A DNA stretch of 64,000 nucleotides. It comes from a phage. Both the position numbers and the translations under genes were made by a program. The notes beneath the pieces were generated by a model. That model saw nothing but the letters and a program-made list of their open reading frames with translations, searched no databases and had not been told where the DNA came from. The number at the start of each line of letters is the position of its first letter. Positions within the stretch are counted from its first letter, which is position 1. The stretch lies in sequence record PZ019084.1, one strand, 5' to 3'. Shown here piece by piece: positions 1-64,000 of the stretch.

Positions 1-535
1 GAATATTGTCACGCTCTCCTCGCGCCATCCAATAAACAGGAACACTTAATATTTCACTCGCATGGTCGCAGTGGTGAGCAAGATCGTCAATATAACAAAT
101 CACGTTATATTTCTCTTTTGCCTTTTTAAATAACTCTTCTTTTGAAGAATCATGACCACACATCATTACTTCTGAGAAGGCACCAGGAAAAAGAGCATTC
201 AAATTAAATTGACGATTCAGCAGAGCGTCAATAGAATCACCCAATGCTGTAACAGCTACAAAATTATAATCTTCTTTTAATTTGTTAATTACACACAGGG
301 CATCTTTATATGGAGACAAGTAACGAATAAAATCTGATCGATTGTATTTTTCAATTAGCTTGACACCGAGTTCTTCATCGCAATTAAAGAGTTTACCTGG
401 AGAAATAAATTTCTCATCTTGGATCATTTTTAAAATATGTTCTAACGGAAGATTATATTTCTGAGCAAAATAAGGAAGGCCTGATTGCCAGCTTAAACAT
501 ACTCCATCAATATCAGTTAAAATAGTAGGCTTCAT
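1..535 (-). CDS. HAD-superfamily hydrolase-like protein; start codon at 535..533, C-terminus lies beyond the window start
   Basis: Hand translation from the ATG at 535..533 gives MKPTILTDIDGVCLSWQSGLPYF... with a DxDGV motif typical of HAD phosphatases. Frame is open to position 1. The ATG overlaps the stop of the upstream ORF (ATGA). Confidence 0.5.
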   Translation of the reverse strand, partial: MKPTILTDIDGVCLSWQSGLPYFAQKYNLPLEHILKMIQDEKFISPGKLFNCDEELGVKLIEKYNRSDFIRYLSPYKDALCVINKLKEDYNFVAVTALGDSIDALLNRQFNLNALFPGAFSEVMMCGHDSSKEELFKKAKEKYNVICYIDDLAHHCDHASEILSVPVYWMARGERDNI

Positions 536-996
536 AGAGAGTCTCTTAATAGATTTAACACATCAATAAATTCAGCTTCGGTTAGTATTGTATCATCTTT
601 TGTTAGACCACTAGCCATGCTGTGCTTCAAAACTTTTCCTTTCGAGGCTTGTAATGCATCGCGAAAGCCCTTGTTTTGGAACGCTGCTTCAAAATATGCA
701 TTTGTGTATAATTCTTTCCACGCCGGGGAATATCTTGAAAACGGAGTTCCAAGCCAGAAGAGGGTCCCACGGTCCTGAGCTCTAGCATAAGACCTTCCAG
801 CTTGTTGGGCGGCAAGCCCGGATAACCCAAATATACGACGTTGCTGTTCAACATTTTTCACCTTACATCCTTGGAGGAATCCTTCGAGACCTCCGAATTG
901 AATACCATCCATGACGAAAGGCCATTGGGCGAAATTACTTAATGCGCATGATGGCCATCTAAAATTGCTTCTTATCTCTAACTCAGACATTTTCAA
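532..996 (-). CDS. NADAR (YbiA/DUF1768-like) domain protein
   Basis: 154-aa ORF; the SNFAQWP..DG..E..Q..K block and C-terminal region align by eye with E. coli YbiA. Recognition from memory, no search run. Confidence 0.55.
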   Translation of the reverse strand: MKMSELEIRSNFRWPSCALSNFAQWPFVMDGIQFGGLEGFLQGCKVKNVEQQRRIFGLSGLAAQQAGRSYARAQDRGTLFWLGTPFSRYSPAWKELYTNAYFEAAFQNKGFRDALQASKGKVLKHSMASGLTKDDTILTEAEFIDVLNLLRDSL

Positions 997-1189
997 TACT
1001 TATAATTTCAACATCAGCCCAATGACCATAGCAAGGAAGACGAAATTCAACTGGCCAGTTAGGGTCCTTTTCTAATATAATAGACTGAACTTGTGGCTCT
1101 TCATATTCATCGGTATACGGACCTTTATACGTTACTTTATATGTGACCTTAATATACTGAATTCCAAAAATCTTATTAATTATATTCAT
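983..1189 (-). CDS. hypothetical early protein (30.x-region)
   Basis: 68-aa ORF in the tightly packed minus-strand early gene array with overlapping start/stop codons. Confidence 0.45.
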   Translation of the reverse strand: MNIINKIFGIQYIKVTYKVTYKGPYTDEYEEPQVQSIILEKDPNWPVEFRLPCYGHWADVEIISIENV

Positions 1190-1383
1190 ACTAATTCCTT
1201 TAATCCGTAAATAGGAGATAATTCATCGCCCATACGAAGGTCTTCATTTCCATCTACCCAGGAAACAATATAAGCCTCTTTTATTTGAATACCGCTCCAT
1301 TTAAATGGAGGTAGAACCTTAGAAATTAATCCAGGTATACCAACTCCCTTTAATTCAACAGTTTGACCTAAAAAGAATTTCAT
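1186..1383 (-). CDS. hypothetical early protein
   Basis: 65-aa ORF, stop/start overlap with neighbours. Confidence 0.45.
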   Translation of the reverse strand: MKFFLGQTVELKGVGIPGLISKVLPPFKWSGIQIKEAYIVSWVDGNEDLRMGDELSPIYGLKELV

Positions 1384-1670
1384 TAGAACCTCATCTGAAA
1401 ACCGTGCGATTTAACATTACCGCCGCCAATATCAGAAATGTTAATTTCACGCGCAATTGAAGGGTCAATGTCAATTTCACGATTGAGTTTAGTGATAGCT
1501 AAAGTATCGCGGCCATTTACAATACGGAACTCTAAAGGGCAGACTACATTAACATAGTTTTTAATCGATTCACTAGTAGGCTGCAAATGAGCAGGAAGGT
1601 CTTTAGGTGCCTTAGAGAAAACCACTTCACAGAAATTTTTGCGGGTATCAAAATAAGTAGTCATAAACAT
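1383..1670 (-). CDS. hypothetical early protein
   Basis: 95-aa ORF in the same early array. Confidence 0.5.
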   Translation of the reverse strand: MFMTTYFDTRKNFCEVVFSKAPKDLPAHLQPTSESIKNYVNVVCPLEFRIVNGRDTLAITKLNREIDIDPSIAREINISDIGGGNVKSHGFQMRF

Positions 1671-1711
1671 AGTATTTTCCTCAGTAAGGGGCCGAAGCCC
1701 CTCATTTTATT

Positions 1712-2077
1712 TTAAATATCAAATTCGTTAAGAACTACATCAAAGATTGCTTCAAGATGCTCAGGTTTAGCTCTGTTACTCAGAATATGACGAATCCAAG
1801 TTTTAACTAGAAGCTTACGATTAACGCCATTCCAGCAAGGATGAGTCCCTAAATCACGTTGACGGAAATCATCATCTAATGCGATTTTAAAAGAAGAACC
1901 TTCTTTCGTGATTGAAACCGTGATGCCATTTTCAAATCGCATATAAACGTAGTTAGGAGTCATATACTGTTCAATTTCGCATACTGATCCATTTTGATGT
2001 TTCCAAAGGCAGATAGTATCAATAGAACCTGCAATACCGTTAGAAACATATTTACGTTCAAAGTTGATGTAGTTCAT
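1712..2077 (-). CDS. hypothetical early protein
   Basis: 121-aa ORF; a GC hairpin (1690..1711) follows its stop. Confidence 0.5.
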   Translation of the reverse strand: MNYINFERKYVSNGIAGSIDTICLWKHQNGSVCEIEQYMTPNYVYMRFENGITVSITKEGSSFKIALDDDFRQRDLGTHPCWNGVNRKLLVKTWIRHILSNRAKPEHLEAIFDVVLNEFDI

Positions 2078-2147
2078 TTTTATTCTCCGAGATGTTTAAT
2101 TGCGGTACAGGTATATAATATCATATCCTGTACCAAAGTAAACTATT

Positions 2148-2516
2148 TTATGCAACTTTAATCCAATTATCTAAATTTAATTCACCTTTGGCTTTCATTT
2201 TTTCAATCAAGAGGTCAGCGGTAATACGACCATTTTGATACCACGTAACATCTTCAGAGTAACCAGTTTCTTTATCTTCATAAGTCTCACAGCGAATTTT
2301 ACCAAGAATCAAAGTTTTTAATTCGTATGTATCTCCAGTAAAAAAGTTAGTTAACATTATTTTCCAAGAGAAATCATCAGAAGGACCTTCAGGAGTCATA
2401 CAATCTACGAATTCAAATTGTTCTTTATATAAATGCCACTGAAGTTCTTTAGTTTCGATAGCTTTATAGCCGTCGTGATCTTTACCTTTGATGTATGAGT
2501 TAAGATTGATTTTCAT
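2148..2516 (-). CDS. hypothetical early protein
   Basis: 122-aa ORF preceded by an early promoter (2544..2573) and an AAGGAG Shine-Dalgarno. Confidence 0.55.
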   Translation of the reverse strand: MKINLNSYIKGKDHDGYKAIETKELQWHLYKEQFEFVDCMTPEGPSDDFSWKIMLTNFFTGDTYELKTLILGKIRCETYEDKETGYSEDVTWYQNGRITADLLIEKMKAKGELNLDNWIKVA

Positions 2517-2543
2517 TTTATTCTCCTTTGTTTGTGTAAGATA

Positions 2544-2573
2544 ATACTATCACAAAGGAACCATACTGTAAAC
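2544..2573 (-). promoter_or_regulatory. T4-type early promoter (-35 GTTTAC, 18-nt spacer, -10 TAGTAT)
   Basis: Minus strand reads GTTTAC..N18..TAGTAT immediately upstream of the 2516 start. Confidence 0.6.
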
Positions 2574-2593
2574 AACTTTGTGCAATCTTTGGA

Positions 2594-2625
2594 AAATAAA
2601 AAAAAAAGGACTCCCGAAGGAGTCC
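2594..2625 (-). terminator. rho-independent terminator (GGACUCC-CGAA-GGAGUCC hairpin plus U-run)
   Basis: Perfect 7-bp stem with CGAA loop followed on the minus strand by a run of about 10 U; located just after the stop of ORF 2631..2849. Confidence 0.7.
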
Positions 2626-2630
2626 TCAAC

Positions 2631-2849
2631 TTATGCTTTCTGCTTACCAAAACGAGAAGCATCATCTCGAAGAACCGCACGTGCTCGACGCATGATCTTC
2701 TCAACAGTTTGATTGATACGAGAGTTCGACCCACGCTTGTAGCCAGCGCGTTTAGAATCACCAACTTTCTTTTCAACTGCTTTCTTTGCTTTAACTTGTT
2801 TTGCCATTATAAATTCTCTTTTAAATGAAAATGCAGGACTTATTGGCAT
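2631..2849 (-). CDS. small lysine/arginine-rich basic protein (alternative start at 2807 gives 58 aa)
   Basis: 72-aa ORF, highly basic (MAKQVKAKKAVEKKVGDSKRAGYKRG...), terminator directly downstream. Confidence 0.5.
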   Translation of the reverse strand: MPISPAFSFKREFIMAKQVKAKKAVEKKVGDSKRAGYKRGSNSRINQTVEKIMRRARAVLRDDASRFGKQKA

Positions 2850-3203
2850 TGCCTGCGCAAGCCCTCAAGGGGAACATAGGTTTTGGATATTTAACGACAG
2901 GATAACCATAAACCCGTCATCATACCTTATAGCTCTTATCTGTTGCACACCGTTAGCTTAAAGGTTCCGGGTCCGATTTCTCGAGGATAAGATATATACT
3001 GATGGATATATAGGCCTTGAGGCGTACTCCCGATTGGCCATCACCTCGGGGTAGCATGCACTTGCCGCTATAAGAATAACATTCAAGAGGTACACCGTAA
3101 AACTGCCGGGGTCTTAAAACTATAATGATTCGCAAATCATTAATCAGACAGTTCGACGGCTCCTCGTTTTAACTTCACACTAAGGCAGTGACTCTCCAAT
3201 AAA

Positions 3204-3452
3204 TTACTTCAGTGTTACCACAAAGTGACGAACTGCTTTTCGTGCGGCAGAAGCCAAAGGCTTAGCATATTTAAGTTCATCTTTTTCCTGAAGCTCAGCA
3301 GCTAATGCAGTTTGAGCGGGATTCAGATGTTTGAAATAACGCAGGATTTCAAGAGCTTCGGCTTCAACATCAATAGATGCGCCATAGTTTTCGTGACCAT
3401 TATTCCATGCGTTTCGTTGCAGTTCAAGAGCGTGTTGTAATTGTTTAATCAT
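3204..3452 (-). CDS. rIII: rIII lysis-inhibition accessory protein
   Basis: 82 aa; sequence MIKQLQHALELQRNAWNNGHENYG... matches T4 rIII from memory, and sits next to gene 31 as in T4. Confidence 0.85.
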   Translation of the reverse strand: MIKQLQHALELQRNAWNNGHENYGASIDVEAEALEILRYFKHLNPAQTALAAELQEKDELKYAKPLASAARKAVRHFVVTLK

Positions 3453-3599
3453 TTAAAAATTCTCGTTAGAGATTAAAACTCGGTAGTCACGTTCTTCTGA
3501 ATTTCATCTTCTTTCGACAGATCTCTCAGTTGTAGACTACCACGTAGAATTGTTCGGTTAACTTATTATTCCGACACCCAATTCATATTATTATTTATA

Positions 3600-3935
3600 T
3601 CACTTATAAAGACACGGAATAGCTTTATAGTGACAGGTAACAAATTTTTGTTTAATTTCTTTTGGCTGCTTAAGACCCAGAGCTACAAAAGGATGCGGAA
3701 CGTTTCGAATTTGACCAACTGGAAGAGAAGTCAAATCACCAACTTCGCAGAAACCTTCAGGAACATCAGGACCAACAGAGTGAATTACACACAGTTCGGG
3801 AACTTCACCTTGAACACGTTTACCGATAATAAGTCCTGATTCTGTAACTTCTTCATCACCGGCTTGTGCAGGTTCAGAAACTAAAATAACATATTCACCG
3901 ACAGCACGAATTGGTAGCTGTTGTACTTCAGACAT
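3600..3935 (-). CDS. 31: gp31 co-chaperonin (GroES analogue for capsid folding)
   Basis: 111 aa, same length as T4 gp31; adjacent to rIII. Confidence 0.85.
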
Positions 3936-3991
3936 CGTTTTTCCTTTTTGTTAACAGATGAGTTAATAATAACAAATAATTCTTAAAGCAT

Positions 3992-4300
3992 TTATTTACC
4001 AATAAATTGAAGCAAATGCTCAACTTTCATACCATTAACGGAAATCAATTTGTTAATAGAAAAACCTCGCCATGCACCAAGTTCAACATCAAATACTGGA
4101 ATCATATCAGTAGATTCTTTCCGAGTAGATTCAGTCAATTTACCGGTTTGCATGGTTGGCATAAAGTCAGCATCGCGAGTACCTTTCATAGTACGAATAG
4201 TACCATCAGACTTTTCAAAAACCACGTTTGAAATACCCATGGACAATTTAGTTTTCAAAATTTCACGAATTGCTACTTTTTGTTCAGTCGTCAGTTTCAT
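3992..4300 (-). CDS. hypothetical early protein (31.1-like position)
   Basis: 102-aa ORF between gene 31 and cd. Confidence 0.5.
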   Translation of the reverse strand: MKLTTEQKVAIREILKTKLSMGISNVVFEKSDGTIRTMKGTRDADFMPTMQTGKLTESTRKESTDMIPVFDVELGAWRGFSINKLISVNGMKVEHLLQFIGK

Positions 4301-4537
4301 TTATTTACCTATTACAGTTTTAATATGGGTTGTTCCACGTTCTTTAAGAGTGGAAAGCAATTTTTGGCATTTTTCTAAATCAGATTTCCAACTATATGGT
4401 CTATCAATACAAACCCATTCTGACTTATAATACTGTTTCCATTTAGAGAAAAAATATTTCTTATACTCTACAGCAAATGAAATATTCTCATTAGAATAAG
4501 AACTAATTGCTGTGAGTTGTACCAAACGAAATTTCAT
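4301..4537 (-). CDS. hypothetical early protein (31.2-like position)
   Basis: 78-aa ORF, start overlaps upstream stop. Confidence 0.45.
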   Translation of the reverse strand: MKFRLVQLTAISSYSNENISFAVEYKKYFFSKWKQYYKSEWVCIDRPYSWKSDLEKCQKLLSTLKERGTTHIKTVIGK

Positions 4538-5118
4538 TATTCACCACAGAATTCGTTGATATTTTCCCAGTTTAACTTATTCAAGTTTTTCTTAGGAACA
4601 TTAAACACTTCAATACCTGCATTTCGCAGAATATCATCCCAGCCAGGTTTATTCTTATCGTATGTTTCGCAATAAACCAGCTTTTTAATTCCAGATTGAG
4701 CTATGGCTTTTGCACAATCTGGGCAAGGAGAAAGTGTTACATACATAGTAGCACCTTCAATTGAAGAACCGTTTCGCGCAGCAAACAAAATTGCATTTAG
4801 CTCAGCATGAATTTCATTTTTAGACGACCATTCAGAGTGAGCGCCGCGATGTTCTTTCGCCAAAACAAAACGATCAGTTGAACCAAACGATACACATTCG
4901 GGCTTATGACCTTGAATGATAGTATGTTTAGGTTTATTCAACAACCAACCTTGCTCGGCAGCATAATCGCAGCAGTTCACACCACCTGCCGGAGAACCAT
5001 TATATCCGGTAGAAATAATACGTCCATTCTTTTCAATTACTGCTCCTACCTTCCAGGAGCAACATTTGGATTCTTGTGATACTAAATATGCAATTTGAAG
5101 TACTGTACTCGCTTTCAT
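4537..5118 (-). CDS. cd: dCMP deaminase
   Basis: 193 aa, same as T4 Cd; zinc-binding cytidine-deaminase motifs HAE...PCPDC present. Confidence 0.9.
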   Translation of the reverse strand: MKASTVLQIAYLVSQESKCCSWKVGAVIEKNGRIISTGYNGSPAGGVNCCDYAAEQGWLLNKPKHTIIQGHKPECVSFGSTDRFVLAKEHRGAHSEWSSKNEIHAELNAILFAARNGSSIEGATMYVTLSPCPDCAKAIAQSGIKKLVYCETYDKNKPGWDDILRNAGIEVFNVPKKNLNKLNWENINEFCGE

Positions 5119-5453
5119 TTCATAATCACCAGATAAGCAGATTTAGCAGTTTCAACACGATAAATTTCATGACGAAGTTTAGTTATACTTTTAATAACAG
5201 AACTAATTATATTCTGCCCATCTTTAAAGCGGTTTTTCTTATCAATAAAAATTGCACCAACCATCTTTTTGTGAAGCTCAACTGGATACTTCGTCACAAT
5301 AATAGCATCATACACAGAAGGATGAATACTATTCACTAGAGTGTCATTCATTAAAGTTATTCTAATGAACTGTGCTGTGTCAGAGTCAAGCGCTCTATGA
5401 TCGCCAGTATCATTTTCAAGACAATTATCAATTATATCAGTTAAATTCATCAT
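5115..5453 (-). CDS. hypothetical protein (cd.x region)
   Basis: 112-aa ORF with overlapping stop/start. Confidence 0.45.
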   Translation of the reverse strand: MMNLTDIIDNCLENDTGDHRALDSDTAQFIRITLMNDTLVNSIHPSVYDAIIVTKYPVELHKKMVGAIFIDKKNRFKDGQNIISSVIKSITKLRHEIYRVETAKSAYLVIMK

Positions 5454-5686
5454 AGTACGCCATACACCCTTTGTGCTTCAACTAATCCATCAAAATCCAA
5501 TTTGAGATGCGTTATTTGGTCACCATCACCTGGATTCACAATTACTAATACTGAACGAGGAGTTTCGGTAATAACGCGAACCGATGTTTCAGGAAATCGT
5601 TCAGAAACCTTATTTACCAATTCCTGAGCAAATAGTTTAACTTTTTCTTGGAATTCTTTAATAGTAATTGGTTTTTCACTTAGCAT
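5450..5686 (-). CDS. hypothetical protein (cd.x region)
   Basis: 78-aa ORF. Confidence 0.45.
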   Translation of the reverse strand: MLSEKPITIKEFQEKVKLFAQELVNKVSERFPETSVRVITETPRSVLVIVNPGDGDQITHLKLDFDGLVEAQRVYGVL

Positions 5687-6207
5687 GTTGATCCCAGCTC
5701 CTTACTTTCAACGTTTTTAACTAATTTGACAGAAACTAATTCGGCATCTTGGGTAATCATTACCGGGCCTTCTTTATACTCTTCAAGATATTCTAGAGCT
5801 TTCTTTTTAGCTTCTTCCTTCGTATCAGTTTGAGCATAGATATAAAACATGCAACCAGTAATACCTACTACTTTCCACTTAATTTCTTTATCAGTTTTAA
5901 TTTCAAATTTACTAACAGAATCATCTTTTTGAACTTCTTCGAAAAAAGAATATTCTAACATATAAGCAATTGAAAATAACGGGCTAACTTTATAGGATTC
6001 GCCCATTACATCAACAGCTTTATACCAACAGTCATCAATTTCGCGTTTAATGCTAATAACATTTTTCGCAGGATCTATTTTTACTTTAAATGAATTTTCC
6101 CCAATAAACTGGGCAATTCGTTTATTAGCCCCGCAAGTTTCATTAAAAATATCTTTATATCCAGCTTTAAAGCGATAAACCTTATCTTCTTCAAACCATT
6201 CGCTCAT
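5680..6207 (-). CDS. hypothetical protein (cd.x region)
   Basis: 175-aa ORF preceded by an early promoter at 6238..6267. Confidence 0.5.
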   Translation of the reverse strand: MSEWFEEDKVYRFKAGYKDIFNETCGANKRIAQFIGENSFKVKIDPAKNVISIKREIDDCWYKAVDVMGESYKVSPLFSIAYMLEYSFFEEVQKDDSVSKFEIKTDKEIKWKVVGITGCMFYIYAQTDTKEEAKKKALEYLEEYKEGPVMITQDAELVSVKLVKNVESKELGSTC

Positions 6208-6237
6208 TTCAATTTCCTCATTTGTTTTGGTAGAGCT

Positions 6238-6267
6238 ATAATATCACAACTCTACTGTAAAGTAAAC
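6238..6267 (-). promoter_or_regulatory. T4-type early promoter (GTTTAC-N18-TATTAT)
   Basis: Minus-strand GTTTAC and -10 hexamer with 18-nt spacer. Confidence 0.5.
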
Positions 6268-6269
6268 TA

Positions 6270-6545
6270 TTAAATTGCTTTGAATTCTGATGTCTGCGAT
6301 TCAAAACTAATATCGCCTTTGATAACTAACTCAGCATCAAGACCGAATACGACAATGATATGCGCGGAACCTGGATACAGCGTAATTGCAATAGAATCCA
6401 CCTGGTCTGGAAGCAAAGTGTTCAATACATGAGTAACTTGAGCATGAATTCGAAGCTCAGCTGCATTATCAAACTTTTCAAACATATTATTAGCGATAAT
6501 TTGGCTAAACACTACTTCTACGATTTTAGAGTAAGTCGGAAACAT
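6270..6545 (-). CDS. hypothetical protein
   Basis: 91-aa ORF. Confidence 0.45.
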   Translation of the reverse strand: MFPTYSKIVEVVFSQIIANNMFEKFDNAAELRIHAQVTHVLNTLLPDQVDSIAITLYPGSAHIIVVFGLDAELVIKGDISFESQTSEFKAI

Positions 6546-6547
6546 AT

Positions 6548-6748
6548 TTACCTCACATAATTTTCTTCAAGCCAATCAATAACATCCAACGCATTATCAA
6601 AAGTTGAACCATCTACTCTGTCTTCTGTTTCATAATCAAGAACATCTAAGCCTACTCTTCCATCAACAATAGGCCATAAACAAAATAGATATTTCTTTTC
6701 TTTTTCAATTTTATCACAAAGTTGATAAATCTTTTCTATGTTATTCAT
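6548..6748 (-). CDS. hypothetical protein
   Basis: 66-aa ORF. Confidence 0.4.
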   Translation of the reverse strand: MNNIEKIYQLCDKIEKEKKYLFCLWPIVDGRVGLDVLDYETEDRVDGSTFDNALDVIDWLEENYVR

Positions 6749-6937
6749 AAGTTTTCCATGGTAAAGGCAGTTTAGTTTTCTTTACTGTTAGTTCAACATC
6801 AGGATTCTTTTCTCTTAATTTAAGACATTCCTCCCAAGCTCTGTATTCACTAGTGAATACACAAAATTGCCCATTACTAGTACCAACTAAACCGCTATTT
6901 ACAATAACAATAGACCAAGTTTCATGATGCCACGCCA

Positions 6938-6938
<1 letters not shown>
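6741..6938 (-). CDS. hypothetical protein
   Basis: 65-aa ORF with Cys/Trp-rich sequence. Confidence 0.4.
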
Positions 6939-8163
<1,225 letters not shown>

Positions 8164-8166
8164 TTA

Positions 8167-8397
8167 TTATTTCTCAACTAATGATTGAATATAATCATGC
8201 AGGTCTTTAGATGCTTTACCCCACTTATTTTGGTATTCATTTTTAAGATTAGCCCGAGATTGAGCTAATAAAACATCATTAGTTGGAGGTAAAGATTCTA
8301 ATCGTTGAATCTGGCGTCCATAAATCATTGCAGCCATCTCGGATTCATAAATCAATCCTTTGAGATGTTCAAATTGATGCCATGAAATCATTTGCAT
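8167..8397 (-). CDS. hypothetical protein (pseT.2-like position)
   Basis: 76-aa ORF. Confidence 0.45.
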   Translation of the reverse strand: MQMISWHQFEHLKGLIYESEMAAMIYGRQIQRLESLPPTNDVLLAQSRANLKNEYQNKWGKASKDLHDYIQSLVEK

Positions 8398-8687
8398 TTA
8401 TCCTCTTTTAACTCTTGGCGATAATAACATATCATAGTTTTCTGATCATGTACATATCGTTTTACATCATTGAGCCAAATACGAAATTCCTGGGAATCTT
8501 CGAATGGCATACCGACCCAAGCTTTACCATCAATAACTTTAACTTGCCAGGATAGTTTAGCTTCATCGTATGACTTTATTTGTACTGGCCAATTAGGATG
8601 AACTGTTTCTTTCTTTACTTCTAGAGGCTTTGTCGAACAACCAACTAGAAGACCAATAGATAATATTACTGCTGATAGTCTAATCAT
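8388..8687 (-). CDS. predicted lipoprotein
   Basis: 99 aa; N-terminal signal peptide with lipobox LLVGC. Confidence 0.5.
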   Translation of the reverse strand: MIRLSAVILSIGLLVGCSTKPLEVKKETVHPNWPVQIKSYDEAKLSWQVKVIDGKAWVGMPFEDSQEFRIWLNDVKRYVHDQKTMICYYRQELKEDKCK

Positions 8688-9037
8688 TTAGAAAGGTCCT
8701 GGATGTCTTCTGCGAACTTGTTGAAGGAGTTGTTGATTTGTTTTTCAACCAATCCTGGCTTATGAGCCACCACATCCGCCTTCTTTGCGTCTTTGCGCAG
8801 TTTTTCATTTTCACGCTCAATAGCAGCAATTGCCTCACGATTTTTATTATTCATCGCATCAATATAATTATATTGAATTTTTAAATCATTTAATGCTAAA
8901 GCGTTTTCATTGGCCGTTTTTGTAATTTCTACAACAGACGTTTCTAATCTTTCAATTTTACTTTTTAAAATTAAAGAAGTTCCGCCCAATGCAATTACAA
9001 TTAATAGCAAGCCTGCTGTCGTATTACTTAATTGCAT
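8684..9037 (-). CDS. predicted membrane-anchored coiled-coil protein
   Basis: 117 aa; N-terminal hydrophobic segment then charged helical region. Confidence 0.45.
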   Translation of the reverse strand: MQLSNTTAGLLLIVIALGGTSLILKSKIERLETSVVEITKTANENALALNDLKIQYNYIDAMNNKNREAIAAIERENEKLRKDAKKADVVAHKPGLVEKQINNSFNKFAEDIQDLSK

Positions 9038-9534
9038 AAAGTTTTAATAACCTCTACAATATCGTCTTGAGAAAGACCGTTAATTAAAATATGATGTTCA
9101 GCCGGAGATTTAGAAATTTTAAAGCATGCCTCAACATCTTCTGCCATATCTGATGCGCTACGATTTGGATTACTAATTCCAAGACGATGTTTTCCCGTTA
9201 AAGGATTAACGATGATATAACATTTACAGTTGTTAATATGAACATTAGGTTGAGTCTGATTAATGAACACTTCGCAGTCGTATTTCGCAAGCTGATTTTC
9301 TAAAAAGACTTTCATCTCCTCAACCGCATCAGGAAGCATATCACGGGCTTGCTCAAGACGACGATTTCGATATTCTTTAATGGTCGTTTTCCGCTTTGCT
9401 TTCTTAGCTAAATCTTTCTTAAGATCAGTGATATATCCAACTCGACGATTTCCTTTAAATACAGAAATCCCATCTGTAGTATCACCGTATGCTTCAACGA
9501 CCATCTCAGTAGTAATAAGCTGCAAATCCATCAT
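9028..9534 (-). CDS. alc: Alc-like protein (host transcription shutoff on cytosine DNA)
   Basis: 168 aa versus 167 in T4, in the T4 alc position between pseT and rnlA. Confidence 0.65.
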   Translation of the reverse strand: MMDLQLITTEMVVEAYGDTTDGISVFKGNRRVGYITDLKKDLAKKAKRKTTIKEYRNRRLEQARDMLPDAVEEMKVFLENQLAKYDCEVFINQTQPNVHINNCKCYIIVNPLTGKHRLGISNPNRSASDMAEDVEACFKISKSPAEHHILINGLSQDDIVEVIKTLCN

Positions 9535-9562
9535 AAAGTCCTCATGTTATGTCAGTAAGATT

Positions 9563-9592
9563 ACTATAACACAACACGAGGGACTTGTAAAC
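9563..9592 (-). promoter_or_regulatory. T4-type early promoter (GTTTAC-N18-TATAGT)
   Basis: Minus-strand GTTTAC and -10 upstream of alc. Confidence 0.55.
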
Positions 9593-9595
9593 AGC

Positions 9596-11183
<1,588 letters not shown>

Positions 11184-11210
11184 AATAAAATGGGCCTTGC
11201 GGCCCACTCC

Positions 11211-12380
11211 TTAAAAATATTTTTTAAAACTCATCATAACTTTATCATCAACATCATTATCAATCTGTGCTACAAGATAAGATGATAGTTCTACTTCTTG
11301 TGGCGCGGATTGAACATTATCAGAATTAAGATATTCACGAATCCAAGGATACGGGTGTTTAACCGGAGCATCGGTAATTGGGCATGGAAGACCGCACTGT
11401 TTCATACGAGATACAGTTAAGTAATCAATAAAGCTCCACATGCTATTTGTATTTAATCCAGGAACATCGCCATCTTTAAATAAATGAACTGCCCAGTCTT
11501 TTTCTTGACGGTTAACTTCCATGAAAATATCAACTGCTTCTTGTTCACACTCTTGGGCAATTTTAACCCATTCATCGCCATCAGTGCCAAGTTGAAGTTG
11601 ACGAATAATATATTGAGTGCCTTTAAGGTGAAGCTGTTCATCACGAGCAATGAACTTCATAATCTTGGCATTACCTTCCATGATTTCCATGTTTTTATGG
11701 AAGTTAAAGGTACATGCGAAAGATACATAAAAACGAATAGCTTCCAATGCGTTGATTACATGAAGGCAAAGATAAAGAGATTTCATTAATGCTCGTTTAG
11801 TACATTCAACAACTTTGCCTAACTCTTCTTTACGAAATCCTTCTGATAAAATTCCTTCATAATCTTCAACCGCATTCTGATATTCACGAGTCTTAACTAG
11901 AACATCATCATAATAGCGACCAATGGACTCGGCACGTTTCATAATAGCTTTATCTAATACAATCTCATCAAACACCTTTGACGGATCAGTATAAAGATTT
12001 CGCATAATATGAGTGTATGAACGACTGTGAATAGTTTCACTAAAAGTCCATGTAGCAACCCATGTATCAAGGCTTGGGTCTGAAATTAATGACATAAGTA
12101 CAGCAGACGGTGCACGACCCTGAATGCTATCCAAAAGTGATTGATACTTCAGGTTATTAGTAAAAATATCTTGCTGATACTGAGGAAGCTTGTTAAATTG
12201 TGCAGCATCCATCATTAAGTTTACTTCTTCAGGACGCCAGAAAAATGACAACTGCTTTTCAGTTAAATCTTCAAAAACTTTATGGCGTTGAATATCATAA
12301 CGCGCAATACCAAGACCTGAACCGAAGAACATAGGTTCTTTTAAAACATCAACTGGATTTGTATTAAAAACTGTAGACAT
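11211..12380 (-). CDS. nrdB: ribonucleotide reductase small subunit, no intron
   Basis: 389-aa continuous ORF; T4 NrdB is 388 aa but interrupted by a group I intron there. Confidence 0.9.
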   Translation of the reverse strand: MSTVFNTNPVDVLKEPMFFGSGLGIARYDIQRHKVFEDLTEKQLSFFWRPEEVNLMMDAAQFNKLPQYQQDIFTNNLKYQSLLDSIQGRAPSAVLMSLISDPSLDTWVATWTFSETIHSRSYTHIMRNLYTDPSKVFDEIVLDKAIMKRAESIGRYYDDVLVKTREYQNAVEDYEGILSEGFRKEELGKVVECTKRALMKSLYLCLHVINALEAIRFYVSFACTFNFHKNMEIMEGNAKIMKFIARDEQLHLKGTQYIIRQLQLGTDGDEWVKIAQECEQEAVDIFMEVNRQEKDWAVHLFKDGDVPGLNTNSMWSFIDYLTVSRMKQCGLPCPITDAPVKHPYPWIREYLNSDNVQSAPQEVELSSYLVAQIDNDVDDKVMMSFKKYF

Positions 12381-12414
12381 ATTATTCTCGCTTATTATAG
12401 GTTTAAATATTTAA

Positions 12415-13206
12415 TCACATATTATGTATAAGCACTTCAGTCTGAAATGATGCACCTTTCTTTTGCTTCCTGTACATGGTTTCAAAATATTCGATTTTGA
12501 AATTATTAGAAAGGGCCCAATCTTTTAGAATATAATTATTAATATCGTCTGATAGATTATTAGTGATAATAAATTTAGACTTTGAGCGTTTAATTTTATC
12601 TAATAATTCTAATTCATCCTTTTCTTCCCATCCTGAATATTTAAATTTAGTAGAAAGATATGGCGGGTCAATGAATAAATTTTTGTTTTCAAAATCTAAA
12701 TCTTTGAATGATTTATTACTAAATGTAAATCGGTGCTGTCTATTTTTAAATTCAGAAAATTTATCCTGTTGAGACTTATTAAAAGAAGTTCTAGAATACT
12801 TGGCTCTATTGGCGAAAGCCGCATTATAGTTACCATTACTAGAAAATCGGATTAACGAACTGAATGAAAATAAATGTAAAACATAAAGATATAGTCCATT
12901 TTTGGTTTTATCATACTCTTTTGACAGATTATAAAAGGGTGCTGAATCTTTGTCATTCAAATTGAAGTCTTCAATAATTTGAACTATATCATTGATTGAA
13001 GATACTTTCATCTTTTTATACATGTCTATAAGAGGAGTGTTAATATCATTACATATAACATCTCTCTGGCAATTCATAGAAAATCCAAGACCGCCACAAA
13101 AAGCATCCAAAACAGGCTTATCGTCAAAGCGGTTTGAAAATTGTCTAATAAATGGCATATACTTGTGCTTTGCACCCGGATATGTTATTGCAGGTAGGTC
13201 TTTCAT
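12415..13206 (-). CDS. Dam-family N6-adenine DNA methyltransferase
   Basis: 263 aa with FCGGLGFS (AdoMet motif I) and DPPY (motif IV); overall resemblance to T4 Dam by eye. Sits between nrdA and nrdB. Confidence 0.8.
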   Translation of the reverse strand: MKDLPAITYPGAKHKYMPFIRQFSNRFDDKPVLDAFCGGLGFSMNCQRDVICNDINTPLIDMYKKMKVSSINDIVQIIEDFNLNDKDSAPFYNLSKEYDKTKNGLYLYVLHLFSFSSLIRFSSNGNYNAAFANRAKYSRTSFNKSQQDKFSEFKNRQHRFTFSNKSFKDLDFENKNLFIDPPYLSTKFKYSGWEEKDELELLDKIKRSKSKFIITNNLSDDINNYILKDWALSNNFKIEYFETMYRKQKKGASFQTEVLIHNM

Positions 13207-13250
13207 GTTATTTCTCGTTTGTTAGTGACTCGTCCGTGAGTCAAATTATA

Positions 13251-15515
13251 TCATAATTTACAGGATGAACAATCTTCAGCTTTTGGAGTTTCTATTTCAT
13301 AATCATCAGTACCGGAACCATCACGAGTATTATGATAATAGAAGTTTTTAATGCCATAATACCATCCGTATAGCATGTCATCAATCATTACAGACATTGG
13401 AACCTTTCCTTTTGGAAAAATCTGCGGGTCATAATATGTATTAGCTGAAGCTGATTGACATACCCATTTCAGCATAATAGCTACCTGCGTAAGATAAGGT
13501 TTATTGCCTTTCTTAGCTAATTTCCACGTATAATCATAGAGGTCTATGTTATGCTCAATATTGGGCACGACTTGATTAAAGGAACCCTCTTTTGATTCTT
13601 TAACAGAGACTGGTCCACGTGGAGGCTCGATACCGTTTGTACTGTTAGAAACTTGGGAAGATGACTCACATGGCATAAGTGCTGATAATGTGCTATTACG
13701 GATGCCAAAGAGCTTAAGGTCTTCCCGCAGCGACGACCAGTCACAAACGTATTTTGGAGCTGCGATTTGGTCAATCTTTTTATTGTACCAGTCGATAGGT
13801 AATTCGCCTCGAGACCAACGAGTGTCTGAATAATATTCGCAAGGTCCTTTTTCTTTGGCGAGCTTAATGGATGCTTTAATGAGTCCATACTGTAATCTCT
13901 CAAATAGTTCATGTGTTAAATCGTTAGCATCTTCATAAGAAGCAAAATTACTTGCCAACCAAGCTGCATAGTTAGTAACACCTACACCGAGATTTCGACG
14001 CTTTTTAGCTTTTTCTGCTTCAGGAACTGGATATCCTTGGTAATCCAAAAGATTATCAAGAGCACGAACTTGGACTTCTGCCAATTCGTTAATTTTATCT
14101 TGGTCTTGCCAATCGAAGTTATCTAACACAAATGCAGATAACGTACACAATCCAATTTCAGCATCAGGACTATTCACGTCATTTGTTGGAATAGCAATTT
14201 CACAACACAAGTTACTCTGACGAATAGGTGCCTTTTCACGAATAAATGGAGTATAGTTATTCGTATTATCAATGAACTGTACATAAATCCTTGCTGTTCC
14301 TGATCGTTCAGTCATGAGCAATTCAAACAGTTCACGGGCTTTAATGCGCTTTTTACGAATATTAGGGTCTTTTTCTGCGGCTTCGTACAATTCACGGAAA
14401 CGGTCTTGGTCTTTAAAATAAGAATAATAAAGTTCGCCACCCATTTCATGTGGACTGAACAGAGTAATGTAGTCGTTCTTTCCAAAACGTTCCATCATCA
14501 AATCATTCAGCTGGACGCCATAATCCATATGACGGATACGGTTTTCTTCTACACCTTTGTTATTTTTCAAAACGAGAAGATTTTCAACTTCCAAATGCCA
14601 AATAGGATAATAAGCAGTAGCAGCGCCGCCACGAATTCCGCCTTGTGAACATGATTTAACAGCAGTCTGAAAATGTTTCCAAAAAGGAATAACACCAGTA
14701 TGACGCACTTCACCTGTGCCAATCTTAGAACCTTCAGCACGAATCATACCAACGTTAATGCCAATTCCAGCGCGTTTGGAGATATATTCAACAATTGAAG
14801 CAGAAGCCTTATTGATAGACTTCAGCGAATCACCTGCTTCAATAACAACGCATGAACTAAACTGTCGAGTTGGAGTACGACAACCAGCCATAATAGGAGT
14901 TGGTAATGAAATCTGTCGAGTAGATACCGCTTCATAAAAACGAATAACGTGTTTTAGTCTATCAACAGGTTCATCTTGATGCAGTGCCATTCCAATAGTC
15001 ATAAATGCAAACTGTGGAGTTTCATAAATTTGACCAGTGGTTTTATCTTTAACTAGATATTTTTCTTTTAATTGCATCGCCCCGGAATAAGTAAATTCCA
15101 TATCCCGCTCGTGCTTAATTTTTGATTCTAAAAATGTAATTTCTTCTGCTGAATATTTTGACAACAATTCAGGGTCATATTTACCTTCATTTACACAGTA
15201 AGAAATATGGTCAATAAATGAACGTGGTTCATATTGTCCGTAAACATGCTTACGAAGAGCAAACATTAAACAGCGAGCGGCTACGTATTGATAATCAGGC
15301 TCTTCAACTGAAATAGAATTCGCAGCAGCCTTAATTACAATGGTTTGAATGTCATCAGTTGTCATTCCATCACGGAGATATGATTTAATATTTTCATATA
15401 ATTCATAAGGATCTACAGATGTTCCTTCGGCTGCCCAAGATAAAACTTTAATAATTTTTTGCGGGTCAAAGCTCTGAGAAACACCACTACTTTTGATAAC
15501 ATTAATTAATTGCAT
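13251..15515 (-). CDS. nrdA: ribonucleotide reductase large subunit
   Basis: 754 aa, same as T4 NrdA; class I RNR features including the C-terminal Cys pair. Confidence 0.95.
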   Translation of the reverse strand: MQLINVIKSSGVSQSFDPQKIIKVLSWAAEGTSVDPYELYENIKSYLRDGMTTDDIQTIVIKAAANSISVEEPDYQYVAARCLMFALRKHVYGQYEPRSFIDHISYCVNEGKYDPELLSKYSAEEITFLESKIKHERDMEFTYSGAMQLKEKYLVKDKTTGQIYETPQFAFMTIGMALHQDEPVDRLKHVIRFYEAVSTRQISLPTPIMAGCRTPTRQFSSCVVIEAGDSLKSINKASASIVEYISKRAGIGINVGMIRAEGSKIGTGEVRHTGVIPFWKHFQTAVKSCSQGGIRGGAATAYYPIWHLEVENLLVLKNNKGVEENRIRHMDYGVQLNDLMMERFGKNDYITLFSPHEMGGELYYSYFKDQDRFRELYEAAEKDPNIRKKRIKARELFELLMTERSGTARIYVQFIDNTNNYTPFIREKAPIRQSNLCCEIAIPTNDVNSPDAEIGLCTLSAFVLDNFDWQDQDKINELAEVQVRALDNLLDYQGYPVPEAEKAKKRRNLGVGVTNYAAWLASNFASYEDANDLTHELFERLQYGLIKASIKLAKEKGPCEYYSDTRWSRGELPIDWYNKKIDQIAAPKYVCDWSSLREDLKLFGIRNSTLSALMPCESSSQVSNSTNGIEPPRGPVSVKESKEGSFNQVVPNIEHNIDLYDYTWKLAKKGNKPYLTQVAIMLKWVCQSASANTYYDPQIFPKGKVPMSVMIDDMLYGWYYGIKNFYYHNTRDGSGTDDYEIETPKAEDCSSCKL

Positions 15516-15832
15516 AAGTCCTCAACTTGAAAATCGTCTTTAAACAATCGGTTAACTATATGAGCTATTATATCACCATGACACGGCTTTGGTTTACATG
15601 TGCATCCTAGCCTCATTCCACGTAAAGGCTCTAAATGTGCTTTAGTTATTTCTCCGGATTTAATTCGACGTATAAAATCTTTTTTGAATAATTCAATGGC
15701 AGCCTCCCGGCTGCCAGCATCTTTACCGACGTAATTTCCCCAAAATGTACCACGGTGAATATTAACATCAAAGTCGGATTTATATTTATTCACTACCTGG
15801 CATAGACGGCCCGCGCGGTAATAATTCTTCAT
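15506..15832 (-). CDS. hypothetical protein with CxC..PCHGD motif (nrdA.1-like position)
   Basis: 108-aa ORF; possible metal-binding motif [12 protein letters not shown]. Confidence 0.5.
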
Positions 15833-16061
15833 ATTGTTGTTCCGTTAAAACAGTAATATCATAGTAGCAATCAGAAGAAGTTTTAACTGTGGAAATTTTA
15901 TTATCAAAATACTCACGAGTCATTTTATGAGTATAATACTTTTTACCATAAATGATAATAGGTTGTTCTGGTCCTGGAACTTCTAACTCGCTTGGATTAG
16001 GAAGTGTAAAAAGAACGACACCAGAAGTATCCTTAAATCGTAAAATCATATATCCTCTCAA
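15786..16061 (-). CDS. hypothetical protein (nrdA.2-like position)
   Basis: 91-aa ORF overlapping the next ORF by 47 nt in another frame. Confidence 0.45.
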
Positions 16062-16072
16062 TTAAATTAAAA

Positions 16073-16933
16073 TTACACCGCCATCTTTCCTTTCAAGACA
16101 CCGTGGGACTGATAATCTTTGAGAACGAAATCCCGTGCTGTCATATATTCAGTTAACCAATACATTTGAGTTTCAGTATCGCATTGACTGAATCCATTAG
16201 GCCAATTAATACTAAGTTTGCATAGATCCATAGGAGTTCTATTTAATATCTCTTTGCATTGCTCAATATGGTTAGAATAAATGTGTGTATTACCACCCGA
16301 GAATACCAAATCGCCCGGAACTAGTTCACACATGTCAGCAACAATATGTAAAAGAGCAGCATAACTCGCGATGTTAAATGGAAGACCGAGGAAAACATCT
16401 ACCGAACGTTGATACCATTGTAGGTCAAGGTATCCGTTACGCACATTAAACTGATAGAACATATGACAAGGTGGTAATGCCATCTGCTTGAGTTCAGCTG
16501 GATTCCATGCCGACACAATTTGACGTCTATCATTGGGAAATGTTTTAATACGATTAACAACTTCTACAATTTGATCTACACCACCAAAATCACGCCACTG
16601 TTTTCCGTAAATTGGACCAAGTTCACCACTATGATAACCTAAGTCTTTGGCCTGGTTTTCGTAGTTTTCATCCCAAATTGTTTTTCCTGCAATTAAAGAC
16701 CCATGAGTACGTTGACGTAAATCATTTACGTTAGTACTTCCTGATAAGAACCACAATAACTCAGAAATACATGCATTCCAGGCGAGCTTCTTAGTCGTTA
16801 CTGCAGGAAAACCTTTAGTTAAATCCCAGCGTAATTTAGTACCGAACAAAGCAATTGTTCCTGTGCCTGTTCGGTCATCAGTTTCATAGCCATTTTCAAA
16901 AATGTCTTTAATTAAATCTTGGTATTGTTTCAT
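16073..16933 (-). CDS. td: thymidylate synthase, no intron
   Basis: 286-aa continuous ORF with classic ThyA motifs; T4 td carries a group I intron, absent here. Confidence 0.95.
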   Translation of the reverse strand: MKQYQDLIKDIFENGYETDDRTGTGTIALFGTKLRWDLTKGFPAVTTKKLAWNACISELLWFLSGSTNVNDLRQRTHGSLIAGKTIWDENYENQAKDLGYHSGELGPIYGKQWRDFGGVDQIVEVVNRIKTFPNDRRQIVSAWNPAELKQMALPPCHMFYQFNVRNGYLDLQWYQRSVDVFLGLPFNIASYAALLHIVADMCELVPGDLVFSGGNTHIYSNHIEQCKEILNRTPMDLCKLSINWPNGFSQCDTETQMYWLTEYMTARDFVLKDYQSHGVLKGKMAV

Positions 16934-16977
16934 TTAGTACCTTATATAAATTATAATACATTTTATGAAGCTAATAA

Positions 16978-17325
16978 TCAATACGGTTTAGCATCAAATT
17001 TTCTTTCGATTTCAGGAGTAAAATATAATTCTTTACCACGTTTGGAAAAACGACCAATAATATGATAATTATTCTCATCAAACGTGATATTGCCGATATC
17101 CATAGCTTTCAACCAAATATCGATATTTCTGTCAAGCTTTATATCAAAATTCCAATACGGAGAACTGTTACCAAAAATACTGCAAGCGGATTCAGTGAAA
17201 CAACTGCTATAAATTTTGTCTTTAGGAACTACTAATTGATAGACGCCTTTAATAAACTGAGGACCCTGCCATTTTGGTTGTTTTGCGTCTTTTTCTAATA
17301 GAATAGGATAATAATTAAAGTTCAT
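16978..17325 (-). CDS. hypothetical protein inserted between frd and td
   Basis: 115-aa ORF occupying a spacer that I recall as a direct frd-td junction in T4. Confidence 0.5.
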   Translation of the reverse strand: MNFNYYPILLEKDAKQPKWQGPQFIKGVYQLVVPKDKIYSSCFTESACSIFGNSSPYWNFDIKLDRNIDIWLKAMDIGNITFDENNYHIIGRFSKRGKELYFTPEIERKFDAKPY

Positions 17326-17344
17326 ATTTCCGCCACGCGTTATT

Positions 17345-18171
<827 letters not shown>

Positions 18172-18181
18172 ATTATTTTCC

Positions 18182-18424
18182 TTAAACAGACTTTTTCACA
18201 ATTTTCCAATCAGCTTTAAACTGATCAACGTCAGAATGATAAATCCAGAATCCTGCGCTTTCTCCATCCTCATAAAGAGGGCATCCATCGCATTCATCTT
18301 CCCATCCCATATCACGCAAAAGACGTTCAGCTTTTTCAACAAGTTCAGAATCTTTACCGATGATATTAAAATACCATTTACCTCTAACTTCTGAATCTTT
18401 AATGCTCTGACGTTGTAATCTCAT
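18182..18424 (-). CDS. hypothetical protein (frd.2-like)
   Basis: 80-aa ORF preceded by an early promoter. Confidence 0.5.
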   Translation of the reverse strand: MRLQRQSIKDSEVRGKWYFNIIGKDSELVEKAERLLRDMGWEDECDGCPLYEDGESAGFWIYHSDVDQFKADWKIVKKSV

Positions 18425-18449
18425 TTTATTCTCCTTAGTTTATAGGGTA

Positions 18450-18479
18450 ATAGTATCACACTACTACCCTTCTGTAAAC
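18450..18479 (-). promoter_or_regulatory. T4-type early promoter (GTTTAC-N18-TACTAT)
   Basis: Minus-strand motif match. Confidence 0.55.
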
Positions 18480-18844
18480 TACTTTTTGAAAGTTTTTCGC
18501 AAAAGTTCAATGATTTCATCTACATTGTTTTCGTCTACAATGCAGTGAATTTTTGTTACGCCAGAAACCTTGTCTTCGATTTCATCTTCTTCAGAAGTCG
18601 GTTCTTTATACTCACGAAAACAATGAAATTCATCTTCGCAGACGTTGAAGTAAAAATGCTTTCCATTGGCGCATTCTACGTGTTTTACTACTTTAAATCC
18701 ATCAGCAAAGAAAACTTCTTTAACTTCAAACCATCCGCCATTTTCTTGAATAGCTTTAACTATTAATGAATTAGAACGCGGGCGATAATTAATAAATGTA
18801 TCAATAAGTCTTGGAACAAGTTCGTACTTTTTATCAATATACAT
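18479..18844 (-). CDS. hypothetical protein (frd.3-like)
   Basis: 121-aa ORF. Confidence 0.5.
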   Translation of the reverse strand: MYIDKKYELVPRLIDTFINYRPRSNSLIVKAIQENGGWFEVKEVFFADGFKVVKHVECANGKHFYFNVCEDEFHCFREYKEPTSEEDEIEDKVSGVTKIHCIVDENNVDEIIELLRKTFKK

Positions 18845-18888
18845 TATGTTTTCCTCATTTTAATAGGGGCTTGATAGCCCCTCGATAA

Positions 18889-19140
18889 TTACTGTTCAAT
18901 CAATCCCATGTAAAATTCTGCATCTTCAGCATCCATACCATCACAGTATTCATTAGCCATAAATCGTTCAAGAACTTCTAAAGGACCTTCAATAACAATA
19001 GAAAAATTGCAATAATTGGGATCATCATGAATACTTGTGATACTAAGTTCAGGATAACGATTACGAATAATTTCTTCAATATATTCAAAATCAACGATGT
19101 CAATATCAACTTTAGCCATATTGTTTTCCTCTTTAATCAT
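18889..19140 (-). CDS. hypothetical acidic protein
   Basis: 83-aa ORF between an early promoter and a hairpin. Confidence 0.5.
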
Positions 19141-19162
19141 CAGCAGTATTGCCGATAGTTGT

Positions 19163-19182
19163 ATAGTACCACAGTATGCTTT
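19163..19182 (-). promoter_or_regulatory. T4-type early promoter (GTTTAC-N18-TACTAT)
   Basis: Minus-strand motif match with the conserved leader element. Confidence 0.55.
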
Positions 19183-19205
19183 GGTTGTAAACCGTTTTGT
19201 GAAAA

Positions 19206-19241
19206 AAATTTTGAAATAAAAAGGGGACCTCTAGGGTCCCC
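19206..19241 (-). terminator. rho-independent terminator downstream of gene 32
   Basis: GGGGACC/GGUCCCC hairpin followed on the minus strand by a U-rich run. Confidence 0.65.
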
Positions 19242-19263
19242 AATTAATTAGTAATATAATCTA

Positions 19264-20172
19264 TTAAAGGTCATTCAAAAGGTCATCCAGGTCCGTGTCA
19301 TCAGCACTAGATGAACTGCCAGAGCTTGAGCTCATAAAATCATCTTCAGTTTTTGTTTTGAAGTCATCAACATTAAATGCATCCAAATCATCAGCAACTT
19401 TATCAGCTTTCTTAGCGGCAGTCGCTGCGGCACCACCCATAGCAGCAGTTCCCATAACTTGACTGAACTTAGTGCTCAATTCTTCAAACGATTTGAATTT
19501 ATCTTTAGAAGTCATTTCAGAAAGGTCAACCATTTGTTCGAACAGTTCTTTCTGGAAAGATTCATCATCAATGTTTGGAATCGCAGATTGATTCAGGAAT
19601 TTAGATTCGTCGTAGTTACTAAAACCAGAAACTTGTTTAACTTTCAGTACAAAGTTAGCACCTTCCCACGGACAAGTTACATCAACCGGAGTTTCACCCA
19701 TTTCAACATCAACTGCAATCATTGCATTGATTTTGTCCCAGATTTTCTTGCCGAAACGGTATTTAAATACTTTACCTTCATTTTCTGGAGCAGCTGGGTC
19801 TTTTACAACAAGAATGTTAGCCCAGTAAGAAGTTTTACGTTTAACAAGACCGTATTCTTTATTGTCAGTGTTGTACAAATCATTTTTATTGATGTACTGA
19901 CATACTGGGCAAGAATCGTAATCACCGTGGGTAGATGAACAGTTTTCAATATACCATTTACCGTTTTTCTTGAAACCGTGATTTACAAGAATTGCGAATG
20001 GTGCTTGTTCATCATTTTTAGACGGAAGAAAACGAATTACTGCTTGACCGTTACCCGCATTGTCGAGTTTCAGTTTCCACTCGCCTTTATCTTCAGAAGA
20101 AAAACCACCTTTATTTCCAGCCAGTTTAGCCATTTGTGCAGCGAGTTCAGCAGTAGATTTACGTTTAAACAT
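19264..20172 (-). CDS. 32: gp32 single-stranded DNA-binding protein
   Basis: 302-aa ORF; [50 protein letters not shown]... matches T4 gp32 from memory; acidic C-terminal tail. Confidence 0.95.
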
Positions 20173-20271
20173 TTTTATTTCCTTTTTAATTTAATTAACA
20201 GTTGGTGCTATGACGATGTATGACCTCATAGCTGGTCAGTGAGATAATTATAATCTATTTATAATAAGCAA

Positions 20272-20925
20272 TTAATACTTACAAGATTTCACAGTTTCAA
20301 TGAAAACATTTTTAGCTTTTTGTGAATCAATATTTAAAATTTTTCTATAAGCCTTTAACTTTATAGAATAATTATTCCAGACTAAATTATCAGTCTGTTC
20401 ATCATGTTTATCAATTATATTTAAAAACGAATCAAGCAAGATAAACGTCTCAAACGAAATTATATTCGATTGAAGTAGTTTAAAAATATAACTTGATTGA
20501 ACTTTTGGATTATATTCAAAAATTTCTTTAAAAGCAGAAACTTCAACTTTTTTACTAAAATAATAAATGTTGCGAATATCTTCTTCAAACTTAAATTTAA
20601 TTTGCTTTAAGCGTCCGATATATTCACGATAAAACACAAGTGCATCAGCGTCAGAGATGTCACCAATCCAAGCATCTTGGTTAGCAACCAGATTGCTTAT
20701 AAAGATTAAAGCAAGTTCCTTTAATTTATATTTTTCTGATAACTTCTGGAAAAAATACTTATCCCTTCGCTTTTGATAAGCGGCATCAGACACCCGCATG
20801 CACCAATTATACTTAATTACATCATACTTTCCATTCATATGTTGTTTTATCATTAAGTATAATTTATAAACTGATTTACCATCAATGTATCTTTCACCAC
20901 CAGCAGGCATGCGGAGTTTAATCAT
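20272..20925 (-). CDS. 59: gp59 helicase loader
   Basis: 217 aa, same as T4 gp59; sequence recognised. Confidence 0.9.
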   Translation of the reverse strand: MIKLRMPAGGERYIDGKSVYKLYLMIKQHMNGKYDVIKYNWCMRVSDAAYQKRRDKYFFQKLSEKYKLKELALIFISNLVANQDAWIGDISDADALVFYREYIGRLKQIKFKFEEDIRNIYYFSKKVEVSAFKEIFEYNPKVQSSYIFKLLQSNIISFETFILLDSFLNIIDKHDEQTDNLVWNNYSIKLKAYRKILNIDSQKAKNVFIETVKSCKY

Positions 20926-21260
20926 AATAGAAAATCTAATGTATTAGTTTTTTCACAACGAACAACAGAAGGACGTAAAAGATTTTCGTCGATAGCTTCT
21001 GACTGAATTTTTTCAATTATACCCGAAGGAATAAATTTAGCAAATTGAGTTTCAGGAATAGAATTTTCTTCTAAGAATGCTGTTGTAGCTTCAAGATAAC
21101 TCATTCCAAACTCTTCTACCATTTTTTCAATAATAAATCCATTTTCTTGACGGTCAAGAAGCTTTGCTATTTCATCCTTTTCTTTCTTAATTGAAAGTTC
21201 TTTTTCTGAAAGACCGGTCTCATCGACCGGACGAATATCATTTAGAGAAAACTGTGTCAT
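20922..21260 (-). CDS. 33: gp33 late-transcription co-activator
   Basis: 112 aa from MTQFSLNDIRPV; acidic C-terminus. Confidence 0.85.
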   Translation of the reverse strand: MTQFSLNDIRPVDETGLSEKELSIKKEKDEIAKLLDRQENGFIIEKMVEEFGMSYLEATTAFLEENSIPETQFAKFIPSGIIEKIQSEAIDENLLRPSVVRCEKTNTLDFLL

Positions 21261-21507
21261 AAAGTTCAACTACCTCTTCAGTTTCAGCTTCAAACACATC
21301 ACGGTTATCTTTATGATACAAAGCTAACAGACGATTAAACATCTTACCATCAACGCCAAGTTCATCTTTGGCACGAATTCGAATATCTTTAATCAATTCA
21401 TTATAACCAGAAATTTTCAGTTTATGGTCAGATGCTTCTTTAATAAATTTAGCTAAGTCTTCGCCATGGATAGCTTCATCAAATTCAACCATTTCTTTTT
21501 TAGCCAT
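21238..21507 (-). CDS. dsbA: DsbA double-stranded DNA-binding protein
   Basis: 89 aa, same as T4 DsbA, between rnh and 33. Confidence 0.85.
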   Translation of the reverse strand: MAKKEMVEFDEAIHGEDLAKFIKEASDHKLKISGYNELIKDIRIRAKDELGVDGKMFNRLLALYHKDNRDVFEAETEEVVELYDTVFSK

Positions 21508-21515
21508 TATTCACC

Positions 21516-22433
21516 TCAAAATTCATTAATGCTATTAGTTAATTTAGAAAGACCCGCTTTTACAAAATATGAATAAATTTTGCCACGCGGTGGTAATTTA
21601 TATGAATTATAGTAATTCACAATGTTTGAAGCAATATTATCAGGAATATAATCAAAATCAATTAGAACTAAATTTTCTTTATAACGATTATATTCAGATT
21701 CAGTGAGAAGCACCTTAGCTTGCTCACGGTCATTAGCAATAGCTTCAACAATAGAGGTTTTCATTGAAGGAGTTCGTTCACCTTCAACTCTAGTAAACCA
21801 AAAATCAGATCGTACTTTAACTGAAGCAACGTTATCCTTTTTGTCGCCTTTAAGGATTTTAGTCATACAGTCAATTTCAGCAGAACCGCTTTTAATTTTA
21901 ACCCATTTCTTATGCATCGGTGACCATTGCTTAACATTTGGATATTTGTGAAGTTGAGTAAAGTCACCATCCGATGAAATGATTAAAATCTTATGTCCTT
22001 CTAAAGAGAACTTTTTAACAAGAACAGCAATGTGGTCATCTGCTTCATACTTATCAATATCCATAACAATGTATGGCATATAAGCTTTCAATTCATCTAT
22101 AACTTTATGGCTGGATTCAAAATAACCTTCCCAGTCCCAAGTAGATTCTTCTCGTGCTTTTCCGCGGTTTTTCTTATAATAATAAGCGAAATCACGACGC
22201 CAGTATCCAGATTTCGCGTTATCAATACACAATACAATTTTAGTGTATCCAAGAGTTTTTGCTTTTTTGACATTAAACTTAATTGAGTTCAATATCAAAT
22301 GACGAACCATTGATAAATTAATTTTTTCTTTATCTGGGAAGTTTACTAAAGCGGTTGAAAGCGCAATTTGACTAAAGTCAATTAAGCAGATTCCTTCTTT
22401 GTAATCTTCATCCAGCATCATTTCTAAATCCAT
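21516..22433 (-). CDS. rnh: RNase H (5'-3' exonuclease, FEN family)
   Basis: 305 aa from MDLEMMLDEDYKEG, matching T4 RNase H. Confidence 0.9.
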   Translation of the reverse strand: MDLEMMLDEDYKEGICLIDFSQIALSTALVNFPDKEKINLSMVRHLILNSIKFNVKKAKTLGYTKIVLCIDNAKSGYWRRDFAYYYKKNRGKAREESTWDWEGYFESSHKVIDELKAYMPYIVMDIDKYEADDHIAVLVKKFSLEGHKILIISSDGDFTQLHKYPNVKQWSPMHKKWVKIKSGSAEIDCMTKILKGDKKDNVASVKVRSDFWFTRVEGERTPSMKTSIVEAIANDREQAKVLLTESEYNRYKENLVLIDFDYIPDNIASNIVNYYNSYKLPPRGKIYSYFVKAGLSKLTNSINEF

Positions 22434-22460
22434 ATGAACCTCGTTCAATTAGTGAGATTT

Positions 22461-22492
22461 CTATTATATACCATCCAATCTTAAAGTAAACA
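22461..22492 (-). promoter_or_regulatory. early promoter for rnh (GTTTAC...TATAAT)
   Basis: Minus-strand GTTTAC at 22486..22491 with a -10 hexamer 17 nt downstream; divergent from the gene 34 late promoter. Confidence 0.45.
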
Positions 22493-22494
22493 AG

Positions 22495-22502
22495 TATAAA
22501 TA
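22495..22502 (+). promoter_or_regulatory. late promoter TATAAATA for gene 34
   Basis: Exact TATAAATA 35 nt upstream of the gene 34 ATG; GGAG Shine-Dalgarno follows. Confidence 0.8.
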
Positions 22503-22536
22503 CTTATTATTGAAAACACAATAGGAGCCCGGGAGA

Positions 22537-25500
22537 ATGGCCGAGATTAAAAGAAAGTTCAGAGCAGAAGATGGTCTGGACGCAGGTGGTGATAAAATAA
22601 TCAACGTAGCTTTAGCTGATCGTACCGTAGGAACTGACGGTGTTAACGTTGATTACTTAATTCAAGAAAATACAGTTCAACAATACGATCCAACTCGTGG
22701 ATATTTAAAAGATTTTGTAATCATTTATGATAACCGCTTTTGGGCTGCTATAAATGATATTCCAAAACCAGCAGGAGTTTTTAATAGCGGACGCTGGAGA
22801 GCATTACGTACGGACGCAAACTGGATTACGGTTTCATCTGGTTCATATCAATTAAAATCCGGTGAAGCAATTTCGGTTAACACTGCAGCTGGTAATGACA
22901 TCACGTTTACTTTACCGTCTTCTCCAATTGATGGTGATACTATCGTTCTCCAAGATATTGGAGGAAAACCTGGAGTTAACCAAGTTTTAATTGCAGCTTC
23001 AGTACAAAGTATTGTAAACTTTAGAGGTGAACAAGTACGTTCAGTACTAATGACTCATCCAAAGTCACAGTTAGTTTTAATTTTTAGTAATCGTCTGTGG
23101 CAAATGTATGTAGCTGATTATAGTAGAGAAGCTGTAGTTGTAACACCAGCGAATACTTATCAAGCGCAATCAAACGATTTTATCGTGCGTAGATTTACTT
23201 CTGCTGCACCGATAAATATTAAACTTCCGAGATTTGCTAATCACGGCGATATTATTAATTTCGTTGATTTAGATAAACTAAATCCGCTTTATCATACAAT
23301 TATTACTACATACGATGAAACTACTTCAATACAAGAAGATGGAACTCATTCAATTGAAGGCCGTACATCGATTGACGGTTTCTTGATGTATGATGATAAT
23401 GAGAAATTGTGGAGATTGTTTGACGGGGACAGTAAAGCACGTTTACGCATTATAACGACTAATTCAAACATTCGTCCAAATGAAGAAGTCATGGTATTTG
23501 GTGCGAATAACGGAAAAGCTCAGACAATTGAACTTCAGCTTCCAACTAATATTTCTGTTGGTGATACTGTTAAAATTTCCATGAATTACATGAGAAAAGG
23601 ACAAACAGTTAAAATCAAAGCTGCCGGTGAAGATAAAATTGCTTCTTCAGTTCAATTACTGCAATTCCCAAAACGCTCAGAATATCCGCCTGAAGCTGAA
23701 TGGGTGACTGTTCAAGAATTAGTTTTTAACGGTGAAACTAATTATGTTCCAGTTTTACAACTTGCTTATATAGAAGATTCTGACGGAAAATACTGGGTTG
23801 TACAGCAAAACGTTCCAACCGTAGAAAGAGTAGATTCTTTAAATGATTCTACTAGAGCAAGATTAGGCGTAATTGCTTTAGCTACACAAGCTCAAGCTAA
23901 TGCCGATTTAGAAAATTCTCCACAAAAAGAATTAGCAATTACTCCAGAAACATTAGCTAACCGTACTGCTACAGAAACTCGTAGAGGTATCGCAAGAATA
24001 GCAACTACTGCTCAAGTGAATCAGAACACTACATTCTCTTTTGCTGATGATATTATCATCACTCCTAAAAAGCTGAATGAAAGAACTGCCACAGAAACTC
24101 GTAGAGGTGTTGCTGAAATTGCTACGCAGCAGGAAACTAATGCAGGTACTGATGATACTACAATCATCACTCCTAAAAAGCTTCAAGCTCGTCAAGGTTC
24201 TGAATCATTATCTGGTATTGTAACCTTTGTATCTACTGCAGGAGCTACTCCAGCTTCTAGTCGTGAATTAAATGGTACAAACGTTTATAATAAAAACACT
24301 AATAATTTAGTTGTTTCGCCTAAAGCTCTGGATCAGTATAAAGCTACTCCAACACAACAAGGTGCAGTAATTTTAGCAGTTGAAAGTGAAGTAATTGCTG
24401 GAAAAAGTCAAGAAGGATGGGCAAATGCTGTTGTAACGCCAGAAACGTTACATAAAAAGACATCAACTGATGGAAGAATTGGTTTAATTGAAATTGCTAC
24501 GCAAAGTGAAGTTAATACAGGAACTGATTATACTCGTGCAGTCACTCCTAAAACTTTAAATGACCGTAAAGCAACTGAAAGTTTAAGTGGTATAGCTGAA
24601 ATTGCTACACAAGTTGAATTCGACGCAGGCGTCGACGATACTCGTATCTCTACACCATTAAAAATTAAAACTAGATTTAATAGTACTGATCGTACTTCTG
24701 TTGTTGCTCTATCTGGATTAGTTGAATCAGGAACTCTCTGGGACCATTATACCCTTAATATTCTTGAAGCAAATGAGACACAGCGTGGTACACTTCGTGT
24801 AGCTACACAGGTTGAAGCTGCTGCAGGAACATTGGATAATGTTTTAATAACTCCTAAAAAGCTTTTAGGTACTAAATCTACCGAATCGCAAGAAGGTGTT
24901 ATTAAAGTTGCAACTCAGTCTGAAACTGTGACTGGAACGTCAGCAAATACTGCTGTATCTCCAAAAAATTTAAAATGGATTGTGCAGAGTGAACCTACTT
25001 GGGCAGCTACTACTGCGATAAGAGGCTTTGTTAAAACTTCATCTGGTTCAATTACATTCGTTGGTAATGATACAGTTGGTTCAACCCAGTCATTAGAATT
25101 ATACGAGAAAAATAGCTATGCAGTATCACCATATGAATTAAACCGTGTATTAGCAAATTATTTGCCGTTAAAAGCAAAAGCCGCTGACGCAAATTTATTA
25201 GATGGTCTAGATTCATCTCAATTCATTCGTAGGGATATTGCACAGACAGTTAATGGTTCACTAACCTTAACCCAACAAACGAATCTGAGTGCCCCTCTTG
25301 TATCATCTAGTACTGCTACGTTTGGTGGATCAGTTTCGGCAAACAGCACATTAACTATTTCTAATACTGGAACAGCAACTCGTCTGATTTTTGAGAAAGG
25401 ACCTCAAACTGGAACTAACCCAGTACAGACGATGACTATCAGAGTTTGGGGAAATCAGTTCGGTGGCGGTTCAGATACAACACGTTCTACTGTATTTGAA

Positions 25501-26406
25501 GTTGGTGATGAAACGTCTAATCACTTTTATTCTCAACGCAATAAAGCTGGGAATATAACGTTTAGTATCAATGGTACTGTAATGCCAATAAATGTTAATG
25601 CTTCGGGTTCTTTGAATGCGAACGGCGTTGCAACATTTGGTAGTTCAGTTACAGCCAATGGTGAATTCATCAGCAAGTCTGCAAATGCTTTCAGAGCAAT
25701 AAATGGCGATTATGGATTCTTTATTCGCAATGATGCTGCTAACACCCATTTTATGCTTACTGCATCGGGTGATCAGACTGGCGGATTTAATGGATTACGT
25801 CCTTTAGCTATTAATAATGCATCTGGTCAAGTAACGATTGGTGAAAGCTTAATCATTGCCAAAGGTGCTACTATAAATTCAGGTGGTTTAACTGTTAACT
25901 CGAGAATTCGTTCTCAGGGCACTAAAACATCTGACTTATATACCCGTGCGCCAACATCTGATACTATAGGATTCTGGTCAATCGATATTAATGATTCAGC
26001 TACTTATAACCAGTTCCCAGGTTATTTTAAAATGGTTGAAAAAACTAATGAAGTGACTGGACTTCCATACTTAGAACGTGGTGAAGAAGTTAAATCTCCT
26101 GGTACATTGACTCAGTTTGGTAACACACTTGATTCGCTTTACCAAGATTGGATTACTTATCCAACGACTCCAGAAGCACGTACCACTCGCTGGACGCGTA
26201 CATGGCAGAAAACCAAAAACTCTTGGTCGAGTTTTGTTCAGGTATTTGACGGAGGTAACCCTCCACAACCATCTGATATCGGTGCTTTACCATCTGATAA
26301 TGCTACAATGGGGAATCTTACTATTCGTGATTTCTTACGAATTGGTAATGTTCGCATTGTTCCTGACCCAGTGAATAAAACGGTTAAATTTGAATGGGTT
26401 GAATAA
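22537..26406 (+). CDS. 34: gp34 long tail fibre proximal subunit
   Basis: 1289 aa, identical length to T4 gp34; internal repeats of the ITPKKL...TETRRG...IATQ motif. Confidence 0.95.
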   Translation: MAEIKRKFRAEDGLDAGGDKIINVALADRTVGTDGVNVDYLIQENTVQQYDPTRGYLKDFVIIYDNRFWAAINDIPKPAGVFNSGRWRALRTDANWITVSSGSYQLKSGEAISVNTAAGNDITFTLPSSPIDGDTIVLQDIGGKPGVNQVLIAASVQSIVNFRGEQVRSVLMTHPKSQLVLIFSNRLWQMYVADYSREAVVVTPANTYQAQSNDFIVRRFTSAAPINIKLPRFANHGDIINFVDLDKLNPLYHTIITTYDETTSIQEDGTHSIEGRTSIDGFLMYDDNEKLWRLFDGDSKARLRIITTNSNIRPNEEVMVFGANNGKAQTIELQLPTNISVGDTVKISMNYMRKGQTVKIKAAGEDKIASSVQLLQFPKRSEYPPEAEWVTVQELVFNGETNYVPVLQLAYIEDSDGKYWVVQQNVPTVERVDSLNDSTRARLGVIALATQAQANADLENSPQKELAITPETLANRTATETRRGIARIATTAQVNQNTTFSFADDIIITPKKLNERTATETRRGVAEIATQQETNAGTDDTTIITPKKLQARQGSESLSGIVTFVSTAGATPASSRELNGTNVYNKNTNNLVVSPKALDQYKATPTQQGAVILAVESEVIAGKSQEGWANAVVTPETLHKKTSTDGRIGLIEIATQSEVNTGTDYTRAVTPKTLNDRKATESLSGIAEIATQVEFDAGVDDTRISTPLKIKTRFNSTDRTSVVALSGLVESGTLWDHYTLNILEANETQRGTLRVATQVEAAAGTLDNVLITPKKLLGTKSTESQEGVIKVATQSETVTGTSANTAVSPKNLKWIVQSEPTWAATTAIRGFVKTSSGSITFVGNDTVGSTQSLELYEKNSYAVSPYELNRVLANYLPLKAKAADANLLDGLDSSQFIRRDIAQTVNGSLTLTQQTNLSAPLVSSSTATFGGSVSANSTLTISNTGTATRLIFEKGPQTGTNPVQTMTIRVWGNQFGGGSDTTRSTVFEVGDETSNHFYSQRNKAGNITFSINGTVMPINVNASGSLNANGVATFGSSVTANGEFISKSANAFRAINGDYGFFIRNDAANTHFMLTASGDQTGGFNGLRPLAINNASGQVTIGESLIIAKGATINSGGLTVNSRIRSQGTKTSDLYTRAPTSDTIGFWSIDINDSATYNQFPGYFKMVEKTNEVTGLPYLERGEEVKSPGTLTQFGNTLDSLYQDWITYPTTPEARTTRWTRTWQKTKNSWSSFVQVFDGGNPPQPSDIGALPSDNATMGNLTIRDFLRIGNVRIVPDPVNKTVKFEWVE

Positions 26407-26414
26407 GAGGTATT

Positions 26415-27530
26415 ATGGAAAAATTTATGGCAGAGTTTGGACAAGGATACGTCCAAACGCCATTTTTATCGGAAAGTAATTCAGTAAGATACAAAATAAG
26501 CATAGCGGGTTCTTGCCCGCTTTCTACAGCAGGACCGTACGTTAAATTTCAAGATAATCCTGTTGGAAGCCAAACATTTAGCGCAGGACTTCATTTAAGA
26601 GTTTTTGACCCTTCCACCGGAGCATTAGTTGATAGTAAGTCATATGCTTTTTCGTCTTCAAATGATACTACATCAGCTGCTTTTGTTAGTTTCATGAATT
26701 CTTTGACGAATAATAGACTTGTTGCTATATTAACTAACGGAAAAGTTAATTTTCCTCCTGAAGTAGTGTCTTGGTTAAGAGCCGCAGGAACGGCTGCTTT
26801 TCCATCTGATTCTATATTGTCAAGATTCGACGTATCATATGCTGCTTTTTATACTTCTTCTAAAAGAGTTATCGCGTTAGAGCATGTTAAACTAAGTAAT
26901 AGAAAAAGCACAGATGATTATCAAACTATTTTAGATGTTGTATTTGATAGTTTAGAAGACGTTGGAGCTACCGGGTTTCCAAGAAGAACGTATGAAAGCG
27001 TTAAGCAATTCATGTCAGCGGTTGGTGGAACTAATAATGAAATTGCACGTTTTCCAACTTCAGCTGCTATAAGCAAACTCTCTGATTATAATTTAGTTCC
27101 TGGTGATGTTCTTTATCTTAAAGCTCAGTTATATGCTGATGCGGATTTACTTGCGCTTGGAACCACAAATATATCCATCCGTTTTTATAATGCATCTAAT
27201 GGATATATTTCTTCAACACAAGCTGAGTTCACCGGACAAGCTGGGTCTTGGGAATTAAAGGAAGATTATGTAGTTGTTCCAGAAAACGCTGTGGGATTTA
27301 CGATATACGCACAAAGAACTGCACAAGCTGGTCAAGGTGGCATGAGAAATTTAAGCTTTTCTGAAGTGTCAAGAAATGGAGGTATTTCGAAACCTGCTGA
27401 ATTTGGCGTCAATGGCATTCGTGTTAATTATATCTGTGAATCTGCTTCACCTCCGGATATAATGGTACTTCCTACGCAAGCATCGTCTAAAACTGGTAAA
27501 GTGTTTGGACAAGAATTTAGAGAAGTATAA
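26415..27530 (+). CDS. 35: gp35 long tail fibre hinge protein
   Basis: 371 aa versus 372 in T4, in the conserved position. Confidence 0.85.
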   Translation: MEKFMAEFGQGYVQTPFLSESNSVRYKISIAGSCPLSTAGPYVKFQDNPVGSQTFSAGLHLRVFDPSTGALVDSKSYAFSSSNDTTSAAFVSFMNSLTNNRLVAILTNGKVNFPPEVVSWLRAAGTAAFPSDSILSRFDVSYAAFYTSSKRVIALEHVKLSNRKSTDDYQTILDVVFDSLEDVGATGFPRRTYESVKQFMSAVGGTNNEIARFPTSAAISKLSDYNLVPGDVLYLKAQLYADADLLALGTTNISIRFYNASNGYISSTQAEFTGQAGSWELKEDYVVVPENAVGFTIYAQRTAQAGQGGMRNLSFSEVSRNGGISKPAEFGVNGIRVNYICESASPPDIMVLPTQASSKTGKVFGQEFREV

Positions 27531-27535
27531 ATTGA

Positions 27536-27562
27536 GGGAGCCTTCGGGTTCCCTTTTTCTTT
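27536..27562 (+). terminator. rho-independent terminator after gene 35
   Basis: GGGAGCC-UUCG-GGUUCCC hairpin followed by UUUUUCUUU. Confidence 0.65.
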
Positions 27563-27569
27563 ATAAATA
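27562..27569 (+). promoter_or_regulatory. late promoter TATAAATA for gene 36
   Basis: Exact TATAAATA 24 nt upstream of the gene 36 ATG. Confidence 0.75.
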
Positions 27570-27592
27570 CTATTAAAATAAAGGGGCATACA

Positions 27593-28258
27593 ATGGCTGA
27601 TTTAAAAGTAGGTTCAACAACCGGAGGCTCTGTCATTTGGCATCAAGGAAATTTTCCATTGAATCCAGCCGGTGACGATGTACTCTATAAATCATTTAAA
27701 ATATATTCAGAATACAATAAACCACAAGCTGTTGATAACGATTTTGTTTCTAAAGCTAATGGTGGTACTTATGCATCAAAGGTAACATTTAACGGTGGCG
27801 TTCAAGTCCCATATGCTGTAAACAATACAAACCCATGCGGTATTTATCCAGGTAACGGTGATAATGCTACTTTTGCTGTGGCGAATATTGACATCGTTTC
27901 GTGGAATGGTATTGGTTTTAAATCATCACAAGGTTCAGCAGACCGAACTGTTGTAATTAATGCACGTAATGGTGATATTAGTACAAAAGGCGTTGTGACA
28001 GCAGTAGGTCAAATACGAAGTAATGCAGTTTCTCCTGTAGCAGCGAATGACCTTACTAGAAAGGACTATGTTGATGGAGCAATAAATACTGTTACGGCAA
28101 ATGCGAACTCTAGAGTGTTACGATCTGGTGACACTATGATTGGTAATTTAACCGCACCAAACTTTTTCTCGCAGAATCCTGCATCTCAACCTTCACATGT
28201 TCCGCGATTTGACCAAATCGTAATTAAGGATTCTGTTCAAGATTTCGGCTATTATTAA
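27593..28258 (+). CDS. 36: gp36 long tail fibre distal connector
   Basis: 221 aa, same as T4 gp36. Confidence 0.9.
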   Translation: MADLKVGSTTGGSVIWHQGNFPLNPAGDDVLYKSFKIYSEYNKPQAVDNDFVSKANGGTYASKVTFNGGVQVPYAVNNTNPCGIYPGNGDNATFAVANIDIVSWNGIGFKSSQGSADRTVVINARNGDISTKGVVTAVGQIRSNAVSPVAANDLTRKDYVDGAINTVTANANSRVLRSGDTMIGNLTAPNFFSQNPASQPSHVPRFDQIVIKDSVQDFGYY

Positions 28259-28266
28259 GAGGACTT

Positions 28267-31200
28267 ATGGCTACTTTAAAACAAATACAATTTAAAAGAA
28301 GCAAAACCGCAGGTGCACGTCCTGCTGCTTCAGTATTAGCCGAAGGTGAATTGGCTATAAACTTAAAAGATAGAACAATTTTTACTAAAGACGATTTAGG
28401 AAATATCATTGATCTGGGTTTTGCTAAAGGCGGGCAGGTTGATGGAAATATCACTCAAACTGGTGATTATTTACAAAATGGAACATATAATCTTAATGGA
28501 AACCAGTTTGTTTATGCAGGAAAATATATTGAATTTTTACCTAAAACAGCTGGTAATGGCGCTTGGGCAAATCAACACCTAAATAAAGCCCCTATCTTTA
28601 CAGATTTAAGTTCAACTACTTCTACTTCAGAATACCATCCGCTAATTAAGCAGCGTTATAAAGATGGGACTTTTTCTGTTGGCACGTTAGTAAACGAAGG
28701 AAGTTTTAAAATTCATTATATCGATGAAACCGGCGATTCGAAATATTGGACGTTTCGACGTGACGGTGGATTTGTTGTTGATGCAGGAAGTTTAACAGTA
28801 ACAAAAGGAAATATTTCTGCTTCTGGTAATATTAATTCAGCTACTGGGATAGTTTCTGCTCCACAGATTAATACAAAAACTATAGTTTTTGATACAAAAG
28901 CATTCGGACAATATGATTCACAATCATTAGTTCAATATGTTTATCCTGGAACAGGTGAAGAAAATGGTATAAACTATCTTCGTAAAGTTCGAGCTAAATC
29001 AGGCGGAACTATTTACCATGAAATTGCTTCTGCGCAGACCGGTAAGAATGATGAAATTTCTTGGTGGACCGGAAACTCGCTTACCACTAAATTAATGGGT
29101 CTTCGTAATGATGGCGCAATGGTATTACGTCGTTCGCTTGCTATTGGCACAATTACCACTGATGAAAATACCAATAACTATGGCTCTCCTACTCCAATGG
29201 GAGAAAGATATATTGCTTTGGGTGATGCTGCAACCGGTTTAAAATATATTAAGCAAGGTGTTTATGATTTGGTAGGTAATTGGAATTCTGTTGCTTCTAT
29301 TACTCCTGATAGTTTCCGTAGTACTCGCAAAGGTTTATTTGGACGTTCAGAAGACCAAGGCGCTACATGGAACATGCCTGGAAACAACGCCGCGCTTTTA
29401 TCGGTTCAAACACAAGCTGATGGAAACACTGCTGGTGACGGTCAAACCCACATTGGATATAATTCTGGCGGTAAAATGAACCATTATTTCCGTGGTACAG
29501 GTCAGATGAATATCAATACCCAACAAGGTATGGAAGTTAACCCGGGTATTTTGAAATTGGTAACCGGTGCTAACAGTATTAGCTTTAATGCCGCAACTGG
29601 AAATATTAATTCTACATTAGCTTTTCGTCTTAATAAAGGCATAATTATTGATGGATCTGATAATCAGGGATTCCAGTTTAACGCCCCGACGGCTGCAGAT
29701 GGTACTAGAAGTATATACTGGAATAGTGGTACTCGCGAAGGTCAAAACAAAAACCCTGTTACAGTTAAAGTGTGGGGTAATTCATTTAATGCCAGCGGTG
29801 GAACAGATAGACAAACTGTATTTGAAGTTTCTGACTCTCAAGGATATTATTTTTATGCTCAACGCACTACTCCTGCATCAGGTCAAACAGTAGGTCCGGT
29901 TAACTTTAAATTTAACGGAACTGTTGAAACAGGCCATATCATAGGCCTTGGAAATATAAGTGCCTCCGGTACAGGTTCTTTTGGTGGCAATGTTACCATG
30001 TCTAACGGTTTGTTTGTCCAAGGTGGTTCTTCTATTACTGGACAAGTTAAAATAGGCGGAACTGCTGATGCATTAAGAATTTGGAATGCTGAATACGGTG
30101 CTATTTTCCGTCGTTCAGAAAGTAATCTTTATATTATCCCGACTCCTAAAGATGCTGGAGAATCAGGTGGTATAAGTAATCTTAGACCATTTATAATAGA
30201 ACTGAACACTGGCACGGTTAAAATGTCGCATGATGTTCATTTAGGAGATTCCGGATCTGGTACAGGATTATTACAAGTAAGTAATAGTCTTAAAACTATT
30301 AAAATGATATGTCCAGTAACTATTAATGAACGTAATGCAGCGCTTACTCTAGATTCTCCTTCATCTTCTTCTGCTAATTATTTGCAGGGTTCTAAAGCTG
30401 GAACTAGATCGTGGTATGTTGGTCTTGGTGGTGCTGGAAATGATTTATCACTTTATAGCCAATCTTATGGACATGGTCTTGTTATAAGTGATAATTTCGT
30501 GTCAATCACTAAACCCTTTAAAGTCGGAAATGCCCAACTAGGAACTGACGGTAATATTACCAACGGTTCTGGTAATTTTGCTAACTTAAACACCACGCTA
30601 AATCGTAAAGTTAATTCTGGATTTATTACTTATGGAGCAACTGCTGGATGGTATAAGTTTGCAACAGTAACAATGCCACAATCCACTTCAACAGTCTTCT
30701 TTAAAATAGTTGGAGGTTCTGGATTTAATAGCGGAATATTCACCCAATGTAATATTGCTGAAATTGTTTTACGTACTAGTAATGAAAGACCTTCTGACTT
30801 AAATGCTGTATTATACACAAGAACAACTGGAATGTATAGCGCAGCATTTAGAAATATTGCAGTTAACAATGTCTCTGGAGATACATATGACATTTATGTT
30901 TATGCCGGAACATATTGTAATCAACTAGTTTGTGAATGGTCATGTACCGAAAATGCTACTGTTAGCGTTATTGGTATTAACTCATCTACGCAGTCGCCTG
31001 TGGATGCTCTTCCAGATACAGCAGTTGATGGGCAAGTTGCTAATGTTCTTAATAACTTGGTTGATCGTGGTAAAGTTAAGCGTTATGAAGCTGATTCTGA
31101 AATAGCTATCAATAGTCAAACTGGTATTCGTATTAAAAGCAATGGCGATAAAACTGGTTCTGTTGCTACAATGCTACGAAATGATGGCGGTAGTTTTTAT

Positions 31201-32055
31201 ATTCTATTTACAGATAAAAATGCCACCGATGGTGAAGCAACTGTTAACGGTGATTGGAATAGTAAGCGTCCTTTCGCAATTAACTTAACAACCGGCGAAG
31301 TACTAATGAATAATGGCATAGCTGTTCGCAGCGCAGCTTTATTCTATGATAGTATAAATGTCAAAGATAATGGTTCTATTAACTTTGATAAGTCTGGTGC
31401 TAACCCGAGAAATATGAGAATATTTCATGCTGGCGATGCTTCTCGCGGTAACCGCATTGAAATTGCAGATGAAACTAACTATATTGCTTACTTTGAAAAA
31501 ACTCCAGGTGGAGCTAACCGCTTTGTAGTAAATAATGCTACTATAGCTGGTGTTAACCAAATGAATTCATTTGGTATTAATATCAATAACGCACTTGGTG
31601 GAAATAGTATAGCATTTGGTGATAATGATACTGGAATTAAACAATCCGGTGACGGAATTCTTGATATCATTACTAACGCCGCACGCAGAATGAGATTCCA
31701 AACAGGTGACACCTATTCTGACATGAATATAAATGCCCCAAACGTTTATATTCGTTCTGATATTCGTTTGAAATCTAATTTCAGACCTATTGAAAATGCT
31801 CTTGAAAAGGTTGAACAGCTTGATGGTTTAATCTATGATAAAGCTGACTATATAGGCGGTGAAATTGTTCAGACTGAAGCGGGTATTGTGGCTCAAACAC
31901 TGCAAGATGTTTTACCAGAAGCAGTTCGTGAAGTTGAAGATATTAAGGGTAATAAAATACTCACTGTTTCTTCTCAATCCCAGATTGCTCTTCTAGTTGA
32001 AGCTGTGAAAACACTTTCTGCTCGTGTAAAAGAACTTGAATCTAAACTTATGTAA
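28267..32055 (+). CDS. 37: gp37 long tail fibre distal subunit with C-terminal intramolecular chaperone domain (about 31756..32052)
   Basis: 1262 aa; conserved N-terminal fibre region, then a C-terminal S-D-I-R-L-K motif followed by about 99 aa resembling the self-cleaving chaperone of endosialidase-type fibres. Confidence 0.9.
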   Translation: MATLKQIQFKRSKTAGARPAASVLAEGELAINLKDRTIFTKDDLGNIIDLGFAKGGQVDGNITQTGDYLQNGTYNLNGNQFVYAGKYIEFLPKTAGNGAWANQHLNKAPIFTDLSSTTSTSEYHPLIKQRYKDGTFSVGTLVNEGSFKIHYIDETGDSKYWTFRRDGGFVVDAGSLTVTKGNISASGNINSATGIVSAPQINTKTIVFDTKAFGQYDSQSLVQYVYPGTGEENGINYLRKVRAKSGGTIYHEIASAQTGKNDEISWWTGNSLTTKLMGLRNDGAMVLRRSLAIGTITTDENTNNYGSPTPMGERYIALGDAATGLKYIKQGVYDLVGNWNSVASITPDSFRSTRKGLFGRSEDQGATWNMPGNNAALLSVQTQADGNTAGDGQTHIGYNSGGKMNHYFRGTGQMNINTQQGMEVNPGILKLVTGANSISFNAATGNINSTLAFRLNKGIIIDGSDNQGFQFNAPTAADGTRSIYWNSGTREGQNKNPVTVKVWGNSFNASGGTDRQTVFEVSDSQGYYFYAQRTTPASGQTVGPVNFKFNGTVETGHIIGLGNISASGTGSFGGNVTMSNGLFVQGGSSITGQVKIGGTADALRIWNAEYGAIFRRSESNLYIIPTPKDAGESGGISNLRPFIIELNTGTVKMSHDVHLGDSGSGTGLLQVSNSLKTIKMICPVTINERNAALTLDSPSSSSANYLQGSKAGTRSWYVGLGGAGNDLSLYSQSYGHGLVISDNFVSITKPFKVGNAQLGTDGNITNGSGNFANLNTTLNRKVNSGFITYGATAGWYKFATVTMPQSTSTVFFKIVGGSGFNSGIFTQCNIAEIVLRTSNERPSDLNAVLYTRTTGMYSAAFRNIAVNNVSGDTYDIYVYAGTYCNQLVCEWSCTENATVSVIGINSSTQSPVDALPDTAVDGQVANVLNNLVDRGKVKRYEADSEIAINSQTGIRIKSNGDKTGSVATMLRNDGGSFYILFTDKNATDGEATVNGDWNSKRPFAINLTTGEVLMNNGIAVRSAALFYDSINVKDNGSINFDKSGANPRNMRIFHAGDASRGNRIEIADETNYIAYFEKTPGGANRFVVNNATIAGVNQMNSFGININNALGGNSIAFGDNDTGIKQSGDGILDIITNAARRMRFQTGDTYSDMNINAPNVYIRSDIRLKSNFRPIENALEKVEQLDGLIYDKADYIGGEIVQTEAGIVAQTLQDVLPEAVREVEDIKGNKILTVSSQSQIALLVEAVKTLSARVKELESKLM

Positions 32056-32056
32056 A

Positions 32057-32074
32057 AGAGGGCTTCGGCCCTCT
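32057..32074 (+). other. GC hairpin (AGAGGGC-UUCG-GCCCUCU) between genes 37 and 38
   Basis: Perfect 7-bp stem with UUCG loop; weak U-run, so more likely a partial terminator or RNA stability element. Confidence 0.45.
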
Positions 32075-32085
32075 AAGGATTTTTA

Positions 32086-32880
32086 ATGGCAATTGTAGGT
32101 GTTCCTGGCTGGATTGGTGAATCTGCCGTGAATGAAACTGGACAACGTTGGATGGATGCTGCAATGAAAGCAGTTCGTGTTTCAGTTCCTGGCTGGATGA
32201 GCTCAATGGCTGGGCAATCTAAAGAAGTATATTACAGTATTGGTGCTAGCAATTCTTATAATAAAGACACACTAATAAATTATCTCAAATCTCAAGGTAG
32301 TACTCCTGTTGTTGTTACTATTACTGGTAACTTAGTTTCTTCATCTGCAAGGCAACCTTGCTTAGATTTTCCTAGCTCATTAACTAATGCTTATGTAACG
32401 CTTATTATAAATGGCGGTGTAACAGTATACGGTCGCGGAGGACGCGGCGCGCAAGCGGGAAACCAGGCGGGTGAAGCTGGTGGTACTGCAATTAACAATG
32501 GTATAGGTACTCGTCTACGAATCACTAACAATGGAGCAATCGCCGGCGGCGGAGGTGGTGGTGGCGCCCAATCAACTGATAATGGGTGGGGAGGTAAATA
32601 TGTTTCTGGCGGGGGCGGCGGACGTCCTTTCGGAGCTGGTGGTAATAATGGAGCAAAAGCTCCGGGTGCATCAGCATCTTTAACATCTCCAGGCGCAGGC
32701 GGAAAAATGTATTCCGGCGTTGGATACTACGGCGGTGACGGTGGTAATGTTGGTGAACGAGGTAAGGATGCGGTTAGATTGAACGGCTATTCGAACTCAC
32801 CTGGCGCAGCAGGTAAAGCTGTTACTGGTAACGCACCAACTTGGACTAAAGTTGGTACAATATATGGTTCAAGAGTATAA
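32086..32880 (+). CDS. 38: gp38 receptor-binding adhesin, T2 type with glycine-rich motifs
   Basis: 264 aa with several poly-Gly blocks (GGGGGGGAQS, GGGGGRPFGAGG, GGDGGN) separating variable segments. T4 gp38 is a 183-aa chaperone instead. Confidence 0.8.
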   Translation: MAIVGVPGWIGESAVNETGQRWMDAAMKAVRVSVPGWMSSMAGQSKEVYYSIGASNSYNKDTLINYLKSQGSTPVVVTITGNLVSSSARQPCLDFPSSLTNAYVTLIINGGVTVYGRGGRGAQAGNQAGEAGGTAINNGIGTRLRITNNGAIAGGGGGGGAQSTDNGWGGKYVSGGGGGRPFGAGGNNGAKAPGASASLTSPGAGGKMYSGVGYYGGDGGNVGERGKDAVRLNGYSNSPGAAGKAVTGNAPTWTKVGTIYGSRV

Positions 32881-32911
32881 TTTTGAATAAATATCCTTAA
32901 AAGGAGGGTCT

Positions 32912-33568
32912 ATGGCAGCACCTAGAATATCATTTTCGCCCTCTGATATTCTGTTGGGTGTTCTAGATCGCTTATTCAAAGATAACGCTACCGGGAAGGT
33001 TCTTGCTTCCCGAGTAGCTGTCGTAATTCTTTTATTTATGATGGCGATTGTTTGGTATAGGGGAGATAGTTTCTTTGAGTACTATAAGCAATCAAAGTAT
33101 GAAACATACAGTGAAATTATTGAAAAGGAAAGAAACGCACGCTTTGAATCTGTCGCCCTGGAACAACTCCAGATAGTTCACATATCATCTGAGGCAGACT
33201 TTAGTGCGGTGTATTCTTTCCGCCCTAAAAACTTAAACTATTTTGTTGATATTATAGCATATGAAGGAAAATTACCTTCAACAATAAGTGAAAAATCACT
33301 TGGAGGATATCCTGTTGATAAAACTATGGATGAATATACAGTTCATTTAAATGGACGTCATTATTATTCCAACTCAAAATTTGCTTTTTTACCAACTAAA
33401 AAGCCTACTCCCGAAATAAATTACATGTACAGTTGTCCATATTTTAATTTGGATAACATCTATGCTGGAACAATAACCATGTACTGGTATAGAAATGATC
33501 ATATAAGTAATGACCGCCTTGAATCAATATGTTCTCAGGCGGCCAGAATATTAGGAAGGGCTAAATAA
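32912..33568 (+). CDS. t: holin T
   Basis: 218 aa; MAAPRISFSPSDILLGVLDRLFKDN... with a single transmembrane segment, matching T4 T. Confidence 0.9.
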   Translation: MAAPRISFSPSDILLGVLDRLFKDNATGKVLASRVAVVILLFMMAIVWYRGDSFFEYYKQSKYETYSEIIEKERNARFESVALEQLQIVHISSEADFSAVYSFRPKNLNYFVDIIAYEGKLPSTISEKSLGGYPVDKTMDEYTVHLNGRHYYSNSKFAFLPTKKPTPEINYMYSCPYFNLDNIYAGTITMYWYRNDHISNDRLESICSQAARILGRAK

Positions 33569-33841
33569 TTATTTGTTCGTATACATCTCTAGATATCGAT
33601 ATACACTCTCAAAACCCTCGTTGAATTCGTCGATGAGGGTTTTCTTATCTTCTTGGGTTAATTCAGAAACAATTTTACGGAATGAATTCTGATTTAATTT
33701 TTTACCTTCATGCGTTACTCCAATCTCATTCAGAAATGCAATAAAATTAGCACGATTCTCAACAATATCTTCTCTGGAAAATTTAATCAAAATAGACGCA
33801 ACAGTAATAATTTCACGAACTGTATCAATGTTTTTATTCAT
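33569..33841 (-). CDS. asiA: AsiA anti-sigma70 factor
   Basis: 90 aa; MNKNIDTVREIITVASILIKFSREDIVENRANFIAFLNEIGVTHEGKKL... matches T4 AsiA. Confidence 0.9.
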   Translation of the reverse strand: MNKNIDTVREIITVASILIKFSREDIVENRANFIAFLNEIGVTHEGKKLNQNSFRKIVSELTQEDKKTLIDEFNEGFESVYRYLEMYTNK

Positions 33842-33853
33842 TAACTATACCAC

Positions 33854-34006
33854 TCAATTAGTTGACTTTATTATAATATCATCAGACACTTGATTTGTAA
33901 ACTGGTCTGTGTTATTTTCTTCAAAAATTTTTTCTACGAATTCCTTGAACGATTCACGTTCCTGAGCTACATTATGCTCGATTACCTTTTCAAGATTATG
34001 ACTCAT
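33854..34006 (-). CDS. small hypothetical ORF (50 aa) overlapping the asiA promoter
   Basis: ATGA overlap with the arn stop; uncertain because it spans the asiA early promoter. Confidence 0.3.
   Translation of the reverse strand: MSHNLEKVIEHNVAQERESFKEFVEKIFEENNTDQFTNQVSDDIIIKSTN
33873..33902 (-). promoter_or_regulatory. T4-type early promoter for asiA (GTTTAC-N18-TATTAT)
   Basis: Minus-strand motif match upstream of asiA. Confidence 0.55.
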
Positions 34007-34281
34007 TCGAAATAATCTTCAATTTCGTAATCATGGACATAAATCATTATAGTTTTTAATACATCATCAATACTTTTTCCTGGAGCTGGAATTACGTAAA
34101 AATATCCCGCCTTTAAGTTATCTTTATAAGTTCCAACCAAGAAATCATTATTCTCGAGATGTAGTTCTTCAACTAATTCATTAACAATTGAGTGGTATAA
34201 ATTTGGTAGAAACTTATATAGCTTTTCTAGAATATCAATTTTGATTGTATATTGAACCACAGATTGAGAATCAATAATCAT
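34003..34281 (-). CDS. arn: Arn anti-restriction protein (McrBC inhibitor)
   Basis: 92 aa, same as T4 Arn; acidic, in the conserved position after asiA. Confidence 0.7.
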   Translation of the reverse strand: MIIDSQSVVQYTIKIDILEKLYKFLPNLYHSIVNELVEELHLENNDFLVGTYKDNLKAGYFYVIPAPGKSIDDVLKTIMIYVHDYEIEDYFE

Positions 34282-34364
34282 AGACCTTCCCCTTATGTTT
34301 CTGTTTGCGATTAGATTCTTTAAACGCTTTCTTCTTATCCTTATGGACAGAAGCTTTATTAAAA

Positions 34365-34583
34365 TTATGTTTTGCGACTAAATTGTTCATAGTGCTGAAT
34401 TACCTCTCTCAAACATTTGCATGTGAATAAAAACTTTTTAGCTACACCACATTCAAATATATGTTCTCTTAAATCACGTGTGTCAGTATATCCCATCTCA
34501 ACAATAAAATGCCGTATTAGATTTTTATCTTTATCATTGAGAGAGTTAAAATAATCGGATTTTGAATTAATTTCCCTGGCCAA
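34365..34583 (-). CDS. hypothetical early protein (arn.x)
   Basis: 72-aa ORF with a CxxC..C..H-like motif. Confidence 0.45.
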   Translation of the reverse strand: MAREINSKSDYFNSLNDKDKNLIRHFIVEMGYTDTRDLREHIFECGVAKKFLFTCKCLREVIQHYEQFSRKT

Positions 34584-34863
34584 ATTGAATCACCTTCAGT
34601 TGACGTTTTAGTTCTTTTATCATCTCTTCGTTCATCGCAATATAAAGATCGCGTAAAGCAGGCTTTAGCATTCCATTTATTGGGGAACTAAATGGACATA
34701 CATAATCTTTTCCTACGAGCTTTTTAGTGAATTCCATATTACAGAACTGAAATGCCGGTTCATTGGCATAAATTCCCCATTTGGTTGACATCATTTTATT
34801 GGCATATTCCAATGCCTGGATTTGATTCATAATTCCATCAATTTGAAACTTTTTAATATTCAT
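34567..34863 (-). CDS. hypothetical early protein (arn.x)
   Basis: 98-aa ORF. Confidence 0.45.
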   Translation of the reverse strand: MNIKKFQIDGIMNQIQALEYANKMMSTKWGIYANEPAFQFCNMEFTKKLVGKDYVCPFSSPINGMLKPALRDLYIAMNEEMIKELKRQLKVIQFGQGN

Positions 34864-35324
34864 TAGTAAAGGTCCTCAGAGTAAAGTTCTTTTTCACTAC
34901 CACCACGTTCAATACGTACTTGTCCAGCGTAAGTTGCAATAATCATTGCTTCTTCACGTGTCCAATAATTACTATATTGGTCAATAAACCCTTGGTCATC
35001 ATCACAAACTTGGTGAGTAACTAATTGAGGTTTAACTACATCTAAAACTTCGGCCATATCTTTAGAATAATGACGAGCACCTGGAATAACAAGAGTTCGT
35101 CCATCTTTTAATTTAAAACGATTGGCTGCGCAAACAATTCGTCGTTGATACTTTTGGTTTTCATCCCAATACGCAGACTGCCAGCAGATTTCAGGAACTT
35201 CTTTTAAAATATCTTCTTCTGTGCATTTATAGCCATGCGCTTTAAATTTTTCAACAAGACTTTCTGGAGTTTCACGGGATAAAGGAACATTCAGCATTTT
35301 TAAACGATTAATAAATGGGTTCAT
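34863..35324 (-). CDS. hypothetical early protein (arn.x)
   Basis: 153-aa ORF with ATGA-type coupling to neighbours. Confidence 0.5.
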
Positions 35325-35650
35325 TTAAACCATCCTTTAATACGCTGCCACAAAGTTTTCTGTTGAGCTTTGTTTACGCCAATTGAGCGAATAACTGGTT
35401 GAGATTCCTGGAATTCTTTATAATCAGCAAGGTAAATTTCATAAGCTGCATCTGTAAATGAACTTATCGCTGACATAAAATTATTGCGAATACCTACTGG
35501 AGCATCTTTACTTTCACGAATAATCATGTATTTACCAGTTTTAATCTTTACGATAGTTCCAAGATAAGCTCCGTGGTACCAGATATCCCACCCCTCTTGA
35601 GTGGGTTCTGCACAACGACGAAGTTCATTGATAATTTCTAACTTGTTCAT
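35321..35650 (-). CDS. hypothetical early protein (motA.1-like)
   Basis: 109-aa ORF. Confidence 0.5.
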
Positions 35651-35660
35651 TATTTATTCC

Positions 35661-36296
35661 TCACAGTTTAGATGCTACGGTGATTACTGCTTCAATGTTT
35701 TCTGCCGAGCGTTTAATGTCAAGATACACATTACCGTTTTTAGCGATTTTACATGACATTCCGATATCAGTAAATTTCTGAATATGATGTTCCATCATTT
35801 TGTATCCAAAAATTCGCATATTTCCATTGTTGTTAATTTCAAAATTACGAATTCCGTGAGTGCGTTTTTCTAAAATAGCGAGATAGTTACTGCGATAAGT
35901 TTCAACCTTTTTAAGAACAAATCCATTTTCATCTAAAAGTTTTAACATGAAGTCTTTATCTTCTTCCATATCGGAAGTAATCTCACGAGCTTTACGAGTT
36001 GCTCGTTTTTTCAGCAGTTCAGGAGCATTTTCCTGTGCGTATAAAGTTGCTGCATTTGAAATAATATCCTGAGCTTCACCTGTAATGATTAATCCATCAC
36101 CAGATTTCTCCACCAGGCCTTTTTTAATCAATACCCCAATATTACTATTAACTACTGCATTACCTAAATCTGGATGCACCTCACGAACTTCTGCAGCTGT
36201 AATGAAATCTTTCTTAGCAATGGTAATTAAAATCGCAGCAGTTTTTTCATTCAGAACATCGTTAGAAGCTTTGATGATGTAAGTTACTTTAGACAT
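35661..36296 (-). CDS. motA: MotA middle-transcription activator
   Basis: 211 aa, same as T4 MotA; sequence recognised. Confidence 0.9.
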   Translation of the reverse strand: MSKVTYIIKASNDVLNEKTAAILITIAKKDFITAAEVREVHPDLGNAVVNSNIGVLIKKGLVEKSGDGLIITGEAQDIISNAATLYAQENAPELLKKRATRKAREITSDMEEDKDFMLKLLDENGFVLKKVETYRSNYLAILEKRTHGIRNFEINNNGNMRIFGYKMMEHHIQKFTDIGMSCKIAKNGNVYLDIKRSAENIEAVITVASKL

Positions 36297-36337
36297 TTTC
36301 TAATCTCCGTAATTCTGTATCAGTAGTTGATAGTTGT

Positions 36338-36367
36338 ATAGTACCATAGTATGCTTTGGTTGTAAAC
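36338..36367 (-). promoter_or_regulatory. T4-type early promoter for motA (GTTTAC-N18-TACTAT)
   Basis: Minus-strand motif match plus the conserved leader AACTATCAACTACTGATA. Confidence 0.6.
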
Positions 36368-36390
36368 CGTTTTGTGAAAAAATTTTTGAA

Positions 36391-36418
36391 ATAAAAAAGG
36401 GAGAGCCGAGGCTCTCCC
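36391..36418 (-). terminator. rho-independent terminator
   Basis: GGGAGAGCC-GAG-GCUCUCCC hairpin followed on the minus strand by a U-run. Confidence 0.65.
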
Positions 36419-36423
36419 TAAAA

Positions 36424-36573
36424 TTACTGCATGACTGTGATAACTGTCATGATAACACGTTGAATTCCGAACGCAAGAAGACCTCCTGCTACGGCAGGAA
36501 CAACACCTAAACCCGCCAGTAAAATGCCACCAGATACTAATGCAGCGCTTGTAATACCTATGAATGGACTCAT
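36424..36573 (-). CDS. small hydrophobic membrane peptide (49 aa)
   Basis: ATGA overlap with the gene 52 stop; glycine/alanine-rich transmembrane-like sequence. Below the ORF-track size cutoff, translated by hand. Confidence 0.4.
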   Translation of the reverse strand: MSPFIGITSAALVSGGILLAGLGVVPAVAGGLLAFGIQRVIMTVITVMQ

Positions 36574-37898
36574 TTGATTTCCTCTAAATCTTTGGTGTAT
36601 TCTGTAACTACATCAGTAGTTTTCCAATATTCGTTTTCTTCTTTCTTAGCTTTAGCTTCTTCAGCAAGTTTCTTTGCTTCGTCGGAAGTCATATGAAAAA
36701 TATTCATTCCAACTAGTTTATCAACATAAGAAGAATACATATCAATTTTAGAAAGTTCTTCGGTCAGTTCTTTGCGAGTTTTACCTTGCACAACAATTTC
36801 ACCTGAAATTACTTTCTTAATGAAATGTGCCTTGGCAAAGGCTAAACGAAATGCTGATTCAGTTTCTTTGATTTTGTTATCAATTCGTTTTTGGACATAA
36901 GTTTTACGAACTTCAACGAAGTCTTTAATTAAATCAACTACGTTATCGTAAACTTGTAGTTTTCCTTTCTCATTAATAACGGTAATATTCTGGGAACGAC
37001 GCTCAATCAACCCGAAGTCTTTCATGATTTTTGCATGGCGTTCTTCTTCGTTATCACTCAAAGAGTATTCTTTGCGGAATTTAACTTTAAAGCCAAAACC
37101 ATGCTCACCACAAGCATCATCCCATGTAATGAAGCCTTTATCTTCAAGCGGGTCTAAGATTTTACTCACATAAGTTTCACGATCATACTTATACGGAATC
37201 TCAGTGATATTCATTTGAGTTCGTGAAGTAAACTTGTACGTTCCACGAATTTCATATTGACCGTCAATTTCAACGACTTCACCGCGAAATTCTGGGAATT
37301 CTACCTTCGGTTTAGTTACTTTCTTTCCTTGAAGAGCTTGTAGTACAGCTTTCTTGACAGAAGAAACACTATGAGGAAGAATGTAAGTTGCATAACCAGT
37401 TGCAATACCGGAAACACCATTAAGAAGAACGGTAGGAATAATAGGCAAATAGAAAGCAGGCGGAATGTGTTCTTTATCTTGATGTACCGGAGCATATTCA
37501 GTATCTTTATATACGTTATAGAAATTTTTACTTACACGAGCAAAAATATAACGACTTGCCGCTGCTTTTTGAACAGTACGAGAACCAAAGTTTCCTTGAC
37601 CATCTAACAAAGGAAAGTTATTATTCCAAGTATTAGCCATCAAAGCCCCCGCGTCTTGCGCAGAGTTTTCGCCATGATGATATCCAAGGTCCGCTACACC
37701 GCCTGCAATAGAAGCGAGTTTGTGAAACTTATCTTTATTTCCTCGTGCCAAATCAAGAGCTCGAGCAATAACAAATCGTTGAACTGGCTTAAATCCATCA
37801 ATCATATTTGGAATAGCACGATTTTCAACCGTGTACATAGCATAAGCCAGTGCTTCATTATCAATGATACTTTTTAAATCGCGATTGTTCAGTTGCAT
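36570..37898 (-). CDS. 52: gp52 topoisomerase II medium subunit (GyrA-like)
   Basis: 442 aa, same as T4 gp52; GyrA-type cleavage/religation region. Confidence 0.9.
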   Translation of the reverse strand: MQLNNRDLKSIIDNEALAYAMYTVENRAIPNMIDGFKPVQRFVIARALDLARGNKDKFHKLASIAGGVADLGYHHGENSAQDAGALMANTWNNNFPLLDGQGNFGSRTVQKAAASRYIFARVSKNFYNVYKDTEYAPVHQDKEHIPPAFYLPIIPTVLLNGVSGIATGYATYILPHSVSSVKKAVLQALQGKKVTKPKVEFPEFRGEVVEIDGQYEIRGTYKFTSRTQMNITEIPYKYDRETYVSKILDPLEDKGFITWDDACGEHGFGFKVKFRKEYSLSDNEEERHAKIMKDFGLIERRSQNITVINEKGKLQVYDNVVDLIKDFVEVRKTYVQKRIDNKIKETESAFRLAFAKAHFIKKVISGEIVVQGKTRKELTEELSKIDMYSSYVDKLVGMNIFHMTSDEAKKLAEEAKAKKEENEYWKTTDVVTEYTKDLEEIK

Positions 37899-38035
37899 AA
37901 ATTTACCATACTAGTGAATGTAGTGCCATAATAACATCAGAAATGAAAAGCACGACTTGAATTAATCCGAACATTACTCCATAATATAGTGCTATCAATA
38001 AAATAGCAAGGGCTAATGAATAGCCCAAGATTTTC

Positions 38036-38194
38036 TTAATCATTAGTAGATAACAACACAAATGTTAAATATGCACACATACCCTGAGCTAAAGCTTGTG
38101 AAAACACACTGCTAGCATCAATACAGATAGTTAAAACACATGCTACTATCCAACAAATAAATGAAATAACTCCTAATAGTTTCGCAATATTCAT
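38036..38194 (-). CDS. ac: Ac-like small membrane protein (acriflavine sensitivity)
   Basis: Hand-translated 52-aa hydrophobic ORF (MNIAKLLGVISFICWIVACVLTICIDASS...) between 52 and stp, matching T4 ac position and approximate size (51 aa). Confidence 0.55.
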   Translation of the reverse strand: MNIAKLLGVISFICWIVACVLTICIDASSVFSQALAQGMCAYLTFVLLSTND

Positions 38195-38201
38195 ATTTTC
38201 C

Positions 38202-38282
38202 TCACTGGCGTCCGAAGACGCCTTTAGTTTTAAGATTGTTACGATAGAACTGCATCACATGTTCGTTATGGAAATTGCTCAT
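38202..38282 (-). CDS. stp: Stp peptide (suppressor of three-prime phosphatase; activates the PrrC anticodon nuclease)
   Basis: Hand translation gives [26 protein letters not shown] (26 aa), which I recognise as T4 Stp; its ATG overlaps the ndd stop (TAATG). Confidence 0.85.
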
Positions 38283-38740
38283 TAATATGCCTGCAAAACA
38301 AATTTAAAATTATCAGCCAACATACGGTTCATTTCTTCAAGTGTTTGATACTCAGAATGATGATTACGAGTAAACGCTAAAGCTAACTGACCTTTTCCAA
38401 ATCCAGTCGTCAGAGGTTTCATCTTAGAAGCAGGTAGATAAAATACCGTGTATGGAACATTGTTATTTGCAATAGTACGCGCAAGCTGAGATCGACATTG
38501 GCGAATATGACTTAGAACTGCACTGAATCCTTGCTTAGAGCGCTGATTACCTACATAAAATCGTGCAGACACACATGGATTACTAAATAGACGACCATCT
38601 AATTTACTTACTAAAAAGTAAAATCCAGGTTTAGATAAAATATCTTTATGTGGAACTCCCAAAAACCATTCACCGTTCTTGATTGTACCAATAACAGTTG
38701 CGCCTGCATTGTTCAAATCAGTAACAGTCATATATTTCAT
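38282..38740 (-). CDS. ndd: Ndd nucleoid-disruption protein
   Basis: About 152 aa from [18 protein letters not shown], preceded by a GAGGAA Shine-Dalgarno; matches T4 Ndd. The ORF track adds 16 codons upstream. Confidence 0.8.
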
Positions 38741-38800
38741 TTTAATTTCCTCTAAATTATTTTCTACTCCAAGGCCGCATGAATACACACGGCCGATAAA

Positions 38801-39016
38801 TTAATCGTCGCAGTCGACGCTCAATTCCCAGAACTCTTCTACGGTATAAGTTTCAGTATCATTTTCAATACAGAAACGTTCATTGCTGTTATTTGCTAAA
38901 GTAGCATTAACTGTCATTTTCTCGCTAGTGCTCTTAAGAGGTGAAATACGAATTAACTGATCACCATTATCTAAGCAAAAAATTTCACCAACTTTTACAT
39001 CTTTAAAGATTTTCAT
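38801..39016 (-). CDS. hypothetical protein (ndd.x)
   Basis: 71-aa ORF. Confidence 0.45.
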   Translation of the reverse strand: MKIFKDVKVGEIFCLDNGDQLIRISPLKSTSEKMTVNATLANNSNERFCIENDTETYTVEEFWELSVDCDD

Positions 39017-39131
39017 AATTCACCTCAAGGAGTATAAAATCCGAATGCAGTTGTTGACCATCCCATCCAATATGGGAAATTTGCACCAATGTAAAACATA
39101 AGAATATAAAACCAAATGCTTAGTAAATTCA

Positions 39132-39350
39132 TTATTTTACACCATTCCAAATTGTTTCAACCACAGATTTTAAGCCATTTTGGTGAATATCCATTCCGAC
39201 AACTGCCATCAAATAGATTCCAACTACAACTGAACCTAAGGCAAAAATCAGCATGAAAATGAATAAAGCTGGAAAAATATTATCGAAAAACCATTCAATA
39301 AATGTAAAAGCACTGCGTTTACGCTTCATATTTTCCTCACATAAATCCAA
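39132..39350 (-). CDS. small membrane protein (ndd.x)
   Basis: 72 aa with a long hydrophobic segment. Confidence 0.45.
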   Translation of the reverse strand: MDLCEENMKRKRSAFTFIEWFFDNIFPALFIFMLIFALGSVVVGIYLMAVVGMDIHQNGLKSVVETIWNGVK

Positions 39351-39450
39351 AGTAAGCGTTTAATACATCAATCATTAAAACGATTGGGAATATACTCAAA
39401 ACTACTAGTATTATAACTACATTCCATATAGCTTTAACAATCTTTTTCAT
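39337..39450 (-). CDS. small membrane peptide (37 aa)
   Basis: Internal start MKKIVKAIWNVVIILVV... preceded by GGAGG; the longer ORF-track version overlaps the promoter at 39479..39508. Confidence 0.4.
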   Translation of the reverse strand: MKKIVKAIWNVVIILVVLSIFPIVLMIDVLNAYFGFM

Positions 39451-39478
39451 TTTCTGTTCCTCCGTAGTTGATAGGGTA

Positions 39479-39508
39479 ATAATACCACAGAGGAACAGTC
39501 TTGTAAAC
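39479..39508 (-). promoter_or_regulatory. T4-type early promoter (GTTTAC-N18-TATTAT)
   Basis: Minus-strand motif match. Confidence 0.5.
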
Positions 39509-39693
39509 AACTTTTTTAAAAATATTCGTAATAAATGTGAATACCAACTACTACCGCTGAAACTTGTGCAACCCACCACGCACAAGCAATAAGTACAGAA
39601 TTCAAAATTTTCATAATAACCTCATCACAAAAGTAAATACTAAACAAATCAATGGAATACTAATTAACCAAACAAAACACCACCACAACGAAC

Positions 39694-39966
39694 TCATAGT
39701 TCAATCTCAGCGATTTTCATTTCATTACTATTAATAGCCGCTTTAAGACTATCTGAAAGAATTACATTCCAGTGGTCATTCATATGACCATTAACTAAAC
39801 GTGTAATTTCTTCGGGAGTTGAAAAATAAGGCGTATCAGACTCCCAGTGCGATAACCCTAAGCGAGTATAAATCATACCTTCATCATCGCTAGAATATTC
39901 AACTGACACAAACTCATCAGTTATTTTATGTTTAGCGTAATAAAATTTAAATTTCATTTTACTCAA
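39694..39966 (-). CDS. hypothetical protein (ndd.x)
   Basis: 90-aa ORF. Confidence 0.5.
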   Translation of the reverse strand: MSKMKFKFYYAKHKITDEFVSVEYSSDDEGMIYTRLGLSHWESDTPYFSTPEEITRLVNGHMNDHWNVILSDSLKAAINSNEMKIAEIEL

Positions 39967-40169
39967 TAATCCGCTAAAAGATCGACGATTGCATCACGAA
40001 GACACTTATTCGCAATACGCTTAAGAGCAATTTCAGTTTCTGGAGCATTTTGAATAATCATTGAATTCAATTCAGCCTCAGCAAACTGAAGTTCTTTAAC
40101 TAATTCAGCTTTATATTTTCCTTGCCCTTTCTTAGCTTTTGCTCGTTTTAATTCAGCTGTAGTAAACAT
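39963..40169 (-). CDS. hypothetical lysine-rich protein (68 aa)
   Basis: Start moved to the internal Met (MFTTAELKRAKAKK) preceded by GGAG, because the ORF-track N-terminus covers the promoter at 40204..40233. Confidence 0.45.
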   Translation of the reverse strand: MFTTAELKRAKAKKGQGKYKAELVKELQFAEAELNSMIIQNAPETEIALKRIANKCLRDAIVDLLADY

Positions 40170-40203
40170 TTTATTCTCCAAATCCGTATCAGTTGATAGT
40201 TGT

Positions 40204-40233
40204 ATAGTACCACAGTCCTTGTGGTATGTAAAC
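40204..40233 (-). promoter_or_regulatory. T4-type early promoter (GTTTAC-N18-TACTAT)
   Basis: Minus-strand motif match with the conserved leader. Confidence 0.55.
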
Positions 40234-40249
40234 TGTTTTGTGAAAATTT

Positions 40250-40807
40250 TTAAATGGAAAGATACCATCCGTTGTAGTTGCTTTTTCTTACAACCTTACG
40301 AAGGTCTTCTCTATCACCGATGAACTTCGGAGTGTACTGGATGACACCTGGATGAATTTCTTTAGTGTTGAATATAATTATACAGTCAGCGACCTGATGA
40401 TTCAGAATGGGCCCTAGATTTATTCCAGAACCGTATGGATACTCTCCGCTGCATCCGGTTGTTACCGAAATCCAGCGTGAGTCAGTTTGGTGTGTTTTGA
40501 CTTCTACACGAAGCCCGCAATATCTTGGATGCGCCAATACATCCCATGCGTATGTATACGGGTCATTAACATCCTCTTGGCCTTTGTTAACATACCCGCT
40601 CAGCCAATCTGCTACAAAAAACTCTGCATACACAGCGATACGGCATCTTTCGATGACTTCTGCTTTATCCTGATTAGGATTTTGTTTTAAAGAGTATCTT
40701 GCTGTATCAGCAATTTTGACCTTCATTTCACTAGTCAAGTCATTGTTCGATAGGGTAAATGTCGGAATCTGAAATAGTCTCTGTAAACCCGGATTCGTTT
40801 TCTGCAT
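40250..40807 (-). CDS. denB: endonuclease IV
   Basis: 185 aa, same as T4 DenB, between ndd and rIIB. Confidence 0.75.
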   Translation of the reverse strand: MQKTNPGLQRLFQIPTFTLSNNDLTSEMKVKIADTARYSLKQNPNQDKAEVIERCRIAVYAEFFVADWLSGYVNKGQEDVNDPYTYAWDVLAHPRYCGLRVEVKTHQTDSRWISVTTGCSGEYPYGSGINLGPILNHQVADCIIIFNTKEIHPGVIQYTPKFIGDREDLRKVVRKSNYNGWYLSI

Positions 40808-40863
40808 TAAACTTTCCTTTTACGTCGGAATCACTGATGTTAATATAATAAATCATAGTTTCC

Positions 40864-40890
40864 CTTAAAACAAAAGGGCCGAAGCCCTTT
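40864..40890 (-). terminator. rho-independent terminator
   Basis: AAAGGGC-CGAA-GCCCUUU hairpin followed on the minus strand by a U-run. Confidence 0.55.
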
Positions 40891-40893
40891 ACT

Positions 40894-41088
40894 TTATTTG
40901 AATTGTGCAATTCTTTTCTCTAAACAATCTGCGTAAGATTTCATTGAGATAAACTGCGAAAGCAGTAATTCTTGCTCAACTGCATTAACCGTTGAAAACT
41001 TTTCACTTTCTAAAAATTTGCTCAGTGCATTAATTTTGAGCATTAATTGATCGTATTCTTCTTTTACTCGTGCTTGATAACCTAACAT
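40894..41088 (-). CDS. hypothetical protein (denB.1-like)
   Basis: 64-aa ORF. Confidence 0.45.
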   Translation of the reverse strand: MLGYQARVKEEYDQLMLKINALSKFLESEKFSTVNAVEQELLLSQFISMKSYADCLEKRIAQFK

Positions 41089-41116
41089 AATTTTCCTTAG
41101 TTAAGGGCCGAAGCCC

Positions 41117-42055
41117 TTATTTAAATTGTTCAGTAACGTCTTCAACTACTTCGTATTGGCAGGTACGCATTTTAGCATCGTTGTAATCAATCGGAATTGA
41201 TACTACATCGCGAGGATGTACTTTAACTTTTACAACTCGGCTGGTTGAACTGCCAAAGTGACGAATATAAGATTTAGAACACACATGCAGACCACGAGAA
41301 CAAGTTTGTGTATCATCGTCATTCACACGAGTACGTGGCATTTTAACTACTTTACCAGGACTGTTATCAAAAGTATTTGAATGGCAGTCAAAGTAATTGC
41401 TGCGAACTACTTTCCAGGCATAGAAGTAGCCGTCTTCTGTAATTTCAATATCGTTTGCTACCAAGAAATCAAAGAGTCGAGATACCGCTTTTTGGCTCGG
41501 GTTTTCTAACAGATTTTCCAAGAACGGAAAATAAAATTCAAAGTTTTCGCCTTTTTCCATCGAATCGAGAATACGATCAACTAAACCAGATCGCAATTCA
41601 ATATTTTGATAGAACAAGCTTCCACCTTCAATTCGAACATCACCGGAAATATATTTTTCAACAGCGCGACGAACGTTAATTTTTTGCGCCGCTTCTTCCA
41701 ATTTATCTGCAACAAGCAGATTAAGAATTTCTTGGAAGTTTGAATGAGTATTAGGAGTTGCGTTATAAGTTACACCGTCAACAGTAATTGAAATGAATTT
41801 TTTAGATGCATTCCAAATAATGTCAGATTTAGCAACTGGAGCAATAGCTGCATCGCTCTTAACTGTAACTGTAATGTCACCGCTAATGGTAACTTTGGAG
41901 CGCTCAGCTTCTTCAGCATTTTTCAAAACACGACGGATTGTGTCCACCGATACACCTTGCCAATCAGCCAATTCCTGTTGGGTGTAATTACCACTTGAAT
42001 ACAGTTTGACAATTTCAGCTTGTTCGTTTTTGGTCAGGCATTTAATATTGTACAT
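41117..42055 (-). CDS. rIIB: rIIB membrane-associated protein
   Basis: 312 aa, same as T4 rIIB, adjacent to rIIA. Confidence 0.9.
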   Translation of the reverse strand: MYNIKCLTKNEQAEIVKLYSSGNYTQQELADWQGVSVDTIRRVLKNAEEAERSKVTISGDITVTVKSDAAIAPVAKSDIIWNASKKFISITVDGVTYNATPNTHSNFQEILNLLVADKLEEAAQKINVRRAVEKYISGDVRIEGGSLFYQNIELRSGLVDRILDSMEKGENFEFYFPFLENLLENPSQKAVSRLFDFLVANDIEITEDGYFYAWKVVRSNYFDCHSNTFDNSPGKVVKMPRTRVNDDDTQTCSRGLHVCSKSYIRHFGSSTSRVVKVKVHPRDVVSIPIDYNDAKMRTCQYEVVEDVTEQFK

Positions 42056-42066
42056 AATTTTCCTTA

Positions 42067-44244
42067 TTAGGCCGCAAGGGCCTTCATAGTTTTAGCGATT
42101 TGGGAAACTTCATCATCACTTAAAGAGTTGCGATAACCGATGAAGTCGGAAACAATACGGAATTTCTTGGTAAACTCAGCAACCATTTTATCACTGTTTT
42201 TTAAAGCATTACGTGACAATTCATCAAAAAGATTAGTTACGGTCCAGATGTCATGACCGATGGTATCTTTTCCACCATTGAAATATACACCCCGCAATGA
42301 ACTAACCATATTACCAAGGCGAGTATATTCTTCGGAAACTTCATCTGTACTGAAATATTTCATCATAAAATTAAGTTCAGGATACTTAATAATTTTATCA
42401 ATATATCGCTGAGCTGAACTTGAATAACCTACATACTTATCATAATCTACATCGTCAAAAGCATCTACATATAAATCACGTAGAGTTTCAAAAATACATT
42501 GACACTGGCCGAGTTCTTTTACCTTTTTCTGCAAAAGCGGACGAATAACATAAAATTCATTAATGCCAATAATATTAGCCATACGAGTCAAAATACTCGT
42601 AGATGGATGACAAAGCGATGTAGTACCATCCATAGAGAAAATATCAGAACGATGCATATACGCTACATAACCAGTAATTTCATCTGCTTCTGACGTAAGT
42701 GTAAACAGTTCCTCTTTTTCCCAGCGCCCGTCTTTAATTTCAAACTTAAATGCAGTAGCAGCTTTAGGACGAGGAGCTGTACTTTTTACTGCCTTTGGAA
42801 TATAACTTTTAACTAAAGCTTCAATTTCTGACAAATAATGAATGTTAACTTCATCACTTTCAAACATTGCCATAATATCAGGGAGTAAATCAATCTGCGA
42901 TTCTACTTCCGGATTAATAAACAAAAGGCGTTCATTGTGATGAATATTCAAAGTGTTATTAAATTCACTATCATCTAACGCGCGTGCTAATCCACGGACA
43001 ATATTAACACGATTTTTAGTATTATCAATAACAATATTAATTTTTGTCGTATTAATACCAAACAGACGATAGCTTGATGCAACGGCTGAAGTTTCATGAC
43101 TTTGCTTAATGCGTTTCAGTCGAGGGTCAAGATTTACTTCATACACAACCCCTGCATTGCATAACTTACTGTCAGGTTCAAACATGCTCTGCATCTTTTT
43201 ATATGACAGATTTTTAGTCGTGAATTTGACTGAATTGCTAATCATATAATCTCGAGCAGAATATCCCATCTTCATCAATTCACGGTATGTATGACGAGGA
43301 GATGTAGATTCTTTAAATCGTTTTACATCTTCATTGAATGCCTTCTCACTAAGCTCTTTAACACGCTCAATAATATTTTTACGAGTACGATCATCTAGTG
43401 AAAGAGCCTCGCGCGATGGAGCAATATCAAGTGAACCCATTGGAAACTTAATATAATTCACTTCATTGCGAATGCTTAACCAATTACGGTCTCTAATAAC
43501 ACCTTCGATAGGATAAACAATGCCGCCATAGATAGCATACAATCCACCACGATCGGGCCAGTATCTTTCTGGATTTACGCCGTAATAGTCATCAAAATCT
43601 GGAAAATAATCAATTTCGCGGTCAAGACCATTAATGATAGCCAAATCTTTGAATGGTCGCATGATATAAGAAACTTCATAAGCAAAGTTTCTAAAGTCCT
43701 TTTCTTCAACTGGAACTACAATTTCAATACCAGTTTTATCGTCTGGACCCATTTCTTTTACGAATGTAGGTTTAATTTGCGGACCATCACCATCCATGTA
43801 AGCTACATAACCACGAATTTCACCTTTATGATATGAAGTAATACTAAATGTATCAGTATAACTAAACGGAGATTTAGAACCTAAACCAAATCCACCAATG
43901 AAATCATTAGATTCAGCCTTAGATGAACTAAAGTATGAATTATACAACCCAGGAGAATTATCATCACCCTGAATATCAAAATCGCTCATACCTGGACCAA
44001 AATCTCGGCAAACAAATCGCGGATCTAATCGTCCTGGAACTTGAATGATAAATTTTTCAGGATTTCCATTAAGAGCATGGGCATCAATCATGTTGGTAAT
44101 CAATTCACGGACTACTGCGCGAATCTTGTTTGTATACAAATCAGATGACAGAATTTTGAATACTTTAGGAGATGCTGTGATGCTAAATGCCTTTGATTTA
44201 GAACCATTGCCAAGAATTGTTTCTTTTTCAGTGGTGATAATCAT
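42067..44244 (-). CDS. rIIA: rIIA protein
   Basis: 725 aa, same as T4 rIIA; N-terminal GHKL-type ATPase-like motifs. Confidence 0.9.
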
Positions 44245-44254
44245 AATTTCCTCA

Positions 44255-44458
44255 TTAATTCATATTGCGTTTAATAACTTCAGCAACTTCTAGTAATTCA
44301 TCTTTAGTTGCGGTGTCGGATTGAATTTTATCTCTAATATCCTTAAAGCGGTTTTTAAACTCTTCGGCTTCTCCCATATCGAAAAAGCGTTGAATGATTC
44401 TATATTCTCGATGAACTGCTTTATCAAAAAGTTCTAAATTTACTCTATATGATTTCAT
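44255..44458 (-). CDS. hypothetical protein (rIIA.1-like)
   Basis: 67-aa ORF driven by the promoter at 44484..44513. Confidence 0.5.
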
Positions 44459-44483
44459 TTCAATATCCTCATTTGCCCAATTA

Positions 44484-44513
44484 ATTATACCACATCCTTG
44501 TGGTAAAGTAAAC
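44484..44513 (-). promoter_or_regulatory. T4-type early promoter (GTTTAC-N18-TATAAT)
   Basis: Perfect -10 TATAAT and -35 GTTTAC on the minus strand. Confidence 0.6.
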
Positions 44514-46333
44514 TATTGGCTCATCCATTCTTTACGAAGGTCAGCATTATCTCCCATGAGCATTTCAAAAAGCTCTTTCCAGTTCTCAGGAAGTTTAACA
44601 ACATCATATACTGGGTTTTGAATCATCTCACGATATTCAGATTTTTCCAAAGAGCCAAGTCCCTTAATATAACGGATGCTATGTTTAGGTAGAGCATCCT
44701 TGACACTCTCATATTCAGCGACTGTATAAAACCATTCTTGTTTTTTACCGACCTGAGCGATGATTACAGGAGTTTTGACGAAGCGAATTCTTCCTTGATC
44801 AAACAGTTCTGGCCAATTACTAAAAAATCCGAGCAGAGAAGGATAAATGCTCCCTAGACCATCATGGTCAGCATCAGTCATAATAGCAATATTATGATAA
44901 TTCAAGTTTTCAGCTTTTTCACCAAGAACTAATCCAGTGATTGCGCAAATGTCAAACAGTTCTTTGTTTTTAAGCATATCAGCATATGACATACCCCAGC
45001 TATTAAGAACTTTACCACGCAATGGATAACCACCATGAAGTTCTTTATCACGAACATCAATAAGATATCCGATAGCGGAATCACCCTCAGTCAAGAAAAG
45101 AGTAGTGTCAGCATCTTTACCACAAAGATTCGCTTTAATATGTTTATGAACCTTAGCTTTAGAAGCCTTTTTAGCTGCTTTAGTTTCTGCTGCTTTTTCT
45201 GCCGCCAATTTACGAGCCAAGGCAGCTTCAATGATTGGCATTAAAATTGCTTCATTATTTAAAATAGCGCGTGAAATCTTTTTAGCATCAAGCTGAATAT
45301 GACTACGAATTTCACCAAAAGGAGAAGTCAAACGCTCTTTAGTCTGAGAATCAAATCGCATGTTTTTCATATCACGAACAAACATAACGATAGTCAAACA
45401 TTCTTTAACACGTGCTTTAGTTACATCAATTTTGAACTTGCGTTTGATTTGTGGAATAAGGTCTTCACAAATATCATCCATAACACAGTCAATATGATGG
45501 CCACCATTCTTAGTATGAATGTTATTGACGTATGTTAATTGACGAAAACCATCAGGTGAACGACCAACCGCAATAGAACAATTTTCTTGTTCTTGAACGA
45601 TAGCATGCTCATCATATTGGCGTGCATATTTCTTAAAATTACCCTGAACCTTTTTACCGTTAAAGGTAAATTGAATATCAGGATAAACTACTGCAAGCGT
45701 CTGGAGACGATCCAGTGTAATGTCAAGATAAACTTGAGATAGCTCATTAGTTTCAAATGACATAAAATCAGGAATGAAAGTAACACGAGTTCCTTTCCAT
45801 TTTCCAGGAATAGTTTCCCATGATTTATTTTCCATGCCATTTGAACAACGAACTACAATATTATTTTGACCGTCGCCAGTTTCACCGACAAACATCACAG
45901 AAAAAATGTTAGTTAAACTAGAACCAACACCATTCATACCGCCAGTGACGCGTTCTTTATCATCACCAAAGTTACCACCTGCTTTTGGAATAGTCCAGGC
46001 AGCAACAGGACCAGGAATTTCTTCACCAGTAGGTGTTTTAACCATCGCTTGTGGAATACCACGACCATTATCTTCAACTGTTACTTGATTGTTTTTAATA
46101 GTAACATTAATTTTATTTGCGAATTTAAACTTAGTACGAATACCTTCATCTACTGAGTTATCGATAATTTCATCAATAAGCTTAACAAGACCAGGTACAT
46201 ACTGAACACTTTCCCATTTACCAAACAGAAAGCGCTCATGCATTTCATTAGCAGAAGAGCCAATATACATGCCGCTACGCTTTTTGATATGTTCAATATC
46301 GCTCAGAATTTTAATTTCATTCTTAATCATCAC
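44513..46333 (-). CDS. 39: gp39 topoisomerase II large subunit (GyrB-like), single ORF with no gene 60 split
   Basis: 606 aa with GHKL ATPase motifs (DNGRGIP, GGMNGVGSS) and a TOPRIM motif (LFLTEGDSA). T4 splits this protein into gp39 plus gp60. Confidence 0.9.
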   Translation of the reverse strand: MMIKNEIKILSDIEHIKKRSGMYIGSSANEMHERFLFGKWESVQYVPGLVKLIDEIIDNSVDEGIRTKFKFANKINVTIKNNQVTVEDNGRGIPQAMVKTPTGEEIPGPVAAWTIPKAGGNFGDDKERVTGGMNGVGSSLTNIFSVMFVGETGDGQNNIVVRCSNGMENKSWETIPGKWKGTRVTFIPDFMSFETNELSQVYLDITLDRLQTLAVVYPDIQFTFNGKKVQGNFKKYARQYDEHAIVQEQENCSIAVGRSPDGFRQLTYVNNIHTKNGGHHIDCVMDDICEDLIPQIKRKFKIDVTKARVKECLTIVMFVRDMKNMRFDSQTKERLTSPFGEIRSHIQLDAKKISRAILNNEAILMPIIEAALARKLAAEKAAETKAAKKASKAKVHKHIKANLCGKDADTTLFLTEGDSAIGYLIDVRDKELHGGYPLRGKVLNSWGMSYADMLKNKELFDICAITGLVLGEKAENLNYHNIAIMTDADHDGLGSIYPSLLGFFSNWPELFDQGRIRFVKTPVIIAQVGKKQEWFYTVAEYESVKDALPKHSIRYIKGLGSLEKSEYREMIQNPVYDVVKLPENWKELFEMLMGDNADLRKEWMSQ

Positions 46334-46399
46334 TTATCCTCGTTTGGTTTCGGGAATATTATACTCCGGTAATCATAAAGCTAAAGGCCCGAAGGCCTT

Positions 46400-46672
46400 T
46401 TATTTAAAACGGATAGTCGAATCCTTGAAGAATAGACCAGAACATACAGTTCCTTCTACTTTCTGCCCGGTAGGTCCAATAGCACGAAATCCAGTATGTT
46501 GGAAATCATTTTCAGAGCAACCGAACCAATTATATCCAGTGATTTCAATATTAGTAAAACCACTTGAAGACAAAACTTTGGTTGCATTATCAGCATCAGT
46601 ACATCCTACTAAAGATACTGCTAATACTAATGCCGCGATAGAACGATTAACATATTTCATAATTTCACTCAA
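46400..46672 (-). CDS. predicted lipoprotein
   Basis: Signal peptide with lipobox LVGC. Confidence 0.5.
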   Translation of the reverse strand: MSEIMKYVNRSIAALVLAVSLVGCTDADNATKVLSSSGFTNIEITGYNWFGCSENDFQHTGFRAIGPTGQKVEGTVCSGLFFKDSTIRFK

Positions 46673-47036
46673 ATTTAATGGCTTGAAGAAGACTAATAAT
46701 TCTCAAGCGGCTTCTTTCATCTTTAACCGTAAAAGAAAGAGGGTCGCCAGATTTCATAGTGATGGTGCATTCAAAACTAAAATCTTCAGGAACTTCTTCG
46801 AAGAAGTCAAATTCTTCATCATATATTAGAACATTACTCTGAAAACTGTGAAGAATTTTTCCGTCATTTCCAGATGCTGTACTAATCATTGTAACATTAT
46901 TACCTTTCATATCTTCAACGATAAATTCGCTTGTAGATATTACGGCATTAATAGAACCATTCCTATAAATAGAAGAAAGCAGATATTTCTTTTCTTCACC
47001 TTCACGAACACGATATTTCTTACCGATTTTAAACAT
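46665..47036 (-). CDS. hypothetical protein
   Basis: 123-aa ORF. Confidence 0.5.
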   Translation of the reverse strand: MFKIGKKYRVREGEEKKYLLSSIYRNGSINAVISTSEFIVEDMKGNNVTMISTASGNDGKILHSFQSNVLIYDEEFDFFEEVPEDFSFECTITMKSGDPLSFTVKDERSRLRIISLLQAIKFE

Positions 47037-47038
47037 AA

Positions 47039-47215
47039 TTATCCTTTAAGTAAGTCGTAAAATCCACCATTCACATGCTTAGGAGCAGAAGGCCGACGAG
47101 TAGACAGACGATGACATTTAGGGCAAACATCATTTTCTCGTTCAGAAATCTTTTTAATTTTTTCGTATTCATGCCCGCAATCTTCGGATTGGCATTTATA
47201 ATCATACATTGGCAT
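47039..47215 (-). CDS. zinc-ribbon protein (58 aa, CxxC...CxxC)
   Basis: Hand translation MPMYDYKCQSEDCGHEYEKIKKISERENDVCPKCHRL...; tightly packed between neighbouring ORFs. Below the ORF-track size cutoff. Confidence 0.45.
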   Translation of the reverse strand: MPMYDYKCQSEDCGHEYEKIKKISERENDVCPKCHRLSTRRPSAPKHVNGGFYDLLKG

Positions 47216-47217
47216 AA

Positions 47218-47637
47218 TTATTCCTTAAAGTGTGCTTTCAACATCTGATACAAGGACCATGCCTGTTCATTATTTTCAATAGTAACTTTCATGACAGGAA
47301 ATTCTGTGAAATCTTCTATTTGTTCTTGCTCTTCCTGCTCTTGCTCTTCAGATGCCTGATATGGATTTTCAACTTCATCAAAGAACCCAGCTTCGTTAGT
47401 AGAGAGCCAGATAAAGTTTTCGTCAAGGATATCACCATGTGTTGCATATCCAACTGTGCCGGTAGATGTCACAATTTTAGTAGGACGCCCGTAATAGTCA
47501 ACATCTAAAATTTTAAAAGGTTCCATACCTAAACGTCGTGCATAGATTCCGTTATCAGTATGGTCTTTAATAAAATTTTCTTGAGCCTGTTTATTTTTAA
47601 ATTGATACCATTTATTAACTTCAAATTTAATAGCCAT
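47218..47637 (-). CDS. hypothetical acidic protein
   Basis: 139-aa ORF with an acidic [10 protein letters not shown] stretch. Confidence 0.5.
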
Positions 47638-47852
47638 TAATAAATTTCCTTCCAGTAAGTTGTACCGTCTTCAGTGATTTCACGGAATACACCATAAATC
47701 GGTTGTTTATCACCAACCTTTTCATACACATAAACCGAAGTCAAGTGAGTAAACTTAGCAGTGTGCTCCTTTTGAACTACTACCAAATCTGGATCGAATA
47801 ATACATCTTCAAATTCGTCATTAGTGCATTTCTGAACAGTTTTACGTTTCAT
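47637..47852 (-). CDS. hypothetical protein
   Basis: 71-aa ORF. Confidence 0.45.
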
Positions 47853-47947
47853 TACAATTTCCTCATTAATTGAACAGTGGAGCGATGCGTTTCAGAAGAG
47901 TCAGTACCTTTGGCAAATTTTCCATTTTATTCTCCAAGTTGTTTTCT

Positions 47948-47992
47948 ATATCAGTAGTTGATATTGATATAGTACCATAATCAACTACTGAT
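47948..47992 (-). promoter_or_regulatory. 13-bp perfect inverted repeat (ATCAGTAGTTGAT / ATCAACTACTGAT) flanking a TGGTACTAT -10-like core
   Basis: Arms at 47950..47962 and 47980..47992, 17-bp spacer; the arm sequence equals the conserved early-leader element seen downstream of other early promoters. Confidence 0.4.
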
Positions 47993-48032
47993 GTATATAG
48001 TTTTATGAAAAAATTTTAAGCTTTATGCAAAT

Positions 48033-48452
48033 TTATGCTAAAGCTGCTTCGCACCATTTTTTAATTTGGAATTCAGGAACTACCATGAACTGGCCTGCAA
48101 AAACAATATTGTAGAGCTTGACGCCATCTTCTACCCAACGGTCCGAAATAAAACCAGCGACTTGATTCGTTGTCCATGGAGTTCCATCTGTTGCTGCCGC
48201 AATTGTGAATTTATGGTCTTTTACAACTAAAACTGAAGAACAAAGTTTCCATTTAAACGCGCTTTCTTCTGGCTCAATGAATTGGCTTGAGACATAACCA
48301 ATGTTACCATCAGCGTCACGAACTTTAACCTCGTTACGACCAAAAACTGGATCACTTACAGAAAGAACTTCAACCAGCTTTCCTGCAACTTTAGAACGAG
48401 AAGCAACGGATACATATACGTAATCACCGGTAGATAGATTTACAATATTCAT
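48033..48452 (-). CDS. MotB-like protein, paralog of the next gene
   Basis: 139 aa; shares SRSK.AGKLVE and C-terminal D.WVEDGVKLYN.VF.G blocks with ORF 48469..48957. Confidence 0.5.
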   Translation of the reverse strand: MNIVNLSTGDYVYVSVASRSKVAGKLVEVLSVSDPVFGRNEVKVRDADGNIGYVSSQFIEPEESAFKWKLCSSVLVVKDHKFTIAAATDGTPWTTNQVAGFISDRWVEDGVKLYNIVFAGQFMVVPEFQIKKWCEAALA

Positions 48453-48468
48453 AATAATTCCTTAAACT

Positions 48469-48957
48469 TTATGCATAGAGAGCTTTGCTATAGTGTTTAA
48501 TCCAGCTTTCAGGAATGACTTTATATGTTCCTAAAAATACCACATTATACAGCTTAACACCGTCTTCTACCCACTGGTCGGTAATGTATGCACACATAGC
48601 ACGAGTATAAACAGCCGCTCCATCATCTTTGATAAATTTAAATTCACAAGGAGCAATGAACTTAATAGCCTGACCGAGTTTCCACTTAAAGTCTACACCT
48701 ACATGCGAAGTATCAATCGTTTCAATTCCTTTAGCAGGAACAGCTTTCAAAAACGCAGACTCAAGAAATTTCGCACGAACATAGCCAAACTGAGGTTTAG
48801 ACTTTCCATCTTTAGGAATGATACGCACTTTTACTTCAGAATCTTCATCTTTAACACCGTGTTTAAGCTGAATGCTTACAATTTCAACCAATTTTCCTGC
48901 TGCTTTAGAGCGGGATTTATCAGATACACGAGCTAATTCACCAATATTAATAATCAT
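48469..48957 (-). CDS. motB: MotB-like DNA-binding protein
   Basis: 162 aa, the length I recall for T4 MotB, in the T4 motB position between 39 and dexA; assignment from memory. Confidence 0.5.
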   Translation of the reverse strand: MIINIGELARVSDKSRSKAAGKLVEIVSIQLKHGVKDEDSEVKVRIIPKDGKSKPQFGYVRAKFLESAFLKAVPAKGIETIDTSHVGVDFKWKLGQAIKFIAPCEFKFIKDDGAAVYTRAMCAYITDQWVEDGVKLYNVVFLGTYKVIPESWIKHYSKALYA

Positions 48958-49001
48958 AGTTATCTCTCACTTGTTAAAAAGATTTTATACTCCACAGGAC
49001 C

Positions 49002-49031
49002 ATTATACTCTGGTCCCAAGAGTTTGTAAAC
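49002..49031 (-). promoter_or_regulatory. T4-type early promoter (GTTTAC-N18-TATAAT)
   Basis: Minus-strand motif match upstream of the motB-like gene. Confidence 0.55.
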
Positions 49032-49054
49032 TATTAATTCAAAATAGCTACTTT

Positions 49055-49738
49055 TTATCGTTTTGTTGGAAGGGATAGAGGATCGCAATCTTCCTCTGAC
49101 GGAGCATCTTCAAGACCCATAGCATATCGTAAAGCATACTTCATCATCAGGATGTCTTTCGCACAGTCATGAATAGAATCATGTGCAACGAATCCATCTA
49201 AAGTTCCCTTTGGAAGAGGACACGTGGTCATATCACGAACAAGAAGAAGTGCTTCAATTCTGGTACGAATATCACGCTGATTCCAGAATTTACATGGTTC
49301 TAACTTAAATGTGTCAAGTTCATTCTCAGAAACGCCATTAAGACGTTGAATATCGCGAATGAGATCGACTAAAATTGGAAAATCAAATGACATTCCACGG
49401 CACCAGCCTTGAGATTTCCAAGGATCGATGTTATGCGCATTGATGTAATCATTAAATTTTGCAATACCATCGATGGTGCTTACATCTTCATCTGATGGTG
49501 CAATATTTTTTCGAGCTTCAGGAGACTGATTTTTCCACCATTCAATAGTGCTTTTAGTAAAAAGACGATGTCCTTTTTGGCTTTTTAAATCAAATTTGAT
49601 TTTAATGCCACGTGAAACTAATTCATCAAATGTTTCAACTACTTCTGGATTAGGGTCAAAGGCAATAACAGCCAAATCAATAACAGCTGCTTTTTCACCA
49701 CTTCCCATTGTTTCAAAATCTATAATAAAATCAAACAT
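49055..49738 (-). CDS. dexA: exonuclease A (DnaQ-like 3'-5' exonuclease)
   Basis: 227 aa, same as T4 DexA; exo motif I FDFETMG near the N-terminus. Confidence 0.85.
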   Translation of the reverse strand: MFDFIIDFETMGSGEKAAVIDLAVIAFDPNPEVVETFDELVSRGIKIKFDLKSQKGHRLFTKSTIEWWKNQSPEARKNIAPSDEDVSTIDGIAKFNDYINAHNIDPWKSQGWCRGMSFDFPILVDLIRDIQRLNGVSENELDTFKLEPCKFWNQRDIRTRIEALLLVRDMTTCPLPKGTLDGFVAHDSIHDCAKDILMMKYALRYAMGLEDAPSEEDCDPLSLPTKR

Positions 49739-50013
49739 TAAATTTTCCTCGCTAAATCGCGAATTTGACCTACAGTATAATCTTGGATATAAACTTTATT
49801 AATGGGCTCATCAATAAATTTTGCCATAGATTCAATATCTTTTTGTATCTCTTCAAGACTGTATACTATCTTTAAAGCTTTTTCGCGAATAGTAACATTA
49901 TCAGGTCCTGAATTTTCTTGGATGACAGCTTTAACATTTGTCATAAGAGATTTAAACTGATGCAAACTTAATTCAATCATTAATAACCGCCTTATAAAGA
50001 TGGCTAATTTCAC
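49738..50013 (-). CDS. hypothetical protein (dexA.1-like)
   Basis: 91-aa ORF. Confidence 0.45.
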   Translation of the reverse strand: MKLAIFIRRLLMIELSLHQFKSLMTNVKAVIQENSGPDNVTIREKALKIVYSLEEIQKDIESMAKFIDEPINKVYIQDYTVGQIRDLARKI

Positions 50014-50218
50014 CTAAAACATAATCACTGATTGTAACAGTTTTCACTTCACCGCAAAAGAATTCTAATGCAATCAAATCTCGTTCAATTTCTTCCAATT
50101 GAAGCATTAACTTGCCTGATTCAATTTTCACGTTTTTGCGATTTTTACTATAAGCTATTTCATAAATTTCGCTCACTTTATCTTGAAGTAGATAAAACTG
50201 GTCTTTAGTTATTTCCAC
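49973..50218 (-). CDS. hypothetical protein (dexA.2-like)
   Basis: 81-aa ORF. Confidence 0.45.
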   Translation of the reverse strand: MEITKDQFYLLQDKVSEIYEIAYSKNRKNVKIESGKLMLQLEEIERDLIALEFFCGEVKTVTISDYVLGEISHLYKAVIND

Positions 50219-50239
50219 GAATAGCTTCCTCGAATTTAA

Positions 50240-51559
50240 TCATACGTAAAACACATCATAACGACCACGAGTGACACCAACATAAAGAAGCTGCTGAGCT
50301 AGTTCAGCATCTGCATAATGAATACAAGGCGTATAGATAAAAGCACGGTCTACAGACATGCCCTGAGCTTTGTGGAATGTTGATGCAGGAAGTGCTTTCA
50401 CTTTACTAAACTGTGATTTAGCATCCCAAAAATCACTCCACGGAGCTTTTCCACCTTTATTCCAATTTTTATAAGTTTCTGCCGTTTTACCTAAAAATAA
50501 GTTAAACTTATACAGCTCTTCATCAGATGAAATTATTTTAATCTTTTCACGATAATATTCATCATCGCCGTAAGTTTCTACTGTTAAATCCCAATGACGA
50601 ATTAGATATTCTCCAGGAACACCACGAGCTTTAACAAATGTTGATGTATACTCTGCTTCTATAATACGAACTAATTGTCCGTTATTAAAAATAATTTCTG
50701 ACACAGGCTTTCCATCAATTTTATATGTTTTAATTAACGGTTCCTGCATTACAATAATTTCACCGACAATAAAATCTTTATCAGTTTCAAAAATCTTTTT
50801 GCGAATAATGCTATTTAACTTATCAACAGATTTATTCGTAAATGCCATTACACGATTTTCAAACAAATCATCTAGTGATTTTACGATTGAAAAATAATTT
50901 ACCATAAAATCGCGTAAAGCGGTATCACCGGTAAATCCACGTACTCCATGCCCGTCAACAACTTTATCATAAATCCACTTACCGTTGCGAACATCAGTAG
51001 CTACATCAATAATAGGAGCATTACTACGTTTAACTTCAGTGAGTTCACACTGATAAAAATCTTTATGTGTAAAGAACGGACTGATATAAGCAGTGTTTTC
51101 TCCTGGGTCAACAGGTCTAATTTGCTTATTATCGCCTATTCCAATTATAGTACACCACGGCGGGATAGTTGAAAGCAGAATTTTAAATAGCTTTCTATCA
51201 TACATTGACACTTCGTCGCAGATTAATACTCTACATTTAGCTAAATCCGGTACTTCTTTTTGTTCAAAAAGAACGTTTTCTTCATATGTTACTGGGTTAA
51301 TTTTGAGAATACTGTGAATAGTACTCGCTTCTTTCCCTGACAGTTTTGAAAGAATCTTTTTAGCTGCATGAGTAGGAGCTGCTAAAATAATGCCAGTTTC
51401 GCCCGTAGATATTAAAGCTTCAATGATGAACTTAGTAAGAGTAGTTTTACCAGTACCAGCAGGTCCATTAATAGTTACATGATGTTTCTTTTCTTTAATA
51501 GCCCTCATAACGATGTTAAAGGCATTTTTCTGGCCTTCGGTCAAATCATCAAATGTCAT
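50240..51559 (-). CDS. dda: Dda DNA helicase (SF1B)
   Basis: 439 aa, same as T4 Dda; Walker A GPAGTGKTT. Confidence 0.9.
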   Translation of the reverse strand: MTFDDLTEGQKNAFNIVMRAIKEKKHHVTINGPAGTGKTTLTKFIIEALISTGETGIILAAPTHAAKKILSKLSGKEASTIHSILKINPVTYEENVLFEQKEVPDLAKCRVLICDEVSMYDRKLFKILLSTIPPWCTIIGIGDNKQIRPVDPGENTAYISPFFTHKDFYQCELTEVKRSNAPIIDVATDVRNGKWIYDKVVDGHGVRGFTGDTALRDFMVNYFSIVKSLDDLFENRVMAFTNKSVDKLNSIIRKKIFETDKDFIVGEIIVMQEPLIKTYKIDGKPVSEIIFNNGQLVRIIEAEYTSTFVKARGVPGEYLIRHWDLTVETYGDDEYYREKIKIISSDEELYKFNLFLGKTAETYKNWNKGGKAPWSDFWDAKSQFSKVKALPASTFHKAQGMSVDRAFIYTPCIHYADAELAQQLLYVGVTRGRYDVFYV

Positions 51560-51867
51560 CGTAAATTCCCTGCAATTGGTATACTAACAATACGCCCAGT
51601 ATCTAAAATTCGCCGATATAATCTTTGTGTGTCTACATCAGGCTTAACATGTTTAACTTCTATTTTATTAAACCAAAACTTACGTGGAGTCTCAACTAAT
51701 CTCGGAATTCCCATACCTAAAGCTAGTCGATACTGCTCTTTAAGAGTGGTAAATACTTTATCAGCAATTTCCCTTTCAAAAAATACAGCAGGGCGGTGTT
51801 CATCAAGAGGAACAGGCACTGCAAATCCATCTTTATCTCTGTACACTATCGCATATACATAAAACAT
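51556..51867 (-). CDS. hypothetical protein (dda.1-like)
   Basis: 103-aa ORF. Confidence 0.5.
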   Translation of the reverse strand: MFYVYAIVYRDKDGFAVPVPLDEHRPAVFFEREIADKVFTTLKEQYRLALGMGIPRLVETPRKFWFNKIEVKHVKPDVDTQRLYRRILDTGRIVSIPIAGNLR

Positions 51868-51868
51868 A

Positions 51869-52615
51869 TTATCCTCGGATAAGTTTAAAAATTGAACAAT
51901 TTAGCGGGTATCCTCTTTTCAGTTTAAGTTTATCAATAAAAGACAAGTTTTGATACCGCTCTACACCTTGAATAATTTTATCACACATATCATATTGCAT
52001 TTCTGCTTCTGACAACTTTTTCACAGTTTTCCAATCAGAGCCTTTAAGAAGAACGTTCAATTTAACAACTTCAGCGCCTTCTGCTATACGAGAACCATCA
52101 ATACGAGCTTTGAGTGCTATAATCGTTAGCTTAATATCAGAGGTTTGTTTTGATTTAGAAAGCTGAGAAATGTGTTCAATTCGGTTTTCACGTTTTTTCT
52201 GTATAGCTTTAATTTGATTATAAGTCTTTTTGATTTTAGCCCATTTCTTTTCATCTAAATTTAGTTTATGAACTTTTTTCGCAGATGAACGACCAATTCG
52301 CAAAGCAAATAAATCACGCTTTTCAATCAACTCTTCTAAAGTATAATCAGAACGAAATGTATTATACTTTTTCTTTACTGCAATAACATTCCCTTTAATG
52401 TATCCAACGTTATTATCAAAACGTTCTAATGATAATTTCTCTCCTTCAATACGATTATCAAAAGGTTCTCCCGAGTAAGCGCAAACTTTCTGATCTAAAA
52501 TGTTCTTAATGTAATTGAAGTCTAAGTTAAAATCTTTAGAACGTCTTTTGGCAGATGCCTGAGTATGCTCTAGACGACGTTTAATTTTACGAATTTGATT
52601 TTTAGACAGTTTCAT
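51869..52615 (-). CDS. basic protein with a degenerate HNH-like motif (possibly Srd-like)
   Basis: 248 aa; CAYSGEPFDN...LSLERFDNNVGYIKGNV resembles HNH_3-type motifs but lacks the His pair. Sits in the T4 srd position. Confidence 0.4.
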   Translation of the reverse strand: MKLSKNQIRKIKRRLEHTQASAKRRSKDFNLDFNYIKNILDQKVCAYSGEPFDNRIEGEKLSLERFDNNVGYIKGNVIAVKKKYNTFRSDYTLEELIEKRDLFALRIGRSSAKKVHKLNLDEKKWAKIKKTYNQIKAIQKKRENRIEHISQLSKSKQTSDIKLTIIALKARIDGSRIAEGAEVVKLNVLLKGSDWKTVKKLSEAEMQYDMCDKIIQGVERYQNLSFIDKLKLKRGYPLNCSIFKLIRG

Positions 52616-52645
52616 ATTTTTCTCACGGACGGGTTAACTACTTAT

Positions 52646-52675
52646 ACTATAACATTTTTACTTCAGCTTGTAAAC
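52646..52675 (-). promoter_or_regulatory. T4-type early promoter (GTTTAC-N18-TATAGT)
   Basis: Minus-strand motif match. Confidence 0.55.
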
Positions 52676-52731
52676 AACTTTATGAAAAATGCTTTAAAAC
52701 TTTCATGGTATAATGAATCTAAGTCCTTCCA

Positions 52732-53334
52732 TTATAGATTAAATCCTTCAAAGTCAAGAGTATAGATAGTGTATGTTGAATACTTTTTATACTCATATCT
52801 ATCCGCAATTCTAAATATACTTCCAGCTGGTATCATTACTTCCTGTTCATCTGAAACTAATTCCATATTACGATAGCGATGACTATCCGGAAACTTAAAA
52901 CTTGGACTATATTCTTTACAACGTAGAGCTTTTATAGCATACTCCTGGAAATTAAACACCATAGGAGCTTTGAATTCAAAAATAACTTGTGTGTTGTATT
53001 CTAATCCAGAAGCAAAATGTAGAGCTATATTTTTATCATATGAAGCTGATACTACTTTATCAAATGTAATAATATCAATTCCTTGATTTAACACCTGCTT
53101 AGTCTCAACTGGAACACCTCTCCAAAGAGGTTTATCGTTTGGTTCCAAACGAGATTTGATTATTTCATTTAACCAAGAATGATCGTCTGGCTTATTAGTA
53201 ATACAATGAATTAAAAGTTCAATTTCGGATAAATTAAATCCTTCAGAAAGTAATTCTTCACGAATAGAAGCACGCACCGATGCATCCATTGATTTGATTT
53301 TAAAATCTTTTAATTGCATTGCTGAATATTTCAT
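52732..53334 (-). CDS. modA: ModA ADP-ribosyltransferase
   Basis: 200 aa, same as T4 ModA; arginine-specific ART-like motifs, adjacent to modB. Confidence 0.7.
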   Translation of the reverse strand: MKYSAMQLKDFKIKSMDASVRASIREELLSEGFNLSEIELLIHCITNKPDDHSWLNEIIKSRLEPNDKPLWRGVPVETKQVLNQGIDIITFDKVVSASYDKNIALHFASGLEYNTQVIFEFKAPMVFNFQEYAIKALRCKEYSPSFKFPDSHRYRNMELVSDEQEVMIPAGSIFRIADRYEYKKYSTYTIYTLDFEGFNL

Positions 53335-53966
53335 TCAACTACCTCAATATCATACACTTTAAATGTTCCAAATGAATCGTGTAATTTTTCTTTTGAAATA
53401 GAAGTTATTTTATACTTTCCAATTGGAATCATCCATTCTTGTTCACGTACAATCATCATTAAGTTATCAGTACGTTCTGAATCTAATCCATCAGTATCTT
53501 CATATGTATACTTAAACTCAGTATTAGGAGAAGAAAGTATAATATCGCTGATATGGTCAGAGTAATTAAAAGCTTTATCAGTTTTTAAGCGAAGTACTAT
53601 TTCAGTGAAATATTCAGCATAAGAAAAAGAACACGCTGTATGCAAACTAGTAGTAAATGAATCTACTCTGTTCGTTGAAAACACTTCTCCGACTTGTAAA
53701 TCTTTAATGAGTTCTTTTGTCGATTTTGATATACCACGATATAGCTGATAAGGCGATTTAGTTAAATGCTTTTTAATGATTTTATTCAACTGCCGATGAA
53801 GAGCTTCATTCTTTTTGGCTTCCATACATTGCCAAAGAACTGACTGTTCAAAGTCAGTAAATTTTTCACAGACCTTTTTATACATATCATATTGAAAATC
53901 GACACTTTCAGCTTTTATAGATAACTGTTCAACATCTGTAAGATTAATAATCATGATAGCCTCCAT
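53331..53966 (-). CDS. modB: ModB ADP-ribosyltransferase
   Basis: 211-aa ORF (about 207 from the internal Met), paralogous architecture to ModA. Confidence 0.7.
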   Translation of the reverse strand: MEAIMIINLTDVEQLSIKAESVDFQYDMYKKVCEKFTDFEQSVLWQCMEAKKNEALHRQLNKIIKKHLTKSPYQLYRGISKSTKELIKDLQVGEVFSTNRVDSFTTSLHTACSFSYAEYFTEIVLRLKTDKAFNYSDHISDIILSSPNTEFKYTYEDTDGLDSERTDNLMMIVREQEWMIPIGKYKITSISKEKLHDSFGTFKVYDIEVVE

Positions 53967-54021
53967 ATACTTCAGAAGCTATCATATCATTGTTAGGAAG
54001 GAAAGTAAACAACTTTTTGAA

Positions 54022-54204
54022 TTATTTTGCCCATGGAGCCCAGGGCGGAGGGTCAAGATGGTATGAAGCTAGTTCTTCTAGAAGAGCATCTGGGGCTTCA
54101 ATTCCATAATTCTGTAATACTATACGGTACTCTTTCTTATAATCACTAGAATCATTCTGGATATTCGTAGAATGATTATCTTCTAACATCTCAAATAAAT
54201 CCAT
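54022..54204 (-). CDS. hypothetical protein
   Basis: 60-aa ORF. Confidence 0.4.
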   Translation of the reverse strand: MDLFEMLEDNHSTNIQNDSSDYKKEYRIVLQNYGIEAPDALLEELASYHLDPPPWAPWAK

Positions 54205-54212
54205 ATTAATTC

Positions 54213-54683
54213 CTAGCGATAAAAACCAAACCGACGATTAGTTTCAATAATCTTTCTTTCTTCTTCGGACATTCTCCAGCGTAGTCCAACATCAAAATGA
54301 GCCCAGACCATCTTAACAAATGCATTTATATCTTTAATATCTTCAATAATGAATGTTTTACTTTTAGAAGGTTGACTAGCTAATTTAACTTTATCGTCTT
54401 CAAACAGGTCAAAAAGACCATATTCATGAGCTCTTTTATAGCCTTTAATAGTTAAAGCTTCAGAAGAAGAAAATGGTGAATCAGTATTCTGCAAAATATC
54501 TTCAGTATGCTTTATAATTAGAATAACATTTTCTGGATATTTTCTTTCTTTTATATCTTTAATTAAAATATCCGGATTTTCTGCTAAAGGAATAATTAAT
54601 GAGCACTTTTTGTCAAGTGTATTTACCGATTTACCTTCTTTAGACATAAATTCTATTGAATAATGTTTTGCTACTTCAATCAT
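54213..54683 (-). CDS. hypothetical protein (mrh-region)
   Basis: 156-aa ORF. Confidence 0.5.
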
Positions 54684-54836
54684 GTGATTTCCTCTTGCCT
54701 ACTAATGGGCCGTCAGGAATTTTGTTTTCCTGGATATATTTCTCATTTTCTTCCATCATTTTACTACCGACTTTAAGAAGCAAATCCAGTGCTTCATTTG
54801 CTTTAGCTTTAGCCTCTTCTAACGTCATATCTCTGT

Positions 54837-55040
54837 TCACGATTTATCCCCATAGATGTCTCTCATCAATTTAAGCGCTGAGCGTTCTAATTTCTTTTCT
54901 TTCTCAGCACTAATCATTGATTTCATCCATTCTTCTGATTCGTTTTGCATTTCTTTATTTGCCTGTTCAACCCAACCATCGTCAATGTACATTGAGTTTG
55001 GTCTACTGAACCATTCAAGCATTTTCTTCAGAACTTTCAT
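54837..55040 (-). CDS. hypothetical protein
   Basis: 67-aa ORF. Confidence 0.4.
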
Positions 55041-55512
55041 CTGTTTTACCTAAAACAACAGTAGGAGCATCATCAAATTCATGAATTTTTAGCAAATTTG
55101 GATGTAAACTATTCCATACAGAAGAAATAAAGTATGATAAAGCATCTTCGTCCACAATTATAAATTTATTTCCTTTATCTATTTTCCAACTATATACTGA
55201 ATCGTACGAATAAAAAGATAAAGGTTCATCATTATATTTTTCTGTGTTAACATTAATGTATTCTGATTTAGTAAATGCTTCAATTGCTCTAAATGGAATA
55301 TTTGGCACAGTTTCAATAATACCAATCTTTTTAAGTTTTATTTCAGCATCTTCTGGAACTGGCATTGAAACGAAATTTTCTACGAGATACATTGGGTCGC
55401 AATAACCCTTATCAATCATTACTGCTACGGTAATTGGAACATCTTTAGCAAACGACATACTATTACTGCTAATATACATTTCAAACAAAATCGCTTCCAT
55501 AATTTTCCTCAA
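55015..55512 (-). CDS. hypothetical protein
   Basis: 165-aa ORF. Confidence 0.5.
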
Positions 55513-55847
55513 TCACAAGATGTAGATGAACAACTAGAATCACAAGAACTTCCACACGAATCGCCCGTCCATACATGAACAGGAACATTAGTGTCATATG
55601 AATCAGAACTAGACTGTGTATTCTGCGTATTAGATGATGTAGGTGTTGACCAACGCCAAGGATTTTTATAATATTCTTGGGCTTCTTCATAAGTCATAGT
55701 AACTGCTTCTACTGTTCCATCTCCCATATAAACATATTCAACTACAGTTAAAGGAAGGTAATCATTTGAAATAGGAACTACACCTTCTCCGGGAGTTGTA
55801 GAGAAAAAATCTGTAAAGAAGCTTTTAAACCAATTAAAGATAAACAT
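55509..55847 (-). CDS. hypothetical protein with Cys/Ser-rich C-terminus
   Basis: 112 aa ending ...[18 protein letters not shown]. Confidence 0.45.
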
Positions 55848-56053
55848 TACAAAAAGCCTCTTTTGAATTCGACTTGCTTTTCGCCATAATCATATCGAAT
55901 CTCTGCATTAAATTCGACAGAACCATCTGCGTACATCATAAATGAATGCACAACAACTTCTGTAGACCATGGCTGCAGTTCATATTTCTTCATTACATGC
56001 CGTGAAATGATAATATCTAAATCTTCATTTGGTTTAATCCAGCGATTTAACAT
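55847..56053 (-). CDS. hypothetical protein
   Basis: 68-aa ORF preceded by the promoter at 56069..56098. Confidence 0.45.
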   Translation of the reverse strand: MLNRWIKPNEDLDIIISRHVMKKYELQPWSTEVVVHSFMMYADGSVEFNAEIRYDYGEKQVEFKRGFL

Positions 56054-56068
56054 AGTGCTCTCCTCTAT

Positions 56069-56098
56069 AAGATAATTCTATTATACCATACTCATTTT
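56069..56098 (-). promoter_or_regulatory. T4-type early promoter (GTTTAC-N18-TATAAT)
   Basis: Minus-strand motif match. Confidence 0.55.
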
Positions 56099-56116
56099 GG
56101 AAAGTAAACCGGTAAA

Positions 56117-56146
56117 ATGAAAAAAGGACTCCCGAAGGAGTCCTTG
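56117..56146 (-). terminator. rho-independent terminator after soc (same hairpin sequence as at 2608..2625)
   Basis: GGACUCC-CGAA-GGAGUCC hairpin followed on the minus strand by a U-run. Confidence 0.65.
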
Positions 56147-56150
56147 AATT

Positions 56151-56384
56151 TTAACCTATTTCTGTAGGCGTAAACATTGCAGCATTCTTAGTTTTCCAAG
56201 TTGCTGCATCGGAAACTACATCAGAATAAGCTGCTTTTTCTGACGGAAAGATTTGATAATGAGAATCTGCGATACGATGCTCGTTAGAATAAATTTCAAA
56301 CGGAACAGAAACTTCCATGCCTTTAACTTCTTTGCCTTCACCTGCTGGATGAGTAAAGGTCTTGATGTTAACGAAACCACCCAT
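56151..56384 (-). CDS. soc: Soc small outer capsid protein
   Basis: 77 aa; VNIKTF and HYQ.FPSEKAAYS blocks resemble T4 Soc; late promoter upstream. Confidence 0.75.
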   Translation of the reverse strand: MGGFVNIKTFTHPAGEGKEVKGMEVSVPFEIYSNEHRIADSHYQIFPSEKAAYSDVVSDAATWKTKNAAMFTPTEIG

Positions 56385-56415
56385 AATAAACTCCTTTATT
56401 GTTTAATTACAGGTG

Positions 56416-56423
56416 TATTTATA
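56416..56423 (-). promoter_or_regulatory. late promoter TATAAATA for soc
   Basis: Exact TATAAATA on the minus strand about 30 nt upstream of the soc ATG. Confidence 0.7.
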
Positions 56424-56593
56424 TCAGTCTTCAATGAAAACTTGTGCTAGGAATTCGTGTTCATCATGAATTTGTTTATATAAAGCCATTACAGCATTTA
56501 TATTAGAGCTATCTACTTTAAGCTGATAAGCATACCACTCGTGTAAATTAATTAAAGCTTTTTGTCGTCTAATAAATTCTTCTTTGGATATTT

Positions 56594-56794
56594 TCATTTT
56601 GAATGCTCTATAATTAATTTTAAGGCTTCTTCACTGACAAAAATTTCATCAAGACCTTCTTCTACACCCCAATCAACCACACGAAGCTGATTAGATAAGA
56701 GCTCACATACGAGCTCCTTGTCATAATTTTTAAATAGCTGGTCAATACGTTTCTTGTGGGCTTTCTTAAGTTGTCGTTTATTTAAACGAGCCAT
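56594..56794 (-). CDS. hypothetical protein
   Basis: 66-aa ORF. Confidence 0.45.
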   Translation of the reverse strand: MARLNKRQLKKAHKKRIDQLFKNYDKELVCELLSNQLRVVDWGVEEGLDEIFVSEEALKLIIEHSK

Positions 56795-57312
56795 TAATAA
56801 CCTCGGTCTTGGCGAGCGAAGTTTTCAGCATTTTTCAGATAATAAAGTTTAAAGATTTCTTCAGCCGTAAGACCGAGACCTTGGAACATGTTCAGAACGA
56901 AATGAAGAATATCAATCATTTCGAATTTAATTTCCAACTGGTCTTGTGGAGACAAATCAGTAATTAAAGTTTCACGACGTTCACCATGTTGAGCTTTCCA
57001 TGGCTTCCATACAGCAGATGCATCTTTTTCACCATTGCTCATACCACCAAGAGAAGTCAGAAGTTCGCGGAATTCATCATCAATATAATCTTTTTGATTA
57101 CGCAGCCAATCAACAACTTCGCCTGCAGTAGCCAAATCATCAGGATGACGGTTATATTCAGGTTTATCTTTAGCTAAACGAACCTGCAGAGATTTCTGCA
57201 TATCAAGCATAACCTGCAGCGGGTCTTTTTCATCACCGAGAATATCCCAGTATTCATTTTGAGCTTTATCAGCGCCTTCAATCAGTTGTGAACATTCATT
57301 AAAGTATGCCAT
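56794..57312 (-). CDS. 56: dCTPase/dUTPase (gp56)
   Basis: 172 aa from MAYFNECSQLIEGADKAQNEYWDILGD, matching T4 gp56; the ORF track adds 31 codons upstream. Confidence 0.85.
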   Translation of the reverse strand: MAYFNECSQLIEGADKAQNEYWDILGDEKDPLQVMLDMQKSLQVRLAKDKPEYNRHPDDLATAGEVVDWLRNQKDYIDDEFRELLTSLGGMSNGEKDASAVWKPWKAQHGERRETLITDLSPQDQLEIKFEMIDILHFVLNMFQGLGLTAEEIFKLYYLKNAENFARQDRGY

Positions 57313-57383
57313 TATTTTTCCTTTCAATTCATGGGTTAGTAGATTAATTATACAATAAATATATAAAGCAATAAGGAGGACAT

Positions 57384-57584
57384 ATGGTACAAAAATTAAT
57401 GGCACTTGTTAATGCCATAAAAGGTAATAAAAAACGTATAGCTTTTACTATTTCTGCTATGGTAGGAATTTTACTCTGGAATTTTGTTTTATCGCCAATT
57501 GCTATTGCTCATGGTGTTAATATTCCAGTAATTACTCTTGATACATTCGTAGATTTAGCATTTGCTTTAGTTGGGTTAATTTAA
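57384..57584 (+). CDS. small hydrophobic protein on the opposite strand between genes 56 and 61
   Basis: 66-aa ORF with a strong AAGGAGG Shine-Dalgarno 4 to 5 nt before the ATG; predicted transmembrane segments. Uncertain. Confidence 0.4.
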   Translation: MVQKLMALVNAIKGNKKRIAFTISAMVGILLWNFVLSPIAIAHGVNIPVITLDTFVDLAFALVGLI

Positions 57585-58609
57585 ATCTTAGCATATTTAG
57601 ATAGCCGCATTTTAGCCATCAACCCTTGGGCAATATTATTTTTCATATATTCCATAATTTGTTCAGGGGTTGCACCTTCCTTTCTAATCATATCATTAAC
57701 ATCTTTTGATTTCCAGGGAGATTTGTCCCAAAACATAACCCTTTCTCCTGCATCAACCAATTTAGTCATTCGTTTAATAGTGTCAGGGTGACGAGGTTCA
57801 TTATCTAAAACCCACACACGTCTATCTTTAAATGGAACAATTTCTAGGTCTAATTGACCACCCGTAATAGCTATACCATTTTCAATAAAAAGTGAATCTA
57901 TAGGTCCTTCTAGAACATATACATCACCATCTTTGACTCGTTCAACTCCATAGATTTTTGTTGCCTCAGGATAAGCTTTGATGGTGATATATTTTTGAGG
58001 AGCATCTTTCTTTAATGCACGTCCTTGAAAAGACTCAGCTTTTCCATTAGCATTATAAATTGGAATAACAAGACGAGGCTCAGGTATTTCCTTTTTATAT
58101 GTTCCTGGCGCTATACTATTAACTAATTTAGGCCATTCGGTTGTAAACCAAAGATATTTCCATTTATCCTTTGGAATACAACGAGCTTTTACGTATTTTA
58201 TAATTGGATGGTCTTCCGTCAGTTTATCTAATCTAATGCATGACGGAAGAGATTTAATTATTTTCTTCTCAGGTTGTTTAGGAAGTTCTTTAGGTTTTTC
58301 TACTGGACGACTTTTACCTTTTTCTTTTCTTATTTCAAAGATATACTCACGATATAAATCAGGTTCAAACTCCTTTAAATATATTCCGATTGGTGCATGA
58401 TAGTTGCAGTTATAACAATGAATATTTCCTTCATTATTATCACCATAATACCATCCACGGGCTTTATTTTGGTCGGTTTTTGAATCTCCACAAACGGGGC
58501 ATCTAAACCGTAATTTAAAAGTTGAACTATTATTTACTTGTGCGAATTTAGGTAAATGAGCCAATGCACGGTATGCAAACTCATTATCAATCCAAGGTAT
58601 TGATGACAT
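57581..58609 (-). CDS. 61: gp61 DNA primase
   Basis: 342 aa, same as T4 gp61; N-terminal zinc ribbon (CPVCGDSK...CYNC) and a TOPRIM region. Confidence 0.9.
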   Translation of the reverse strand: MSSIPWIDNEFAYRALAHLPKFAQVNNSSTFKLRFRCPVCGDSKTDQNKARGWYYGDNNEGNIHCYNCNYHAPIGIYLKEFEPDLYREYIFEIRKEKGKSRPVEKPKELPKQPEKKIIKSLPSCIRLDKLTEDHPIIKYVKARCIPKDKWKYLWFTTEWPKLVNSIAPGTYKKEIPEPRLVIPIYNANGKAESFQGRALKKDAPQKYITIKAYPEATKIYGVERVKDGDVYVLEGPIDSLFIENGIAITGGQLDLEIVPFKDRRVWVLDNEPRHPDTIKRMTKLVDAGERVMFWDKSPWKSKDVNDMIRKEGATPEQIMEYMKNNIAQGLMAKMRLSKYAKI

Positions 58610-58611
58610 TT

Positions 58612-58776
58612 TTTACTCTTCTTTTTCTTTAGATTCCTCTTTTTTCTTTTTAGGAATCTGTTCAGGACCTTTATTTACTACAGCACCTGACGTTGTTCCA
58701 GTAGAGATATTTTCAGGATTACCACCCGAATCTCCAGCTACCATATCTTCTTTAATAAATTCTTTATATGTTTTCA
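58612..58776 (-). CDS. small charged protein (54 aa)
   Basis: Hand-translated ORF immediately upstream of gene 61, lysine/glutamate-rich tail. Below the ORF-track cutoff. Confidence 0.35.
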
Positions 58777-58778
58777 TA

Positions 58779-59405
58779 TTAACCTCTATTCATAAAAGCA
58801 TTAAAAATTTGGTCATCAATAGAAACATCTACTTTAGACTGTTTTTCTGACGGTAATTCATATCCACATATTACAATTTTGTGATCAATATCAAAATACA
58901 CAGAAGCAATATGATTAATGATGTTTTCAGTAAAGTCTAAATCAACATCAATATCTTTTTGACCACAGCCCAAAGGATAAATAATGCGAGTAATTCGATT
59001 ATCTTTAACAAAGATTCCACCGACATACTCTGTGCTGCGTTCAAAATCTACACGCCGACGAAATGAAAAATATTCAGGCTCTTTATGAGCTCTGCTCATA
59101 GGACACAACGAGTAACTAGAATAAGAGATGTCAAATCCTACGCCTTCGATATGAGCCAAAGTGTCATGATTAAACCAATTATAATCGTACGCCAAGTCCA
59201 TTAGATTATAATATGTAAAAGGCACCGGATTAACATCATTAGTCACAAGCATATAATTAGCAACTGCTATAATTTCATTGTTTTTAACGAATACAAACCG
59301 TGATTGATGCGAATGACCTGGACCCGCGTTTTCACGATTAATGATATAACACTGGGCACCTTTATATTTGTATGTATCTTTGCACTTGTGCATTTGATAG
59401 AGCAT
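58779..59405 (-). CDS. hypothetical protein (61.1-like)
   Basis: 208-aa ORF. Confidence 0.5.
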   Translation of the reverse strand: MLYQMHKCKDTYKYKGAQCYIINRENAGPGHSHQSRFVFVKNNEIIAVANYMLVTNDVNPVPFTYYNLMDLAYDYNWFNHDTLAHIEGVGFDISYSSYSLCPMSRAHKEPEYFSFRRRVDFERSTEYVGGIFVKDNRITRIIYPLGCGQKDIDVDLDFTENIINHIASVYFDIDHKIVICGYELPSEKQSKVDVSIDDQIFNAFMNRG

Positions 59406-59698
59406 TATTCACCTACCACTTCAGCGATGATATTTTTATTATTAAAGTTTTTATCGCAATACAGAACATAATTATACTGCATTACACCACCAGACTTAAG
59501 TTGTTTTTGCACTTCAGCTTTCATTTCAGGACGATCACGCTCAACGATATTCATAATATCGGCTTCAATTTGAGTTTCAACTTCAGTCTGATCTGCAGTC
59601 ATAGACCACTCACACAAATCTTTGTCATAACCCGCCATAGCAGGCTGAGCAACGCAAGAAGATAAAGCAAAAATTGCAGCAAAGATAAATTTTTTCAT
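59405..59698 (-). CDS. predicted secreted or lipoprotein (61.2-like)
   Basis: 97 aa with an N-terminal signal peptide (MKKFIFAAIFALSSC...). Confidence 0.5.
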   Translation of the reverse strand: MKKFIFAAIFALSSCVAQPAMAGYDKDLCEWSMTADQTEVETQIEADIMNIVERDRPEMKAEVQKQLKSGGVMQYNYVLYCDKNFNNKNIIAEVVGE

Positions 59699-59726
59699 GA
59701 TAATCTCCTCAGTAGTTTATGTTTAT

Positions 59727-59756
59727 ATAGTATCTCAATTTCCACTAAAAGTAAAC
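59727..59756 (-). promoter_or_regulatory. T4-type early promoter (GTTTAC-N18-TACTAT)
   Basis: Minus-strand motif match. Confidence 0.55.
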
Positions 59757-59758
59757 AG

Positions 59759-60058
59759 TTATTTTAAAACTTCTGCATAATCACATGTTACAAACTGTTT
59801 CTCTAACTTGACGATTTTACGAAAGTATCTTTTGCATTGGCGAATCTGTCGCTTCGTAGGGCGCACAGCAAACTTAATAAATTCCACTCGACCAAATGGA
59901 GGACTTTCTTCTGCTGGAATATCTAACACCAATTCCCACGTATCTGCAATAAGTGCTTTGAATTGAGTATTTTTCCTGACGTTATACGGAGTAGGTTTAA
60001 ATAAAACGATATGCATATTATCCTCGGCAATCCACTTCACATACTTTCTTGTCATCAA
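59759..60058 (-). CDS. hypothetical protein (61.4-like)
   Basis: 99-aa ORF. Confidence 0.45.
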   Translation of the reverse strand: MMTRKYVKWIAEDNMHIVLFKPTPYNVRKNTQFKALIADTWELVLDIPAEESPPFGRVEFIKFAVRPTKRQIRQCKRYFRKIVKLEKQFVTCDYAEVLK

Positions 60059-60200
60059 TGAAAGCTTTAACTAGCGCTTTATTAACTTCAGCATATTGAG
60101 TAGTAGCCCATTGAACGTCATCTTTCATCATTGTGATTTCTTTAGTAAACATGCTTTCATTCTTAAACCACCCCATAAAAACTACCTTTACCAATTCCAT
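60018..60200 (-). CDS. dmd: Dmd antitoxin (inhibitor of host RnlA/LsoA mRNA endoribonucleases)
   Basis: 60 aa, the size of T4 Dmd, adjacent to gene 41 with its own early promoter. Confidence 0.75.
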   Translation of the reverse strand: MELVKVVFMGWFKNESMFTKEITMMKDDVQWATTQYAEVNKALVKAFIDDKKVCEVDCRG

Positions 60201-60229
60201 AAAAATCTCCTCATTTAACCAACAAGACT

Positions 60230-60259
60230 ACTATACCATAGTCTTGTCAGCTTGTAAAC
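60230..60259 (-). promoter_or_regulatory. T4-type early promoter for dmd (GTTTAC-N18-TATAGT)
   Basis: Minus-strand motif match. Confidence 0.55.
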
Positions 60260-61686
60260 TAAAATTTTAATTCATTCGCTAAAGCATCTAACTGAGCTCG
60301 AGCGGATTCGTTTCTTTGATAACGATTCTGCTCAGCCTGAATCTGCTGTGAACCTGCTACTTCGTTCACTTCGGTTGGAGTAGAATCTTGTTCAATTTCT
60401 ACCCATTTCTGATTTCCTTTTTGAACACCCATTAAAAACTTATTCCATTTATTCTTATCACCGTATCGTGATTTGATTTGCTTAATGAGTTGTTGTTCAG
60501 CAGCTGCTAACTCCTCGGTTTCAATGACCGCAAGCATAAAATCGGCTGTTGCTGGAAGACCGGCAGATTCTGCAATATCGCTCATGTTAACATCAGAAGA
60601 ATCCCAAGCTTGCTTACCAACCTGTGCTGCAGTCCAAAGAACAGTTTCAGTTTCAACAGCCAGAGCACGCAATTCTTCTGCGATGGCTTTAACAGTTGTG
60701 TAACTATTTTCTGAGTAAACTCTGATGCGGCAAGATTTACAAATACCCAGATAGTCAACAATAATGATTGTTGGAACAAAATTCTTCTTGAGCTTTAATT
60801 CATTTAAAAGCGACCGAAATGTATTAGCGTCTGCTCCACCAGTAGGATATTGCTTAACGATTAAACGACCGAGAGTAGATTTCTCACGCCATTTTTCCAT
60901 CTTTCCTTTATACTCAGCGTAAGAAATATGCCCATCATCAATGTCATCAAGAGAAACATCAAGCATATTAGCATCAATACGCTTAGCACAGACTTCTTCT
61001 GCCATTTCCATGGAAATGTAAAGAACATTATGTCCGAGCTGCAAATAATCTGCTGCCAATGAACACAGACCTAATGACTTACCAACGTTAACACCAGCCA
61101 TTAAAACGTTCAGTGTTCCAGTTTCAGCTCCGCCTTTAGTAATTTTATTTAGAATTTTGAGTTTAAATGGAACCTTACGAGCTTTATTCATATAAGATAG
61201 CCAACGTGCTTCGTAGTCATCCATCCAATCATGACCAACGTAACTATCAAATGAAATTGATAATGCTTGGCGCATGATGTCAGGAATAGCACCTACATCT
61301 GGCATTTTCTTATTTCGTTTTTCCGGAGGAAGCTCAGCATTGGTTTGAATTTCAATTATTTTAGATGTGGCGTTAAACATCGCCCTTTGCTGAACATATT
61401 TTTCTGTTTCTTTTACTAACCAGCTGTGGTCTTCTGGAGAATCGGTTAGTTTCGAAATAAGTGTTTTTACACCAGAATATTCTGTTTCAGTAAATGAACT
61501 ATTTTCTAACGCAACATTTAACGCATTAATAGATGGAACGCTATGGTACTCATTAACATGAGATTTAATTAATTTGAATGTATTTTTAGCTGGACCACTT
61601 TCAAAATATTCTGAATCCATATATGGCCAAACTTTTGAAAAATAAGCTTGATCAAATATGAGATGAGAAAGAATAATTTCTACCAC
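60259..61686 (-). CDS. 41: gp41 replicative helicase (DnaB-like)
   Basis: 475 aa, same as T4 gp41; Walker A GVNVGKS. Confidence 0.9.
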   Translation of the reverse strand: MVEIILSHLIFDQAYFSKVWPYMDSEYFESGPAKNTFKLIKSHVNEYHSVPSINALNVALENSSFTETEYSGVKTLISKLTDSPEDHSWLVKETEKYVQQRAMFNATSKIIEIQTNAELPPEKRNKKMPDVGAIPDIMRQALSISFDSYVGHDWMDDYEARWLSYMNKARKVPFKLKILNKITKGGAETGTLNVLMAGVNVGKSLGLCSLAADYLQLGHNVLYISMEMAEEVCAKRIDANMLDVSLDDIDDGHISYAEYKGKMEKWREKSTLGRLIVKQYPTGGADANTFRSLLNELKLKKNFVPTIIIVDYLGICKSCRIRVYSENSYTTVKAIAEELRALAVETETVLWTAAQVGKQAWDSSDVNMSDIAESAGLPATADFMLAVIETEELAAAEQQLIKQIKSRYGDKNKWNKFLMGVQKGNQKWVEIEQDSTPTEVNEVAGSQQIQAEQNRYQRNESARAQLDALANELKF

Positions 61687-61695
61687 ACTTACTCC

Positions 61696-62058
61696 TTAAA
61701 AGAATTTAAATTTTTTCTTTGACCTTTTATTAAATGCATCTTGTAGTTGCATTGTAATACATTTTTCTACATGAGGAGCTAACTCAGCTTTTCTTTCTTG
61801 GTCAAGAACAGCAAAGTCCATTACGACTTTTCCATCAACCCAATCTAATTTTGTCACATACACAATGTGTGTAGAACCATCTTCTAGTTTAATGACAATC
61901 TCCTGGATAACATTTTCCATAGCGGATTTAATTATCTTAAGAGACTCATTAAAAAGACGTTCTTTTCTTTCTTCTTCCCCCTCCGAAGAGGGGGATTCAT
62001 CGATAATTTCTAGATCTAAATCTAAATCATCTTTATTCATTAAATTCTTCCATATCAC
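61696..62058 (-). CDS. 40: gp40 head-vertex assembly chaperone
   Basis: 120-aa ORF between 41 and uvsX. Confidence 0.65.
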   Translation of the reverse strand: MIWKNLMNKDDLDLDLEIIDESPSSEGEEERKERLFNESLKIIKSAMENVIQEIVIKLEDGSTHIVYVTKLDWVDGKVVMDFAVLDQERKAELAPHVEKCITMQLQDAFNKRSKKKFKFF

Positions 62059-63214
62059 TTAACTGATCTAGGTCAGTTTCTAAATCAGCTGCTGATTTAC
62101 TTTTACTTTCTGGAGATTTAAATTTTTCAACCTTTGAGTTAATCAATTCATCAACTTCAGCTTCAACAATTTCATTACTATCAATAGCACCTAACTGATA
62201 AGCACGTTTAATAGCATCTCGGAATGGCTGATGCTTAAATAAAGGACCCCAGAATGTAGTGCAATTGGTATCTTTTGCGCGCCAAGATTTTTCTTCGCGA
62301 ATCATCTCGCCGGTTTCTTCGTCAAGAAATTCACGAGCATACCAGCCATTTTTAGGTTTTACTACAAATCCTAATTCAAGAGCCATATCTAACAATCCAG
62401 AATAAGGATCGATACCACCGTCAAATTTAACATCAATAAAGAATTTACTTTTTTCTTTAACGGTACGAGATTTTTCTACATTTAGAACAAATTGATACCC
62501 CTGAAGATCAGAACCATCTTTAATCTGGCGCTTGCCGATAATGAATACAGTATCAGCCGAATACATTACGCCTGTACCACCTGTCATCACGGTTTTACTA
62601 AACATTTCAATTGTTTCAATTGTATGGTTAACCGCAACACATGGAATGTTTTTAATACTAAAATAAGGAGTAACAATACGGAATAATGACTTCAGTGATT
62701 TAGCACGAGTCATATCTGCCACAGATTTTTCATTCAAGGCATCTTCCGTTTCTTTCTTAGAAGCCATATTACCAATTGAGTCGATGAATACAATAACTTT
62801 TTCGCCGCGCTCAATAGCTTCAAGCTGATTCACCATATCAATTTTCAGCTGTTCAACTGACTGGATTGGTGTATGAATTACTCGTTCAGGGTCAACTCCC
62901 ATGGATCGCAAATAAGCTGGAGTAATACCAAATTCACTATCATAAAATAGACAAACCGCGTCAGGATATTTGTTCAAATACGCCGCAACCATAGTCAAAG
63001 ACATATTTGATTTAAAGTGTTTAGAAGGACCTGCAAAAATGGTTAAACCAGACTGCATACCACCATCAATCGCACCTGAAATAGCGATATTGAGCATTGG
63101 AATTTTTGTACGGATTACATCCTTTTCATTAAAGAATTTAGATGTAGTCAGTTCAGCAGTCATTTTAGAAGTGGAAGCTTTAATCAAACGGGATTTTAAA
63201 TCTGCAATAGACAT
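62033..63214 (-). CDS. uvsX: UvsX recombinase (RecA-like)
   Basis: 393-aa ORF closely matching T4 UvsX throughout, including the acidic C-terminus. Confidence 0.9.
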   Translation of the reverse strand: MSIADLKSRLIKASTSKMTAELTTSKFFNEKDVIRTKIPMLNIAISGAIDGGMQSGLTIFAGPSKHFKSNMSLTMVAAYLNKYPDAVCLFYDSEFGITPAYLRSMGVDPERVIHTPIQSVEQLKIDMVNQLEAIERGEKVIVFIDSIGNMASKKETEDALNEKSVADMTRAKSLKSLFRIVTPYFSIKNIPCVAVNHTIETIEMFSKTVMTGGTGVMYSADTVFIIGKRQIKDGSDLQGYQFVLNVEKSRTVKEKSKFFIDVKFDGGIDPYSGLLDMALELGFVVKPKNGWYAREFLDEETGEMIREEKSWRAKDTNCTTFWGPLFKHQPFRDAIKRAYQLGAIDSNEIVEAEVDELINSKVEKFKSPESKSKSAADLETDLDQLSDMEEFNE

Positions 63215-63291
63215 TCATTTTTTCCATAGGCATCATTATATTTTCCTCACTGGTTAAAGATAGGGTAATTATAACACAATAAATTTAGGCA

Positions 63292-64000
63292 TTAATCAAC
63301 TGCTATTGGATGAATAGCATTAAACTTATGAAACGCTTCTGATTTTTCTTTGCGCGAAACACACATACGAAGAACCTTTAATGGCTCGTCTTCTTCACCT
63401 AACGATTTTCTCTTTTCAATATTCGATGTTTTCCAACGAGCTTGCTCTGGAAACTCTCTATTGATTTGCTCAAGAGCTCTATTATGTTTTGAATTACTAC
63501 GAATTGAACTACATCCACCGGGAGCCTGTGCTTTTCCAGATACAACCAGATATTTGAACAAAGCCAAATGCGGATAACCTTGATTAATTAAATTGAGAAA
63601 TGCATACATATCTTCGCATAAATCAATTTTTCCATACCCAATTTGTTCTGTTGTAAGTTTTCCAAGGTCATACCAGGTATTCGTGAATCCATATGAATTT
63701 TCACGATAATTACCCCAAGATGAAGTAATTTTAAAAATTGGTAGACGAGCATGACCATGATAATACCCACAATCCATGGCATCTTCAACGTATTGAATCA
63801 ATTCATAGAACTGTTCACGAGTTAATTGATTAATTTTATCTACGCAGCGACGATCATCTTTCTTTCGCATTGAACTCATACGAATAGTAGTATCATCATC
63901 AATCATCCAGATTCGTTGACCTGCATACATATCAGTAATTGCTTTACGAGTACCAGCAATTCCGTTAACATCATCAGGAATAGTTATAATTTTAGCTCTA
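63292..64000 (-). CDS. glycosyltransferase-like protein in the T4 beta-gt position; stop at 63292, N-terminus beyond the window end
   Basis: Frame open to position 64000; DDD acidic motif (IWMIDDD); no resemblance to my recollection of T4 beta-glucosyltransferase. Confidence 0.4.
   Translation of the reverse strand, partial: RAKIITIPDDVNGIAGTRKAITDMYAGQRIWMIDDDTTIRMSSMRKKDDRRCVDKINQLTREQFYELIQYVEDAMDCGYYHGHARLPIFKITSSWGNYRENSYGFTNTWYDLGKLTTEQIGYGKIDLCEDMYAFLNLINQGYPHLALFKYLVVSGKAQAPGGCSSIRSNSKHNRALEQINREFPEQARWKTSNIEKRKSLGEEDEPLKVLRMCVSRKEKSEAFHKFNAIHPIAVD

Follow-up and report, generated by a model that had tools for sequence, protein, structure and literature searches.

An inverted repeat around the −10 element of a predicted early promoter upstream of cef in a T4-like phage

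The motB–cef intergenic region and its palindrome

We analyzed a 64,000-nucleotide (nt) stretch of phage DNA (sequence record PZ019084.1; hereafter, the window), which belongs to a Tequatrovirus (T4-like phage) related most closely to phages A6-6 and JLBYU24. The locus lies within a run of minus-strand genes ordered dexA, motB, a 139-aa motB-like paralog, an intergenic region (48032..47853), cef, and goF. The gene motB (48469-48957, minus strand) and its paralog stand in tandem and have the C-terminal motif WVEDGVKLYN..F in common; the paralog is missing from T4. Homology between T4 and the window restarts about 25 nt upstream of the −35 position of the predicted cef promoter described below, which places an indel boundary at the promoter cassette. 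The features of the region are as follows:

48033..48452, minus strand: motB-like paralog, 139 aa; read-through from this upstream gene would yield transcripts with both arms of the palindrome
48001..48017, minus strand: A/T-rich UP-like tract, AAAATTTTTTCATAAAA, near-identical to the tracts that precede the T4 motA early promoter and window promoter 36367
47992..47997, minus strand: −35-like hexamer TATACA (ATATACA in place of GTTTACA), 17 nt upstream of TACTAT
47980..47992, minus strand: upstream arm, ATCAGTAGTTGAT, formed by the last −35 base and most of the spacer; predicted to be untranscribed from the cef promoter
47969..47977, minus strand: extended −10 element TGgTACTAT (TACTAT at 47974..47969), in the hairpin loop, with TG at −15/−14
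47950..47962, minus strand: downstream arm, ATCAACTACTGAT, which makes up +1 to +13 from a predicted start at A47962
47932..47935, minus strand: Shine-Dalgarno (SD) sequence GGAG of a remnant ORF, 15 nt beyond the arm
47866..47925, minus strand: remnant ORF, MENLPKVLTLLKRIAPLFN, 19 codons; the first ORF served by the predicted promoter, with a stop codon that abuts the cef ribosome-binding site
47637..47852, minus strand: cef, 71 aa, with goF next; the genes downstream of the promoter

An 89-aa ORF, intact in A6-6, SA21RB, Sf25, and contig L007, is preserved at both ends in the remnant: its original N- and C-termini are still in frame after one large deletion in the interior and another of 2 nt. 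Its counterpart in T4 is a different remnant, of 11 codons.

The palindrome consists of ATCAGTAGTTGAT on the plus strand (47950-47962) followed, after a gap of 17 nt, by its exact reverse complement (47980-47992). The gap reads TTATGGTACTATATCAA on the minus strand and includes the core TGGTACTAT; both the coordinates and the sequence given for this 13-bp inverted repeat in an earlier, sequence-only reading are confirmed. When mismatches are allowed, the symmetry extends to 23-nt arms with 83% complementarity. This is the sole perfect inverted repeat of at least 13 bp with a loop of at most 30 nt in the 64-kb window, and first-order Markov simulations (200 runs) yield a mean of 0.065 perfect repeats of such size per window, with a maximum of 1. 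The window holds only two other perfect short-loop inverted repeats, at 27167-27210 (12-bp arms, AAATATATCCAT, 20-nt loop) and at 18105-18135 (11-bp arms, GATTATGCAAT, 9-nt loop). Folded as RNA, the minus strand of the palindrome reaches −21.1 kcal/mol (z = −5.8 against dinucleotide shuffles), and the corresponding single-stranded DNA fold reaches −12.2 kcal/mol (z = −4.8). The structure predicted for an RNA that reads through the site is an irregular helix of 12 + 5 + 5 bp (about 22 bp), with the −10 sequence near its tip. A search of Rfam returned no family match for the palindrome, only a chance match to an miRNA hairpin (E = 0.76).

An identical palindrome is present in the motB–cef intergenic region of T4 (NC_000866, 6582-6594 and 6612-6624). 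Neither the GenBank nor the RefSeq record of T4 carries a regulatory feature at this site, the intergenic region is not treated in the MotB and GoF papers, and a literature search found no genome-wide maps of T4 start sites.

A predicted early promoter for cef and goF

The window contains a set of 19 early promoters, all on the minus strand, that are characterized by GTTTAC, a 17-nt spacer, usually TGn, and TAnnnT, and that are typically followed by an SD sequence and an ATG. The site upstream of cef follows the same plan: on the minus strand, it reads AAAATTTTTTCATAAAAC-TA-TATACA-(17 nt)-TACTAT-ATCAAT-ATCAACTACTGAT, in which the 17 nt finish in TGG and GGAG and ATG come later. As the sequence-only reading pointed out, the canonical −35 GTTTAC(A) is absent. 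The site has ATATACA instead, which matches GTTTACA at five of seven positions (its hexamer TATACA agrees with TTGACA at four of six), and the −35 is the sole promoter element that departs from the motA cassette family.

From 16 other early promoters in the window, without the cef site, we derived a position matrix. In this leave-one-out matrix, the cef promoter scores 27.0 bits and ranks 17th among 127,874 positions on both strands, directly below the 16 training promoters. The −36..−25 block contributes 10.2 bits and the extended −10 contributes 13.8 bits; nothing (0.0 bits) comes from the block formed by the −35 and the spacer. A simple sigma-70 scan left the promoter uncalled, with 8 of 12 matches, because its threshold is 9 of 12 hexamer positions and it takes no account of TGn.

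The cef promoter aligns base for base with window promoter 36367, which corresponds to the early promoter of T4 motA; in Z48569, the depositors of the latter assigned the −35 to GTTTACA and the −10 to TACTAT. The same cassette is common to the promoters at 36367, 19192, and 40233. Two of its copies (36290-36400 and 19120-19230, minus strand) are near-identical counterparts of the motA promoter, each situated behind a GC-rich hairpin and T-run terminator, and are long enough to serve as dispersed repeats in recombination. A third exact copy of the arm occurs at 36319-36331, beginning 7 nt past the −10 of a canonical early promoter and spanning its predicted +1 to +13. This single-copy arm at a motA-type promoter has no partner, and the inverted pair of arms occurs only once in the 64 kb. 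The sequence-only reading had placed the arm in many early promoters: by our reading, a leader of the form TAT(C/A)AACTAC is found in about five or six of the 19, but the exact arm recurs in one only.

From its anatomy, the palindrome is very probably a sigma-70-type early promoter of cef and goF that belongs to the same cassette family as the T4 motA promoter, which bears out the promoter half of the suggestion that the site is a regulated promoter or operator. Transcription is predicted to start at A47962, on the basis of the usual 7-nt distance after the −10 and the identical motA leader. The prediction would add an early promoter at about 6582-6624 of T4, with a predicted start at 6594, where the T4 records mark none; for the palindrome site alone, it changes little.

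Two other assignments were considered and rejected. A MotA-dependent middle promoter would place the MotA box, (a/t)(a/t)(a/t)TGCTT(t/c)A, at −30, a position occupied here by the arm, and no conserved box is present; the nearest GCTT (AAAGCTTAA, 48024..48016) is too far upstream, and T4 has GTTT there. As for a T4 replication origin (oriA, C, E, F, or G), a review puts soc, not cef, near oriA, and no other origin lies near motB or cef.

Stems at other early promoters and in other genera

Pairing between a spacer and the sequence after the −10 is common in the window. Comparison of each spacer with its own downstream 26 nt reveals perfect complementarity of at least 7 bp in five of the 19 early promoters; when spacers are paired with the downstream region of another promoter, such complementarity appears in 2.6% of cases (permutation P = 0.0002). 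As we read the minimum-free-energy folds, a stem that surrounds the −10, overlaps it, or is confined to the spacer is present at about 12 of the 19 promoters. The dyads at these other promoters are unrelated in sequence to the cef palindrome. The stemless promoters 56109, 36367, and 19192 have a GC hairpin and T-run terminator just upstream, and promoter 2573 has both a stem and a terminator. Four other promoters (−10 at 53986, 39484, 9568, and 2549, minus strand) have a −10-enclosing stem whose 3′ arm covers the SD sequence or the start codon. In read-through RNA, their ribosome-binding sites are predicted to be almost completely occluded (unpaired probability ≤0.01), and each takes the top rank among 16 when set against chimeric-upstream controls. 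An RBS-covering stem, with a G.U pair, is also present at the promoter that follows dexA in T4.

Among close relatives, the upstream arm of the cef palindrome is invariant in T4, A6-6, four IMG/VR copies, Sf25, and nine metagenome copies, and a 63-nt block containing the palindrome is likewise invariant, whereas the adjoining 20 nt are polymorphic. The single arm variant found, in SA21RB, is an A-to-G change in the upstream arm that produces a G.T pair (G.U in the sense RNA). A metagenome scan for palindrome variants returned 83 hits, of which nine are T4-like, all with identical arms, and added no covariation data. All carriers are closely related Tequatroviruses, and their invariance is weak evidence because they have diverged by only 2 to 7%. 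The Mosigvirus phiEC1 has a motA-type cassette with a canonical GTTTACA and a noncomplementary spacer, without the palindrome, indicating that the promoter does not need it. Judged from these comparisons, the palindrome is a derived state of the Tequatrovirus lineage, and an origin by templated copying of the leader into the spacer is plausible.

We examined cef-upstream regions from IMG/VR contigs and annotated phages of Kanagawavirus, Winklervirus, Karamvirus, Gelderlandvirus, Marfavirus, Jiaodavirus, and Gaprivervirus. In most, a canonical early promoter is present, and its spacer is complementary to the nucleotides immediately following the −10; the arms differ between lineages:

upstream GGTGTAGGAG, downstream CTCCTACACC
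upstream TGGTAGGAGC, downstream GCTCCTACCA
upstream AGGGCTAT, downstream ATAGCCCT
upstream AGGGTTAT, downstream ATAACCCT
upstream ATAGGGTA, downstream TACCCTAT
upstream GGTCTAT, downstream ATAGACC

A gap-free alignment of 15 different promoter sequences located upstream of cef in six or more other genera defines a 13-pair helix in which 81.5% of cells are paired, versus 33 to 45.5% when the partner is slid by one to three columns. Both sides have changed in seven of the 13 pairs, and the covariation score (0.374, versus 0.157 in shuffles) was reached by none of 500 shuffles. As judged from these alignments, −10-enclosing stems have been maintained by compensatory change in other genera. A stem kept with different, covarying arms points to structure rather than to a protein recognition sequence, and we consider it likely that the stem is a selected structure. 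The T4-type palindrome is an analogue of these stems, not a homologue: its register differs, with the center about 2.5 bp further downstream, and its arms are unrelated. Conservation in relatives, which the sequence-only reading had proposed as a check, holds for the arm sequences in T4 and close relatives, whereas other genera have a stem with different arm sequences. In phage VR25 (NC_028925, ~330-370), a stem with arms ATAGGGT and GCCCTAT precedes cef in a 50-nt intergenic region whose promoter hexamers are degenerate; here, a stem may persist without a promoter.

The principal competing explanation is neutral: the palindrome would be a mere by-product of one single templated (quasipalindrome, strand-switch) mutation, or of recombination between cassettes, that put an inverted leader into the spacer, where it persists idle. 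Spacer sequence is largely free in sigma-70 promoters, the perfect arms are what a recent templated event would give, and the mismatches in such stems are all of the transition type, compatible with decay; the unrelated spacer of the phiEC1 cassette and the close relationship of all carriers also accord with this explanation. Against it, −10 stems recur at many nonhomologous early promoters, well above the permutation control, compensatory changes keep stems at the cef promoter across genera, the VR25 stem is kept despite its degenerate hexamers, and the invariant block stands beside polymorphic sequence. On balance, we regard neutrality as unlikely, although it is the alternative to be taken most seriously.

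Whether such stems act as RNA or as DNA can be addressed in part through their mismatches. Within the inner ten pairs of the cef-promoter helix, the non-Watson-Crick cells comprise 10 G.T and one A.C. A mismatch-blind search of 51 distinct promoter regions recovered 32 stems, the internal mismatches of which are 12 G.T, three A.C, and no others (binomial P = 0.035); once related sequences are collapsed, about eight G.T events stand against two A.C events and significance is lost. The one variant of the T4-type palindrome, the A-to-G change in SA21RB, likewise gives G.U in sense RNA. Across the 19 promoter regions of the window, the sense strand folds more stably than the antisense strand (P = 0.003), but composition-corrected z-scores do not differ between the two (P = 0.29). 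These results, no one of which is decisive, lean moderately toward a sense-RNA structure, and we hold action at the level of sense RNA to be an evenly balanced proposition.

Possible action of the stem and comparison with known systems

The upstream arm is the spacer, and transcription is predicted to begin with the first base of the downstream arm; only read-through RNA or extruded DNA can therefore form the hairpin. The suggestion of a hairpin in the transcript, therefore, applies to RNA that reads through from motB; the promoter's own transcript, with its predicted start at A47962, would have one arm. We propose that, in this lineage, the 17-nt spacer came to repeat, in inverted form, the sequence that the promoter itself transcribes first. 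RNA polymerase starting at A47962 would produce transcripts that carry the 3′ arm only, whereas transcripts from the motB promoter would carry both arms and fold into the irregular hairpin of about 22 bp, with the −10 sequence in its loop. A terminator scan found no terminator-like sites between the motB promoter (~49030) and the palindrome. The stem would most likely act on read-through RNA as a boundary element, by protecting the upstream message, providing a processing site, or attenuating. In the first case, the upstream message would be shielded after cleavage in the A/U-rich, GGAG-containing leader; in the second, the helix would be long enough for RNase III, for which the stems of other genera are too short. 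Taken whole, this explanation (an early promoter of cef and goF combined with a boundary stem for read-through RNA, of the promoter-early stem-loop [PeSL] class) is the best available, and we judge it somewhat probable.

Translation offers a further possible target. The 5′ arm lies upstream of the start site, as in read-through-specific occlusion hairpins, an arrangement that depends on the predicted +1 at 47962. The SD sequence of the remnant ORF has a predicted unpaired probability of 0.31 in promoter-initiated RNA and 0.10 in read-through RNA, but the latter value, against a chimeric-upstream mean of 0.36, ranks only fourth of 16 and is nonsignificant. General sequestration of SD sequences by read-through hairpins was rejected: the raw comparison looked significant, but P = 0.43 against chimeric-upstream controls. 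More broadly, −10-enclosing stems across Tevenvirinae early promoters might constitute a conserved, covarying sense-RNA switch between folded read-through and unfolded promoter-initiated transcripts, of which the cef palindrome would be an extreme case. We consider this generalization speculative and rather unlikely; if true, the switch would give the two RNA populations of one gene different stability, processing, or translation.

At the DNA level, a cruciform or altered melting of the −10 could tune or shut the promoter with supercoiling, or the palindrome could be a preferred recombination site for the shuffling of gene cassettes, a role that has been proposed for PeSLs. The −10 is in the loop, many stems are centered at its upstream edge, and the single strand folds stably as DNA (see above); relatives differ by indels on either side (T4 lacks the motB-like paralog, and the 89-aa ORF is deleted here), and crossover points have been placed in or near the stem-loop of PeSLs (Arbiol et al., PMC2839356). 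The shut-off of T4 early promoters is, moreover, an open question (Hinton 2010), to which −10-enclosing dyads could, as DNA and by a further reach, contribute. However, the smallest loop around a fixed TGnTAnnnT would also center on the −10, the greater tolerance of G.T than of A.C is not favored by a DNA cruciform, a central spacer of 17 nt makes extrusion kinetically hard, and the deletion end points here fall outside the palindrome. Such action, which along with neutrality is the main rival to a role in read-through RNA, is, in our estimation, improbable.

We give still less credence to a Rho-independent terminator or attenuator that ends motB transcripts. WebGeSTer labels the same hairpin a terminator in SA21RB (OL960580, 185-235), and an RB49 stem (PeSL211/210) cut lacZ read-through about as much as rrnB T1 did (PMC2839356). 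Yet only four of the 13 positions in the arms are G/C, the stem is followed by AUAGAAAACA with no U-run, the terminator scan did not call the site, and the stems of other genera also lead into A/C-rich sequence. The window has textbook GC-hairpin and T-run terminators just upstream of other early promoters, and this difference in design suggests a different job for the cef stem. The WebGeSTer label, a software prediction only, is probably wrong.

That the arms are half-sites of an operator, through which a dimeric phage or host DNA-binding protein represses the cef promoter, is highly implausible. Perfect dyad symmetry on the −10 is classical repressor geometry, and the mechanism of early shut-off is unknown (Hinton 2010), but the arm pair occurs once in 64 kb, the single-copy arm at the motA-type promoter is partnerless, the dyads at other early promoters are unrelated in sequence, and orthologous cef promoters change both arms together. 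The operator half of the sequence-only suggestion accordingly falls away, given a unique arm pair and covarying, different arms in other genera. Near-symmetrical −10 elements can give bidirectional promoters, and the plus strand reads an extended −10-like motif directly (TGaTATAGT, 47965-47973) that points into the motB-like gene, but a divergent antisense promoter is just as hard to credit: its −35 position is TCTATA (three of six matches), no gene follows on the plus strand, and the motif is not kept in orthologous promoters.

Returning to the promoter with a boundary stem, a close counterpart is the T4 motA early promoter (Z48569), with which it has in common the UP-like tract, TGGTACTAT, the first 14 transcribed bases (ATCAACTACTGATA), and a subsequent GGAG SD sequence. 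The motA promoter differs in its canonical GTTTACA, in a spacer unrelated to the leader, and in having a GC-rich terminator hairpin with a T-run immediately upstream and no −10-enclosing stem.

The T4 occlusion hairpins at gene e, soc, 49, and I-TevI are associated with late promoters, and their 3′ arm covers the ribosome-binding site. Translational occlusion of this kind was reportedly described in T4 by McPheeters et al. in 1986, to name one example. As at cef, the promoter lies within the hairpin region, such that read-through RNA folds and promoter-proximal RNA lacks the 5′ arm; at the cef site, however, the SD sequence is 15 nt beyond the arm and the predicted occlusion is nonsignificant. 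The T4 pattern is instead followed by the four window early promoters with stems over the SD sequence or start codon (−10 at 53986, 39484, 9568, and 2549).

At the RNase III sites of the T7 early region, cleavage leaves a protective 3′ stem on the upstream message. These sites resemble the predicted cef hairpin in being irregular intergenic hairpins of about 20 bp in polycistronic early RNA, but the stems at the homologous position in other genera have 7 to 10 bp, too short for RNase III.

The cef palindrome fits as a member of the published class of composite elements known as PeSL cassettes, which were described in T4-like phages (Arbiol et al. 2010, PMC2839356) and later extended to the PST/T4 pair (Comeau et al. 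2014, PMC4122927). Like them, it combines an intergenic A/T-rich tract, a sigma-70-type early promoter, a stem-loop, and an SD sequence with ATG, in a cassette that is repeated around the genome and adjoins indels between close relatives; the stems of RB49 and phi1 lie mostly between the −35 and −10 or overlap the −10 (PMC2839356), and the cef arms flank the −10. It differs in that the RB49 stems are of the G-run/C-run type, one of them shown to attenuate, whereas the cef stem is A/T-rich, with 13 perfect bp and no U-tract; in addition, the PST/T4 paper (PMC4122927) draws stems just upstream of the promoter and not around the −10. The promoter-plus-stem-loop design is, then, already described in T4-like phages and common in the window, and it is ordinary for such a genome. 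The covariation of −10-enclosing stems across T4-like genera is of more interest than the palindrome itself: that T4-like early promoters commonly appear to hide the −10 in a stem kept by compensatory change is the broader and more useful pattern, one that bears on the handling of overlapping early transcripts and on the real role of PeSL stems.

Follow-up and report, generated by a model that had tools for sequence, protein, structure and literature searches.

The window analysed here is a stretch of 64,000 nucleotides of phage DNA (record PZ019084.1). Between genes 56 and 61, which are both on the minus strand, it carries a small open reading frame (ORF) on the plus strand (Table 1), the 66-aa product of which is MVQKLMALVNAIKGNKKRIAFTISAMVGILLWNFVLSPIAIAHGVNIPVITLDTFVDLAFALVGLI. 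The stop codons of the ORF and of gene 61 overlap by 4 nt in the sequence TTAA, and the same TTAA overlap with gene 61 was observed in T4T, ST0, VR25, JS98 and F48. The minus strand corresponds to the early and middle genes, with soc, soc.2, 61.1, 61.2, sp, dmd and gene 41 located around genes 56 and 61, and the plus strand of the window is the "late" strand. The 2 kb around the ORF showed 97–99% identity to many Tequatrovirus genomes, such as those of the Salmonella phage pSe_SNUABM_01, of ime09 and of the Shigella phage vB_SsoM_113.

A sequence-only reading of the locus had described a hydrophobic plus-strand ORF of 66 aa with a strong AAGGAGG, directed against the minus-strand early genes and preceded by a late-promoter-like sequence, with a MotA box and a TATAAT for gene 56 in the same interval. 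All these elements were recovered at the locus: the ORF is hydrophobic (GRAVY 1.25) and opposite in strand to genes 56 and 61, AATAAATA lies upstream of it, and TTGCTTTA, 11 nt and TATAAT follow one another on the minus strand. Position 57313, used in that reading, is the first base past the gene 56 start codon; the ORF itself begins at 57384.

Table 1. Coordinates of the features discussed in the text (positions in the window).
Feature	Position	Strand	Basis and remarks
Holin gene t	32912..33568	+	PF11031, E 2e-117; T4-type holin T
Late motif AATAAATA ahead of holin gene t	32886..32893	+	Same variant as before the 66-aa ORF
Late promoter of soc, canonical TATAAATA	56416..56423	-	Reverse complement; 31 nt before the soc ATG at 56384
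Gene 56 (dCTPase/dUTPase)	56794..57312	-	phrog_173, E 1e-46, and annotation of relatives; divergent neighbour of the ORF
MotA-type middle promoter of gene 56	57347..57371	-	Sequence; laid out as in T4
Putative gp55-type late promoter AATAAATA, A(-13) variant	57354..57361	+	Motif comparison; start predicted near 57367
Shine-Dalgarno AAGGAGG	57373..57379	+	Read from the sequence; 4 nt upstream of the ORF ATG
Small membrane-protein gene (the ORF)	57384..57584	+	ORF listing and phrog_2024 match; 201 nt, 66 aa, ATG start
Terminator-like hairpin, ATGGCATTAACAAGTGCCAT then TAATTTTTGT	57389..57418	-	Terminator scan; downstream of gene 61, in ORF codons 2–12
Gene 61 (DNA primase)	57581..58609	-	phrog_47, E 8e-107, and annotation of relatives; convergent neighbour of the ORF

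Conservation of the 66-codon gene

The ORF is not new: it is already present in databases as a hypothetical protein of phrog_2024, a family labelled as of unknown function. The match to this profile was full-length (E 5.4e-31, residues 2–66 against profile positions 1–65 of 65), and the protein is 100% identical to annotated hypothetical proteins in close relatives. The same gene is named RB32ORF030w in RB14 and vB_SsoM_113, RB69ORF029w in RB69 and dam.1 in T4T; no mention of the names dam.1, RB32ORF030w and ORF029w was found in literature searches. T4T dam.1 (HM137666, 17724..17924) is a 66-aa member of the family on the same strand and at the same site. T4 carries the ORF with 94–95.5% amino-acid identity; in its record NC_000866 (94%), the ORF falls within an unannotated gap of 309 bp between dam and gene 61.

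The annotation of the family is uneven. In extracted loci, the unannotated ORF was located at 3239..3439 in T4 NC_000866, 1501..1701 in JS98, 1501..1701 in F48 and 1501..1710 in IME523. Other family members bear conflicting labels: those of CGG4-1 and SEA1 are called "dCTP pyrophosphatase", that of SAKp28 is called "DNA packaging ATPase", a UniRef entry (OE5505) reads "Holin", and the T2 member (AP018813) is a "putative head morphogenesis protein". These four labels were taken as annotation noise, as they are mutually inconsistent and have no support from profiles or context.

Comparison across relatives indicates that the ORF is a genuine conserved gene. Matches were obtained by tblastn in 693 phage records, covering at least 80% of the ORF length in 687, and the surrounding 2 kb was matched in about the same number of records (695). 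Conservation in close relatives, named in the sequence-only reading as a check on the ORF, held: it is kept among Tequatrovirus members with 94–100% identity. At greater distance, the homologues fell into two subfamilies. Those of the first (A) showed 48–54% identity and were found in Mosigvirus and Gaprivervirus. Those of the second (B), with 18–30% identity, were found in Gaprivervirus, Dhakavirus, Marfavirus, Mosugukvirus, Gelderlandvirus and Kanagawavirus, where the phages examined were JS98 (Dhakavirus), F48 (Marfavirus), PM2 (Mosugukvirus), CGG4-1 (Gelderlandvirus) and IME523 (Kanagawavirus). Both subfamilies matched phrog_2024, with E-values from 1e-24 to 1e-31. Position and orientation, on the same strand and adjoining the 3' end of gene 61, are kept in at least eight genera of T4-like phages. 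The Gaprivervirus VR25 carries both subfamilies in tandem (2495..2692 and 2701..2901 of the extracted locus, 23% mutual identity), and the Gaprivervirus copy A showed relaxed constraint (dN/dS 0.34–0.73).

The pattern of substitutions was that of a coding sequence. In 11 lineages, reaching as low as 18% identity, stops were absent from frame +1 and present in each of the other five frames, and the sole length difference seen was an in-frame deletion of three codons (P0025). The dN/dS ratios were 0.09–0.5 in Tequatrovirus, mostly 0.1–0.3, and 0.11–0.21 in Mosigvirus, values computed from small counts (2–22 substitutions per pair) and from pairs that are not independent. Variable sites were distributed over the three codon positions as 10/2/11 in Tequatrovirus and 6/1/14 in Mosigvirus, the second positions being nearly invariant in both. 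In an alignment of 45 sequences, W32, N33 and P38 were invariant and A40, G44 and P48 were at least 90% conserved; the protein of the window possesses all five residues of the family core, W32-N33 ... P38 ... G44 ... P48.

The family has a narrow distribution: when 1.84 billion representative proteins were searched with a profile, six matches were returned, all of them family members. The search of a second database gave 112 proteins of 41–74 aa, mostly 65–69 aa; about two-fifths were on contigs of 95–195 kb, and all those with a named source came from T4-like phages. Seven loci were found in a scan of IMG/VR, all of kinds already seen. The family profile detected no paralogue among the other ORFs of the window, no Pfam or NCBIfam family was assigned to five family members at E-values up to 1, and a profile search of the PDB sequences was empty. 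Structure comparison with BFVD and PDB returned nothing beyond family members and generic membrane helices, with PDB E-values above 2.

Signals upstream of the gene and the gene 56 junction

The motif nATAAATA was present 16–22 nt upstream of the ATG in every lineage compared. At least five unrelated upstream contexts were distinguished, all of which retain nATAAATA and a strong ribosome-binding site (GGAG(G)). The form of the motif was AATAAATA in this window, in Mosigvirus and in JS98, GATAAATA in T4, the T2 type and PM2, CATAAATA in Gaprivervirus and the canonical TATAAATA in F48 and IME523; a weaker form with two mismatches, ATTAAATA, was seen in CGG4-1 (Gelderlandvirus). The T4/T2 type keeps the motif even though its homology to the window ends at approximately 57372/57373, just 5' of the ribosome-binding site. 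Compared to the late consensus TATAAATA (-13 to -6), AATAAATA matches at seven of the eight positions. At -13, T4, T2, PM2 and VR25 have G or C. Among 50 late promoters listed for T4, 32 are perfect and nine have an A at -13, which is the commonest variant (PMC2988020), and the -13 position is poorly conserved in relatives (PMC1524935).

The sequence ATAAATA is rare in the window, with 15 sites on both strands compared to 36.4 +/- 5.8 in shuffled sequences, a scarcity that looks like selection against stray late promoters. The sites include 22496+, 27563+, 32887+, 56416- and 57355+. Four of the seven plus-strand copies are located 15–30 nt ahead of a ribosome-binding site and an ATG; they precede two ORFs starting with MAEIKRKF and MADLKVGS, the holin gene t and the 66-aa ORF.

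Because nATAAATA is kept in every lineage and the same variant precedes holin t, we infer that transcription is gp55-dependent and late, and that it would start near the site given in Table 1. A published list of RB69 late promoters obtained with an HMM (31 sites) contains none upstream of RB69ORF029w. A promoter scan found no plus-strand promoter of the sigma-70 type ahead of the ORF, and a terminator scan found no plus-strand terminator after it, the next terminator-like site being at 58207..58220, so that the RNA would extend into gene 61 as antisense. The leader ATAAATATTAATTTAA(A/C)AGGAGGATA is nearly identical in T4 (3210..3238) and JS98 (1465..1500, both in the extracted loci), despite the fact that the proteins of T4 (subfamily A) and JS98 (subfamily B) share just 18–23% identity, approximately. 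Either conservation has been stronger upstream, in the promoter and leader, than in the coding sequence, or this upstream part was exchanged by recombination.

On the opposite strand, gene 56 has a MotA box, TTGCTTTA (57364..57371 read on the minus strand), and, past a spacer of 11 nt, a TATAAT (57347..57352 read on the minus strand); from this TATAAT to the start codon of gene 56 (ATG at 57312) there are 34 nt. This corresponds to the MotA pattern, (a/t)(a/t)TGCTT(t/c)A near -30, 11–13 nt, and a TAnnnT -10. Gene 56 of T4 has TTGCTTA, 13 nt and TATAAT at an equal distance (34 nt) from the ATG, a middle promoter is predicted at the equivalent RB69 site (Pm:16038, score 21.6), and the annotators of fPS-2 predicted one at the same sequence. 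The late motif lies in the spacer of the gene 56 promoter, and signals of two temporal classes would thus stand back to back within 25 bp.

The terminator-like hairpin has a stem of 8 bp with three G-C pairs at 57399..57418 and a T-rich tail, UAAUUUUUGU, extending to 57389. Its fold energy is -8.9 kcal/mol (z -2.4), and it is an annotated terminator in fPS-2. It is placed to act on RNA coming out of gene 61 and may terminate it or attenuate its read-through into gene 56. It was found in Tequatrovirus alone, and no comparable hairpin was present in Mosigvirus, Gaprivervirus, Dhakavirus and Marfavirus. The hairpin was considered as a reason for the conservation of the ORF and was rejected, being a genus-level addition absent from four other genera. 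An Rfam scan of 57000..57900 gave chance-level matches and no family.

The sequence-only reading had also supposed that in T4 this interval carries gene 69/oriA and dam, and that the replication-origin architecture may differ here. As regards dam, the supposition was correct. T4 carries the same ORF too, and the T4 records place oriA within gene 56, at its 5' end, with the transcript of this gene as the primer. "Gene 69" we take to be a former name of the segF region, which flanks gene 56 on its other side, between this gene and soc. The origin oriA has been linked to a nearby MotA-dependent promoter (PMC3016281). Judging from the sequence, the MotA-type promoter and the 5' end of gene 56, which are linked to oriA in T4, are conserved in the window. 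A changed origin architecture was not supported, as the T4-like layout of the gene 56 promoter is kept and dam alone is missing. Since T4 also carries the ORF, the latter does not replace the T4 arrangement.

The junction without dam was observed in 294 of 504 related records (about 58%) and is the commoner arrangement. Between gene 56 and the ORF, T4 has dam, and T2, SV76 and G3G7 have dam together with a gene of approximately 181–186 aa, whereas a homing endonuclease occupies this place in fPS-2 and a MazG-like gene in F48 and IME523. Such differing occupants at one point, or none, mark the site at about 57372/57373, just 5' of the ORF ribosome-binding site, as an insertion hotspot by sequence comparison. 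All that sets the region apart from T4 is that the dispensable dam insertion is missing.

Predicted protein and proposed explanation

The hydropathy profile showed one clear membrane span at approximately 19–42 and a second hydrophobic stretch, 47–66, which holds D53 and D57; the Kyte-Doolittle maxima over 19 residues were 2.0 (residues 23–41) and 1.87 (residues 47–66). The protein has five Lys/Arg, four of them at positions 13–18, and no basic residue past R18. Its C-terminus, ...DLAFALVGLI, is hydrophobic. Nolan et al. predicted a single transmembrane span, 21–41, for RB69ORF029w. The AlphaFold2 model, built with the 45-sequence alignment, has helices at 2–11, 15–42 and 52–63 (pLDDT 79, pTM 0.57). 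The product is predicted to be an inner-membrane protein with its N-terminus inside, an orientation suggested by the basic N-terminus. The C-terminal segment may be either a second transmembrane helix or an interfacial helix. We favour a periplasmic or interfacial C-terminus because the C-terminal helix has approximately 12 residues and some members of subfamily B have variable hydrophilic tails.

We consider it probable that the ORF is a true gene of the T4 group, transcribed late and translated, with an inner-membrane product for which an accessory late role is guessed. In this explanation, the gp55-RNA polymerase would transcribe the ORF late in infection from AATAAATA, giving an mRNA with a short leader (about 17 nt) and a strong ribosome-binding site, and the transcript would run on antisense into gene 61. 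The basic amphipathic N-terminus would stay in the cytoplasm. The one transmembrane helix would bear the invariant W32-N33 and P38, with the near-invariant G44...P48 turn next to it, and the short C-terminal hydrophobic helix with its acidic residues would be placed at or beyond the periplasmic face. As a guess drawn purely from size, hydrophobicity and inferred timing, the protein could act late as an accessory membrane protein (envelope, lysis timing or membrane-associated assembly) via helix-helix contacts.

The plus-strand frame would be open by chance if the interval were a minus-strand untranslated spacer holding the gene 61 terminator and the gene 56 middle promoter. The terminator-like hairpin does lie inside the ORF with the middle promoter after it, and the T4, JS98, F48 and IME523 records leave the ORF unannotated. 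Chance is difficult to reconcile, however, with one frame kept open in 11 lineages while the five others carry stops, with dN/dS well below 1, invariant residues and a conserved ribosome-binding site; in addition, the hairpin was not found beyond Tequatrovirus and no Rfam family was matched. We regard the spacer as an extremely improbable explanation. An alternative that accepts selection on the plus strand is that selection acts mainly on an antisense RNA, made late and reaching into gene 61, which would lower the primase mRNA, the peptide being secondary. The convergent overlap with gene 61 is conserved, no plus-strand terminator separates the two genes, and T4 late transcripts are of either polarity, some sites being transcribed on both strands (PMC2988020). 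Conservation at the protein level, an in-frame indel and a strong ribosome-binding site would be needless for an antisense RNA, and the tandem second copy in VR25 shifts the first copy away from gene 61. A mainly antisense function is improbable in our view; an antisense role could coexist with the coding role.

Two further alternatives accept the gene and concern its function and its timing. The protein could be holin- or pinholin-like, a two-helix membrane hairpin making inner-membrane lesions: it is like class II holins in its size, in having two hydrophobic segments and in its N-in topology, its expression is probably late, and one UniRef entry labels a family member as a holin, but this label is one among inconsistent ones and the predicted C-terminal helix is merely 12 residues or so. 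A holin role is unlikely because no holin profile of Pfam or NCBIfam was matched, the C-terminus is hydrophobic and uncharged, the neighbours are dCTPase and primase genes with no endolysin or spanin gene adjoining, and a T4-type holin T is present elsewhere in the window; its probability is rated as very low. The gene could also be real but owe its transcription to a host-type promoter, active in the early or middle period. The TATA-like element (ATAAAT or TACAAT) could serve as a sigma-70 -10, and some lineages have G or C at -13; against this, the scan gave no sigma-70-type promoter on the plus strand before the ORF, and no -35-like element is common to the five differing upstream contexts. 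Such early or middle expression appears very improbable.

The late membrane-protein explanation has a stronger form, in which the ORF would encode a late membrane protein of T4 and all its enterobacterial relatives, overlooked for want of an annotation in the T4 reference, with a definite late role, its read-through RNA being perhaps antisense to primase. This form is possible, and rather doubtful. If true, the role could lie, for example, in the timing or inhibition of lysis, in keeping the envelope intact or in head assembly attached to the membrane. The evidence supports annotating the ORF as a probable late membrane protein. The gene is ordinary for its genome family, and its modest interest lies in its omission from the T4 reference and in the absence of a functional study: T4 is the reference model of the group, yet its reference record omits a conserved gene, as do other records, and a knockout of this small gene could expose a missing player in late membrane events.

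Comparison with known systems

The pinholin S21 of phage 21 is a late protein of about 65–70 aa with two hydrophobic segments and a basic N-terminus. The ORF product is similar to such class II holins in these respects, its late expression being probable. It differs from them in having no sequence or profile similarity and no charged tail, and its gene is located outside a lysis cassette in a genome that possesses holin T. The T4 proteins Imm, Sp and RI, involved in superinfection exclusion or acting as antiholin, are likewise envelope proteins of less than 100 aa, and sp is approximately 2 kb away from the ORF; they differ by the absence of detectable similarity, and sp is on the minus strand. 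Imm and Sp are products of early genes.

The soc gene, approximately 1 kb away, is small and late, and has a promoter of the TATAAATA type although early and middle genes surround it; the ORF, with its putative late promoter, would resemble it in these respects. By contrast, soc runs on the minus strand in the same direction as its neighbours and encodes a soluble capsid decoration protein, whereas the ORF is on the opposite strand and its product is hydrophobic. The late promoter of soc directly follows the stop codon of an upstream soc.1-like ORF. With T4T Dam.1, RB32ORF030w and RB69ORF029w, the ORF shares length, strand, a site convergent with gene 61, and nATAAATA with a ribosome-binding site. 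In T4 and T2, dam, or dam and another gene, separates this gene from 56, whereas in the window it abuts the gene 56 promoter and the two promoters, one of them putative, overlap.

Follow-up and report, generated by a model that had tools for sequence, protein, structure and literature searches.

A T4-type accessory-gene island between genes 41 and 61 of a Tequatrovirus phage, with a proposed prohead route for the small protein gp61.1

The 61.x region of bacteriophage T4 was labelled a possible 'anti-TA island' in 2022 (Srikant, Guegler and Laub; PMC9391042). T4 Dmd is an inhibitor that binds RnlA/LsoA-type RNase toxins. T4 TifA is a protein of 85 residues, and ToxN is bound and inhibited by the protein, not by RNA; dmd and 61.4 are described as being under an early promoter (PMC9391042). 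AdfA is able to bind and neutralise DarT1 when it has His at the position corresponding to RB69 residue 164 (PMC11257639). Spackle is a periplasmic inhibitor of the gp5 tail lysozyme that acts in superinfection exclusion and contains a disulfide bond between Cys29 and Cys81; it is described as an early gene product (PMC7677548).

Two T4 systems concerned with the head are also relevant to this locus. The N-fist of the capsid protein gp23 is defined in PMC7136217 and PMC9958956, and in the prohead before its expansion, gp23 residues 66–105 lie in the interior, probably at the scaffold (PMC9546572). The second system comprises the internal proteins IPI, IPII and IPIII, which have a capsid-targeting sequence, undergo processing by gp21 and enter the host with the injected DNA; IPI* has an anti-restriction function. 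The capsid-targeting sequence consists of the first 10 residues, and positions 4, 7, 8 and 10 are critical (PMC9026906).

The window analysed here is the whole stretch of 64,000 nucleotides of phage DNA in the record PZ019084.1. Its source is a T4-like phage (Tequatrovirus); many genomes of this genus are 98% identical to it at the DNA level. Positions 58613–60200 on the minus strand are colinear with T4 61.1, 61.2, sp (61.3), 61.4 and dmd, and the island is flanked by gene 41 (helicase) and gene 61 (primase), with the order and sizes exactly as in T4. The island proteins are 96–100% identical to the T4 counterparts. Pfam matches were obtained to Dmd, DUF7279, T4_Spackle and AdfA, and PDB matches for Dmd and Spackle. 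All five island genes are under purifying selection (dN/dS against T4 of 0 to 0.09). The features are as follows.

57581..58609, minus strand: gene 61 (primase), downstream flank, 98.0% identical to T4 gp61
58613..58777, minus strand: gene 61.1, 54 aa, 96.3% identical to T4 gp61.1, matches phrog_1823
58779..59405, minus strand: adfA (61.2), 208 aa, anti-DarT factor A; the start overlaps the sp stop (TAATG)
59405..59698, minus strand: sp (61.3), Spackle, 97 aa, a 22-aa signal peptide and a 75-aa periplasmic helical protein
59727..59755, minus strand: promoter-like site upstream of sp (TTTACT, 17-nt spacer, TACTAT), weaker
59759..60016, minus strand: tifA (61.4), 85 aa, ToxN endoribonuclease inhibitor (function from T4)
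60018..60200, minus strand: dmd (61.5), 60 aa, 100% identical to T4 Dmd
60217..60252, minus strand: 15-bp RNA hairpin between the gene 41 stop codon and dmd
60230..60258, minus strand: early promoter of the dmd–tifA operon, sigma-70 type (TTTACA, 17-nt spacer, TG-extended TATAGT)
60259..61686, minus strand: gene 41 (replicative helicase), upstream flank, 99.4% identical to T4 gp41

Dmd matches PF17587 over residues 1–60 (E 1.6e-46) and PDB 5hy3_B, 'Antitoxin Dmd'. Since the sequence is identical to T4 Dmd, it is safe to assume by analogy that the window Dmd inhibits RnlA/LsoA toxins. An earlier sequence-only reading of the window had recognised dmd and had given it an early promoter of its own, and both points are borne out. 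In the consensus scan, the promoter (read from 60258 to 60230) shows 10 of 12 consensus matches and the TG extension, and the gene 41–dmd intergenic region is 96.6% identical to T4. The hairpin in this region extends over the −10 element of the promoter and lacks a U-tract. Its predicted folding energy is −18.9 kcal/mol (z = −4.6), none of 200 shuffled sequences folds as well, and the hairpin is kept in T4 with one change.

The tifA gene is translationally coupled to dmd. Its start is located 1 nt past the dmd stop (TAA-T-ATG), and GAGG is present in the last dmd codons. Four ORFs between dmd and gene 61 had been listed previously; those of 54, 208 and 97 aa stand, whereas the one of 99 aa is the 85-aa gene 61.4. 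The 99-aa form, starting from TTG at 60058 inside dmd, was dropped in favour of the ATG form at 60016, because the latter has the GAGG ribosome-binding site and is annotated and tested in this form in T4. TifA is 98.8% identical to T4 gp61.4 with I83V as the sole change, and it matches PF23945/DUF7279 (E 1.8e-20) and phrog_2375. The central basic cluster is RPTKRQIRQCKRYFRK. The window allele is of the T4 type with a C-terminal extension, which is absent from RB69 TifA, and by analogy with T4 TifA it is expected to inhibit ToxN. In the first of two proposed units, the early promoter would drive dmd and then tifA, and the two products would act in the cytoplasm, each binding host RNase toxins directly.

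The second proposed unit would run from the weaker promoter-like site through sp, adfA and 61.1 and on into gene 61, which is probably its last gene. The site scores 8 of 12, below the scan threshold, and was read from the sequence. It has a GTTTAC −35 element, typical of T4 early promoters, in a region 96.7% identical to T4, and it is presumably the sp promoter.

Spackle is 95.9% identical to T4 Spackle, and K53E is the only change in the mature protein. It matches PF25676 (E 1.3e-44) and the PDB entries 6x6o and 7cn6, and residues 23–97 match the 7cn6 chain residues 1–75. As noted before for one of the ORFs, a signal peptide is present: the N-terminus MKKFIFAAIFALSSCVAQPAMA followed by GYDK is of the Sec type. 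The L-S-S-C stretch of this signal resembles a lipobox, and a lipoprotein reading was dropped because the solved mature protein begins at residue 23. Both Cys29 and Cys81 are present, and the residues that contact the gp5 lysozyme (S32, M33, T34, A35, Q37 and N76) are all identical. By analogy with T4, the exported protein would act on phages that arrive later, by inhibiting the lysozyme domain of their gp5 tail spike. The function of the window Spackle would thus be superinfection exclusion and not an action on toxin-antitoxin systems.

AdfA is 96.2% identical to T4 gp61.2 and matches PF23813 with E 1.6e-135 (residues 1–208 of 211 profile positions). Its His165 aligns with RB69 Arg164, and His is the residue found in T4. 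The alignment shows the window AdfA to be of the DarT1-binding allele type. The protein is thus predicted to bind the DarT1 DNA ADP-ribosyltransferase, the His of the window allele permitting the binding. In the PDB sequence search, neither TifA nor AdfA gave a match at E up to 1. Deletion of adfA from T4 is without phenotype on DarTG1 hosts (PMC11257639), and native T4 TifA overcomes chromosomal toxIN only, not plasmid-borne toxIN (PMC9391042). Therefore, the window TifA and AdfA alleles may be tuned to other toxin variants.

Gene content, order, orientation, overlaps and the promoter region are all as in the T4 61.x region. The differences are substitutions: eight in AdfA, four in Spackle (three of them in the signal peptide), two in gp61.1 and one in TifA. 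In the wider neighbourhood, the window lacks dam and segA of T4, and its glucosyltransferase is of the T2/T6 type. In the RB69 island, imm and imm.1 are inserted and additional ORFs are present, TifA is shorter and AdfA is of the Arg allele. This layout shows that the island is plastic.

Several other elements were considered. A plus-strand ORF of 97 aa (59372–59665), antisense to sp, was taken as a chance ORF; the family search covered the minus-strand ORF only. The late-promoter motif TATAAATA is absent from 57.5–60.3 kb. MotA-box-like TGCTTTA sites at 59663–59669 and 60280–60286 are unconvincing as middle-promoter elements, because the motif is common in the window (78 sites against 59 expected).

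These results make it very probable that the locus as a whole is a T4-type accessory-gene island of five minus-strand genes in two early units, with functions derived from T4 and a proposed prohead route for gp61.1. The functions of Dmd, TifA, Spackle and AdfA are carried over from T4 experiments to proteins of 96–100% identity. The sequence-only reading had associated the corresponding T4 region with toxin-antitoxin counter-defence, which agrees with the published label, and its observation of the ORFs is confirmed. Its interpretation is partly supported. It had regarded the ORFs as uncharacterised, whereas 61.4, 61.2 and 61.3 are TifA, AdfA and Spackle, all with published functions. As to the counter-defence roles proposed for them, TifA and AdfA are known anti-toxin proteins, Spackle belongs to superinfection exclusion, and only 61.1 is still a candidate. 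For Spackle, the homology search returned an established unrelated function, an outcome that the sequence-only reading had itself named as refuting its proposal. As originally posed, the finding is a rediscovery of the T4 dmd–tifA–sp–adfA island in a close relative of T4, and contains nothing new. The cluster consists of already known T4 genes for counter-toxin action and for exclusion of rival phages, and gene 61.1 is one modest new lead.

The adfA stop and the 61.1 start are coupled (TAA-T-ATG), GAGG serving as the ribosome-binding site, and gene 61.1 ends 3 nt before the gene 61 ATG. Its product is divided into three parts.

58748..58777, minus strand: gp61.1 residues 1–10, MKTYKEFIKE, a leader resembling a capsid-targeting sequence and ending in a hydrophobic-x-Glu prohead-protease motif
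58664..58747, minus strand: gp61.1 residues 11–38, DMVAGDSGGNPENISTGTTSGAVVNKGP, paralog of the gp23* N-terminus ('N-fist', residues 66–91)
58616..58663, minus strand: gp61.1 residues 39–54, EQIPKKKKEESKEKEE, Lys-rich tail; its codons include the gene 61 ribosome-binding site

No gp61.1 family was found in Pfam or NCBIfam, and PHROGs has only families of unknown function. On function, virion presence and essentiality, the literature gave two incidental mentions; the T4 head reviews and the core-genome review do not treat gp61.1 in these respects, and no report of virion proteomics or genetics was found in the searchable literature. The sequence is conserved nonetheless. The dN/dS is 0.09 against T4 and 0.07–0.25 across genera where dS can be estimated (two of the eight comparisons are saturated). 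Residues G15, D16, G27 and G31 are invariant in 42 diverse members, and the family forms 51 clusters at 50% identity. By tblastn, gp61.1 was detected in 1397 phage records, compared with 676 for TifA and 492 for AdfA, so that its conservation is much broader than that of these known anti-TA genes. In most of the genera that were examined, gene 61 follows the module directly; in Cronobacter, Krischvirus, RB69 and Acj133, the two are no more than a few ORFs apart. The tail is variable yet basic in other lineages, and aligns weakly with gp23 94–101 (AVMGMVRR).

The long forms in phrog_2086 (~130–165 aa; Pseudotevenvirus, Acinetobacter, Erwinia and other T4-like phages) have the same C-terminal module as gp61.1, preceded by hydrophobic-x-Glu, and their genes precede gene 61, either immediately or with a few ORFs in between. 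They differ in that a ~110-residue N-terminal domain of unknown function takes the place of the 10-residue leader. The RB69 long form is divided between two ORFs. The AlphaFold2 model of gp61.1 (16-sequence alignment; pLDDT 61, pTM 0.19) was of insufficient quality for a fold search. Disorder is predicted for the isolated peptide, which fits a segment that folds only on a partner.

According to HHalign, gp61.1 residues 1–46 match gp23 56–101 in register (98.3% probability, E 2.1e-14), and the homologous gp23 span is at the widest 49–101. BLASTP gave a gap-free alignment to gp23 residues 56–93, and a profile search gave E values of 3.6e-9 and 1e-6 at Z = 1e6. In the PDB, gp61.1 is matched best by gp23, and this alignment is also in register with A66, the mature N-terminus. 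Across gp23 56–101, which includes the prohead-protease site and the N-fist, the ungapped pairwise identity is 43–45%. The cleavage motif, G-D, N-I-A-x-G, T-S-G-A and G-P are common to both proteins, whereas gp61.1 has Ser-Gly-Gly in place of the invariant His-Gly-Tyr of gp23. The entire HK97-fold body of gp23 (P, A and I domains) is absent from gp61.1. The Pfam family Gp23 (PF07068), which starts at gp23 residue 88, has no match to gp61.1. The database label 'major capsid (domain-containing) protein' on some 61.1 homologs is misleading, as gp61.1 has 54 residues and no HK97 body, and it is not a capsid shell protein.

Co-variation between the 61.1 module and the N-fist of gp23 from the same phage was analysed in 10 phages of nine genera. 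The summed identity of own pairs was 150, compared with a mean of 147.4 in permutations (P = 0.23), and the power of the test is low because the N-fist is nearly invariant. A first impression of co-variation in a V/I column, obtained with six phages, failed in the 10. No sign of gene conversion or co-evolution between the module and the N-fist was observed in these 10 phages.

The leader of gp61.1 is identical at eight of 10 positions to the capsid-targeting sequence of IPII and IPIII (MKTYQEFIAE). The required residues are retained at all four critical positions: an aromatic residue (4), Phe (7), Ile/Leu (8) and Glu (10). When 1140 ORFs were scanned with a permissive regular expression for such leaders, the motif proved rare, and the only hits were 61.1 homologs, IPII, IPIII, one gp24 and three others. 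Among the 51 family clusters, the N-terminal part ranges from 10 to ~115 residues or more, and hydrophobic-x-Glu is found just before the conserved module in the diverse members inspected. The residues that precede the predicted cut in the long-form homologs show no similarity to the capsid-targeting sequence.

The protein gp61.1 and the T4 internal proteins have the N-terminal decapeptide in common, and the T4 allele of gp61.1 shares MKTFKEF with IPI. Both kinds of protein are small and accessory, and their genes lie outside the head-gene cluster. The differences lie in the remainder of the protein: the mature part of gp61.1 has only 44 residues and, instead of being unique, is a homologue of gp23. 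Whereas gp61.1 is conserved across genera, the internal proteins are hypervariable. The internal proteins are also basic, whereas the mature peptide of the window gp61.1 is acidic (pI 5.0; 8.3–10.3 in other lineages) and no late promoter was found for its gene.

From these similarities, we infer that gp61.1 is a prohead-targeted peptide cleaved by gp21. Residues 1–10 would act as a capsid-targeting sequence and lead the protein into the scaffolding core of the prohead. Then the prohead protease gp21 would cut after Glu10, between IKE and D, at the position aligned with the gp23 cut between LTE and A after Glu65. The released 44-residue peptide would be a free copy of the N-fist with a Lys-rich tail. 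The predicted uncleaved N-terminus is M/KT(F/Y)KEFIKEDMVAGD..., and the predicted mature N-terminal peptide is DMVAGDSGGNPENIS(I/T)GTTSGAVVNK, with Asp11 first. The mature peptide could fill vacant N-fist docking sites beside the gp24 vertices or the portal; alternatively, it could be retained in the head and injected with the DNA like the internal proteins. At the interfaces of gp24 pentamers with hexamers and around the portal, five gp23 subunits have disordered N-fists. We tentatively propose, as one possibility, that the family in ~1400 phage genomes consists of 'free N-fist' peptides acting in trans, by occupying docking sites, by modulating gp23–scaffold contacts or by injection. Several points count against this route. 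Without a late promoter, gp61.1 made early would have to persist until head assembly, and the cleaved peptide of 4.6 kDa might escape via the capsomer pores, as scaffold fragments do (PMC9546572). The acidic mature peptide of the window allele, the lack of co-variation with the N-fist in the 10 phages and the dissimilar residues before the predicted cut in the long forms also speak against it.

Other explanations of gp61.1 have to be weighed against the prohead route. In the sequence-only reading, the four ORFs beyond dmd were new candidate inhibitors of toxin-antitoxin systems. Anti-TA factors are enriched in the region, and the authors of the TifA study called other genes there 'attractive anti-toxin candidates' (PMC9391042); gp61.1, small, early and co-transcribed with adfA, would fit. 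However, three of the four ORFs have published functions, that of the periplasmic Spackle being unrelated to toxins, and 61.1 is homologous to a capsid segment and commoner than TifA and AdfA. The sequence of gp61.1 points to the capsid rather than to toxin inhibition, and we regard the proposal as very unlikely. It has also to be considered whether the protein has any function, since 61.1 could be the remnant of an incomplete gene 23 duplication, or a short leader ORF retained solely to couple translation into gene 61. The stop codon close to the gene 61 ATG, the ribosome-binding site of gene 61 in the last codons, the position immediately upstream of gene 61 in most genera examined and the predicted disorder of the isolated peptide are consistent with this. 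However, the dN/dS values, the four invariant residues and the 51 clusters indicate that the amino-acid sequence is conserved and not just the frame, and a lack of protein function is very unlikely.

A cytoplasmic decoy is somewhat easier to accept, though unlikely. An early mimic of the gp23 N-terminus would occupy a host factor or an immune sensor before gp23 appears, for example EF-Tu in Lit/Gol abortive infection or other capsid-sensing systems, and the similarities in the cleavage site and targeting leader would be inherited baggage. Gene 61.1 lies in a counter-defence island, within an early unit with no late promoter, and its product is homologous to gp23 49–101. Capsid proteins are known immune triggers. 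Gol is a 29-residue region within the first quarter of gp23, and ~100 residues of this quarter bind EF-Tu more stably than the Gol peptide does (PMC3014915). On the other hand, none of the four residues on which capsid targeting and processing depend has been lost from the leader. Hydrophobic-x-Glu is kept in the diverse members inspected although the N-terminal part is replaced, which suggests that the cut itself matters and argues against a decoy. Gol, which we take to be at about gp23 residues 93–121, would mostly lie past the similarity to gp61.1, and T4 is still excluded by over-expressed Lit; both points also count against it.

The value of the analysis lies in correct annotation. It names the toxin-antitoxin and exclusion functions carried by this phage, and identifies its AdfA as a DarT1-binding allele. 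Gene 61.1, one among many T4 genes without a function, now has a concrete hypothesis of prohead targeting, gp21 cleavage and N-fist mimicry. If this is true, T4-like capsids or their injected cargo would include a small component previously unlisted, and the gene would give hints at the origin of the capsid-targeting sequence used in T4 protein-delivery engineering.

The main new result is the similarity between gp61.1, the 54-aa product of gene 61.1, and the major capsid protein gp23; the remaining cluster is known. Five minus-strand ORFs are located between the helicase gene 41 (60259-61686) and the primase gene 61 (57581-58609). The T4 reference record has the identical layout (dmd, 61.4, sp, 61.2, 61.1), and the ORF inventory of the sequence-only reading, dmd and four further ORFs, was borne out except for the size of one ORF. 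The 99 aa assigned to 61.4 require a TTG start at 60058 inside dmd, and the ORF has 85 aa from ATG.

60018-60200, minus strand: dmd, 60 aa
59759-60016, minus strand: 61.4 (tifA), 85 aa from ATG (99 aa from the TTG at 60058 within dmd)
59405-59698, minus strand: sp, 97 aa
58779-59405, minus strand: 61.2 (adfA), 208 aa
58613-58777, minus strand: 61.1, 54 aa

The protein identities to T4 are 100% for dmd, 98.8% for 61.4, 95.9% for sp, 96.2% for 61.2 and 96.3% for 61.1, and the five genes show dN/dS values of 0 to 0.09 relative to T4. The 1.8 kb around the cluster shows 98% identity to many Tequatrovirus genomes (EC121, ESh29, the PYps phages and others), and this stretch matches 540 phage records at the megablast level. 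The cluster is the T4 dmd-tifA-sp-adfA-61.1 island in a close relative, real, correctly placed and already known; the region was published as the 'anti-TA island' (PMC9391042). A 97-aa plus-strand ORF (59372-59665), antisense to sp, has the same length as Spackle, the sp product, and is mistakable for the gene; it was taken as a chance ORF.

The early promoter claimed for dmd was found as a TG-extended sigma-70 site, TTTACA-17-TATAGT at 60258-60230 (10/12 matches), and the intergenic region holding it is 96.6% identical to T4. In T4, dmd-61.4 is a two-gene locus under an early promoter (PMC9391042). The tifA start is located one base past the dmd stop codon, and GAGG is present within the last dmd codons. 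Upstream of sp, a weaker promoter-like site (GTTTAC ... TACTAT, 8/12) is the probable sp promoter, judged from its sequence. The sp and adfA frames overlap (TAATG), the adfA-61.1 gap is one base, and the 61.1 stop codon is 3 nt from the gene 61 ATG. Because these genes are tightly packed, a second transcription unit probably runs sp-adfA-61.1-61. A 15-bp RNA hairpin without a U-tract (60217-60252, minus strand, -18.9 kcal/mol, z = -4.6) lies between the gene 41 stop and dmd and overlaps the dmd promoter at its -10 element; T4 has it with a single change. The hairpin is expected in gene 41 read-through transcripts, not in transcripts starting at the dmd promoter.

The 60-aa Dmd, already recognised from the sequence, matches PF17587 (E 1.6e-46) and PDB 5hy3 chain B 'Antitoxin Dmd'. 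Dmd directly inhibits the RnlA toxin, and amplification of dmd-tifA is the evolved route of T4 past toxIN; the 85-aa TifA protein, not the tifA RNA, rescues from ToxN, and ToxN co-precipitates with TifA (PMC9391042). TifA homologs share a central basic cluster, and a C-terminal extension is present in the T2, T4 and T6 alleles and absent from RB69 (PMC9391042). The TifA of the window is the T4-type allele with one difference, I83V. AdfA matches PF23813 over its full length (E 1.6e-135). A His at the site numbered 164 in RB69 AdfA enables DarT1 binding and neutralisation (PMC11257639), and the window AdfA has His at the aligned residue. On DarTG1 hosts, a T4 adfA deletion is without phenotype because the task falls to a second factor, AdfN (gp30.3) (PMC11257639). 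The one ORF said to carry a signal peptide is Spackle (PF25676, E 1.3e-44; PDB 6x6o and 7cn6). Mature Spackle is a 75-residue periplasmic protein with a Cys29-Cys81 disulfide (PMC7677548). In the window the signal, both cysteines and the gp5 lysozyme contact residues (S32, M33, T34, A35, Q37, N76) are intact, and K53E is the sole change in the mature protein against T4. According to the homology search, three of the four ORFs regarded as uncharacterised (TifA, AdfA, Spackle) are characterised proteins. Toxin-antitoxin counter-defence, the role suggested for them, holds for dmd, tifA and adfA, as already published, and fails for the secreted protein, which has an unrelated established role.

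T4 Dam methylase and SegA homing endonuclease have no match in the whole 64-kb window (tblastn). In T4, dam lies in the 56-61 interval and segA in the uvsX-b-gt interval; both are missing here. Gene 56 (56794-57312) is directly followed by a 66-aa hydrophobic ORF (57384-57584, plus strand, PHROGs family phrog_2024), and then by gene 61, with which this ORF is convergent, overlapping its stop by 4 nt. The ORF is annotated in RB69 (ORF029w) and JK08, and is present, unannotated, in T4 (94% identity, T4 record 17738-17935). Beside uvsX, 63292-63930 (minus strand) encodes a beta-glucosyl-HMC-alpha-glucosyltransferase of T2/T6 type, not the T4 beta-glucosyltransferase. The ORF covers only profile positions 75-269/270; therefore its N-terminal quarter is missing, by truncation, frameshift or a different start.

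The first clue to the capsid similarity was a weak 61.1 match inside gene 23 of Acinetobacter phage 133. Residues 1-38 of gp61.1 align without gaps to residues 56-93 of gp23, the identity being 43% with the T4 protein and 45% with that of phage 133. In the whole PDB, gp23 is the top match to gp61.1 (E 0.0085), with gp61.1 residue 11 aligned to the N-terminal residue of mature gp23*. A profile built from 20 homologs of 61.1 detects gp23 with E-values of 3.6e-9 and 1e-6 (nominal one-million-sequence database), and a profile-profile comparison of 42 family members against 10 gp23 N-termini gave 98.3% probability (E 2.1e-14) over gp23 residues 49-101. Some databases label 61.1 homologs 'major capsid (domain-containing) protein'; therefore automated pipelines had picked up the similarity. 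As a function the label is wrong, and the similarity seems so far uninterpreted by anyone.

The prohead protease gp21 strips the first 65 residues of gp23 (PMC9958956). The cut follows L63-T64-E65, and I8-K9-E10 of gp61.1 is aligned at the same place. During maturation of the T4 head, cleavage by gp21 follows the Glu of (L/I)-x-E motifs; LTE in gp23, LRE in gp24 and IAE in IPIII all fit. The N-fist of gp23* (66-91) touches four neighbouring subunits, helps to form the Soc binding site, and is disordered where it faces the portal (PMC7136217, PMC9958956). In the unexpanded prohead, gp23 66-105 is disordered inside the shell, probably on the scaffolding core, and the head-length mutations A66D, A94V and G97S map to it (PMC9546572). 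The N-fist is described for gp23* only; gp24* has an N-arm, without a reported N-fist (PMC7136217, PMC9546572). The gp23 region spanning the cleavage site and N-fist is found in about 1626 phage records. Capsid proteins of cyanophages and Ackermannviridae match gp23 only from about residue 75-85 on, and both groups are absent among the main 61.1 matches (tblastn).

The internal proteins IPII and IPIII begin MKTYQEFIAE, and the gp61.1 leader MKTYKEFIKE has the identical residue at 8 of 10 positions; the T4 allele begins MKTFKEF, like IPI. This decapeptide is an experimentally defined capsid-targeting sequence, with positions 4 and 7 needed for targeting and 8 and 10 for processing (PMC9026906); gp61.1 retains all four. 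A deliberately loose regular expression had 11 hits among 1140 ORFs from 329 kb of sequence: five 61.1 homologs, IPII, IPIII, one gp24, one Cronobacter phage protein, one UvsW.1-like ORF and one obvious false positive. The Cronobacter hit (phage SemperBestia, plus strand) is a hypothetical protein of 261 aa encoded between genes 3 and 2 (MKSFKELLSE...), probably an internal protein; the UvsW.1-like ORF is from Erwinia phage Vettismorki (plus strand, 75 aa, MIDFKEFIYE...). Both N-termini resemble the targeting sequence. Residues 56-65 of gp23, AQAFGSFLTE, share the critical positions 4, 7, 8 and 10 with MKTYQEFIAE of the ipII and ipIII products, and gp61.1 bridges the two. The comparison suggests that the capsid-targeting sequence may descend from the end of the gp23 propeptide.

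No family in Pfam or NCBIfam contains gp61.1; in PHROGs it matches phrog_1823 and the C-terminal part of phrog_2086 (long-form relatives), both of unknown function. The gene occurs in 1397 phage records (tblastn), against 676 for TifA and 492 for AdfA, with Escherichia, Klebsiella, Acinetobacter, Aeromonas, Enterobacter and other hosts. It is located upstream of gene 61 in Tequatrovirus, Mosigvirus, Krischvirus, Jiaodavirus, Mosugukvirus, Winklervirus, Pseudotevenvirus, Biquartavirus and Acinetobacter phages. In most of them it adjoins gene 61; RB69 (Mosigvirus), Krischvirus, the Cronobacter phage and Acj133 have one to three small ORFs in the gap. Across 1.84 billion representative proteins, an exhaustive HMM search gave 51 clusters. 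Short forms (50-70 aa) include many leaders resembling the capsid-targeting sequence, long forms (about 130-165 aa) carry the module C-terminally, and a few reach about 250 aa. In the diverse forms inspected, the module reads [D/E]-M-V-A-G-D-x-G-G ... N-I-A-x-G-x-T-S-G-x-V ... G-P, then a basic tail, and hydrophobic-x-Glu (IKE, LKE, LNE, LFE, VDE, LYE, VTE) directly precedes it although the N-terminal part is replaced.

Several variants were observed. Some long proteins (three noted) run past the basic tail into an extra domain of ~100 aa, opening with a second capsid-targeting-sequence-like stretch (N/G-F-K-Q/A-F-V/M-E), as if fused to a downstream gene bearing its own such sequence. The T6-type gp61.1 (62 aa) is identical through residue 46 and then has a different, longer basic tail (RNLKKKKSKNVINTLD), which points to a frameshift in the run of Lys codons that doubles as the gene 61 ribosome-binding site. 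In RB69 (positions 1818-2284 and 3512-4190 within segment NC_004928 15500-22500), the long form is divided between ORF032c (phrog_2086 positions 1-52) and a 92-aa '61.1', possibly through a frameshift, recoding or an error in sequencing; there, imm and imm.1 (superinfection immunity) lie between sp and tifA, which brings the two exclusion genes side by side.

We propose that the leader would bring gp61.1 into the prohead core and that gp21 would cut after Glu10, leaving a 4.6-kDa peptide, a free N-fist copy with a Lys-rich tail. We put this at roughly even odds. The peptide might occupy N-fist docking sites lacking a cis partner, beside gp24 vertices or the portal, modulate gp23-scaffold contacts, or be injected with the DNA like the internal proteins. 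Several results count against processing: no late promoter was found near 61.1, the mature peptide of the window allele is acidic (pI 5.0, against 8.3-10.3 in other lineages), no co-variation was seen between the module and the N-fist of its own phage (10 phages, P = 0.23), disorder is predicted for the peptide on its own, and no proteomic or genetic data on gp61.1 were found in the searchable literature. The main rival is that gp61.1 might act early, as a cytoplasmic decoy for a recogniser of the capsid protein N-terminus, e.g. EF-Tu in Lit/Gol. As a processed capsid-protein mimic, gp61.1 would be one modest lead from an otherwise known cluster.

Follow-up and report, generated by a model that had tools for sequence, protein, structure and literature searches.

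The gene next to uvsX at the end of a T2/T6-like phage sequence is very probably a T2/T6-type beta-glucosyl-HMC-alpha-glucosyltransferase gene

Which gene occupies the position next to uvsX, where T4 encodes its beta-glucosyltransferase (b-gt), in the phage of sequence record PZ019084.1? The stretch of this record that we analysed (64,000 nt; hereafter the window) ends within an open reading frame (ORF) that an earlier note had described as a sugar transferase gene of non-T4 type, truncated by the window. Positions 63292–63999 very probably hold the C-terminal 235 of the 280 codons of a T2/T6-type beta-glucosyl-HMC-alpha-glucosyltransferase gene from a T2/T6-like Tequatrovirus. This gene, here called ba-gt, also goes by the names g-gt, ggt and TAGT. 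Gene, locus and function have all been described before, and ba-gt is what T4-like coliphages usually have at this position.

The frame at 63292–63999 on the minus strand consists of 235 sense codons, ends with a TAA at 63292–63294 and is free of stops up to the window edge, so the ba-gt ORF runs off the window; the remaining two minus-strand frames over 63292–64000 contain many stops. The coding signal of 63292–63999 was far beyond chance. In T2, UGKSEcP1 and SHFML-26 the homologous gene spans 843 nt (280 amino acids) and overlaps gene 42 by 4 nt. From this length, 45 N-terminal codons (135 nt) of ba-gt lie beyond the window end, and the truncation described earlier is real. Among the missing residues is the first strand of the fold that binds the nucleotide. 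What the window holds is the 3′ 708 nt of the gene (codons 46–280 and the TAA), as indicated by the open frame, by homology and by a match to PHROG 842. An ATG-started ORF of 212 amino acids at 63292–63930 reflects only the first ATG inside the window and not the true start.

Searching 50,697 phage records with the fragment (tblastn) yielded matches in 688, with 227 records at 99% identity or higher and 245 at 95–99%. These matches were overwhelmingly to Tequatrovirus and, where named, were annotated as beta-glucosyl-HMC-alpha-glucosyltransferase or glucosyl transferase. Over its 235 residues the fragment was 100% identical to the ba-gt proteins of UGKSEcP1, A6-6 and other Tequatroviruses. It shared 232/235 residues (98.7%; residues 46–280) with the T2 enzyme and 231/235 with the T6 reading frame, and it matched PHROG 842 (beta-glucosyl-HMC-alpha-glucosyltransferase) with an E value of 1e-67 over profile positions 52–269 of 270, with residues 46–280 covered. 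The suggestion that this might be a T2/T6-like beta-alpha-glucosyltransferase was thus borne out. In full-length numbering, three substitutions separate the window from T2 ba-gt (PV648363, XUQ82737.1) over residues 46–280 (K92R, I100V and P251S), and four separate it from T6 ba-gt (MH550421; D54G, K92R, I100V and R107H). T2 also resembles the window in the stop, in the spacer that follows ba-gt (1 of 77 nt differs) and in flanking gene order; T6 is the genetically validated member, and its locus is arranged as in the window. The final 8 kb of the window were 97.7% identical to Shigella phage SHFML-26, from which we conclude that the source of the window is a T2/T6-like Tequatrovirus of the ordinary kind.

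At the family level, a relative was used to supply the missing N-terminus. The full-length UGKSEcP1 protein, which equals the window fragment over the common 235 residues, matched PF20691, the Pfam model of the GT-A-like family TAGT (TET-associated glycosyltransferase), over model positions 2–205 of 205; its 38.8 bits exceed the gathering cut-off, which is 27.5 bits. The window fragment by itself, lacking the first 45 residues, therefore stayed below this cut-off at 20.5 bits. We also looked for a full-length match to a family other than glycosyltransferases; the result was instead TAGT above threshold, together with a GT-A-like structural model (see below). Pfam additionally returned ‘RNA_binding’ (PF01877; E value of 0.1, 13 bits where the cut-off is 26.9), which was dismissed as noise.

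On the minus strand, ba-gt is followed by a 77-nt spacer (63215–63291) and by the uvsX recombinase gene (62033–63214; 393 amino acids; PHROG 97, E value of 1e-109), annotated as uvsX or recombinase in T2, T4 and T6 records. The two genes share a strand and ba-gt is therefore upstream (5′) of uvsX in the sense of transcription, not downstream of it as had been stated. Beyond uvsX the T-even order continues: gene 40, the gene 41 helicase, dmd, sp and the gene 61 primase. For T2 and T6 the order is 42, ba-gt, uvsX, 40, 41, and that of the window agrees as far as it is visible: the ba-gt–uvsX side of the locus is seen, and gene 42 falls past the window end in every relative examined. Consistent with this synteny, a search of the 64-kb window for a-gt and gene 42 found no homologue. 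In SHFML-26, the closest relative, a-gt lies ~11 kb beyond ba-gt, a location that falls outside the window.

The spacer itself is identical in T2 and T6 save for 1 nt. It cannot be aligned with T4, in which segA occupies the place before uvsX. The minus strand of the spacer carries AATGCCTAAA-N12-TATAAT, which resembles a MotA-dependent T4 middle promoter and is a candidate for one. A generic scan for sigma-70 promoters and terminators over 62900–64000 gave fewer sites than shuffled sequences and none in the spacer, and was uninformative.

Given its position alone, the ORF could have been a T4-type beta-glucosyltransferase (GT-B fold, PF09198), since T4 b-gt lies between gene 42 and uvsX; such an enzyme would attach a single beta-glucose directly to hmC. 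The two enzymes have more in common than this chromosomal slot, namely the UDP-glucose donor, the beta linkage and hmC-containing phage DNA as the target (PMC6024577). They differ in fold and family (GT-B and PF09198 for T4, GT-A-like and TAGT for the window enzyme) and in acceptor, which is bare hmC for the T4 enzyme and alpha-glucosyl-hmC for that of ba-gt. In sequence we found no similarity: the best BLASTP E value against T4 beta-glucosyltransferase was 2.8, in line with the earlier impression that the ORF does not resemble it. T4 b-gt matched PF09198 with an E value of 8e-97, but PF20691 TAGT was the only family matched by the full-length protein that stands in for the window fragment; in the Pfam search neither the window fragment nor the full-length relative matched PF09198. 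The probability that the gene is of T4 type is practically negligible.

A second gene of the T4 kind beside ba-gt was likewise not seen. The 77 nt between ba-gt and uvsX are too few for a b-gt-like gene or for segA, the homing endonuclease gene that the T4 locus also has and that the window’s locus does not. Neither T4 b-gt (tblastn) nor the b-gt-like protein of Escherichia phage vB_EcoM-G3F8 matched anywhere in the 64-kb window, and in T2, T6, UGKSEcP1 and SHFML-26 the only gene between gene 42 and uvsX is ba-gt. Some Tequatroviruses, among them vB_EcoM-G3F8 itself (2153–4077), have a b-gt-like gene with 55% identity to T4 b-gt between ba-gt and uvsX, and annotations of Enterobacter, Citrobacter and Cronobacter phages show the same pairing. 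In phages with both genes, alpha-glucosyl, beta-glucosyl and gentiobiosyl hmC might occur side by side; the short spacer excludes this arrangement from the window.

Codon comparisons bear on whether ba-gt is maintained. Across the 705 nt common to the window fragment and each relative, differences from UGKSEcP1 (18) and SHFML-26 (20) were all synonymous, and those from T2 and T6 comprised 31 synonymous with 3 non-synonymous and 33 synonymous with 4 non-synonymous, respectively. As the differences are almost all synonymous, we conclude that ba-gt is under strong purifying selection. One alternative is that this copy is a non-functional remnant, broken within the N-terminal 45 codons that lie beyond the window end, in a phage whose DNA carries alpha-glucosyl-hmC only; in the T6 record MH550421, codon 10 of the ba-gt frame is indeed a TAG. 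We regard a remnant as highly improbable. All 235 visible codons are intact, the T2, UGKSEcP1 and SHFML-26 homologues have the full 280-amino-acid frame, and divergence from the closest relatives is exclusively synonymous, unlike that of a gene in decay, which itself makes a disrupted N-terminus unlikely. The ba-gt copy of the PZ019084.1 phage is presumably intact at its N-terminus and active.

The TAG in the T6 record lies at 4951–4953 on the minus strand (MIQFVIPSY*RVG...), and the coding sequence is annotated from Met20 (786 nt versus 843). It is possible that this is a nonsense mutation of the stock, an error in the record, or a sign that the protein functions without its first beta-strand. 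Gentiobiosylation is highest in T6, the phage from which this record comes.

The DDD motif noticed earlier in the ORF is present, as WMIDDDTT, at 63892–63900 on the minus strand (residues 79–81 of the full-length protein, 34–36 of the fragment), and it was invariant in an alignment of 8 homologues, the most distant of them at 48% identity. An acidic segment, D171-L-C-E174-D175 (63610–63624, minus strand), was invariant at D171, L172, E174 and D175 and variable at 173. The other invariants of the 8-sequence alignment were H126-G-H128, N146-S-x-G-F-T-N-T153 and G200-K. T2 and the window both have the DDD, HGH, NSYGFTNT and D-L-x-E-D motifs.

For the fold, we modelled a full-length relative 99% identical to the fragment with AlphaFold2. 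A search of a collection of 5.8 billion proteins returned nine clusters only, the lowest at 46% identity (Serratia phage PS2), so the input alignment was shallow (8 rows) and the model of moderate quality (pLDDT 73.4, pTM 0.73), with residues 1–125 good and residues 132–138, 192–211 and 240–247 poor. The model alternates strands and helices, and the DDD starts at the final residue of strand 74–79. This predicted fold matches GT-A glycosyltransferases, which have a Rossmann-like alpha/beta/alpha nucleotide-binding domain with a DxD motif after a central strand. Searching the Protein Data Bank by sequence with the full-length relative gave chance matches only (E values above 0.7), and no structure of the family was detectable in this way.

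In the mechanism that we propose, alpha-glucosyltransferase would put an alpha-linked glucose on 5-hydroxymethylcytosine in the phage DNA after replication, and the ba-gt product would then add a second glucose from UDP-glucose to the first in beta-1,6 linkage, producing gentiobiosyl-hmC. As UDP-alpha-glucose gives a beta linkage, the reaction would proceed with inversion at the anomeric centre of the donor sugar and with an acidic residue as base. The DDD at 79–81, which from general knowledge of GT-A enzymes we take to be their DxD motif, most likely binds both the UDP diphosphate and a divalent metal. A conserved acid, for which E174 and D175 are candidates, most likely serves as the base; the D171–D175 segment may be regarded as a candidate catalytic base or acceptor-binding site. 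The double sugar would shield phage DNA from defences directed at hmC with a single glucose, the Brig1 glycosylase for example.

TET-associated glycosyltransferases are presumed to glycosylate bare hmC directly, and the PF20691 model is named for enzymes linked to TET/5hmC pathways. The window gene might accordingly encode a TAGT transferase with a different job, acting on bare hmC or with another sugar donor rather than making gentiobiosyl-hmC; in T2, a near-identical enzyme goes with only about 5% gentiobiosyl-hmC (PMC6024577), which indicates that output in vivo is not fixed by protein sequence alone. We consider a different job very improbable, as 98–100% identity to the T2/T6 enzymes makes a change of donor or acceptor unlikely. 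T-even TAGT enzymes act on a sugar already on hmC, and they are partnered with the gp42 dCMP hydroxymethylase pathway and not with a TET dioxygenase. Transfer of glucose from UDP-glucose to alpha-glucosyl-hmC in beta-1,6 linkage is known for T6 from classical work (reviewed in PMC6024577), and deletion of ba-gt from T6 removes the second glucose specifically: alpha-glucosyl-hmC alone is left, gentiobiosyl-hmC is lost and sensitivity to the Brig1 glycosylase increases (PMC11078745). T6 without g-gt has been reported to contain about 75% alpha-glucosyl-hmC (bioRxiv 10.64898/2026.02.25.707755). In a 2026 survey, Tequatroviruses with a-gt and a TAGT gene syntenic to T4 b-gt had gentiobiosyl-hmC and no beta-glucosyl-hmC (PMC13390438), which also argues against a different job. 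The locus described here is exactly this situation of a TAGT gene at the b-gt position, seen for the TAGT side in the window. Our reading of it adds no new biology, an equivalent statement having been published for other Tequatroviruses (PMC13390438).

With the gene read as a T2/T6-type ba-gt, it marks the T2/T6 type of modification, that is, alpha-glucosyl-hmC and gentiobiosyl-hmC with no beta-glucosyl-hmC. This type in turn predicts sensitivity to modification-dependent defences such as restriction enzymes of the GmrSD and BrxU type and the Brig1 glycosylase. The earlier note had gone further in supposing that the ORF would set the hmC glycosylation pattern of the phage. By itself ba-gt does not set this pattern: alpha-gt is needed for the acceptor, and the proportion of gentiobiosyl-hmC ranges from about 5% in T2 to about 72% in T6 (PMC6024577, PMC11078745). 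As these two phages are 14-fold apart with ~98% identical enzymes, the extent of gentiobiosylation is not readable from sequence. There is a slight chance that substitutions at residues 54, 92, 100, 107 or 251, or in the N-terminus, tune the fraction of doubly glucosylated DNA. If they did, the commonest Tequatrovirus allele would give a level unlike those of both T2 and T6, and a comparison of alleles could show what sets the level.

That commonest allele among sequenced Tequatroviruses is the one in the window. At 90% identity or higher, ba-gt occurred in 473 records of the phage collection and T4-type b-gt in 29; the ‘non-T4’ state is thus the norm and T4 the exception. Homologues of ba-gt at 60–80% identity were found in about 200 phages of Klebsiella, Enterobacter, Salmonella and Proteus, and more distant ones in an Acinetobacter phage contig (a 44%-identical fragment) and in Serratia phage PS2 (a 46%-identical protein), so the family extends well beyond Tequatrovirus.

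Two further parts of the window touch on the T2/T6 likeness and on hmC metabolism. The genes at 28267–32880 on the plus strand encode the distal tail fibre gp37 (1262 amino acids) followed by gp38 (264 amino acids; PHROG 2056, host-specificity adhesin), an arrangement that we take to be that of T2/T6-type receptor binding and not of the T4 type; these tail-fibre genes agree with a DNA modification gene of T2/T6 type. The sole component of the hmC pathway inside the window is a homologue of the gene 56 dCTPase/dUTPase at 56794–57405 on the minus strand (PHROG 173, E value of 2e-46). Its listed ORF (203 amino acids, GTG start) is probably overextended, the profile match starting at residue 32.
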